A stretch of 63,222 bases of DNA, filler included, from Collodictyon triciliatum (taxonomy: Eukaryota): the NCBI GenBank assembly GCA_043381765.1. It is 10 parts of 10 records of this genome, joined end to end, with 100 filler letters (N's around TTAATTAATTAA, not from the genome) between each part and the next. Parts side by side here need not be neighbours in the genome. Positions count along the whole stretch, not along the records: positions 1 to 6,269 come from JBHJMP010004588.1; 9 more parts are not named here. One strand, given 5' to 3'. Below, in pieces: positions 1-63,222 of the stretch; the first letter of the stretch is position 1, and each line of letters opens with the position of its first letter. The notes beneath the pieces are model-generated. The model ran no database searches. It was not told the DNA's origin and saw only the letters and a list, made by a program, of their open reading frames with translations. Position numbers and translations under genes: made by a program.

Positions 1-996
1 AGGAGCAAGAGCAAACAGCACAAGTCGAATCCAAGCTTGGAACTTCACACACCAAAGACAGTCCGAGCAAGCAGGAGTGTATGTTTCTAAAACCACAAAC
101 ACATATCCATACTCCGGTTAAGCAAAGTCCGCTGCCAGCTACGCATAGTTCCGAAACCTGGGGACGGTCAAGCGCCACTTTCATTGAATACCAGACAATC
201 AATGATGTATGCTTTTTGTCTGGGTCTCCCAGCAAGAAACGCAAGGAGAGGTCACTAATTGTCTCCTAAAAAGACTCATCCTGTGGAATGAAATAGAATA
301 TAAACCTTGTCTGAGATAGAAAGTTGAAAGGACTCGTCGGAATCGATTTGAGAAGTAACTGCGATGTGCGTACTTTCATCGACCCGACAACTTTATCCGC
401 TCTTCTATCAGTCTCGAATACAACCAGAAATCGCGTTGGAGCTGATTCACCACTTCATGTAGAATAGTCTGCGTGTGAGAACACTTTCTCTACTTTCTGT
501 ATTTTTTTTCTTTTTCTTTTTCTTTCCACCCAAAACACAAAAACTCCAACCACACAATCCGGGGTTTTCCCGCTGTCTTGTCCACAGTTCATTATTGTCC
601 TTGAGGTGAAGTCAGTTTCCTCGGCTTTTTTTCTCATGATAAAAAGCTAATAGAAAAATGAAAGCAGAAAAAAAATGGCTGTGACTTTGATACCCATGAT
701 TGAACTCTTTTCATCGAAGACGTATGGTACCTGACACCTACAGGATTTCTCGTTATCCTGCACGCAGCTGCTGTGTGGGTGGTGGTCTCTATCTACACAG
801 AACTCATGCTCTCCTCACACATTCCACGTGGCGACACATGTTGAGAGGGCAATTACATGCCAGCATATAAGAGCTCTTCTATTTTTCATCCTCGTGTCCT
901 ATGCTCAGTCGTCTGTCATCTTTATTTTACAAATAATTTATGAAGCTAACAAGCTGAAGAGACGACAAGATTCGCTCAAACTATGACTCAACTCGG

Positions 997-1044
997 GTTG
1001 TGTGACATAACCTCGCTGCACTTTGAATCGAGTAAAGGGGAAAA
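997..1044 (+). mobile_element. Short 5'-truncated poly(A) retroposon insertion with TSD
   Basis: GACATAACCTCGCTGCACTTTGAATCGAGTAAAGGGGAAAA is flanked by ATGACTCAACTCGG (983-996) and ATGACTCAGCTCGG (1045-1058). It matches the copy at 44345-44387. Confidence 0.7.
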
Positions 1045-4000
1045 ATGACTCAGCTCGGCTCCCTTACGTATTGTATCTTCATACAACCTCAAGCGGAAAG
1101 AGTGAGGCGGCCTTCTAGTTATGACATCATGAGGATTTTAAATCAACAGCTATCAATATACGCTGGCTCAATCAGTCACTTTGGGGGCTGTCCTGCAAGA
1201 TGCCTTTGGCCGCTATGTCTCTCAAAAAGGAAAAAAAATGAAGACAAACTGTTAGGTAAATAGACCAAGGTGATGAAAGGACTCGCGAGGGCATATATTA
1301 CCATCTAACTAGCAAAGACAGATAAGAATCAAAACCTGTGAGGAAGCACTCCATCAAAATCCATTTAGTTCCATTTCGTATGACAGAAACGCATAAGTAC
1401 TGACAAACATGTAATTTAATGACCAGGAGCACATTTATCCGTTGCATTATGCATCATATAATAACGTCAGACCCTCTAATGATAGCAAGATGAGTGAAGT
1501 GCTACAAATTCCAGATATGGATGAAAAGCCGATTGAAAACAGATGTTGGAATCTTCTGGATGATGTCTGAATCGAGGCGGCTATTTCCGGGAAATACTAC
1601 GGGTGAATAGCGCACAAACCATATTGAGGCGATGGCAGCACCGATGCAGACATTGCCGCCGGTTGTTCAGATCACCCGCCAAAGGTTGGACAAGAATGGA
1701 CGAATCGCAGGTTCGTTTGGCTCGAGATGTATTGAAGGCATCGCACAAAGTCATATACAAAGGATTTGCCTTATTGAAAAAAAATTGATTTTAAAACGGG
1801 CCAATCAGAAATCAAAGCACCTGTCGCAACTGGACTTTCTGTCCACACAAACCTTATCAACAAGTCTACAAAAACCTTATCAACAAATCCACACAAAAGC
1901 CATATAACAAGTGCGCCTTACTAAGTGGTTAGTGCTTAAAGCGCTTTTTCTAGTCGTGTCATGAAATGCGAGAAAGATATTGATTTTTTAAATTCCTTTT
2001 TGATAAAACAAAAAACAAAAAACAAACAAATTGGTGCAAAACACACTATAAAAAGACGAGCAACGTGCTGTAAAATGATAGGAAAACACAACATACAAGC
2101 ACCTTATGATTGTAGGATTCATCATAATATTAAGACAAATACACGCCTCGATTCATAATAATAAATGATACAGACCCACCTCAAAGTTATGCATCTATCG
2201 CTGTTAGAAAACCGGAGTTTTTCATCCATCATGAAACTAAACAAATTACATCCCATAAGCTTTCCATAAGCTTTCTACTTCAGAGTCTTCATATTAATAT
2301 TGATATGCTCTTATTGCAGATGGAGACATATTAGCTATTATGTATTTTACCCGTGTCCACATAAAACTCATAAGTTCATTTACAAAAAAAAAATAGACAA
2401 TGATCAAGCTTCCTTTCTTAAAATACCTGCCAATTTCATATCCCAATACCTGTTCTGCACACATCAGCCTCTAGACGAATTAAAGAGCCCCTACTCATGA
2501 GAAACCTTTCGAGACACAAAACGCTGCCACTGATACTATTTAATTATTACAAGATAATGAAAAACCTAAAAAACCTAAAAAAAACCTAAAAAACTTAAAC
2601 CTAAGAAACCTAAAAAAACCTAAAAATGCCGCGCGTCTAAACACCGGGATAAGAGTGATTGCAATATATCAAAAAAAGTATGAAACTATGTCAACCTTTC
2701 CTTTTTTTTTACTCCCCATAGCTCACAGAAGCCTCCAGAAAATACTTCATTATAGAATTGCCCTCGACTCATATCATAGCTTTTTGCCGCTGACTCATAT
2801 TTCACACTCCTATTTTTCATGAACCATAATGCAGGTTCGTCCAAAACTTTCTTCCGATGTATATAAAACTCAATTTCAATAATTATTGCAGCATCTATTT
2901 GTGTGGAAGCCGTCTGTTTTCTTCGGAAGCACTCCAAAGTGAGTGAGCTCCACCGTGGTTGTTAGCAAAGTCTGGTTTAACACAGAGGCAAAATAAGGAA
3001 CCGCTTTTGTTGAGCTGGACTTTCCGACTCACTCTTCGCGATGAAGCAAAAGACCGAAAACCTCCAATAGTAAGTCTTCCTTAAACCTCTGCAAAAGCCT
3101 GTAACCCAACTTAAGGTCAAACTGTGTCTCTCTCTTCTTTTTTGTGTGTGTGTGTGTATTATAAAGTGAAATCAAAGACGCCAGGTCAAACTCAAATAAA
3201 TTTCATAAACCAGTGTCTAAATTCAACATGGATTCTTTATTAAGTGTTTGTGAATCTGTTTGTCCGATTCTGTGTATTTGTGTCTGAGAGAAAGTGGTCC
3301 ATGTAGAGAACTTAAGAGATTCTTAGCATCATGGCTGCCTGTCCCAATAACGAGATGTAAAATACAGGTATAAGACTATTGACTAGAAGTCCGTCAATTC
3401 TATAATAATCGTAAAAGCAAAAACAATATCGAAATATCGGTGGATAAGAAAGAAAAGAAAACAAAAGCAAACGCAAGGGACAAGCATGCACATGATATCC
3501 TTCAGCTCGACAAAAGAAGGCAGCTTGGTGGTCACTATCATTCTCAACCATTTGCTTTCCCAACGACTTTCCAGTGTTCGAAGCCAATGGATATTTTGTC
3601 GCGCCTTTATTTCACCCACATATTTCTTTTCAATAAAACATTAGACTTGTAATACCTTGCAGGAAAACAATTAATTTTGTTATGATTTTCGAATGTGCGT
3701 TTGAAAATTTTAAAATCTAAGAAAAAACACCACCACTTCCCGCCAAAAGAATGCCACAGCATATTTTGAATTATCTGATATTTACTAATGAGTTATTATT
3801 CTTTCACATTTGACCGCGAAGGCGTTCTGTTTTAATTCAATCATCCTATATATTGTGGTAAAGATCTCACGTTTTCTTTCTTGTTTGACGGCAAACATAG
3901 ATACATACAATATATTAGACCTTGTGAATATGTAGCTGCTAGAGACTAAAATTGTGGATAAGGTTTACACTTGATTGTCATATTACCGCTTGTCACCTCC

Positions 4001-5075
4001 TTTTACTTCGATCAGAAGCAATAGCACTATTCACACCGACAAACTGCACCGTAACCCACTTGGCTGTCCATCGCACCTTATCCACAATCTAGATGCAAAC
4101 GCCGATCGTATGAAAGATAAAATAGCTTATTTATGTGATAAAATTAACTTAAAACTACCGTAAGATAATGAATAAATGAACACCTTTCTTTAAATCAACT
4201 ATAATGCATTTCAATGAGGGTTTACATTACGTTAGACAATTTGGCGAGTTTATATGCGCTCATTTAAAATGAACAGAGTTAATATAAATCCTGTGGAAAG
4301 GACATGAAAATTATATTCTAAGATATAAATATAGTGCCGACTCCTCCAGCTTTTGAAGATTGATTGGCTCCTGTCTTTAATATTTTTATGAATAGTCTAT
4401 TGCTGATCAAAAACTTTCCAAGTAATATTATGTATAATTTTCTCTTCAACTTGATCCAAAAAATAAATTCAAATATTAAACGACAATAGATTGAGAATAA
4501 TTTAGTTAAAAACAATACTTTTTTATTAATCGAATATAATATGTCTTGAAATATATGAAAATGTATTATTTTTTCTACAAAAACCTGTCATGGATATGTA
4601 AATTGCCCATGCTTACAAAACAATCATTTCATAAAGAATCAAGATATTTATTTCATTCTATTTACCTTTCTGTGAGCTCGAACCTCTCGTCTTTTTCCCA
4701 TCCCATATTGTCGAGTGTATCAAAATCTGTGTGTAATTGAAAAGATATCAGCGGTGGCATATACACGTCACATTATTTTGCTGCGACAATTTACAAAGAA
4801 AACAATAAAATTCATAAAATCACAATACATTACATAAAAGGAGTGTAAAAAGCTGATTTTTTTATTGACAGCATGCTTTTTTAACTTTAAATATATGAAT
4901 ATGTCGTTTATTTGTAGAACAGAATAAAGCATGAATTTGAATAGATAAACATGCATATATACTTTCTTTTCAATTGAAGCTCTTAAATCGGATGCTTTTC
5001 ATGTTACAGATTTATTGTGTGTACTTTCTAAACCTTATTTTCTTCCAAAATGACAACACCTAGCAAGGAAACTGA

Positions 5076-6269
5076 ATGCTAAAGAAATTTTTATTAGTGG
5101 ATGTCATATTAACAGGTTTGTTAGTACTTGATGAAGAATTGAGTAATATGAGAAAATATTATATTTTAAAAAAAAGTAATATGAACTGAATGTGTATATT
5201 AAATACTATAGTGTTGCTCTGGCAACATCGTGTATCTGAAGTTGAAGGTCAAGAAAAATACTTGATTCGCACGCTGGATGATCATACAAAATGGGTTTGG
5301 AGTGTTGCTGTTACTCCTGACGGCTCTAAAATAGTGTCTGGAAGTTCTGACTTCACAATTAAAATATGGAGTCTTTATGATGGAGGTTTGATAAGAACCT
5401 TGAATGGCCATACTGGTACTGTGCAAAGCGTTGCTGTCTCCCCTGATGGCTCAAAAATAGCGTCTGGAAGCCTGGACTACACAATCAAAATCTGGAATCC
5501 CTCTGACGGAGCATTGATCCGGACATTGTCTGGGCATTCAAGGGATGTCCTCAGCGTTGCTATTTCCCCTGACAGCTCAAAAATTATTTCAGGGAGCTGG
5601 GATAGCACAATCAAAATTTGGAGTCTTTTTGACGGAACATTGATTAGCACATTATGGGGTCATGCATATAGAGTCATGAGTGTTGCTTTTACTCCGGATG
5701 GCTTAAATATTGTCTCTGGGAGTGCTGATATCACTATCAAAATATGGAATGTTTCCAACGGAGCTTTGATTCGCACTTTAACAGGGCATAGCAGTAATGT
5801 CAACAGCGTTGTTGTGACTCCTAATGGCTCTAGAATCGTTTCTGGAAGTGTGGATTGGACAATCAAGATTTGGAATTTTTCTGATGGAGCTTTAATTCGC
5901 ACATTGTCAGGTCATATTTGGGATATAAGCAGCGTTGCTGTCACCCCTGATGGCTCAAAAATTGTTTCAGGGTGCGGAACCAATGACCGAACAATAAAAA
6001 TTTGGAATCTTTCTGATGGAGCTTTGATTCGCACATTGTCAGGTCATAACGACGGTGTAAATAGCGTTGTTGTTGCACCTGATGGGTCGAAAATTGTTTC
6101 AGGAGGAAATGATTACACAATCAAAATTTGGTTTTTACAAGCTCTGCATTCCATATCTCATTCCAAGTCCAAATCCCAATCCCAATCCCAATCCCAATCC
6201 CAATCCCAATCCCAATCCCAATCCCAATCCCAATCCCAATCCCAATCCCAATCCCAATCCCAATCCCAA
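5076..6269 (+). CDS. Secreted 7-blade WD40 protein with poly-(SQ) tail, 3'-truncated at the contig end
   Basis: Exon 1 is 5076-5115 (MLKKFLLVDVILT), followed by a GT-AG intron at 5116-5211. The spliced N-terminus MLKKFLLVDVILTVLLWQHRVSEVEG/Q is signal-peptide-like. Seven GH...SVAxxPDGSKIVSGSxDxTIKIW repeats follow, then SHSKSK(SQ)n. Confidence 0.9.
6174..6269 (+). repeat. (TCCCAA)n microsatellite encoding poly-(Ser-Gln)
   Basis: Perfect hexamer array, in frame with the WD40 ORF, running into the contig end. Confidence 0.95.
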
Positions 6270-6369
6270 NNNNNNNNNNNNNNNNNNNNNNNNNNNNNNN
6301 NNNNNNNNNNNNNTTAATTAATTAANNNNNNNNNNNNNNNNNNNNNNNNNNNNNNNNNNNNNNNNNNNN
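6270..6369. other. Artificial contig linker N44-TTAATTAATTAA-N44 (also at 12641-12740, 19013-19112, 25378-25477, 31742-31841, 38105-38204, 44468-44567, 50830-50929, 61993-62092)
   Basis: Identical 100-nt spacer with stops in all six frames, occurring nine times. The flanking contigs are of near-equal length. Confidence 0.98.
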
Positions 6370-9300
6370 CGCGAGGGTGATTGAAAGAGGAAGGCGATAG
6401 ATGACACCATGTTTGATTGACTCTCCGATTTCAGCCTCCAACTCAGCAAGAGCCGGAGCGGAGTTTTCAAGCACACCATACACGCTCACTACCTGCGACG
6501 GCCGGTTCCAAGTGATAAATGCGCGATGTTTCTTTCCGATTTTCTCAAATACACCTCTGTCAACAAGCTCGGAAACAGCATTTCGAATAAAGATTTCATG
6601 TGCAGGGATGTTGGTTGGTGAGATTAGCCTTTTGATTGTGGCGGAGGTGTCGTCAATTTTTTGAGATTTTGAGCACGACATTAGGATAGTAACCTTCTTT
6701 TTCTGTTCATCGACAATCGATTTGGAGACAAGGGGGTTGCCTTGTTCTCTTGCCAAAGTTAGGATTTGATTAATTCTTGGCTTAAAAAATTCATAAATGG
6801 GTAGATATATCTCAAGGTTGTCCGAAACGTTCTGCTCGACTGTAATAGGACGACCAAGAAGGTGTGTGTCACCAGACAGGCCAAGCGCAGCTCTGCATGT
6901 ATCTTTCGAATCAAACTCTATAATAATGGAATGCTTTGGTTTAGTGGGATTTACATCCAAACGAGAAGAGAGGATTCTACCATAATTTTGGAATCGGCCC
7001 ACCAAAATAGTTTGGATTTGTTCGGAGCTCGGAAGCGGTCTATATTGGCCAAAATTATTTGTGACTCGATTCACTGGCATATATAGTTCAATGGCCTGCT
7101 TAATCTCAGTCATCTGTGTTTTCGGAGAAAGCCCAGTTATACAAAGAACGTTCGAATCAACCCTACCTTGGGAGCTCCTGAAGTTGACACGACAGTTTTG
7201 CAACAAAGGAATAGAAGTTCGACATATTTCGAGAGCAACAACTTGAATTGCAGATCCCAACTCCACAGTCACAGTATATGGCTGATTTTGCATCCAGGTG
7301 ACCCGAATAGCTGTATCTTTCTTAAATGTAACGGGAGTTTTGTTTGCAGGTAAATATCCATTTATACTCACAGACTTTTTTTCATCTAATAGAATCTCTC
7401 TTCGGTACCGCAAAGTTTCTCTTCTTTCAAATAGCTGTCTTGCCTGCACAGCAGAATCAAACATAATGTAGAGATCTACTGTTTGAGTGTCTCTGTGATA
7501 CCAAAAGTCTATGCTCTCGAATATATCAATCTTGTTTTCTCTCATAAATGCGTCTACACAGTCAGCTGCTCCCATTCCCCTGATAATTGGAAGTTTCTGT
7601 ATCTGAATAATTCGAAACTCAGTTGTGTTGATTAGAATGGATGTTACGTTGGCTCCAGCTCCTAATGAGACTCTAGATAAACTGTTTGCCACCCAAACTT
7701 CTAAAACTTGACGCTTTATCTCATCTCTTATTTTTTCTAACTCCTTACAAACTTCTTCAAAGACTGCCTCTGCCTTTTCGGCAGGTGCCCACAACTTCAT
7801 GCTATTATCTGAATTGGAGTACAGCATAGCGCATCTGCTTTTCATCTCCAAGTCTTTAATGAGGGAAGGAATTTTAAGCTTGGCTTGCATTAAATTGCTG
7901 CCAAAATTTTCGATGTATCGAGTCTCGTAAAAATGCTCTTTTGATACCCGTCTGAAATTATACTGATCTAAAAACGCCATAGGAATCCATTCAATTTCTA
8001 CTGGAGATATGTTTTTCATGACGCTTTCTTTCCCTTTGATGAAGTTGCTGTAAACGACAAAATTGGGTGTTCTTCCCATTAGCATACTTTCCGTGTGCAT
8101 TTTTGCAACAACCGATAATCGTGTTACATAATAATCGTCTTTGATAGTTCTCATGGAGAGATTGTAGAATAACCCTCTGCAAATACACATTTTGATTGTC
8201 CTGCTCTTTTCTTCAGGAGACATTTGTTTCTGTTGAATAGAAATCTTGAGGTGCTTTGTGATTCTCTCTTGATAAAATGCCACTATGCGTGAAATGAATG
8301 TGAGATATTTTTGGTTGATTCCCAAAGCATCGCTCCATTCTTTCCTTTGCTCTGTTGGAACTGCTGTCCATGCAGTGAGTATCTTCTGTTGCAAGATGAT
8401 GTCTCCATCCTGAATCGACAAATTCATGGATTCTAAGAGTTTTTGATCCTTTTCACTGATATCCCCTTTGAAAAAAAGGTTTCCAGGATTTGCCAAGAAG
8501 GCTGTGATGATAAGGGTTTCCGCAAAACAGCCACTTTTAATGCCAGTTTCTAAGCAGCAAGCATAAGATGGGTGAATGCTCAGTACTAAAGCTATTTTCC
8601 CTACATCAGTTAACCCTCCATCTCTTGTAATGGCCCCGACTGATTCAATTATAACGAGCGATGATTGTAGTGACCTTGGAGGTGGTGGGGTAACATATGG
8701 GAAATCTTCGTGGCGCCCTTTAGTCAAAGTCATTACTTGTAGAAGAGCTAAATCGAGCGTACTGTATGATATCTCAGGCTTGTGTGTCTTTTCCATGGAT
8801 TGGTAATTTTCGTGAGAGAAAAACTGGACATACACTCCTCCTGGCTTAGAAGAAAGTTGTAAACGTCGGGAGCGAACGGTACTTTTTGTTACCATTTCAA
8901 GCTAAAATGGAATTTTGTAATTGAGATTAGATATCTGGTGAATACGAAAACGTACTTAAATTTTATGATTGAATATAAAAATGTATATAAAATATGTTTG
9001 TAAGAGAAATCTGAATAATATGAGTGGAAGGGGAAACTCACTCTGTACTCGGTGCTTTGAGAAACTGGGTCGAATTGCTCGCTTTGTACGAAGCCTAAGT
9101 CAATAATGAATCTCATCGTTTCACATACAAAAATGTTCCCAGTAGAAGCTGCCACCAGGTAAACCTTTCGGTGGTTTGGATAAAGTTCATTCGCCTATTG
9201 ATTGTTTAAAGAGAAAAATTGTGAAAAAAAAATCACACCACAATAAAATTGGCTACATTTTCAATTAAAAATATTATGGAGATAGTACCTTGATTGGGTC

Positions 9301-12005
9301 CGTCGTTTGTATCTTTGAGTATGGGAAAATTTTAATGTCTTTATCTTTGTTTGATTTCTGAATAATGGGAAGTAGCTTGGTGCAGGAGTCTGTTCCATCG
9401 AGGAAAATGGCTATGTCACCAGGGCCTCTCCTTTTGAGGTCATTGATCTACGTGGATGGCATTAACATCTTTTACATTGTGCTATTTTATCCCATTTAAA
9501 AAAATTCAAAGAAAAGCTCATAGATATGTCCATATCACTTTTTTTTTCCTTTATTCGATTCAAAGTATGTCCATATCACTTTAGAATATCTTTAAGTGTC
9601 ACCTTATTAATCAGTGTTGGGACGATATTATCTCGGTCCGGGGGCGTTTCTCTAATCACAGTGACGGGAAATTCATCAGGCTCTAAGGAAACTGTCATAA
9701 CAGATTGGAAATGCTGATAAATATCTGTAATTCCATCAGCACTGACACAGAGGATTATGCGAAGAGCTGGGCGCGTCGGAAGTACAATTTTTAATGCCCC
9801 CAAGAGTACATCCATCATGCAGCTCCTTTCTGCAACGCCGTTTATAATTATGCAATCATATGGAATGTCATATATATTTCTGTAGAGAGTATCCATGAAG
9901 CTCATGATATCATTCACGACTATCCGCGACTTTCCATTGTTTTGCTGTAAAATTATAATTTTAAGTGATCCAACTAAGGCATAAGATACAAATAAGTTGA
10001 AATATTTCTTGTATTTCGGAAAATGGGTGTACAGAAAAAAACCTTACAAAAAATAAAATAAAATAAATAACAAGATTAAAAATCTTACAACTAGAGATAT
10101 GTCCCGTCCTAGTTTTAGCCCCGAAATCTGACATAGGCGCTCGCCATAGCTTCGACGGGATAATGCAGAGTCAATAAGACACAGAGTATTTTCAAATCCA
10201 CCCAATGACATTAAGAGGGGTAGTTGCACTAAGCTGTCTGAGCGTTGGTTCGTTAGTAAGAGCGTCACTTGTGAGGCTTTAATTGAACGCAATAGCTCTT
10301 TTCTGTGCATGTAAACACTATCCCTTGTTGAAGCGAAGTGAGTTTCTATAGTAGCCCATTCTCTTAGCATGGGATGCAACGCAAGAGGAACTTTCCAAAT
10401 AATACTTCCCAAATACAACTGAAAGCGAGTAAATTCTGATATAACATGGTCAATCTGATTTGTTTGTCTTGCCCAAACAAGAGCCTCCTCTGTAATCATG
10501 TTAATTTCTCTTCCCTGCCCAAGCTGATGGTCAAACGGGATTTTTGCTTTCTGGCAGAGCTCATATTGCATTTTTTCAAGTTCTGGTATGATATTTGGGT
10601 TGAAACTTGCGATGATGGTAGAGGCACTTTCAATGGTCTCGCGATCGTGTATAACAGGAGTCTCTAAGTGGTTGTGATTTTTAATACAATGGGGGTTGGA
10701 ACAGAAAATTCCATGCCAGCAAACATCAGAGGCCTTTTGTGTTTTTTCTGGGTGGCTCAAAGGGCATACGCTACTGAAGCAGCGTGTTTCGTTGGGGCAT
10801 TTATTCCCCGTATCTTTCTTCGAAAGACTTGTGGTAGATGAACCCCCTGTAGAAATAACACTTTTTTGCCCCTTTGAAAGTACAGATTGTCCATCACTCA
10901 AATCGGCTTTGCCAGAGACACTCTCACTGTCTACGTCGATACTTTCATTCTCATCTTTTGATAATGATTCATCTTCGTCATCACTAGAGTAGTGACTTTG
11001 GTTCTCTTCAGGACCTTGATTCATAATTTGGTTCACAGCCAGAGCTCCATCTCGAGGGTGCCAAAAGCGACACTTTGGAATACGACATGCATTCCCAAAC
11101 TTGCATTTTTGGATGGAACTACCTTTCTGCGATGCTTTTTTTGTCATCGGTGATTTTGATCTACTGGTTCGCTGCTCAAGAGCAGTCTTTTTAGCCTTTC
11201 CATCGCCTGCAGAATCCATTTTGTTTGGATGGATCAATAAGCAAGCTGGGTCGATGCATTCCGCCCCTGCAGGGCATATGTCATCATCTTGTGCTGGAGT
11301 CAGATCTTCTTCTTCATTTTCGTCCCCATCGTGAATGATAGCATCGCCCAAATTTTCTTCAAGAAACTCATCATTTCCTTCATTTCCCCGTGGGTTAAGT
11401 TCATCATCTTTATCGACTTCTTGTGCACCGTTCCCTTCATTGCCTCCATCCTGCAGAAGCATCTCGTATTTGGGGTCGTGCTTGCTAGAGGAAGCTTCTC
11501 CGTGGTGCTTGGATGTTATGTTGCTCGGACCAAAGGTCTCACGAGCAGGTTGCTTTCCATCTAGAATCCCTCCAACTTCTCTTCCGTCCCCTCTTCCATA
11601 TCCACGTCCTCTTCCTCTTCCACGCCCACGTGTACTGTCAGATTCGGCGTCGTTATCCTGGCCAAACTCTTGATCGATTCCACGCCCGCGTCCACGTCCT
11701 CTTCCTTGTTCTTGTAAGAAACCACGGCCGCGTCCGCCTCCTCTTTGGTTGAAAGGGTTTGCTTGCAGATTCTCGCCATGATCTTCTTCTGCGCCTTCAG
11801 GCGTGTCGGGAACAGCTTCAAGGGGGTGACCATGGGGCTGTTGCGTCAACAGAGCAGAGCTGCTTTGGCCAACAGGCTGTGGCGCTGGGATGTTTGGAGA
11901 GATATTCTTGTCAAACGCACCACCATAAACGCCTTGCTTGCTTGGGCTCTTTGGCGGCTCCATCTCTTTTTCTGGTTTCTGGAGAATGTTCAAATATAGA
12001 GTCAT
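6370..12005 (-). CDS. DEAH/RHA-family helicase-like protein with RGG repeats, four CCCH fingers, a degenerate helicase core, HA2/OB and RRM/KH-like regions; 3'-truncated
   Basis: Multi-exon: about 12005 (or 11963)-10089, 9944-9603, about 9447-9289, about 9193-9042, about 8900-6370. Contains RGRGRG, CPAGAECIDPACLLIHP, CKFGNACRIPKCRFWHP, ERSCMMDVLLGALK, GDIAIFL, FIIDLGFV and the HA2-like GAITRDGGLTDVGK. The RRM-like segment is SIIIEFDSKDTCRAAL. Confidence 0.85.
9541..9565 (-). mobile_element. Very short retroposon tail with a 16-bp TSD, inside a helicase intron
   Basis: The minus strand reads CTTTGAATCGAATAAAGG-A7. Perfect direct repeats TATGTCCATATCACTT lie at 9525-9540 and 9566-9581. Confidence 0.8.
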
Positions 12006-15000
12006 TCAGGCGTGATTGTGGTGTGTTTGTCTGTGTGGGGTATGCGCCCAACACGAAAGTACATACAACGAGAGTATAAGGAAATGGATAATGCATGATT
12101 AAATGATTAAAAAAAAGTAGGTAAGAGAAAAAGGGATGGAGTGACATATAACTCCAATAGAACCCCTGGGTTATAGCCAGGCCGCAGCACAACAAGCTGG
12201 GTTTTCACATGCAAGAAAATACAATTACCAGCCGCGGGATCAAAAGAGCGCTTCAAAATCATTTCCTGAGCGTTTGGTAAGGTTTATTGTGTCGGCGTCA
12301 ACAGCTAAGTTTGTCGAGAATTTTAAAAAAAAAAAAAAGAGTTTATTGTGTTTAGACGAGCAAATGGCTACTTTTGTTGAAAGATGTTCAAACTCGGAGC
12401 CTTTCAGTTGGTTATTTCCTAGCGCCCATTTTTTGATTTTGGTTTGTCGAGATTTCTCTCAGAACACTTGAGCGCTATCTTGAAATGGAGAGTGTTATCT
12501 GGAGTTTTATTCCACAGATAGAAATATTGCCCTTGCGGGACGGCATTATCTCAGTTTCCCCAAATTTGTAATCGCTTGTGCAATAGCGCCGCCATCAATT
12601 CGCCTCAGTCCAGATTTGGAAGCTTCGTTCCGAAATAAGANNNNNNNNNNNNNNNNNNNNNNNNNNNNNNNNNNNNNNNNNNNNTTAATTAATTAANNNN
12701 NNNNNNNNNNNNNNNNNNNNNNNNNNNNNNNNNNNNNNNNGACGCCGTATTTGTTGCATCTTGGTTGAAAGCAGTGACACGTGTCGGTTAAGGGGTTCAG
12801 GCCAGCAGCGTATGGAATCTGGATTTGTGGCTCATCAATCTGCAATTGATATGGTCTAGAATAGTTGCAACCTTTAAGAGGTGCGAGTGCCAAGGACTCT
12901 GACTCCAATTTGATCGGAGGCCAAATTCTCCCTGGGGCGAAAGTGCACGCGACTACCCTGCTCTCCTTTCCGATCAGATTCCTTGTGTTCGTTCATTCTA
13001 TTAAACTCCAAATCCAATATCCTTGACTTATGCATATCTAGTATTCAATAGATAACATATAACAGCCGGCAAACCAGCATAACTTCTTCAGCATAGGCAT
13101 TAGCGGAACCGGCAAGAATATTGTAAATTATTTTTGCAGACTCTGAAGAAATATACCTTTATTTTTTGAATTAGCAACTACAATATTACTCAAAAATTTG
13201 GTAATATAAATAATCGATTATCTATTCGAATAGGCTGAAGACCGTCGTCCGTTCAACTCGACTCCTTGAAACTCAAAATCATACTTTAATCAACCAGATT
13301 TATGTACGACTCATATTTGGGAAAATCTCTACAGGTATTTTTATGACTAAATAAACGGTAGATTCTGATACTTAACATCTCAGTTAATTTTTACCTTTAC
13401 TTTTCATAAGGCATATACGATATTTAATGATGTATGAATTAAAAATAGCCAAGTTGGATAAATCAATCATGAGTTAATTTCAACGATATTAAAGGTTATT
13501 TCATTGATACAAAAAATCCATACAATCAATACAAAATTTTCGACTATTTTTTATTATTCCGTTCCATTTTGTGCAGGACGGTGGAGATGTTGGCCTTGGT
13601 TCGCTGGTCATCGTTTGCATGGGCGCTACTTGGTGGCCGGGTGGCGTAGAAGTAGTCGGTATTCAGGAATTGCATCCTGCATTTTGGCCTGTAGCCTGGG
13701 TCTTGTGCTTGGATAAGGAAGACAAGACAAAATTTTCAACTATTTATATATCTTGATTATTTCTCAGGATGAACTTAAAAAAACCATTTGTAATAGCACT
13801 GCACGAACTTTCAGAAAGGGCCATCTGTCACCTATTTCATCTTACAAGGACTCTAGAGCTCTCATTTTTTTGGCGATAAATAAGTCATACAGTAAGTTGA
13901 CCAAGCCGATTCATAGTATCGAAAGGAAATTTATTTATTTCAAGGTTTCAAGTACCATTAATCTAATTTTTATAATAATAAAAAAACTTATAATTAAAAC
14001 TTTGAGGGCATTACAAATAATAGTGCAATCTTTGCGCCAGATTGACCAAGATTCTAATAGTAAAAAAGTATGATTCTTGTCTAATTTTACCTTCTAATTC
14101 TCCATAATTGAAAAGTACGAAAAAATTTAAATTTGTATCACAGAAAATTCGTCACATGTTTGATATTCAACGATAGAAAAACCAAATACGCACATTTCAA
14201 GTACATGTGCAAAGCCTAATTTTTAGCAGATTATCAATCAAACTTCTTTCTCAATTAAGGTCTCGTTTTGATAAATGGTTTAATCTGACAAATTCATGGA
14301 CTAGCTAAAAAATCGTTTTATTTTATTCAATATATCATATTAAGAATTAATTATTTATCTTGAATCGGAAAATGTTCAAACTAAAGTCATGGATAAAACT
14401 CAGATACAGTTGCAAAATGAGAGGGACAAAAGACAAAATCCGTGGGAAAGGGAACTGTTTCGATCTACTACTTGGAGGAGGAGGGAGGGGTGGTGGATCG
14501 GCGGCTCCTAGTTTTCCCGAAGGTCTGAAGTAAAGGTCTAAGAACGTACGGTGGGGGTGTTGGGTTGTGTTGTGTGTGGAAGTAATTATGTCTTTGTCCA
14601 GTCATTCATGACCAAAAAATAAATAAAATAATAATATTCGTTGTAAATTTTCGTAATCAAGAGTCATGTATCCTTTTTTGCGGTAAGGAGGCTTAATATT
14701 ATTTGAAAATTGCCTATTTAACATATATAATATAGCATGTATAAAGTCGAATAGTATAAATTAAAAATATTTCACTTGTAAAACTATTACTGATGATGAT
14801 AGAACAAAAATCTATAGAATTAAGAATTATCATCGAAGTCTGGCCATGCTAGGTTTTTTTATTATTCAGTTGATAGATTTAATATAGTATGAAAACATGG
14901 AATCAATATTTTCATGTTTATAATAAATACAATAATATCAGCTATATGTTTTCTAATGAAGTTTAATCAAAGTGAATAGTCTGTCTAATGCATCTGCATC

Positions 15001-18000
15001 GCTATGTCGTTTATTTTTGAATAATTGTATTACGTATCGCCTTTTGAATACTAAATCTGTAGAAAAATTTAAATACGTATCTACTAGAAAGTGTTCGTTA
15101 TCTGCATACTCTTGGTATCCGTATTTTAAATTCCGTCTTAATTAAATCAATAGATACACAATTACATCAAATGTGAAGTAAAAAACCAACTAACCAAAAT
15201 ATGAACCATTCTAATATCCAAATCGAAAAACACATATCATGTCCCCGCTAAAAACCAGTTTGCCGCTAAATGATACACCACTCCTCCCCTTGACCGTCCT
15301 GCAATCTTTTGTCCACAGCTTCACACCCATACCCCTCACCTAACTAGACCTTGTTCGTTTCTCCAAGTGAAATGATTTGTAGGTTTATCGCTCAATAAAT
15401 AAACCAATATGATAATTAATCGTTGTTATATCATCTAAATTAGTTTAATTTTCTCCCTTGGTTATATAGATGTCGATTTATCAAATCCAACAAACCCGCC
15501 CTCCCCCTTCCAATTCCAAATCAATCAGAGGTAATAAGACGCATACCGATATTCGTTTTTGTATTGCCCCGACTAACCAAGGATATGGTAGACGGTTCAC
15601 GCCCTTTCATTTTTTTCGATTATTATCATTCATGTATATTCATACATTTCTTTTTATGCATACATAATATTTTCGTATATTTATGTTGATTCCCTGAATG
15701 ATTTATTTAGTTTATCCACCACATATATTATGACTTCTATGATTGTTTCATATTATTAAGTCTGATAGTGTTCAGTTTATTATTTTTGGTCAAAATATGG
15801 CAGAGTACTAGAATTAAATACGATTACAATTTAATTTCTTCATTTATTATTCATCAATTTTCAACTAGGAATATTATCTATGTATTGATGCACACGTAAA
15901 ATACCTCAATGACTAAATTCTCAATTATAAATTACCTTTGAAACGATCGTGCTAGTAAATTTATTAACATTCAGACCTTTGTTTCCTTTCTCATAGCAAT
16001 AATTATAATTTGTATCAAAATCTAGTACTAACCTTAGTGTAATAGACTTATTCTATTCAGAGCTACAAAGAACCTTTATAGCACACAATCTTCAAATTCT
16101 CAATGAAATATAGGATTTACATAAAACATATCACTATTAATAGTCATAATAATAAAACAATTTTTTATCAGAGTGATTTGGTTTTGATTAGTATAGCTGA
16201 TTTTAGCTCTATGAATCATATTAATATGGTGATTGTGACAAATATGTCCCTTAAAGAGAGGTCAATTATATATTTCTATTTTAGAGACTTATGATAGAAA
16301 ATGAGATAATAATTGACATGAATCAGGAAAATTAATGCAAAATAATGCTGAAACTGGTTGTGAATCATGAAATCTGTTAGAAATGGTATCCAATATTCAC
16401 ACAACATCTTTTAATACTGCAATCAGTTATTAATGAAAATTTACTGAATATTAGGATGTAGTTCATCTCTTGAGCCCCTATTTTGTAAATGGATGGTTAT
16501 ACTTTAAGGGTCGACATATTTTATATTTTATATTTAATCAATAATATAGTTAACTGAAAGACAATTTGCTAAGTTATATTAAATCATAATTTTAATATCT
16601 ATCAGATATTATCGAAATCCATGTTCTAAAGAAAATCTTTTTGTTTGCTCCTATATGATGTCCATTCGATGTAGTCCAGTGTACAGGATTTATTTTATCA
16701 TTGATAAATATAAGTTATCTAATAAAATGAATATTTTACAGCTATGATAATCTGATGAATAATATGTATAAATATGAAACGGAAACAAAAACGAATTGAA
16801 TCAGTATATCTCGATGAATATTCACATTGTGATAATGAATAATTAATAATATCCTGATTAATTTTTATTGTATTTTCTTGGTTTTATACTTTTCATTTAG
16901 AGGAATATTAAAATAAATGTTCAACAAATAAAGTAATTTTTCAAAGGATATCACTGGTTCTGGTAAAGAATATTTTTACGAGATTATATTTTATAATATT
17001 TTGATGAATAATCTATTAATACTTGCACTTAAATTAATTATCATATATCATTCAATTTTAATTTTATTCCCATCCATCTTTCATAATTAATCAATATGCC
17101 AATTAAACATTATTAAAATTATATGTCATTAACCACTTGCTTTTAAATATCATATCATCCGCTCATCCAATTTTGGATTGCTTAGAAAACGAGGACTTAT
17201 GATATATTTTTGATTAAATAAAATAATTAATGTTTTTGTGCATTAAGTAGCCTTTATAAAGAGAACATGATTGAACAACTAATTTATTAATTATTTCTTC
17301 ACTTTAAAATTATAATATACGAAATATGTGAAAATGTAAGCAAATGATTGACATACAATTTCCTTGATAACATGTTATTCATTATTTAGATGCACACTTA
17401 ATTTCTTGATACAAATAACACATATAACTTTTATCATATTGATTCCTATTTAAATCGTGCAATTGTTTGAATAATAATAATTCATTCTATATTTCTAATT
17501 ATAGGTGTGATATATTTTGATTTAAAAGTGCATATAATGATTGAAAAAGTCTTCTGTGAAATCGTCAGCTATTTTGGTCACCACAATTTATTGATTTATC
17601 ACTCAGACAAACCAAACCTATTCTTCTCAAACTGAAAGATGTATTATCCTATCATTTAAACTTAAACTTGATTTTTTGATTTATTCTCATGTCCTATTCA
17701 CAATAAGGCTAATTAGCATGAGTCCCATACTTAATATTGTTTTCCGTATGTCGTAAATTGATTGATTTGTTTTTAAGGCATGTTTCATCTAATAATTGAT
17801 TAGTGATTTTCCTATAAGTATCAAAATAAAATCTACCTATTATTGATACAAAAATGACCTTGTTAAAAATATAACCGAAGACTAATGAATTTTTATCAGT
17901 TTTACCAACAATTTGTGAGTTGATATCGTTTAATTTGAGATGATGACTTTTTTGCATTTTTTATAATTCTCATAAATCAACTGATTAATTCACTATACCA

Positions 18001-18243
18001 TGTAATAAAATAGTCATGTTTATCAATGGATGTGAAATAGAGTATTCATATTTTGAGAGATTTTATTATATGAGTATTATTGAAGTTATATGTAGATAAT
18101 CTAAGTATGTATTTTTGAATGAATCAATGATAATTGAGTAGAATGATTCAATATTAAATGTTTAAGAAAATTTCTTGACTGGGTATTACACCACTTCATA
18201 AAATTTTGTATAAATGTTTAAACACTCATCACATTAGTTTAGA

Positions 18244-19012
18244 ATGAGGTTGAACTCAAAGTCGTTTACATCTCTGTTGCTGTTGGGTGAGTTTTAAATT
18301 GGAATTGTTTTAATTTTATTGCTTCAAATTACAGATTTTAATAATATATCTTTAGGATTGATACTATACTGCCAATTTTGTCTTGTTGAAGGGCAAGATG
18401 ATTCGATTCGTACATTGAATGGTCACACTGGTACTGTTTACAGTGTTGCTCTTACTCCTGATGGCTCAAAAATTGTTTCTGGAAGCGATGATAGAACAGT
18501 CAAAATTTGGAATCTTTCTGATGGAGCTTTGATTCGTACATTGACTGGTCATACTGATTGGGTTCGGAGTGTTACTGTTACTCCTGATGGCTCAAAAATT
18601 GTTTCTGGAAGCGATGATAGAACAGTCAAAATTTGGAATCTTTCTGATGGAGCTTTGATTCGTACATTGACCGGTCATACTAGTTATGTTAACAGTGTTG
18701 CTGTTACTCCTGATGGCTCAAAAATTGTTTCTGGGAGCAGTGATAGAACAGTCAAAATTTGGAATCTTTTTGATGGGTCTTTGATTCGCACATTGACTGG
18801 CCATAACAATTACGTTTACAGCGTTGCTGTTACTCCTGATGGCACAAAAATTGTTTCTGGAAGCTGGGATATTACAATCAAAATCTGGAATCTTTCTGAT
18901 GGAGCTTTGATTCGCACATTGACTGGTCATACTGATTGGGTTCGGAGTGTTACTGTTACTCCTGATGGCACAGAAATTGTTTCTGGAAGCGATGATAGAA
19001 CAATCAAAATTT
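18244..19012 (+). CDS. Secreted WD40 protein with highly homogeneous 126-bp repeats, 3'-truncated
   Basis: Exon 1 is 18244-18286, followed by a GTGAGT...TTTAG intron at 18287-18355. The spliced N-terminus is MRLNSKSFTSLLLLGLILYCQFCLVEG/Q. Five WD40 repeats precede the contig break. Confidence 0.9.
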
Positions 19013-19112
19013 NNNNNNNNNNNNNNNNNNNNNNNNNNNNNNNNNNNNNNNNNNNNTTAATTAATTAANNNNNNNNNNNNNNNNNNNNNNNNNNNNNNNN
19101 NNNNNNNNNNNN

Positions 19113-19220
19113 TATTTATTATGTTTTATTTATTATGTTTTATTTATTATGTTTTATTTATTATGTTTTATTTATTATGTTTTATTTATTATGTTTTATT
19201 TATTATGTTTTATTTATTTA
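19113..19220. repeat. 14-bp minisatellite (TTTATTTATTATGT)n
   Basis: About seven tandem copies at the contig start. Confidence 0.9.
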
Positions 19221-19329
19221 CTCATCCTGTTCTCTATTTTCTGAGCCTTTGTTGTTTTGTTCTTGTTCTTGTTTCAATTTAAAGTTAAAAATATTACTTC
19301 TCTTAATCATCATAATAAATGCGATACAG

Positions 19330-19948
19330 TCCCGCTACTAAGGCGCAACAAGATGTTCCTGCTAGCCCTACAGCCAATCAATCGCAGCCGCAAACGCAAC
19401 AATCATCAGTGGAAAAGAAGGCTGCTTGTGTTGGCGAAAACGATGAAGAAATACACGTCTCTCTTGTAAAGCCTGGACTTGGGGCAGCTGTGGAGGCTGC
19501 ATCACTCTACGGACCCCGAGCAAGTGGGACTACATCACTTAACCAGCACTCGATTGCTGGACGTAAGGACGCTATCAATGCCGGAAAGGACACGGTCTCT
19601 TTGTTCATCCGAGAGCAAGTCTTACTGCAAACAAAGAAGCTCATGACCTCAGACATTTACTCTGTGTGTGAGCCTTTTATGTTTATCTTTCATTTATATT
19701 TATCTTGTTTTATTGATCAAGTTATTTTTTCCTTTATTCGATTCAAGTTTAATTTCTCAAGTTATAATATTTCGTTTTATGTTTTTCTTATTTAGTTTCT
19801 ATTGTTTGCTGTTCACTCAACTTAATATAAACAGACTCTGCAAAAGTTCAAAAAGCCTACCCACGAAGAAGGCGCAAGTACGCCTCAGTCGAGGCAACAT
19901 CACTCGCTGCCTGCAGACTATCAGCATCATCCGTCAAATCACGAATGA
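19330..19948 (+). CDS. 3' exons of a hypothetical protein
   Basis: An exon at about 19330-19663 (SPATKAQQDV...TSDIYS) follows an ATACAG acceptor. An AT-rich intron leads to exon 19835-19948 (TLQKFKKPTHEEG...NHE*). Confidence 0.5.
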
Positions 19949-20787
19949 GTAAATATTGCTCAATTTTAATCTCATAGAATTTAAAATGATACGTATCTCA
20001 GTAATATATAACTGGATTCTCCATAATGGTACGGTAAATAAGTATTCATATATTTTACTCGATCAGCCCCTCCTAACCCCTCATAATCACATAGAATTTC
20101 GATTCAACTGATTACAGAAATTAAACCCGAATAATAGAATATCCAAAATAGCATCATGATTTTCGATGAAATGAGTGCGAGGAAGCTCCACCTTTTCATG
20201 TCAAATGCGTTCAATTGTTGTGGAGAGCACTATACATTTTTCAATGCATGCTATCTAATGAATCCAAAAGAAAATAAGTATCGCCATCGCCATTTCCTTT
20301 TTGCATACATACCTTGCTTTTTCGCCTGCGTTTCAACATGTTTGTTTTTTGTTGTTGCTGTTTTTTTTGTTTTTTGTTTTTTGTTTTTTGTTTTTTGTTT
20401 TTTGTTTTTTGTTTTTTTGTTTTGTTCTTTGTTTTTTTTGTTTTTTTTGTTTTTTTTGTTTTTTTTGTTTTTTTTGTTTGTTTATTTTTTAAAATTTTCT
20501 GCACCCAATTTCATCATTTTCCTGTGTGCAATACTTTGTCCACTCCCGCAGCTCTACCGACATCCTCACGGTTCTTTTAAAAAAATATTTCATGGCCTAT
20601 CATAATGAATAAAAGCAAAACCACCATTTGAAATCGTCGCGATTCACTTTCTTTTATGTATTGGAATACTCATTTTTGCCAACGAACAAATAATGTAGAG
20701 ATGAAATAATTCAGAAAAAGAACTGAAGTGAAGAGGTGGTTGCAAGTTCGGATATTGAAAAGCATGATTCACACGAGCAGTAGTACA

Positions 20788-21285
20788 TTACTTCTTCGCA
20801 TCATCCTTTGTCTTCTTGAGTACAGTACTTTTTCTGATATTGGCGGAAGTTATCAATATTTTTTTGGAGCGATAAAGTCTGAGAGATGAAAGTGGCTTGT
20901 AGAAACGCAGTTTCTTGTGTGTTTGGAATTCTTCTCCTGACTTTTGGGACAAATAAGAGGAAGGTGCTTGAGACATGCTTTTTGTGTGGTGTTTGTGAAG
21001 AAGACAAAGTCGCAGACGTTGTGCTGCGATGTCGTGCTTTGCGAGTAGGCGGGTGGACTCTGTGTTTGTTTGGGCAAGGATACGTGCAATGTCGACCGCC
21101 GGCGATGATGATGACGATAAAGTCGAAGTTGGAGCCGAGGCGAGTAACGAAGGTGGCATTAAGTGTTGTGTTTGCGTAAGAATCAACCCGAGCTGCACAG
21201 GCGGAATGCTGCGAGCCAATCGGAGGGCAAGCTCGAGTCTGCCCTGGGAGCTCAAAAACTCGTATGATGTCTGTGGATTGTTCAT
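20788..21285 (-). CDS. Hypothetical protein (165 aa)
   Basis: Open frame in a GC-balanced island with protein-like composition. No recognisable domain. Confidence 0.35.
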   Translation of the reverse strand: MNNPQTSYEFLSSQGRLELALRLARSIPPVQLGLILTQTQHLMPPSLLASAPTSTLSSSSSPAVDIARILAQTNTESTRLLAKHDIAAQRLRLCLLHKHHTKSMSQAPSSYLSQKSGEEFQTHKKLRFYKPLSSLRLYRSKKILITSANIRKSTVLKKTKDDAKK

Positions 21286-22896
21286 CTAGGAGGAGAAGCA
21301 ATTTGTTAGACTATCGCCTGAAATCAGGTTGTGTGGATTCGGTGCGTCCTTTTGTCTTGGAGTTTCGCTCCTGTCCATGGTTAATTATAGACTTTGTGCC
21401 TGTGATGTGGAGTGGTTTTTTGAATGCCAAGAAAAGAGGAGCCCTGCGAATGACTCTTTGTCTTCCAGCACCAACTACATACAGATTATATACAGGAGCG
21501 CATCAGCCGCCTGCCTCGCCGAGTGACAAAGCGCCCGCAAAAACGAGCGTGTGTTTGTGTAGCCGAGCAGTGCCCGTGACAATCTTGTATGCAGCGCGTT
21601 TGTTCCTTGGTATGTGCTGTCGTCATGAATGCCCTCTGCCTATCACACACGACGTGTTTTGCTTTGCGGGTGACTCCCCTGGTGTGGTGTGTTGGTTGGC
21701 TTGTGACGTGGCACTGACAGGTTCCGATTTGTGATGACTGGTGTGGTGCCACTCTGTGACGTCATGATTCCAGCACCAGAACCCATTGACCCAAACATGG
21801 ACTCAACATATGGGAATGTGCTCAAGAGACATTATGGAAATCGGTAGGGTGACTTAAAACACACAAAATATAATTATCTATTATACAATTATGAATATTA
21901 TGCATAAATTTATTTATTGAAGTATTGTACATCTTAATTATTATTATAACATCCAGAATTAGAAATATAATATGGAAAATGAATATCCATATAGGGATGT
22001 ATTGAAAGGGTATCCTAATACGACTATATTTATAGAATATTATGAACATTTACCAGATTCGAAACATGAGGACAAAGACGGCAAGGCAGGTAATTTCCAT
22101 AAAAAACCGGAACATCAGAATTAGGAATCACGTCTGCCGTTCATTCCACAATTGGGGATTGGACTCCTCATTATTTTTTGTGGATCATGTGCTCCGATCA
22201 CAATTTGCGCAATTAATTTTTTTTTTTGTTTGTTTGTTTCGTGCAGGGGGATGTGATACATACGCAGCCTATTGCTTCGCGGATTTCCAACCTTTTTCCT
22301 GGGTCTCTGATGCAAGGCCGACTTTCCGCAACGCAATTCCTTCTGATTCATTTCCAGCACCGCACCCAACAAAGCAGATCTTCTGGGACAATGCCGTGAT
22401 ACCCGGACAGGAATAAACACCTCTTGCTCTACTCGACCAAAATGAAAGAGAAAAAAAAATCTATTCTTAAATAATAAACAAAAAGCAAAAAGCAAAAAAC
22501 AAAAAGCAAAAAACAAAAAGCAAAAAACAAAAAGCAAAAAACAAAAAGCAAAAAACAAAAAGAAAAAAACAAAAAGAAAAAAGCAAAAAGCAAAAAAGCA
22601 TAAAACAAAAAAAACACATGCTCACGCGCATGGAACCGTCCACCCACACCCAACGTCTCGCAATGCCTTCTTTCTTCTTTCCTTCCCATCGATCTCCATC
22701 GCGCCGCAGCCAGCCCCATCTCCCCTCGCCATTACCTCCACACCGACCGCACCCACAAACGAAGGAAACCCATCCCCCTTACCAACAAACAAACAAACAA
22801 ACAAACAAACAAACAAACAAACAAACAAACAAACAAACAAACAAACAAACAAACAAACAAACAAACAAAGGCATCCCCACCTCCACAGAGATCGCA

Positions 22897-24072
22897 ATGG
22901 GCACGCCAACCCCCACAGACACGCGGCCACACACCCTCCTCCGCTTCGGCAGCATCCCGGACGACACACCCACGCCGCTGGGTTGGCAGGACGACTCGCC
23001 GCTCGGGCTGCGCTCCCTGTCCCCGCCGCGCGCCCTGGCCACAGCCACAGCCACAGCCACAGCCACAGCCACAGCCACGCGGCCGCCGATCATGCCGGAC
23101 TCTAACGGCGAGAGCGACGAAGATGGCGACGAAGATGGCGAGGAAGATGGAGGCGAAGAGGGGCACAGGGCCGAGACGCGGACAGGGGGTGGGGCAGGGG
23201 CAGGGGCAGGGGCAGGGGCAGGGAGTGGGGCAGGGGCAGGGCTCGTGCGGCGGAAGCGGGTGCGGTCTGCGGCGTGGACGCGGGGGGAGGACGAGCGCCT
23301 CGGGGCGATTGTGCGGGGCAGCGGGCAGCGCAACTGGCGGGCGATTGCACGTGCGCTCGGGGGGCAGCGGTCTGCGGACCAGTGTTGCCAGCGGTGGCAC
23401 CGCGTGCTGAGCCCGGATCTGAACCGCGACGCGTGGACGCCGCACGAGGACGCGCTGCTGGCCGATCTGATCCGCTCCCACGGGCTCGCCGCGTGGCCAA
23501 CCATCCTCGCCCGCTTCCCGCACCGCACCGAGCTGCAGTGCCGCTTCCGCTGGTCCACCCTCAAGCGCCGCCAGACCCTCGTCTTCCACCTCGAGACCCC
23601 TGCCGCAGCCACAGTTCCAGCCACAGTTCCAGCCACAGTTCCAGCCACACCCACAGCCACAGCCACGCCCATGCCGCCCCCGCTCCCCGCCCGCATCGGC
23701 GCCCCCTCCATGGCACAAGTCTCCCCCGCCTCCTCCCCGCTGCTCGCCCGCCTGCCCCATCCGCACCTCTCGGCCTCCTCCCCGCTCACCCCGCAGTTCC
23801 CATCGCCCCTGCCCTCCCCGCTTTCCCAGACACTCCTCACCCCGCAGTTCCCGTTTTCCGTACCCTCCCCGCTTTCCCAGACCCTTCCTGCCCCGCCGTT
23901 GTCGGCGCTGCTCTCTGCGCGTGGCAGCCCGCGTTCTCTGGTGGCGACTTTGCCGCTCCCGCAGACTCCCGCGGCGTCGCTTTCCTCTCCCCAGACGCAG
24001 CAGAGTCCCTGGTCGGCCGATTCGCCCCGAGTGCAGGACATTCGCATGAAGATTGATTCGTTGCTGAATTAA
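22897..24072 (+). CDS. Two-repeat Myb transcription factor
   Basis: Myb repeats WTRGEDERL...NWRAIA...RSADQCCQRW and WTPHEDALL...WPTI...RTELQCRFRW. The likely start is ATG 22897; the upstream frame is only an (AAAC)n repeat. The protein ends MKIDSLLN*. Confidence 0.9.
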   Translation: MGTPTPTDTRPHTLLRFGSIPDDTPTPLGWQDDSPLGLRSLSPPRALATATATATATATATRPPIMPDSNGESDEDGDEDGEEDGGEEGHRAETRTGGGAGAGAGAGAGSGAGAGLVRRKRVRSAAWTRGEDERLGAIVRGSGQRNWRAIARALGGQRSADQCCQRWHRVLSPDLNRDAWTPHEDALLADLIRSHGLAAWPTILARFPHRTELQCRFRWSTLKRRQTLVFHLETPAAATVPATVPATVPATPTATATPMPPPLPARIGAPSMAQVSPASSPLLARLPHPHLSASSPLTPQFPSPLPSPLSQTLLTPQFPFSVPSPLSQTLPAPPLSALLSARGSPRSLVATLPLPQTPAASLSSPQTQQSPWSADSPRVQDIRMKIDSLLN

Positions 24073-24987
24073 GGTTGGTCTTTGTGTATGTATCCGTGTC
24101 TGTGCGCGGGGTGCGGTCCCAGCATTTCTTTTCTTGCTTGTTAAAATTATTCTTTCATCCGTCCCATTCTCATCCTTTTATTGTATTATTATTATTGTTA
24201 ATGTCAATGTCATTCTTTCCTCCGTCTCATTTTCATCCTTTTATTATTATTATTATTATTATTTTTGGAAAAAGAAAAAGAAAGGGAAGATACAACTTGC
24301 AAGGTGTCAGTTTTCATGTGGATAGTGATGGAAATAATGATAAAGGAAATCAGTTGGATGTGTACGGATGTGTGTTGCAGGAAACCTGCAAAGTTGTTGG
24401 ATATATCACGGACAGAATTGATTCGTTTCTTTCCGAACGCGTTGTATTAACATGTCTTCCCTTTTCCTGCAATACTAGAATGTGTTTGCCCAGAAGACTG
24501 CCCCTCCTGCGCGTAATCAGATCCAGGGGTGTTGCCAGACGACTTAGATTTCTGTTATTAATAACACCATTCAATACTTCACTCCACTATACTCTACTCC
24601 ATCTCTTTCGCTAGAATGAAAAGTAACTTCCACCGCTTCATAAAACTCTCATTCTTGATTATTTTTTTTATCTCTTGCGTCTCCTTTATCGTAATAAATT
24701 ATAAACTCGAAGCAACATTCATTCATTCATTTCGAAATAAACATGAAAAAAATGGAAGTGGAAGGAAAAAAAAAGAAAAAGAAAAAGGAACAAACAAGAA
24801 ATATAACGTAAATAAGCACACACAATCACTTTTGAAAGTAATCGCCATTAACGGTGATGATGATGATGATGGGGGTCTAATTCCATATCTTTAATTTTTC
24901 CTTGTTTGTTCGTTTCTTTCCTCTCTCATCGGTTCCCAGTCACGATAGTCAACATCTCTCTGGGAATCAACATAGGAAAGGTAACTT

Positions 24988-25377
24988 TCACTTCCATTTG
25001 CACATGGTTAGTGAATGACTAAGGTAGTTTGCATAATAGAAGTTCCCGTTAGGTGAGAATGCGATGCCGAGAGGATGTTTTGCATTCATAAAGCCCAACC
25101 GAGTGCCGTCCTTGGCATAAAACCGAATCTGAGACCGTGACCAATCGCTAATCGCAAATCCATTCTTTGGTCCACGGCACATATCTACTGATGGTGTTCC
25201 AGATGAGCATTGGTCAACAGTCATCGAGCGTATATACGCTCCATCATTACTCAACACATGTACTGTATTTCCACCACGGCAAAGAACAAGAAGCTCGTTT
25301 TCGTGGTTGAATGCGACTGCCTCTGGCTGTTCGATGCGAATGCTTGTTTCCGTCGTACAAGGATTCGGCATTGTGCA
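24988..25377 (-). CDS. C-terminal NHL-repeat (beta-propeller) fragment, 5'-truncated
   Basis: PEAVAFNHENELLV...NTVHVLSNDGAYIR, FAISDWSRSQIRFYAKDG and HPLGIAFSPNGNFYYANY are NHL-like blades. Confidence 0.75.
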   Translation of the reverse strand, partial: CTMPNPCTTETSIRIEQPEAVAFNHENELLVLCRGGNTVHVLSNDGAYIRSMTVDQCSSGTPSVDMCRGPKNGFAISDWSRSQIRFYAKDGTRLGFMNAKHPLGIAFSPNGNFYYANYLSHSLTMCKWK

Positions 25378-25477
25378 NNNNNNNNNNNNNNNNNNNNNNN
25401 NNNNNNNNNNNNNNNNNNNNNTTAATTAATTAANNNNNNNNNNNNNNNNNNNNNNNNNNNNNNNNNNNNNNNNNNNN

Positions 25478-39146: not shown

Positions 39147-40036
39147 CTATCTACGTCTCCGCTTGCGACTCCCTAAACTAATCCGTAAGTCACTGAACCT
39201 ACAAAGATCTACCCACACACACTTGAAGTTTTGTACAAATTCACTCACAGATTGCAGACTCGATTCATCCTTCTGTCGTTTTGGAGAAGCTGCCGACGCA
39301 GCCTCATATTCTTTAAGGGCTGTGCCTCCCATATGTTCAGTGGCTATGTCGTCCGAGAGCAAGCATGATTGAATTAATCGCTTTCCTAGTTTTTTATACA
39401 ATAAGATTGAATCTATAGTTGGTACAAAATAATTGAATGGGATGCATCTTGCTTTAGATCTTCCAATAGAATCTTCAATTTTTCAAAGGGGAAAAATTAA
39501 AGTTTGCTTCTATGTGGCTCATACCATCATGTTTTTGGACGATGGGCTGGAATTTGGGTGTAGCAAATGAATATACATGTCCCGTTTCCGATGCAATCAG
39601 CAGGAGCACCTTGAGGTAAAATGCAATTTAGATAAACTCTTGTCATGAAATTCAATATTTTATTTTATTTCTGCGTGAGTAAATCTTCTCAAGAAAAATA
39701 ATAAAGATTGCCTGGGTTCCTGTCAATGCGCTGAGTTCGAAAGCCTATGTCGATTACAAATAATTAATCCCAGACGCCTTTGATTAGACTATTCTATTTT
39801 GGTTTGTTTTATTATCTACTTTGGCACACAATTTTATTAAAATCTACGCCGTTCAATTGAAATGTGTCAACCTTTTTCATGATCCCTGCTTTTCTCTTGC
39901 AGAATGTTATCAACCGTCGACCTCGGTCTTCAATGAAGTTGATTTTTGTCTTGCGCTTTTCAAAAGAGTTTCTCTCGAAATCATCCTCTTCATACCCTGC
40001 TGCCCCGTGCTCATCATCCAAGTTCAATCTGTCCAT
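39147..40036 (-). CDS. SRF/MCM1-type MADS-box transcription factor
   Basis: Exons 40036-39872, 39744-39712, 39609-about 39524 and 39385 onward give KRKTKINFIEDRGRRLITFCKRKAGIMKK|AFELSALTGTQ|VLLLIASETGHVYSFATPKFQPIVQKHDG|KRLIQSCL. The exact C-terminus is uncertain because of a possible intron at about 39248. Confidence 0.92.
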
Positions 40037-41899
40037 GCTTTTTCCTCTGCTTTTTGGATTGTCTTTTCTGATTAATATGTGTAAAGTACTCATTAAGTTT
40101 CTGGTGTAAAGCATGAGCTAAAATTACTGTAAGCCGATTCCTCCGCATCTTGCATAAACAGAAATGAAGGTTGGAAAAAACGAGCTAGATATTATTGCTT
40201 TTCTTGGGTAAATCATATTGTCCCCACTAATAAATTCCTCTACAATCTTTTATCATACGTTGTATATTTAAGTATTTATATCAAGTTGTTATCCCCGCGA
40301 AGCGTATTCTTGCGGGTTTATTGTCATAGTAAAAAGTTTGGAGTAAAGTATTGCTTCTTTGGAACTCTCTTCTCTTCTTTTATATATATATATATATATA
40401 GCTATCCTTTTCCTCTGTGAACCGCGACACTCATTATGGAAGTGTCGCTGCCTTACTACCAAAAAGACACCGACATGCTGGTGAATTCCATTTCCCACTT
40501 CATGATTCCAGTGACTTTTTTATATTTTGAAGATGATTTGTTACGCAGAGCAAAAACTCGTCACGATAATGGGGTGGACGAATACGTATGATGCAGCCAC
40601 TGGTTTACTTGGTGTCGTCACGACACCGCACACGGACCGATTTTAGACGAGATGAGCACAATTGTTACGTATGTACTAATTTGAGTCAGCGGCCATCTTT
40701 ACCGAAGCTGCAAGCGAAAAAGTGACCATAAGCACGATAACTGCAGTTATTCGGGGATTCATCCCACACGTGACCGGGTAATGCAAAGACCATGCCCGTT
40801 TTAACATGGTACTAATATCATTCCCTGCCCAAAAGAAAAGGCGAGGAGATAGATGAAGCGCCATCAAGACGAGACACATTTTATTGTCCAGATACATACA
40901 AACGATTCCTAAAAGAAGATTGAAATATCATTATAGCGTAAAAAGGCATTAGAACAGGGAAACGTCACCATTCCAACTTGTCTACTAGTCTGATAAGTTA
41001 CTTTGAATTAAAGTGAAACCTACCGTTGTATCGAGACACTCGTACACTTTTAATGGCTCCTTATGTCATATATCATACTGAAATAAGCTAGTTCGTCACT
41101 CTGGGGAATGAAAGGTATTGGGTTGTGATATTTATGATTCGTTTTTTTCTCATTTTAATCACGATTTTCTTCAGAATGCGTTGCCGAATCCACACGAAAT
41201 CGTCAAACTCATCGCGCATAATTTATTTAACTCAACATAACGCGAACCAACTGCACCATCACGCTTACAATATTCCTGTTTGTTGCGATAAATAATCCGG
41301 GCCACAAGAATGAGCTCAAGACGAAAAGGCTTAAACGACGGGGAGTGATGCCCGTATGATTTACACACTCACTAATACCGAGACTGATAGAAACAAACTC
41401 TGCCTCTAGCGTGTGAAATGAACATGGTTGCTGCAGTAGCTGAGTCAAGTGGTGGAGTTGTCCACTCGTGTGATGGTGTTGTATGCAAGAATCTGCTAGT
41501 CCCTCTCCACCCAAACATATCTCCCTATGATTAAAAGGACTCGAGGCTAGCGTCCACCTCGGCCTGCAGAGTGGACGCACTCCCTCTTACTCCCCACTGG
41601 TCTTCGCGTCAAAACCCTACACCTCAAAAAAAAATTTCCCACTAGCCATGTCAGACGGAGGGATCATGATTCATCGTCGGAAAAAGGTACTCACAAAGCT
41701 AATTGAACATACTGTGTTCGGCCCTTTCTTCAAATATGCGCCTCATTCTGCCACAGTTGGGTAAACTCCTCATGCAACCGGGTGGGCATCACCACCAAAT
41801 AAATTCATGCACCCCTTCGCAAAATGTCACCCGCAACAAAAAAATCCCCCTACCTAAGACTTTGGCCGAGAAGATGGACAGCGAACTTATACAGCCCAT

Positions 41900-42591
41900 T
41901 TATTCGACATGGACGGGGAATTCGAAAGAGGCCTGCTTGCCGGTGAGTCTCTTGTAGATGGCAGCGAAGGTTCCGAACTTAGGCTCGACTGTCTCGCGGT
42001 CCTTGCGGTCCAGGTAAATCTTCAGCAGCTTGTTGCCATCGACCTTAACGCGGGTGCGCTTGCCAACAATCTCGGTGGGGTAGACGAGGTCCTCAAGGAT
42101 AGCCTCGTGGACAGCGGTCAGGGTGCGGGAATGTGGGCGCTTCTGGCGGGCAATGTGGTTGTTGCGGGAGGGGCGGGGCAGAATGCGGCGCTGAGCGATG
42201 ATGACAACGTGGGCACCGCTGAACTTCTTCTCGAGCTCACGGACAAGGCGTGTCTGAACCTGTACACACGCAATATAGAGTGCCTGAGAAAAATCGGACA
42301 AAAGTCGCGTGGTATGTGAATGTGGTAATATGGTATGCGCGTAGCGACAAGACAAGACAAGAGATTCGGTTGAACCTTGTGGAAGCCCTTCAGCTTACGG
42401 AAAGGAACCCAGATAAGCAGGGAGCGCTTGCCGGCAGCGTCGATCTCGCGAACACCAGCGATCTGGAGGTCGCTCAGATCGGCCTTGAGGTCTTGGTTGT
42501 TCGACTCGAGGTCGAAGAGAGCCTGGGCAACTTGCTTCTCGATTTCGGTGGCTTCACCCTTCTTGGCGATCTTGGCTTGGTATGTGGCCAT
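41900..42591 (-). CDS. RPS7: 40S ribosomal protein eS7
   Basis: Exons 42591-42376 and 42259-41900 give ...[18 protein letters not shown]...[30 protein letters not shown]...FEFP. Confidence 0.97.
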
Positions 42592-43754
42592 TCTGTGGGG
42601 TAGTATGGGACGGTGATTAGTCGTGGGATGTATGATTAGCTTTTCTTGTCTTTGGCGTCCCGTGTGCCCGTGAAACCAAGTAAAATGAGCAGAATAGTCT
42701 CAATGAACTTTGCGGTCCAGCGTCTGCGTTAAGTGCAGAGTGTGGCGATCGGATCTGAGGGTTTCGGCCGATCTCAATACATATTGGATGGTGATTCGTG
42801 AAATTAGGATGCTCTGGTTTGGGATTCAGGAACTGTGGATTTGGCTAATACTCTTCATTAATGAGAACACGCAACGAGCACGATAGATGAGCGCGATACT
42901 CGTTTGTGGTGGGAAAATGTGGGCTGCCTCGGGTGTTCTGAGTTACAGACAGCATTTATTTGTCTTTCGATCCTTGAGTCGCCAGAGCAAACGATCTCTT
43001 TTTTACTTGGCTGTTGCTTGGAACGGTTGTAGAAAAGCAAAACAGCAGAGTTCCGTCACCAAAAGGATGGCTTAATGTCCCATAAAAAAAAGGCATCCCT
43101 GAGTGAGAGAGCTATTTCCATGTCTAGCTGGTGGGGGAGTAGGATAGTCTTGCCCCAAGCACTTGAATGGGTCTCAATTTGTATGCTTCGCTTCTCTGAC
43201 TCACCTCTATCTGTGTTTGTTGTCGGGATTTGAGCAGGAAACCCTGTCAAGTGGCGCGGGAGGTCTAGAGCAGCGAGAGACTAAGAGATCCTTTGGTTCC
43301 TATCGAGTCCAGGGCAACACCTCAACCCTCTGTAAAATGCTGATTATGAAAATTTCTGCTTGTATGGTACCTAATATGCTCTGTCATTTGACTTGATTGA
43401 AAATATCATATGCTTATTATTTACAGCTATCAAGTGGCACAATTGCCTCAAATTAAACATCAATAGTACATATATTATATTTTCCATAAATAGAAATTTA
43501 CGAATTCTTCCTTGGGTATCGAGTCAGGGCAGTACGCAGGCTTAATCCAATCGTCGCGTTTTGTTGTCCTTTGGTGGGGCAGGGAGATGCATTTTATTTT
43601 ATTCATAAAAATAAAAATAATAAAAATATCCTAAGGGCATATGATATATAAATGAGAGGAAAGGGCACTTTTATGAAAAAAAAGGAGAGGCTAAAATTCA
43701 CTTCAGAAGTCGAAATTAAGTCAACCAGCAGGGTCACATACACTCCCCATGCTA

Positions 43755-44245
43755 TTATTCCAGCTCCTATTTAGTTTTCTTTCTTTTAGAAGAATTGATA
43801 AACAAAAGTAAACGAGAGTTCTTGATTAATTCAAAAGAAATAGGTATTTTAATATCTCTTTTTTTCTTACAATAATTTTACTTTCATGGCACATGCATAT
43901 GTTCATAAAGGTGGTGATTACATCCAAGAGGTCAGGAACATCTTGAACAAAATCAGAGGGAGGACTTTCGCGGAATTGAATAGCATGTCTGATAGTCTCA
44001 TCAAAAACATATGGGTATTATGGAATCAGGTATGTAGTCTAAAAAATTAGAAAAATAAAACTAGAATAGGCGAGCGATCCGAAAGCATGAAAGGAGAACA
44101 GTAATTTTGATGTGCACGACCACTTGAAATAGGAGTTTATTCACACCTTGACAACATTCGTTCCACCCGTAGCTGAGCAAGAGTAGAAGGGAAGGTCATG
44201 TTTTGATGCCAAGTTAAATGCTTTAGATGTTACCCTGTAGTCAAC
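43755..44245 (-). pseudogene. RABL2: RABL2-like small GTPase, 3' exons; possibly a pseudogene
   Basis: VDYRVTSKAFNLASKHDLPFYSCSATGGTNVVK|VFDETIRHAIQFRESPPSDFVQDVPDLLD|ELE* resembles the RABL2 C-terminus. One acceptor reads CATAT instead of YAG. Confidence 0.6.
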
Positions 44246-44343
44246 TATTATGCAAGCCAGTTCAATTATAATCATGTCGCATATATATGAAAGACTATGC
44301 CAGATAGGCATTCTGTCCGATGAAATACGATTCAAAGATGTTA

Positions 44344-44467
44344 TTTTTTCCCCCTTTATTCGATTCAAAGTGCAGTGAGGTTATGCCATACAAAGGGGCG
44401 GGATGGGAGCGCATGGGAGAGAGCAAACGCGAGTAGGGGAAGACACTACCGTGGAGAGGCTAGCACT
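44344..44467 (-). mobile_element. Longest copy of the poly(A) retroposon family, running into the contig end
   Basis: The minus strand reads ...GGCATAACCTCACTGCACTTTGAATCGAATAAAGGGGGAAAAAA, matching 997-1044. Confidence 0.65.
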
Positions 44468-44730
44468 NNNNNNNNNNNNNNNNNNNNNNNNNNNNNNNNN
44501 NNNNNNNNNNNTTAATTAATTAANNNNNNNNNNNNNNNNNNNNNNNNNNNNNNNNNNNNNNNNNNNNTATTTTTTTATTATTATTATTATTTTATTATTA
44601 TTATTATTTTATTATTATTATTTTATTATTATTATTTTATTATTATTATTTTATTATCATTTTAAAATGGAAGAAAAAAGCATGAAACATGAACCAGTCA
44701 AAAAATATGTAATTGGTGATAATGAATCAG

Positions 44731-46017
44731 GTGCTGGGTTCGAAAACACTGGGAATTATACAAACTGTGAAGTTATTTTCATGGACATCGAAAATATCCA
44801 TGTTGTGAGAGATAGTTGGAGAAAAGTTCAAGTAACGATATGAAATGCATAAAAAAATCAGATAACAGATACTCCATTTTATTCAAATTATATATGATAT
44901 TAAAAAGAAATGTACACTTCATATATTTCAACATTTATCTGCGCGCTAGGACTTGGTTAATGGCATTGGTCAAGGAGATGACAGTCGTTGGTACTCTATG
45001 TTGGAAGGGACGCACTGGTTGATTCATATCCAGTCGATTATTCGTGCTGCGAAGTTTATTGTGGACCAAATGAACCAGAAAGAATGCTCATTTTTAGTTC
45101 ACTGCAGTGGTTCTCTTTCCTTTTCATGCGTTTCCCTATTCTATCTATTTATTTTCTTTTTATTTTCTTTTTATTTTCTTTTTATTTTATTTTTATTTTT
45201 ATTTTATTTTTATTTTTATTTTTATTTTTATTTTTATTTTTATTTTTATTTTTATTTTTATTTTCTTTCTACTTATAATCTGTATATTCTCTTGCTTTTA
45301 ACTATCCGTAGATGGTTGGGATCGTACATCCCAGGTTGTTGCTTTGTCGGAGCTACTTCTGGACCCTCATTACCGCACGGTCTGTGGGTTTGAAGCGTTG
45401 ATTGAGAAAGAATGGCTTTCTTTCGGCCACAAATTCGCGACACGATGCGGACATGGGCCTGCCAACCGCGACAGTGACCAGCGCAGCCCAATCTTCCTTC
45501 AATTCCTCGATTGTGTCTGGCAAATCACCCGCCAATTTCCGTCAGCTTTTGAGTTCAATGAGAGGTTCCTGATCACCATTATGGACCATGTGTACAATTG
45601 CCGCTTCGGAACATTCCTCTGTGACTCTGTGAGCGAACGACACCAGGTATTCTCTCCGTGCCCAACTATATCGCCCACCTAACACCGACTATGTCTCTCA
45701 TACTGATTTTAATTTATACTTTTAACTATATTTGTACAGACATTTTCTTTTGTGTTTATGTCTGGCGCAGCCACATGACCCCAAAAAAAAAAAACATAAA
45801 TTCAGGTGCATAGACATATCGTTTCTTTGCCTCGTAGGTGTTTATCTACAATAAACCATCCCTATGGACTTGGATGAACCAGCAGATGACCGTCTACAAA
45901 AACGAAAACTACTCGCCTGTCGACGCGCCGTTGACTCCGAGTGATGGGATGTGGAATCTGCGCCTCTGGACCAACATGTATCTCCGCTGGACTGGAATTC
46001 AGCCTTTAATCCACTAA
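44731..46017 (+). CDS. Myotubularin-family phosphoinositide 3-phosphatase, C-terminal part, 5'-truncated
   Basis: Contains [10 protein letters not shown], an intact HCS|DGWDRT catalytic motif across an intron, [32 protein letters not shown] and FGTFL. Stop TAA at 46015-46017. Confidence 0.95.
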
Positions 46018-46313
46018 ATCGTGATAATGACGCTTTATCATCAACTCAGCATCTCCAACTTTATCAACAACGATAAGGAAGAAAGAAGAAACTCATTCGC
46101 TTTTATTACCATCATACTTCTTAAATCTTCGGAATGCAGCCATCCTCAATTATTTTCTTTGTTTTCTCGGCCTTCGCTACTGTGCTTGACATCACAGCAG
46201 TCGATATGTTCCGGGCTGGGCTTATCGATAAACTCGCCACGTTTGATGATAGTCATAGTTATAGTCAGACTCGCACTCATACTCATAGTCATGTCAAGAG
46301 ATAACTGTTTTTA

Positions 46314-49300
46314 TCAGGGGAAGTAATTGCTCATCGAGGCTGCCAGATGCACCAGGTAGGATGGGTTCGCATGCGTCCCGTCGAGGCTGAATTCCCTCCT
46401 GAAATCTGACCCATCAGGTGTAAGCAGCTCCTCGAAAAAGTCCAGCCATTGAATCCACACCTCGGAGCGAACCTTGCTGCGGTATACTTTGTTGAACGCA
46501 CAAACAATAGACCTAGGGGTAAAGGAAGCCAAATGGAATCAAATAACTTCGTTAGGAATTTATATCTATTTGTTCTTTTGTTTCTATTTTGCATATTCAT
46601 TTTTTTTTCCCCTATTTTATCACGACACCTTGTTACGTCGAGAACGGGTAACACTGGGTGCGCGAATAATTTTAGGTTCTTTTCCTGCTGTACGTTTTTC
46701 ATGACTCGCAAGAATTCGCTAATAGCTGTTTCGGATGCCTCTTCCAAGTTCTAGTGTCGTATTATGTGTACAATATTCTAAATGTGTGTAAATAATGGTA
46801 ATAAAATTACTTTTTCACCAAAACATGCAAGGCTTCAGACAAATTACCTCGTATATTGCTTTCTGTATGGCAATAAGAAATCCTTCCCGACAATCTATTT
46901 CCCCAAACATCACAATCACACAGGAATCCTTTGGAACTGATGCAGTGCACGAATCAATAACGATAATTACAAAAATGATATGGTCAAAAGTGATAAAAGT
47001 GAAAATTCAGAAAGACAAAAACGGGTCTCAGCCTAATAAGTTGATTACATACCCTATTTTTTTTCTTATGTTTATATGCTAATAGAGTCCAGAGCTTATG
47101 TGATTTAGAATTTGATATGGAAAGTTTTTTTTTTCATACTTTGTTCAATAGCTCGGTTAAATTGGTGTTTCGTGTAGAATTGACTCTCTTCTCTGAGGTG
47201 CCACATTTTCATCCCGGTTACAAGCATCGGTTTTAGTAGATATTGCTTTCCCTATTAAAAATGATTTACGATGAACATATATGTAATTATGACTATTAGT
47301 TTCGATTCATAAGTCGGCTAACCTTTATGGTTATTGTGTTCCATGCAGGACTCAAACAATGACTGTCCCCTAAAAAAGATACGACATTCAATAATTTGCT
47401 TTTTGGTTTTTGCGCCCTTTAGAATTGTTTCGATTTTGTGTAATAATTTGTTACTTTTATGTATGAACAAATGCATACCAAGTACGTATATTGTATCCAT
47501 TTGCTGGATGATTGGGTCCTTATGATATTCCAGCAAGTGATGAACACAGGCAAAGTAAGCCTGTTCGTTTCTTATGTCGGTAAGATGCAAATCTCTACCT
47601 TGTTTTAGGGTCTCTAACGGAATCGAAAATCCACCATTACTTAAGGATATGAAAGTATATTTCTAACTTTCTTTTTTTTTTTTTCCTCTTTTATTCGATT
47701 CTAAGTATATTTGTACTTTCGTTTAAAAGCATGATGTGTTTATAAATATTTCAAAGAAGTATCTTAATACCTAAACTATGATCGATTTTTCTCAATCTTA
47801 CAAAGTCACCGAGCAGATATAAGACCTTTGCGATTGTGAAGAAAATAGACAACAAATCTAGTTCACCCTTTGTATACTCCCTTGATAAATCCGCAGGGAG
47901 TGGTGCAGGTAGCAAAAAATCTGTTGTCAAGGTCTTGTAGAATGTATCGCCTGAAATTCCACCAACTTGAAGCTCTTTGTTTCTCTTTAAAAATTCCATC
48001 ATGCGACGATATGCATTCAATAATTTTCCGTCTACCTCCAAGGCATGTCCCAAATTCACAGCATAGGAGGCCGAACTGGGTGCAAGCTCAATAGCTTTCG
48101 TGTATAACTCGATGCTCCTGTTGATCTCTAATTTGGATGTGTTGAATGAAGTTGTTTTTTTGTTGGTGTTTTTGTTGCTTTTTTTTTTTTTTTTGTTGTT
48201 GTTGTTGTTGTTGTTAGTTTTTGTTGTTTTTCAATAAGCTTTTTATACAATTTTATTAAAAACAGCTTGGCAACATATGTCAATAATGGTTATCATTCAA
48301 TCAAATAAAAAAGGGATATGAAGTTTTTTTTTCCTTTATTCGATAAGGGGATATGAAGTTAAAGATTAGAAATGAGTAATACTAAGCTGGTGATGTTGCT
48401 ACACACCTCCATAATCCTTTGTTATTGTCGCCAAAAATGCAAAAGCGGCTGCTGTTTCGGCTGTTCCTTTTAATTCTGCAAATAGGTATTCCCATCCTAG
48501 TGGTGTAGCAAGAGCTTGCGAAAGGTATCTTTGAACAACTTTGTTGTCTGGGTGATGTTGAATAAAGCGGGGGTGATGGAATGAAATTTGATCTGTCACC
48601 ATCATTGTTTTCAGAGTAAATTAAAAGAATAACAAGCGTAAAATGAAAAAGGAAAAAATCAGCATCATTTTCAGACAACAAACTTGGAAAGTTCGAGTTT
48701 AATAATTCTTACCAGGAAGCTGAATTAGTAACCGTAGAAGGACTTTCACTGTTTCATCTGTTTTCTTGGAATGAAACATGATTATTGAGTACAGTATGAG
48801 TGCTTCCTTGTCTTCCATGTTTGCTTCTAAAATTTTCTAGATTTTTTTTTGGAAAAACGATTGGCGTGGATTATAACACCAAATTTTTGCATAACATTTT
48901 ACTAAATAAAATAATTAACATTTAGGAATGAAAAGACACAGCAATATGAGGTTGACCATGTAATTGAAAGCCTAAATACCGATATTGATGTAAGTGCACT
49001 TTGGTACATCTTTTTTTCGATAAATGATTCGCACAGTCCCATCTTTTTCATAAAACAAGACGAATTAAAGAAATAAATGATTGATAATTGAAAGCGAAAC
49101 ATTTTAAACGAAATTCATCATATCTCCCTCTCGCTTTTCATTTTTCCTTCTCTTTTTTTTCGAGAATTTTTTTACTAAGTCATACCAAACTTAATCTTAG
49201 AATTACAGGGTCTCTGCTGATCAATAAAATAGATTCATATATTTTGATGCTCTTCTCCATTTCTCCTGCTTTACAATAGCACTCGCCCAATCTTGTTTAA

Positions 49301-50698
49301 AATATGTATATGGGAGACAGAGAATGAGGTGCAAATATTATATAATTCCTAGTATTGTGTTATATTTTAATGATGCATTTTTGGAACACCTTATAAGAAC
49401 GAGGGGATTGTCTATTATTTTTGATGCCCTCTCCAAAAAAGGAATCGCCTGGTGGTACTTCTTGATTTCAGTTAGTATATCGCCTATGATGATATATTAT
49501 GGAAGATTATGAGAATAGGATACCGAGTTTGATTCCATAAAAAAAAAAGTATTCAAAAAAATATGTCAAATGTATATCTAGAAAAATTAGTGAAAAAGGA
49601 CACCTATTGATATGAGGCAAAATACGTCATCAGGGTGGATATGAAGCCCTTGCTTGCATATTTCGATGGCATTCTAAAGCGTCGAATGAAATGGAATTTA
49701 ATGGTTTTGAGGGAAATTTCATAGAGAAGTAAGTTGCATATCATCCCCGCGTATGTGTCAAGCTGTTTAATTTTTAAACTACCTTGTATCTCTTTGCATC
49801 CTTCAGAGAAGTGACTGCATCCTTCAAAGAGAGGTTTTTTGAATTGGAGGAACTATTGATTTTATGCTCAATCAAAATATGAATTTTAAACATGTAGGCA
49901 GACATATTGTCATACTCATGCCTTTAACGGTATTATTCAAAACAAATCGTTAAGAGAGAAAGAGAAACAATTTCTTATTGAAACCTGACTTCTCCTGGAA
50001 TGCATTTGGAATATTGATGTCCATTTTTTTTTTGTTTTTATTTTTTGTGTGATATTAACCACATTAATGAAATACAGTTCGAGTTACGAAAAATGGTGGT
50101 GGTGATTTTTTGCACAATGTAGTATTTGTTTTTGGTCTGGATTACGCGTTCAAACCTTCTTTGTGTGGAGATGGTTCAGCACTTTGGTAAAGAAATAAAT
50201 CATCCCCGTGCTTGAGAATCGAGGTTATCTTATCCTTTGGGTTAACCTTGGACTTTCTACAAATTTTAAATGTATCATTTTGTTTTGTTTAAGGGTATCC
50301 TCTAGTGCAATTTCTGATATTTATAAGGCTAACAATTTTTTTTATTGCTTGGGTGTTATTAAGTATCATATCTTTATCGCTTTGGAGCATATCTTGGTAG
50401 ACAATAGCATAATAATCTGACCTAACCTTTGTGTTTTGTAACCGATTTTATCCTTGGAAATTATCTCACCGCCATGCTGCTCTGCATAATAAACGATGAA
50501 CTCCTGGATATATTAGCAAATAGTTGAAGAACAAATAAATAGTCGTGAAGCAACCCGAGAGTTCAAGTATGGTGATTTGCTATGATTTGTTCTGAAGTAA
50601 ACCTCAGCGATCTGTTCAAAGGTCCTTTCGTCGGTCTTTTCTAGAACAACAACCTTCGTGCACTGCGGCTCCGACTCCCAATGAACGTACACTTTCAT
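46314..50698 (-). CDS. TPR-repeat protein with a C-terminal SGNH-hydrolase-like domain
   Basis: Many exons. The N-terminus is MKVYVHWESEP...LKHGDDLFL. TPR-like segments include GDILTEIKKYHQAIPFLERA and LGECYCKAGEMEKSIKIYE. The C-terminus has IYVLG|DSH, FGEIDCREG and DGTH, ending in TGA at 46314-46316. Confidence 0.8.
47672..47702 (-). mobile_element. Short retroposon tail with a degenerate TSD (intronic)
   Basis: T13-CCTCTTTTATTCGATTCT is flanked by AAGTATATTTCTAACTTTC and AAGTATATTTGTACTTTC. Confidence 0.6.
48326..48347 (-). mobile_element. Short retroposon tail with a 13-bp TSD (intronic)
   Basis: T7-CCTTTATTCGATAAG is flanked by GGGATATGAAGTT at 48313-48325 and 48348-48360. Confidence 0.75.
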
Positions 50699-51812
50699 CT
50701 TCTTGGTTGCATCGGTTATTGTCTTGTTTTTGGTTTTTTGGTTTTTGTTTTTTTTGTTTTTTTTTGTTTTTTTGTTTTTTTGTTTTTTTGTTTTTTTGTT
50801 TTTTTTTTTTTTTTTTTGTTTTTTTTTTTNNNNNNNNNNNNNNNNNNNNNNNNNNNNNNNNNNNNNNNNNNNNTTAATTAATTAANNNNNNNNNNNNNNN
50901 NNNNNNNNNNNNNNNNNNNNNNNNNNNNNTATTTTTATTTTTATTTTTATTTTTATTTTTATTTTTATTTTTATTTTTATTTTTTTGTTCTTGTTTTTTG
51001 AGAAAGGGCTGGCCTAATATTGAATTACCGACTTAAATAACAAAAGCTGGATTTAATTTGGATGTAGAACTAAAATATCGCAGCGCGCTGGAATGAATCG
51101 TGTTTGGCTTTGATAGACGAAATCATGTGTCAGCACTCATGGCCACAGGCAGGCAAAGCAAAGGCCAAAGAGAAGCTCTGACCGCCACGATACTTAAGGA
51201 CGCAAAAGAAGCAAATCAAGAAATAATAGTTAATGAAGAGAACTCGTTTTTTTGGAACTATGAGGCGAGAACAGCTCAATCATGAATCTTTTTTTGATTT
51301 CCCTCAAACTGGATTCGCATCTTTGTAAGCAAATGCATACGTGAATCATGTGGAAGCAATACATATAATGATTAAAACGCCTACAAATGGTCTCAGCCAT
51401 GATTATATTTCCAATTATTTTATACTTAGCCATGATTGTATATTATTATGCACAATGCGGCTCTGAGTACACATACAAAATAAATAGTGCAGAACAATAC
51501 ATATTTTCGAATAATAAAAACTTGATAGGATGCACAACATAATTTTTACTCTTCCATACGCATGTGTGAGATAGGGAGTTTTGGGTTTTGTTTAGTAGCC
51601 GATGTACAATGCGAAATACAACACGGAATGAGGTTTAATTGGTGATAAAATGAAAAGATATATAAAAATTGGATCTCTCTTCTATTTTATGCTGTGCTGT
51701 TATGCATGTAAAAAAGTGTGGATTAAAATAATTTAACTATAAATATATTTATTTGTGTAACAGTATACATTTTGTGATTATCTACTAAATAAATATTTAT
51801 TGGACGGTCATT

Positions 51813-54800
51813 ATGTAACTTGAGATGAAGGTGTTTTTTCAGCTCTGTTTCCTTTCAATAAACTGATGTAATGAAGCAAATAAATTATTTAAACCGCCAG
51901 AATATAAAGCGTTGTCCTCGACGGCACACATTTTCACAGCCCACGTTGATAAATAATCAAAGAATTCATATTTAAGTTGGTTAATCGCGCAGATAATTTA
52001 AAAAAAAAAAGAACAGTTTTTAAAATCAAAAAAATTGACAAAAAATGAAAAAGAGCATAATATGCGTTGACTTTTTTATGTTTATATATCTTATTTAACT
52101 CTTTTCATAAAGGACTTGTTGCGGTGCTGTGCTATAACTTTTTATTTTCAATTCTAAATACAACAAATAAGTGTTTTAAATAAGAGATGAAAGAAGCAAC
52201 AAATATGTACCAAGAATTTGTGATGTATAATATAATAATATGCTGTTATTTCCGAAGCAGGAACCCATGACAACCTTCCAGGATAATCTCGTGTTGAACT
52301 GCATTTTGAAACTTGAGGAAGTATTATTTCACGTTTGCTTTCACAAACACCATAATACCATATTAGGCTCGGAATATATGCCTCCAGGCTTCGAATCTTG
52401 TTGGATGTTCCAGTCTGATGACGCCTTCATAAATGTCGTTCTTTTGGAATATGCCGATAAACTCGAAGTCAGCGCATCGAACCAGGAGCCTGTTCTCTTT
52501 ATTTACACACACAAAATCAACAAGCAAGTCTATGGAGTCGCTGATTTTGCCTTTACCTTTCATGGTGCAAATAAACTGAACCTTTTTTTGTCAAGCTTTT
52601 GCGTTATTTGGTTACCAGATTTTGTCACATCCAAACACTCTTGGCTATCAAAAGTAACCGAGAGCGTGTGATTATATTTTTTTCTGAAATCCTTCTACGT
52701 CTGGTTATTGCGAAAAGTTTCAAACATTCAGCACAAAGCTTCGTTTGATGGTCTTTATAGCATGCAAACGAAAATGAGTCTATTATCAGACACAGCAATT
52801 ACTTTCGGTCTGTGTACCAAAAAAAAAAAGGCATTTTATTTGCACATTAATACAGGTACATGTGTAGCTGAGGCTATTGCAAACTGTATGTACACCATCT
52901 CCAGGTCTTCATGTGTGGTATTAGTGTTTTCGTTCTGTGGATGAGCAAATACAATTCATGGACACTAATCTTGAACTTAAGTGTTGAAAAACCATAAAAA
53001 GCTTTAATATTTGCTGCGTTATAAGTAGAAAATGCAGAAATGTGATAAAATTGATGCGGGGTGACCTCTGAGCTTTTTTGATTTATGTGAGACTAGAGAA
53101 TTTTTTCGTAAGCTGTGTGTTATGTTTTGAGGCGAATTCTGTGGCATTCAATTCAAAGACAATGATTCGCTCGTATTTTCTTATTTATTCATTTAAGATA
53201 TATCGCAGCACAATAGAGATAATCTGAAGCGCGGATATTTCAATGATATGTCTTTTTTTTTTTTGGAGCGAAAGATAAATACATATATTTTCCTAAATAA
53301 GTGAATTGATTTCCAGTTTGAAACTATGAATGCTATTTGTCAGACTATTTCATGAGCGTGCATAGAGCTTTATCGGCGATGTAAGTTAAGTGCATGTCAC
53401 AGACTAGCTCGTCTTTTAGCATTTCGAGTGGGTCAAAGGCACAGTGCTTCAAGGATTCCAGATGTTGGATTGTATGATTTAATACTAACCAAAGATATAC
53501 ATATCAAATCATAAAAATATATGACATGCAAATGATAAAATACAATTTTAATGATATTTGTTTATTGAACGTCGGTGACATTTACAAAATAGATTTCTTC
53601 TTTTAGATTTTTAGCCTTTCGTTGAATAATTGTACTTGCCTACCTAAACTTTCTTTGAATATTTGGCTCATTTGTTGTTTATTTGCAGTTTGTGTGGATC
53701 TAAATGTTTGTTATTCATGAAATATTTTTCATATGTAAAAAAAAAAAGTCACGCATAACCTATCTGTAAAAAAATAAATATGATATACATACCTGATTGA
53801 TTTTACCTCAACAAAATTATGCATCCTGCCAACTGGCGTTATGAACAATATAGCTCTTGTATTTTTAAGGCAGATTATTAAATTGGCACAATATAATTGT
53901 TGATTAGATGATTTGCCTATTTTGTGGAGTATACGGTCACTTTCTTCACAATGGGCACTTTTTAGTGCAGGTTCAGGGCAAAATGGTCAAAAAAACAGTC
54001 CAACATGAACCCTCATTTGATTGCGTAGTTTTCTCTTTTTTTTTTCTTTTTTTTTTTTTGGTACAACTCCAAAATCGAGTACCAGGAAAAAAACATATAA
54101 TAAATTTACATATAATAACAACATATAATGATAATCGGTCGATAAAATTATAATTATTATTAATATGATATTCATTAATTGTGCATTAAATATGCATTAA
54201 CTAGCAAAACATAATTTGAATAATCACTTCATTTAAACTTACACAGAAGCACGGTTGTCATCATTTAATTCGGTATGCATTTTGCCATGCCCCGTAAAGA
54301 TATCGCCCTTTCTCAACGCAGACGACACACTTATTTTTTGGCATGATTCTGAATGCTTCTTTCCTTGCATCGGATAACATATGAACCTTTATGTGACATT
54401 ACCATAGTTGTCTTTACCTGATTTTATATCCTGTAAACGCGAATCAATCGCATTATATAAGATACTCACTGCCTTTTTTCATTCATATGAATTAGTTCTG
54501 TACACACTTGTGCATCCAAACGCCACACTTTCATTTGAATTGCTGACGGCTGACATGATACAGCCAAAGCAAAATAGTTTTTTTTAATTGGTGGAACTGC
54601 AAAGCTGTTTTATTGAGTGACACATATGCCACAAACACTTTTGCTGAAGCATGCGTTGATTTCGACCTCTGTCACCTTTTTTTATGCTCTCATTCCATTT
54701 ATTCGAAAGGCTTAGATTTGCACAGATATTTACGAGAAATTACGCCAAGTAAATATAAAAATCCATAGATGCCATCATCCTTGCTGGGGGCTTTTCTCCG

Positions 54801-56739
54801 TACTTTCTTCGTACACAAAAATCTTATCTTGGCCAGTTGGCTTTTATTTTATGTATGGGATATGAGCCTATTAATCAAAACAATGCAAAAAATGTAATAT
54901 CTCATAAATGAATAGTAAGTGATGATAATTTTACCCCTCAGCGATGCGTTCTCACGAGAACATGGCCTTAGCAATCGCGCAGATGCCTTTTCGATATTCA
55001 ACTCTTACTCTGTACTGCTGACCTCGAATGCACGATGCATCATCCAATAAGATTCTAAATCTGCCCTTATATTCACTTTAACACAAAGTAATATAATTTG
55101 CGTTCATTCGCCTTCAGGGGAAACTGACCTTGAGTCGAATCCAGGTAAGGGCTCCTGTTAGTTGCAGCACTTTAGAGTTGTAACTATCCTCGGCCTTCAT
55201 ACATGCACATTGATGAGCCACAAATTGAGTTTCCAATACAGGCCGGTCTGCACCCGAATCCGACACGCGTCACTGCTTTCAACCAAGGCGCATACAGCTA
55301 CGTCGGAATGAAAAAAATACTCAACCCCCTATTTCCCTTGAACTAAATGAAGGGAAAAATAATACAATACAAGCGAATCATTGTGTTTGAATTAAATGCC
55401 ACAGAATTCGCCTCAAAACATAACACACAGCTTACAAAAAATTCTCTAGTCTCACATAAATCAAAAAAAAAAGCACAGAGGTCACTCTACGTCAATATTA
55501 CCACATTTCTGCATTTTCTACGCATAACGCAGCAAATCTTAAAGCTATTTATGGTTTTTCAAGACTTAAGCTCAAGTTTAGTGCCCATGAATCGTATGTG
55601 CTCATCCACAGAACGAAAACAGTAATAGCACAAATGAAGAACAGCAGATGGTGTACATTCAGTTCGCAATAGCCTCAGCTACACATGTACCTGTATTAAT
55701 GTGCAAATAAAATGCCTTTTTATTACACAGACCGAAAGTAATTGCTGTGTCTGATAATAGACCCATTGCGTTTGCATGCTATAAAGACCATCAAACGAAG
55801 CTTTGCGCTGAATGTTTGAAACCTTTCACAATTATCGGACGTAAAAGGATTTCAGAAGAAAAAAATATAACCACACGCTCTCGGTTACTTTTGATAGCCA
55901 AGAGTGTTTGGATGAGACAGACTCTGGTAACTAAATAATGCAAAAGCTTAACAAAAAATGTTCAGTTTATTTGCACCATGAAAGGCAAAGACAAAATCAG
56001 CGGCTCCATAGACTTGTATGTTGATTTTGTGTGTGTCAATAAAGAGAATGGGCTCCTGGTTCGATGCGCTGATTACGAGTTTATCGGCATATTCTAAAAG
56101 TACGACATTTATGAAGGCGTCATCAAACTGGAACATCCAACAAGATTTGAAGCCTGGAGGCATATATTCCGAGCCTCATATGGTATTACGGTGTTTTTGA
56201 AAACAAAAGTGAGATAATACTTCCTTAAGTTTCATAATGCAGTTGAACACAAGATTATCCTGGAAGTTTTTCATGGGTGCCTGCTTCGGAAATAGTGCCA
56301 TATTATTATATTATGCATCACAAATTCTTGGCACATATTTGTTTCTTCTTTCATCTCTTATTTAAAACACTTATTTGTTGTATTTAAAATTGAAAAAATT
56401 GAAAATAAAAATTATAACACAGCTCCGCAACAAGTCCTTTATATAAGAAGTAAAATAAGATTTATAAACATAAAAAAGCCAACGCATAGTGCCTTTCTTT
56501 CATTTTTTTTTTGTCAATTTTGTTGAATTTAAAAACTGTTCTCTTTTTTTTTTTAATTATCTGCGCAATTAACCAACTTAAATATGAATTCTTTGATTAT
56601 TTATCAACGTGAGCTGTGATAATGTGTACCGTTGAGGACAACGCTTTTTATTCTGGCGGTTTAAATGATTTTATTGCTTCATTACATCAGTTTATTGAAA
56701 GGAAACAGAGCTGAAAAATACCCTCCTTTCAAGTTACAT
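51813..56739. repeat. Inverted duplication: arms about 51813-53185 and 55355-56739, spacer about 2.2 kb
   Basis: Arms are colinear reverse complements with scattered mismatches, for example AGCTCTGTTTCCTTTCAATAAACTGATGTAATGAAGC at 51841 versus its reverse complement near 56675-56712. Both arms carry stop-interrupted reading frames. Confidence 0.9.
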
Positions 56740-56968
56740 TCATGCCATATTGAGTGCCCCTAAATAACAAAAATATCATGTCTCACAGTAGCTAAATATA
56801 CTTCTTGGCTGATGATGAAGAATAAAGAAACCCATCACCCACAAAGATTAATATAAAAACAAAGTCAAAAAGAGAGAAAATTGAATCAAAAAAATTAATA
56901 AACCATGCCATACTCCACACAATAAGTGCATATTTTGGTGGCTTTGTGAACAAAGAGAGAAAGGAAAC

Positions 56969-57273
56969 CTCATTCCCTCGAAAAGTGAGTTGCGTAAGAT
57001 TCGTAAGATATTCTATTTCTCCCGGGATTTTAACAAAACAATTATGATCAAATGCCAGCATGTACAAGGACGTCATCCTCGACAACACTCGTGGGAATTC
57101 TCTCAATTGATTGTGCTCTAACCTCAAAGCTCTTAAACTTGCTAGGGCCCGTATTGCGTCCGGTATTCCTGACAATGCGTTGTGACATATACTGAGTTCC
57201 TTTAGATTCACCAGCACTGATGTGTTATTCGGCAACACGGTGAGGCAATTATGGTCCAAGCGGAGGGTATATA
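56969..57273 (-). CDS. Leucine-rich-repeat exon (fragment)
   Basis: LxxLxLxxNxL repeats: LRLDHNCL, LKELSICHNAL, LRALRLEHNQL, LTQLTFRGNE, then a GT donor. The exon is bounded by an N-gap. Confidence 0.8.
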
Positions 57274-57622
57274 NNNNNNNNNNNNNNNNNNNNNNNNNNN
57301 NNNNNNNNNNNNNNNNNNNNNNNNNNNNNNNNNNNNNNNNNNNNNNNNNNNNNNNNNNNNNNNNNNNNNNNNNNNNNNNNNNNNNNNNNNNNNNNNNNNN
57401 NNNNNNNNNNNNNNNNNNNNNNNNNNNNNNNNNNNNNNNNNNNNNNNNNNNNNNNNNNNNNNNNNNNNNNNNNNNNNNNNNNNNNNNNNNNNNNNNNNNN
57501 NNNNNNNNNNNNNNNNNNNNNNNNNNNNNNNNNNNNNNNNNNNNNNNNNNNNNNNNNNNNNNNNNNNNNNNNNNNNNNNNNNNNNNNNNNNNNNNNNNNN
57601 NNNNNNNNNNNNNNNNNNNNNN

Positions 57623-57740
<118 letters not shown>

Positions 57741-60570
57741 GTTTTAATATATCAAGGCCATTTGATAGAATATTCAACTTCATTCTGTTCCATGTAGGCA
57801 TGCGAATGTTACTGGGGTTTCTAATTCACAAGCACCGATAGTATATATGAGCATAAAAAGCATTATTCTTCAAGATGGAATCCAATGGCCTTTAACAATT
57901 GATCTTGCCATATATATTTTAACATTAAATATTGAGTCTTACTAGGGGTGTGGCCTTTGCAATGGAAATGGAATGTCTAGAGATATCAAAAGTATCATTC
58001 GGAATAAATAGTTTCACTTTTTACATGTCTTTTAGTATTTCTGCTTTTTCAATATTTGCCCTCACATGCTATATAACTCATCGAGATTCCGTTGCAATAT
58101 CACAGGCTCCAAAGTGTGTATCTAGGATTTATTTCCTTTATTCGATTCTGAGTAGCGTGAGTATTAAGGATAATAATAACCTTTTTTTATTGTATAGCAT
58201 ACGATGGAAAACCGGAAGGTTCTAAAGCACGCAAAAAACCAACCGAGAAATTTCACAAAATGTTAAGAGTTCATAACCGAATCGAATGATATATAATTAG
58301 TCAAATTACATAATATTTTTTCTCGAATTAATTTATCGGCAAAGAAAACCAACAATTCTTTAGGGAAAATCTAATTTCTTCAGTAATCTTAAATACTGCT
58401 AGTGCATTTTGTCCGATATGCAGATATACTGCATTCATATTAGTATTCATATAATCTAAAAAATGGATTTACTTAAGTAAAAGTAAGCAACTTGCTTGCT
58501 TGCTCCGTTGTGTTTCTGCTCCCCAGTCCCAGAAATTTGGTACTAAACACCTTCACATCAGCAAATCTGGGGGAAAACTCATAATTTTTTATATTCAGGA
58601 CTTTTATGCACCGTCCAATAATACTCGTTTTATATTGCAATTTTGTGCAAGATGGTGGAGTTGTTGGCTTCAATGATACTCGTTATTTCATCCTGGATAG
58701 AATTGAGCAACAGAATCATTCAATACGGCTGTTACAATCTGATTATATTCACCATAATATTTTGTCTTTTTCTTTTTTAATTGTGCAAAATGGTGGAATT
58801 TTGGTCTTGAGTCGCTAGCCTTCATTCAGATGAATGCTACTTGTGGGCCGAATGACAGAAAGTAAAGTCAGTTTTTAGCAACTGCACCCTGTGTGTTGGT
58901 CTGTAACATGGCTCTTGTGCCTCAACGAGATATGTGACACAAGGTATAATCAATTTATCGACCTGTTTGCATATGTCTGTCTTCTCACGGGTTCTGAGTA
59001 ATAAAGAACGTAAAGGTGGTAAAATAATGTAGAGAAACAATTACTGTATGTCATTCGCAGGCATTCTTAAATGATTTACATATAACCATCTGCTGTTTTT
59101 TGATACCAACATAGGTCAAAGATATAAAAACACAGAAGAATCATTACGGAAAATAATATATTCTGGTTTGACAAAGTCATCACGACTATTCTATTTTCTA
59201 CTACCAACTCTGAGCCCCATCCACAAGTCATTTTTTTTATAATTTTTCTACCCCATGAATCACATCTTGTTACATAATACTTCAATGCCTTTCCTTAACA
59301 AATTTTCCACTTTGCGCTTCCTTAATAATGATAATGCAGTGAATATAGACTGCACAAAGAAAAGCTAAAAAATAATACTATTAGAAAGGATTTCGTTTTT
59401 TTTTGTCAAAAGAAATACATCTTATACATACATTTATGTTAATGTAATTATCATATGGTTTTTTTGTAGTAACATTTTATAATCAAGAAAATTAGTGATC
59501 CTTTACATATATGCTGTATGGAATGCTTATACATTACAAATAAATATTCTGTACAAAGCCAATACATGCGCTCTAGATTTATCACGATAAACAAGTTGAC
59601 AAAGCAATATATAACCTTGTGTACCTGTTACTCGTAGCTCCAACTCAAAATATAACAAAGTTTTAAATAAACACTATATAGGCCATAAAAATCAATCTGG
59701 CGTGATACGATGTGACTGTGTTCTTGACCATACACCTTAAACAATAAAAAAAAAATAGGAACTGAGCTACATGCCAATAAAAATATGCGTTAAAAAGCTT
59801 ACATAACATAATGATAATGTAATCCCAATAAAATAGTACAAAAATTTTTTTTCAGAAAAAATGAGAAACATGTAAAAAGCCTTTATCTATAAACATCACG
59901 GAAGACAGTTATCATCCCCTATTTTATTCATCAAAGTTTTATTTTTTTTAAAAACAACCATCAGGTATTTATCACATATAAACGCCTAAGACAATGTTTA
60001 TGCATATATCTAAAAATTGACTTTGTTTAATTGTGAATATAATTTTTTAATATAAGACTAATTAATCGAAAATCATAAATATATAATAGCTTTAATCATT
60101 TTAATAAATCAAGATACATAGTGAGAAACACAAAATTATATCAACTACGATATAACCTTACCTAGCCTAAGTGTATCATAGGTTATGTGTGAGATACATA
60201 ATTATTCTTGCGAATGATATATATTTGTATAATGTTCATAAATTTTTAGTATTTTATTTTTCCAGAATCTGTTTGTTTTAGTCGCATGCATGTTGAACAA
60301 TTACATTTGCATTTGCCGTGTTTTTGCATATGAGTAAGTATGTAATTATATACCTGAAGGTCGAAATTGGATGTAAGGATTCCGACTTCTCGAAGGCAGT
60401 CGCAGTATACCAAATGTATTATATTCGGATTGCTATTCATCTTAATGTTTTTGTTGCTGATTTGTTGATGATTGGTTGCGCTGTTTGAAGACCGCTGCTG
60501 CTATGATGTTTGATATGTATCCAACAAAGACTATTATTTATTGCATTTACAACTCTAGACTCATTATATA

Positions 60571-60891
60571 CCCGTAATCCGTGGTGCATTGTGGTCTACT
60601 TTTCTTCTAGAAGCTTCCAGACCACATGCTAACCACACATAAACTTGAGATGTCAATTATGATTTGCAAGTCCGGTAAGTCAGCGGATTCTGTTTTATAT
60701 TTTTTTTAAATTTTTGGCAACTCCGGTAAGTCAGCGGATTCTGTTTTATATTTTTTTTTAATTTTTGGCAACTCCGGTAAGTCAGCGGATTCTGTTTTAT
60801 ATTTTTTAAATTTTGTATATATATTATATTATATTATATTATATTATATTATATTATATTATATTATATTATATTATATTATATTATATTA

Positions 60892-60960
<69 letters not shown>

Positions 60961-61221
60961 ATATAATAAAAGAGAAACCTGTTGATGCACCAGCCTTGCA
61001 TAAAAAAAATATAAAACAGAACCGCCTGACTTACCGAACTTACCCTGGTATGATACAATGTGGTATAAGAACTTTAAATCTGGGAACACTATAAATCTGG
61101 GAATTCATGAATTTGGGGAATCATTGCGTAACTCCGACTAAATTCACAGATAGTAGACCACACAGTGGTCTAGGAAGCTTCTAGAATAGACCACAGACCA
61201 CAATGCACCACGGATTGCGGC
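60571..61221. mobile_element. MITE-like non-autonomous DNA transposon, TA-flanked
   Basis: The left end is TA|CCCGTAATCCGTGGTGCATTGTGGTCT...TTCTAGAAGCTTCCAGACCAC. The right end, reverse-complemented, is TA|GCCGCAATCCGTGGTGCATTGTGGTCT...TTCTAGAAGCTTCCTAGACCAC. Internally there are three 51-bp repeats and one inverted copy. Confidence 0.75.
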
Positions 61222-62092
61222 TATAAATAAGCGGAGGATTCACGATTGAGAACTGTAACTTTGATTGTGAATTTTTAATAACTGTGTAACATAATCATAA
61301 CAAACAATCATATCGAATCAGCTACCAGTGGATGGGAATGTCGCAAAGCAAGGAATCCAAGGACCAGGAAACCAATACCAATGATGCAATGTTGGGGCTA
61401 TTGGACGGACTTCCAGAAGATTTTTTTGATCCGTTAGTTAGTGTTGACCCAATACAGTGTTGCAACATCATGAAGATAATCATCGCGTTGATCTCAATGA
61501 CCCAAGATATAGAGAATTGCGTAAGTATTTTGATTCGGGACATATGTTAGTCAAATGGCCCAATTCTCCCATATATCAAACAAATTGTGCTTTGTCTTTT
61601 GATTATATGGTATTTAAAGTTGAAACTTACGACTATTTTTCAAGATGGGACCCAAAAAAATATGCTTAGATGTTCGAGATATTACAGCGTGGGCTCATAG
61701 TTATTGGTTTTTTTTAAAATAAATGTATGTGTCACGTTTAGTTATAATATATACAGTGATACAAATACAGCTGCTCAACTATAACAAACTCACATAATTT
61801 ATCACTTAAAAAAAACAAGAAAAATTCATAAAAATTGAAGCTCTCTGATGTATAATATAGCTATAACCATAAAACATCAGTCAAAAAAATCAGCATGAAT
61901 CAAATTATAGTACATACTTTAAGGCTTACAATCTTACCTTTATTTCAAACTGTAGTGCCAAACCCACCCGAGTCATATCCCATTCTAAAAAANNNNNNNN
62001 NNNNNNNNNNNNNNNNNNNNNNNNNNNNNNNNNNNNTTAATTAATTAANNNNNNNNNNNNNNNNNNNNNNNNNNNNNNNNNNNNNNNNNNNN

Positions 62093-62980
62093 TCTAATAA
62101 ATTGACAAACACAAAGATGACGTAATACCAGGTTTGTAGAAGACCACTTGGTTGCTGATAGAGTATCCATTTGCTCCTCCAAAGCTAATCATACCGCCTT
62201 GCATACTTCCGCCGCTATGTTTTGTAATGGATTCGTAGCTGGCAATCACGTCGGACTGAAGAAGTCTCGCTTGCCTCTTGAATCCTGGGAACGTTGATTT
62301 TGAATAACACAGGTGTATACTTACTACGAGTATGCTGTTGAAATGAGACACAGACTGTGCTGACTCATGACAAGTGCACTTCTCTTTGATGCTTGGTCTA
62401 GTCCATGAGCGATGCTGTATCCTCCAAATCCTCCACAGATGTGGTTCGAAAGCAGGACTGGTACAAAGTCAGAAACATATTCCGTCTTGTTCCAAAGGGC
62501 CGATGCTGACAAGAACATATCCATTTAGACATTGAATAAGGAAAAACACGCGACTAATTTTCATACAAAAAAATCGCACAATCATGGATACTGAAAACAG
62601 AGAGGGAAGCATCTTCAAACAACATATCATCACAACCTGTGTCGTACGTCCATGCATCATTCAGTGCATTTCCAGAGAAATCCACTCCTCCATACATAAA
62701 CAATTTTGACTCGTCGATTGCACTAGCGCAATGATACAGCCGTCGGTTCTAATCCCATTATTTTCGTAGAAGTTAAAATATCTTGAAAAGACTCGAATTG
62801 AAAGGCATGTTTTTTCTTTGTGTTTAGATAGTAATTATGTATCCTCCTTACAGGCGTTGCTCCTGCGATGGACATCGACTCCATACTTCGCCTATTCACG
62901 TCCAGCCTCAGGGATGCGGAGTAGAACTCTGTTTTCTTTGTGCCCTGAATAATCTGCTTCATTGAGCAAACAAATGCTTA
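62093..62980 (-). CDS. Kelch-repeat protein, internal exons
   Basis: Spliced GATP|NRRLYHCASAIDESKLFMYGGVDFSGNALNDAWTYDT| and HSGGSMQGGMISFGGANGYSISNQVVFYKP|. One junction near 62320 could not be resolved. Confidence 0.7.
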
Positions 62981-63000
62981 GACAATGGAATATGCCCATC

Positions 63001-63222
63001 AAAACTAAAAAGCAAAAAGCAAAAAGCAAAAAGCAAAAAGCAAAAAGCAAAAAGCAAAAAACTAAAAAGCAAAAAGCAAAAAAGCAAAAAGCAAAAAGCA
63101 AAAAGCCAAAAGCCAAAAGCCAAAAGCCAAAAGCCAAAAGCCAAAAGCCAAAAGCCAAAAGCCAAAAGCCAAAAGCCAAAAGCCAAAAGCAAAAAGCAAA
63201 AAGCAAAAAGCCAAAAGCCAAA
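63001..63222. repeat. (AAAAAGC)/(AAAAGCC)n simple repeat
   Basis: Tandem 7-mers. A similar A-rich array is at about 22480-22600. Confidence 0.9.

Follow-up and report, generated by a model that had tools for sequence, protein, structure and literature searches.

Predicted export leaders on WD40 propeller genes of Collodictyon triciliatum: probable secreted or surface binding proteins

Canonical WD40 propellers of eukaryotes are regarded as cytosolic or nuclear scaffolds, and hypervariable WD40 repeats are known for their sensor role in NLR-like proteins inside the cell. An export-type leader is an unusual setting for a WD40 domain, and the genes described here, each of which appears to begin with one, raise the question of whether such propellers can serve as binding proteins outside the cell. 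The window (the whole stretch of 63,222 nucleotides analysed, from Collodictyon triciliatum) is split by nine N44-TTAATTAATTAA-N44 spacers into ten records, one of which has a 349-N gap inside it. A tblastn search of the window with the repeat region as query placed the WD40 family at 5262-6137 (+), 18394-19011 (+) and 26437-29070 (-) only, so that three of the ten records carry a family member, with one paralogous gene per record (g1, g2 and g3). The search and the gene models confirm what a sequence-only reading of this DNA had proposed, namely unlinked WD40 genes on three of ten contigs with a short first exon and a phase-1 intron. The gene structures established by sequence logic are as follows.

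5076..5115, + strand: g1 exon 1, start codon and first 13 leader codons, last codon split (phase 1); donor CAG/GTTTGT
5116..5211, + strand: g1 intron, 96 nt, GT-AG, GC 0.20
5212..5249, + strand: g1 exon 2, leader part, V-E-G end before the +1 Gln, small residues at -3 and -1
5250..6134, + strand: predicted mature part of g1, a WD40 propeller of seven blades with 7 units, unit 6 being 44 aa long; PF00400 in 7 stretches, E=3.5e-77
6135..6269, + strand: g1 short linker and (TCCCAA)n, an SQ tract of at least 16 SQ pairs that reaches the record end
18244..18286, + strand: g2 exon 1, start codon, basic n-region and beginning of the hydrophobic core; donor TGG/GTGAGT
18287..18355, + strand: g2 intron, 69 nt, GT-AG, GC 0.19
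18356..19012, + strand: g2 exon 2, remainder of the leader (V-E-G before Gln), then five WD40 units, truncated by the record end; PF00400 in 5 stretches, E=1.9e-64
29168..29204, - strand: g3 exon 1; donor TAG/GTAGTC, with a second in-phase GT 3 nt downstream
29112..29167, - strand: g3 intron, 56 nt, GT-AG, GC 0.23
26443..29111, - strand: g3 exon 2, remainder of the leader, with C-M-A preceding Gln, then 21 WD40 units in three groups of seven; PF00400 in 20 stretches, E=1.6e-188
25576..26442, - strand: g3 cysteine-rich stalk, nine Ephrin_rec_like modules; PF07699 in 9 stretches, E=1.3e-48
25478..25575, - strand: g3 SQ tract, (TCCCAA)n in gene orientation, SQ reading frame as in g1, reaching the record end

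The first exons are 37-43 nt long, the introns are all GT-AG and phase 1 and lie 13-14 codons ahead of the +1 Gln, and each start codon is the first ATG after an in-frame stop, which stands at codon -1 in g1, -3 in g2 and -13 in g3. As one part of the explanation favoured below, and with the same better-than-even confidence, g1-g3 would be intact paralogs from a eukaryote of low GC that uses the standard genetic code and has short GT-AG introns. The window gave no Rfam match. It also holds the first exon of eS7 (S7e), an identity on which the PDB and Atlas look-ups agree; a homology search with this exon gave no match at E<=0.001.

The domain content and the fold are firmly established. All three genes score above the Pfam WD40 (PF00400) cut-off of 27 bits, and of the D-H-S/T-W tetrad residues, D occurs in all 33 units, H in 32, W in 30 and S/T in 28. 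The AlphaFold2 model of g1 (pLDDT 97.9, pTM 0.94) is a closed propeller of seven four-stranded blades (28 strands) that starts with a normal closing strand, and Foldseek superimposes it on solved seven-bladed WD40 propellers with TM 0.93-0.96, the best matches being a designer seven-bladed WD40 (7big), the Nostoc highly repetitive propeller 2ymu from which it derives, PkwA and WDR5; identity to 7big and 2ymu is 47%. In g3 there are 21 unit anchors, with unit 8 degenerate. Mean pairwise unit identity is 0.64 in g1, 0.75 in g2 and 0.58 in g3 propeller 1, but 0.38 and 0.46 in g3 propellers 2 and 3, which are ordinary diverged repeats, and the nearly fixed scaffold claimed at first sight therefore holds for the former three and not for the latter two. 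Within-protein identity and hot-spot diversity place the genes in the highly repetitive WD40 class as outlined in the relevant part of Hu et al. (2017), with g3 propellers 2 and 3 lower. A 44-aa sixth unit is the sole positional mark common to g1 and g3; the scaffold-identity matrices of g1, g2 and g3 show no diagonal, i.e. no blade-by-blade orthology, and a tree of the repeat units gave no resolution. No other Pfam domain, NACHT included, was found in ORFs of at least 80 aa elsewhere on the three records, in agreement with the earlier statement that no NACHT domain lies upstream of the propeller.

The position of the variable sites is equally firm. Entropy calculated over the 42 full columns of 33 aligned units from g1-g3 is highest in five columns, GH+2, GH+3, GH+5, SGS-x and D-x (2.96-3.26 bits), and these flank an invariant V and an invariant D (x-V-x, x-D-x). 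Variation had been said to concentrate at GH-xxx-V-x and SGS-x-D-x; all five columns do fall there, but GH+1 is only moderately variable, at 1.89 bits. When mapped on the g1 AlphaFold2 model, the variable columns occupy the d-a and b-c loops, on a single shared face of the propeller, as had been anticipated. The passages on codon variation in PMC1805685 give the diversifying codons of HET-E as 7, 9, 25 and 27, flanking the conserved codons 8 and 26, and entropy and model together bear out the proposal that the variable sites here are the diversifying sites of HET-E.

Such a face could belong to binding proteins of variable specificity. A possible though distinctly less probable reading is that the proteins are exported structural or adhesive components of a coat or matrix with one fixed partner, and that the variation between blades combines the normal asymmetry of a binding face with recent repeat amplification. 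This reading gains from a parsimony count of dN/dS over all 33 units, which gave 0.88 at the six variable sites and 0.44 elsewhere, so that the ratio above 1 expected at these sites was not obtained for the whole repeat set; site-wise, no single site was significant over the 33 units (best values 1.41, P 0.29, and 2.22, P 0.12), with synonymous sites saturated in g1 and g3 and three genes supplying few sequences for a selection test. It also gains from the diverged state of g3 propellers 2 and 3, from the sight of only three genes in the window and from the generality, in the account of PMC5587647 that bears on this, of hot-spot diversity on a fixed scaffold among highly repetitive WD40 proteins; because of that generality, hot-spot variation alone is no proof of a repertoire function. 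However, it is made less probable for three reasons: first, in g2, where scaffold dS is 0.156 and dN at the variable codons 0.80, near-identical units differ at the top-face codons. In the six variable codons (18 bases), units 2 and 3 have 9 differences, compared with 3 in the remaining 108 bases (Fisher 5e-7); for units 2 and 4 the counts are 13 of 18 and 10 of 108, and units 2 and 5 share 96.7% DNA identity. The contrast resembles that of HET-E and is seen only in the recently homogenised g2 repeats; given that units otherwise almost the same are 2-3 bases apart per top-face codon while the silent scaffold has hardly changed, it indicates selection for, or retention of, differences. Second, the sets of residues at the variable sites differ between paralogs in every blade compared. 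Third, a family member occurs on three of ten random short records. We consider the extracellular binding modules favoured below the better reading of the two.

It is conceivable, if unlikely, that g1-g3 are ordinary cytosolic WD40 scaffolds, that conceptual splicing has created a spurious upstream exon and hydrophobic leader, and that translation starts elsewhere. With splicing carried out conceptually, and by a home-made rule, all three genes have a leader in which a basic n-region is followed by a hydrophobic core and, ahead of Gln, by small residues at -3 and -1, and the repeats begin 0-9 residues past the predicted leader; the core of the g1 leader contains an Asp. Hydrophobic leaders with Gln at +1 are thus as the sequence-only reading described them in three of three spliced models, except that the g3 leader has one residue more at the exon junction than was written there. 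The cytosolic reading can point to introns that are predicted from sequence, to an in-frame ATG at 5190 within the g1 intron that offers an alternative, unspliced start with a shorter leader, and to a Met two codons before Gln as a possible start of g3. Out of 5000 trials with shuffled upstream DNA, moreover, 233, 590 and 932 produced a spliced leader resembling a signal peptide (5-19% per gene, joint ~1e-3); acceptor and exon 2 were kept fixed, which makes this control a generous one. Against it, exon 2 of g2 contains no Met anywhere and so requires an upstream coding exon, intron phase and position are common to the three genes with a sharp drop of GC in the introns, and the alternative start of g1 still gives a hydrophobic N-terminus. 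The leader is read here, with somewhat better than even confidence as part of the whole, as a cleavable signal peptide split by a conserved phase-1 intron, with splicing, cleavage and export predicted. A run search returned two contig sets from lake metatranscriptomes, identical in their rows and with a 0.06 share of words. Over 4900-6269, both sets contain the same pieces only, 5721-5753, 5937-5968 and 5985-6135, the last with 4 differences from g1 in 151 bases; exon 1, the intron and the start of exon 2 of g1 have no cover in the two sets, which has no bearing on splicing, expression or habitat.

Two further features bear on location, with opposite outcomes. The WD dipeptide had been described as mostly replaced by the sequon WN(L/V/F)S: Asn does follow Trp directly in 22 of 33 units, but the full N-x-S/T sequon at this site is present in only 15 of 32 (3/7, 3/4 and 9/21). 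Sequons are not enriched over composition shuffles (4 against 3.5, 3 against 2.0 and 20 against 19.9 expected), a point that also favours a cytosolic location, and the Ser of N-x-S is part of an x-S-D-G motif found in the bacterial relative as well; for these two reasons the glycosylation argument is weak. The earlier note does not mention the cysteine-rich region that separates the repeats of g3 from its SQ tract. This region has 32 Cys among its 289 aa, whereas the 876 aa of the g3 WD40 part contain 3 (the WD40 parts of the three genes have 1, 0 and 3), and the region, seen in g3 only, scores above the Ephrin_rec_like (PF07699) cut-off of 23.1 bits, with modules of the form C-x-x-C...G-[TS]-[YF]; PF23091, PF07562 and PF00020 also match the stalk, TNFR-type models among them. 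The Ephrin_rec_like domain is known from ectodomains, and this in-frame stalk of nine modules points independently to a place outside the cell and is hard to reconcile with the cytosol. In g1 the propeller passes directly into the SQ tract without a stalk, and g2 is cut before the corresponding point. The (TCCCAA)n ends were also considered as telomere and rejected: at both loci the C-rich strand runs 5' to 3' toward the record end, the opposite of telomere polarity, and the tract is read in the SQ frame in both g1 and g3.

The nearest relatives of the g1-g3 propellers are prokaryotic. The closest found is a bacterial seven-repeat WD40 protein of a metagenome locus (L001) that has its own Sec-type leader, is identical to g1 at 176 of 289 positions (61%) and is encoded next to NusA, IF-2 and ABC-transporter genes; a Laspinema protein follows at 59%, and cyanobacteria, whose proteins are 50-60% identical to the window propellers, make up most of the 80 genome matches listed. 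Bacterial or cyanobacterial contamination or chimeric assembly, which these matches might suggest, is highly improbable, given that prokaryotic identity never exceeds 61% among the matches listed, that the records are AT-rich (GC 0.30-0.37) with long non-coding flanks, that a spliceosomal-type intron is needed for the start codon and that g3 is a single 3.6-kb frame whose Ephrin_rec_like modules find their best matches in protists and animals. By a crude rule, 10 of the 80 metagenome relatives listed bear a leader, and the general premise that WD40 proteins are overwhelmingly intracellular consequently needs qualifying, since leaders are common among the closest prokaryotic relatives. The leader-bearing bacterial relative provides a precedent for exported propellers of the same type, and the transfer of a gene for such an exported WD40 protein may have founded the eukaryotic family. 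PF07699 and WD40 were not found in one protein among the best 120 matches by query coverage, the best 150 of another list or the Atlas neighbours, nor was a protein of the same architecture found among a further best 120 matches listed; absence from these lists is weak evidence because long multi-repeat proteins of one domain type dominate them. The only junction-spanning match to g3 (P0301) was set aside, as it combines a C-type lectin with Ephrin_rec_like and has no WD40. Within the collection of papers searched, phrases that combine WD40 with extracellular, secreted, ectodomain or periplasmic led only to one paper on CRINKLY4 and a cyanobacterial review, and GCC2_GCC3 with WD40 only to a general domain survey.

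Given the apparent export leader in three genes and the cysteine-rich stalk of g3, g1-g3 are probably secreted or surface WD40 binding proteins, and the explanation that we favour, with somewhat better than even confidence, is that they are secretory-pathway propellers used as extracellular or cell-surface binding modules. The proteins would enter the secretory pathway by a cleavable N-terminal signal peptide, and the mature protein would run from Gln through a single seven-bladed propeller in g1 and three in g3, all of the highly repetitive type that prokaryotes and fungi also have. Nine disulfide-rich Ephrin_rec_like modules would follow in g3 as a stalk, then, as also in g1, the SQ tract, where the assembly breaks. 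Ligands would sit on the top face: some five positions in each blade, located in the b-c turn and in the d-a loop together with the start of strand a, vary there between blades and between paralogs. As in other highly repetitive WD40 genes, the 126-nt units would be duplicated or converted whole, so that the scaffold stays uniform down to its silent sites, while top-face codon differences would persist or be selected during unit turnover. We infer ligand binding and selection as parts of this explanation, no more firmly than the whole. Secreted or surface binders with variable specificity had been suggested before: the leaders in three of three genes, the variable sites on one face and the g3 stalk speak for them, but recognition of prey, pathogens or self is an inference only. 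A bolder and rather doubtful extension is that a eukaryotic WD40 sensor propeller of NLR type has moved outside the cell, giving a large family of quickly evolving WD40 receptors, secreted or anchored in the membrane, with top-face codons diversified by unit shuffling and selection, perhaps founded from bacteria and serving as an extracellular repertoire of variable recognition for prey, microbes or kin. What is new here is a gene (g3) that joins 21 repeats to nine Ephrin_rec_like modules, and propellers whose nearest relatives are prokaryotic with a leader-bearing best match. If signal peptide and stalk are true, the WD40 binding scaffold would work outside the cell too, with a possible parallel to LRR-based variable receptors and a concrete case in which to ask if a eukaryote took up and elaborated exported bacterial propellers.

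Several known systems share part of this arrangement. Protist surface proteins join PF07699 to other propellers in precomputed Pfam lists, namely RCC1 (P0012, P0015, P0029), Kelch (P0087), NHL (P0115) and SBBP (P0110), and differ in that no WD40 partner of PF07699 was seen among the matches listed. The ectodomain of plant CRINKLY4 likewise comprises a signal peptide, a seven-bladed propeller, thought to be a ligand platform, and a cysteine-rich TNFR-like domain, according to the sections of bioRxiv 10.1101/2020.08.10.245050 on its structure; these describe a disulfide in each blade, regarded as an adaptation to the extracellular space, a pore occupied by an N-terminal strand, nearest folds in BLIP-II and UVR8, and no sequence-level WD40. 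The window proteins, known here up to the SQ tract at most, instead have canonical GH...WD repeats with 0-3 Cys and neither per-blade disulfides nor a pore strand. Leader-bearing single-propeller WD40 proteins of bacteria (L001 and similar), on which no paper was found, are alike in leader, short linker and seven highly repetitive units, with the W-x-x-S-D-G turn in both L001 and g1, and unlike in their bacterial context and in having no intron, Ephrin_rec_like stalk or SQ tract. The prokaryotic highly repetitive WD40 proteins (Nostoc punctiforme 2ymu, Thermomonospora PkwA) provide the best sequence and structure matches (TM 0.93-0.95 for 2ymu and 7big) and, as far as the relevant part of Hu et al. 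(2017, PMC5587647) describes them, the same conserved scaffold with diverse hot-spot sites. Most of them, judging by the source names of the matches, carry a fused STAND NTPase, kinase or peptidase domain, whereas the window genes are eukaryotic and intron-bearing, with g3 fused to Ephrin_rec_like modules. The HET-E/HET-D/NWD (HNWD) proteins of Podospora anserina, finally, share 42-aa WD40 units on a near-fixed scaffold, the same two variable pairs around a conserved V and D in the d-a loop and b-c turn (in the passages of PMC1805685 that describe them), and within-gene exchange or duplication of units, for which g2 units 2 and 5 stand here. As regards the selection typical of the HET-E/NWD type, the window genes combine the pooled dN/dS below 1, from 33 units of which the older are saturated, with the g2 excess at top-face codons. 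They do not belong to the HET-E/NWD-type STAND proteins, which have an N-terminal NACHT or NB-ARC domain: no NACHT or HET domain is present, the leader stands directly before the repeats, and proteins of the HET-E type are cytosolic whereas those of the window are predicted to be extracellular.

The WD40 family occupies three sites only, on three of the ten records, as found by a tblastn search of the window with the repeat region as query, and the Pfam WD40 matches at all three loci (g1, g2 and g3) are overwhelming.

5076-6269, plus strand: g1, exon 1 at 5076-5115, intron at 5116-5211, propeller at 5250-6134.
18244-19012, plus strand: g2, exon 1 at 18244-18286, intron at 18287-18355, running off the record end.
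25478-29204, minus strand: g3, exon 1 at 29204-29168, intron at 29167-29112, then repeats, stalk and SQ tract.

Conceptual splicing reproduced the leaders proposed in the sequence-only reading at the three loci, with a single residue of g3 corrected: the spliced form of that leader stands, the sequence as written does not, as the junction encodes one residue more. The observation of three paralogous WD40 loci with predicted spliced hydrophobic leaders is confirmed, on gene structures that follow from sequence logic. In each gene the exon-1 ATG is the first one following an in-frame stop, and the introns (96 nt in g1, 69 nt in g2 and 56 nt in g3) are all phase 1, sit 13-14 codons 5' of the predicted +1 Gln and have a GC content of 0.19-0.23, sharply below that of the exons. 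The donors are CAG/GTTTGT in g1, TGG/GTGAGT in g2 and TAG/GTAGTC in g3, the last with a second GT, also in phase, 3 nt downstream, and each T-rich acceptor has TAG at its end. Most tellingly, Met is absent throughout exon 2 of g2 and an upstream coding exon is therefore required. Unspliced g3 would start two residues ahead of the Gln, and g1 has another in-frame ATG at 5190, from which the N-terminus is still hydrophobic. When the 300 nt 5' of each acceptor were shuffled 5000 times, with acceptor and exon 2 held fixed, a signal peptide-like spliced leader, by a home-made rule (basic n-region, 12-residue hydrophobic window, total length), arose in 233 (g1), 590 (g2) and 932 (g3) trials; the joint chance of three such leaders is about 1e-3, even with these parts fixed. 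RNA matches came only from two contig sets of lake metatranscriptomes, their rows identical, as small pieces of the repeat region, none of which extends to the leader.

Beyond the leader, g1 continues with seven units, 14 linker residues and an SQ tract that is still running where the record stops; g2 is cut off by its record end at five units. The 21 units of g3 form three sets of seven, followed by a 289-residue part with 32 Cys and the same SQ tract as in g1, in the same frame. This Cys-rich stalk, a feature of g3 that had gone unmentioned in the sequence-only reading, matches Ephrin_rec_like (PF07699, E=1.3e-48) in nine stretches, and TNFR-type models match too. Modules of this type occur in ectodomains, and the stalk therefore lends independent support to an extracellular or luminal location. 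The proposed lack of a NACHT domain upstream was borne out, with no Pfam domain in the other ORFs of at least 80 aa on the three records; the last Pfam scan took in 95 of 121 remaining ORFs, and the other 26 overlap genes scanned already on other records. W-N-x-S, which had been taken as a sign of glycosylation, is weak as such: N is next after W in 22 of 33 units and belongs to a full sequon in 15 of 32, but sequon totals are at the level of composition shuffles (g1 4 vs 3.5, g2 3 vs 2.0, g3 20 vs 19.9) and the sequon Ser is part of an S-D-G turn found as well in a relative on the bacterial metagenome contig L001. N-glycosylation would thus carry little weight as an argument for export. In summary, that the products of g1-g3 are secreted or surface-displayed is the best-supported reading and a reasonably probable one.

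Neither a close eukaryotic relative nor a self-match was among the matches listed from the protein collections, of which the best are 44-60% identical and for the most part cyanobacterial proteins whose names mark them as fusions with NACHT, NB-ARC, kinase or trypsin-like peptidase domains. Among prokaryotic genomes the top match (59%) is from Laspinema, most of the 80 loci listed being cyanobacterial. The top metagenome match is L001, a contig on which an ABC transporter, a phosphonate-binding protein, NusA and IF-2 are encoded as well. The product of the L001 WD40 gene (892-1935) starts with a Sec-type leader, followed by a short linker and then seven highly repetitive units, and is identical to g1 at 176 of 289 positions (61%); it varies at x-V-x and x-D-x, the sites that also vary in the window genes. 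By a crude rule, 10 of the 80 metagenome relatives listed have a Sec-type leader; leader-bearing or lipoprotein-type WD40 genes like that of L001 were seen on L005, L006, L012, L028, L038, L041, L044, L062 and L063. Given L001 and the leader-bearing relatives, bacteria therefore have exported propellers of exactly the g1 repeat type, and it is possible that the eukaryotic family arose from a transferred bacterial gene. The g3 stalk is matched by proteins of protists and animals in which Ephrin_rec_like occurs together with RCC1, Kelch, NHL, SBBP, discoidin or lectin domains; none among the matches listed, which are few relative to the total, combines Ephrin_rec_like with WD40.

The ten assembly records (GC 0.30-0.45 per record) are chained by nine spacers, N44-TTAATTAATTAA-N44, and one holds an internal 349-N gap. 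The remaining genes are eukaryotic and interrupted by short introns, and every frame discussed stays open under the standard code.

Within 6370-8901, minus strand: open frame of 844 aa, containing a helicase-associated OB_NTP_bind domain and cut by the second record's start.
10044-12005, minus strand: 653-aa frame with abundant RG repeats and Cys/His motifs, no Pfam match.
22471-24072, plus strand: Myb-domain gene (PF13921 and PF00249).
24988-25377, minus strand: NHL-repeat ORF (PF01436, E=6.4e-05), cut by the fourth record's end.
33812-36250, plus strand: Kelch-repeat gene of several exons in the sixth record, seen as several short ORFs matching Kelch or Attractin-type propellers.
39815-40117, minus strand: SRF-type MADS box fragment.
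41600-42591, minus strand: ribosomal protein eS7 gene, exon 1 starting at 42591, exons by homology.
44568-45679, plus strand: myotubularin-type phosphatase, at least three exons.
56795-57271, minus strand: LRR fragment adjoining the 349-N gap.

The eS7 intron is GT-AG, about 130 nt, around 42260-42385 (donor AAG/GTTCAA), and exon 2 then reaches a stop codon. The DNA around the Myb-domain gene (22036-24177, both strands) appears biased in composition, as each of its six frames stays open for 150-530 codons. The NHL ORF may be another surface propeller gene, since the g3-stalk matches include proteins with NHL and Ephrin_rec_like.

Modelled with AlphaFold2 from an alignment of 40 rows, the mature g1 propeller has 28 strands (pLDDT 97.9, pTM 0.94), and it best matches, among PDB entries, a designer 7-blade WD40, 2ymu (a highly repetitive propeller of Nostoc, 47% identity), PkwA and WDR5. 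All 33 aligned units have S32 and D40, 32 keep H and 30 keep W, and the five top-entropy columns (2.96-3.26 bits) are GH+2, GH+3, that after the conserved V and those before and after the invariant D. The claim that variation concentrates at GH-xxx-V-x and SGS-x-D-x holds for these columns and not for GH+1, which is only moderate (1.89 bits). In the model the variable residues fall in two places, the b-c turn and the d-a loop with the beginning of strand a; as the blade is a four-stranded meander these are predicted to share one face, as had been proposed, and W-N-x-S is on the opposite face, within the c-d loop. The variable residues correspond to the HET-E codons for which Paoletti et al. 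(PMC1805685) report positive selection, at the top of the propeller: 7 and 9, on either side of conserved 8, and 25 and 27, on either side of conserved 26. The pattern is real and HET-E-like, yet is not peculiar to g1-g3, because Hu et al. (PMC5587647) describe diverse hot-spot sites on a conserved scaffold as general in highly repetitive WD40 proteins. Blade-by-blade orthology between the paralogs is not detectable, apart from a 44-aa sixth unit common to g1 (5900-5990) and the first propeller of g3 (28320-28420), whose extra two residues come directly before the b-c turn's invariant Asp.

The evidence for selection is mixed. Counted by parsimony on an ML tree of the 33 units, the six sites picked for variability give a pooled dN/dS of 0.88 (185.2 non-synonymous and 55.8 synonymous changes) and the rest 0.44; the two b-c-turn sites reach 1.41 and 2.22, neither significant. 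The expected dN/dS above 1 was not obtained for the variable sites pooled. Synonymous sites are saturated within g1 and within g3. More can be learned from g2, whose units are recent copies (scaffold dS 0.156; units 2 and 5 are 96.7% identical). Between units 2 and 3, 9 of 18 bases differ in the six variable codons vs 3 of 108 elsewhere (Fisher 5e-7), all the variable-codon differences changing the amino acid, with 2-3 bases altered per codon; between units 2 and 4 the counts are 13 of 18 and 10 of 108. This is what duplication or conversion of units with retained or selected top-face differences predicts, and is no proof of dN/dS above 1. Uniformity drops along g3 (26443-29070, minus strand), with mean unit identities of 0.58, 0.38 and 0.46 for propellers 1-3; in unit 8 the GH is gone, as is most of the consensus. 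That the family is a recognition repertoire is an attractive suggestion, and a rather doubtful one.

No description of a eukaryotic canonical WD40 family with a signal peptide was found in the literature searched, which was thin in subscription journals. The family belongs to the WD40 and Ephrin_rec_like domain families and not to those of HET-E/NWD or CRINKLY4, since the NACHT domain that defines the former, and the disulfide per blade and pore-filling N-terminal strand of the latter, were looked for and are not found in it. By analogy, it may work like a cross of three known kinds: fungal NLR-like sensor, exported bacterial propeller and propeller-plus-stalk ectodomain. With fungal NLR-like proteins it shares the hypervariable WD40 sensor, whereas the window genes are without the NTPase; exported bacterial WD40 propellers are its nearest kin in sequence; and the propeller-plus-stalk plan recurs in protist proteins that join RCC1, Kelch or NHL to Ephrin_rec_like repeats and in the plant CRINKLY4 ectodomain, a propeller with a Cys-rich stalk (bioRxiv 10.1101/2020.08.10.245050).
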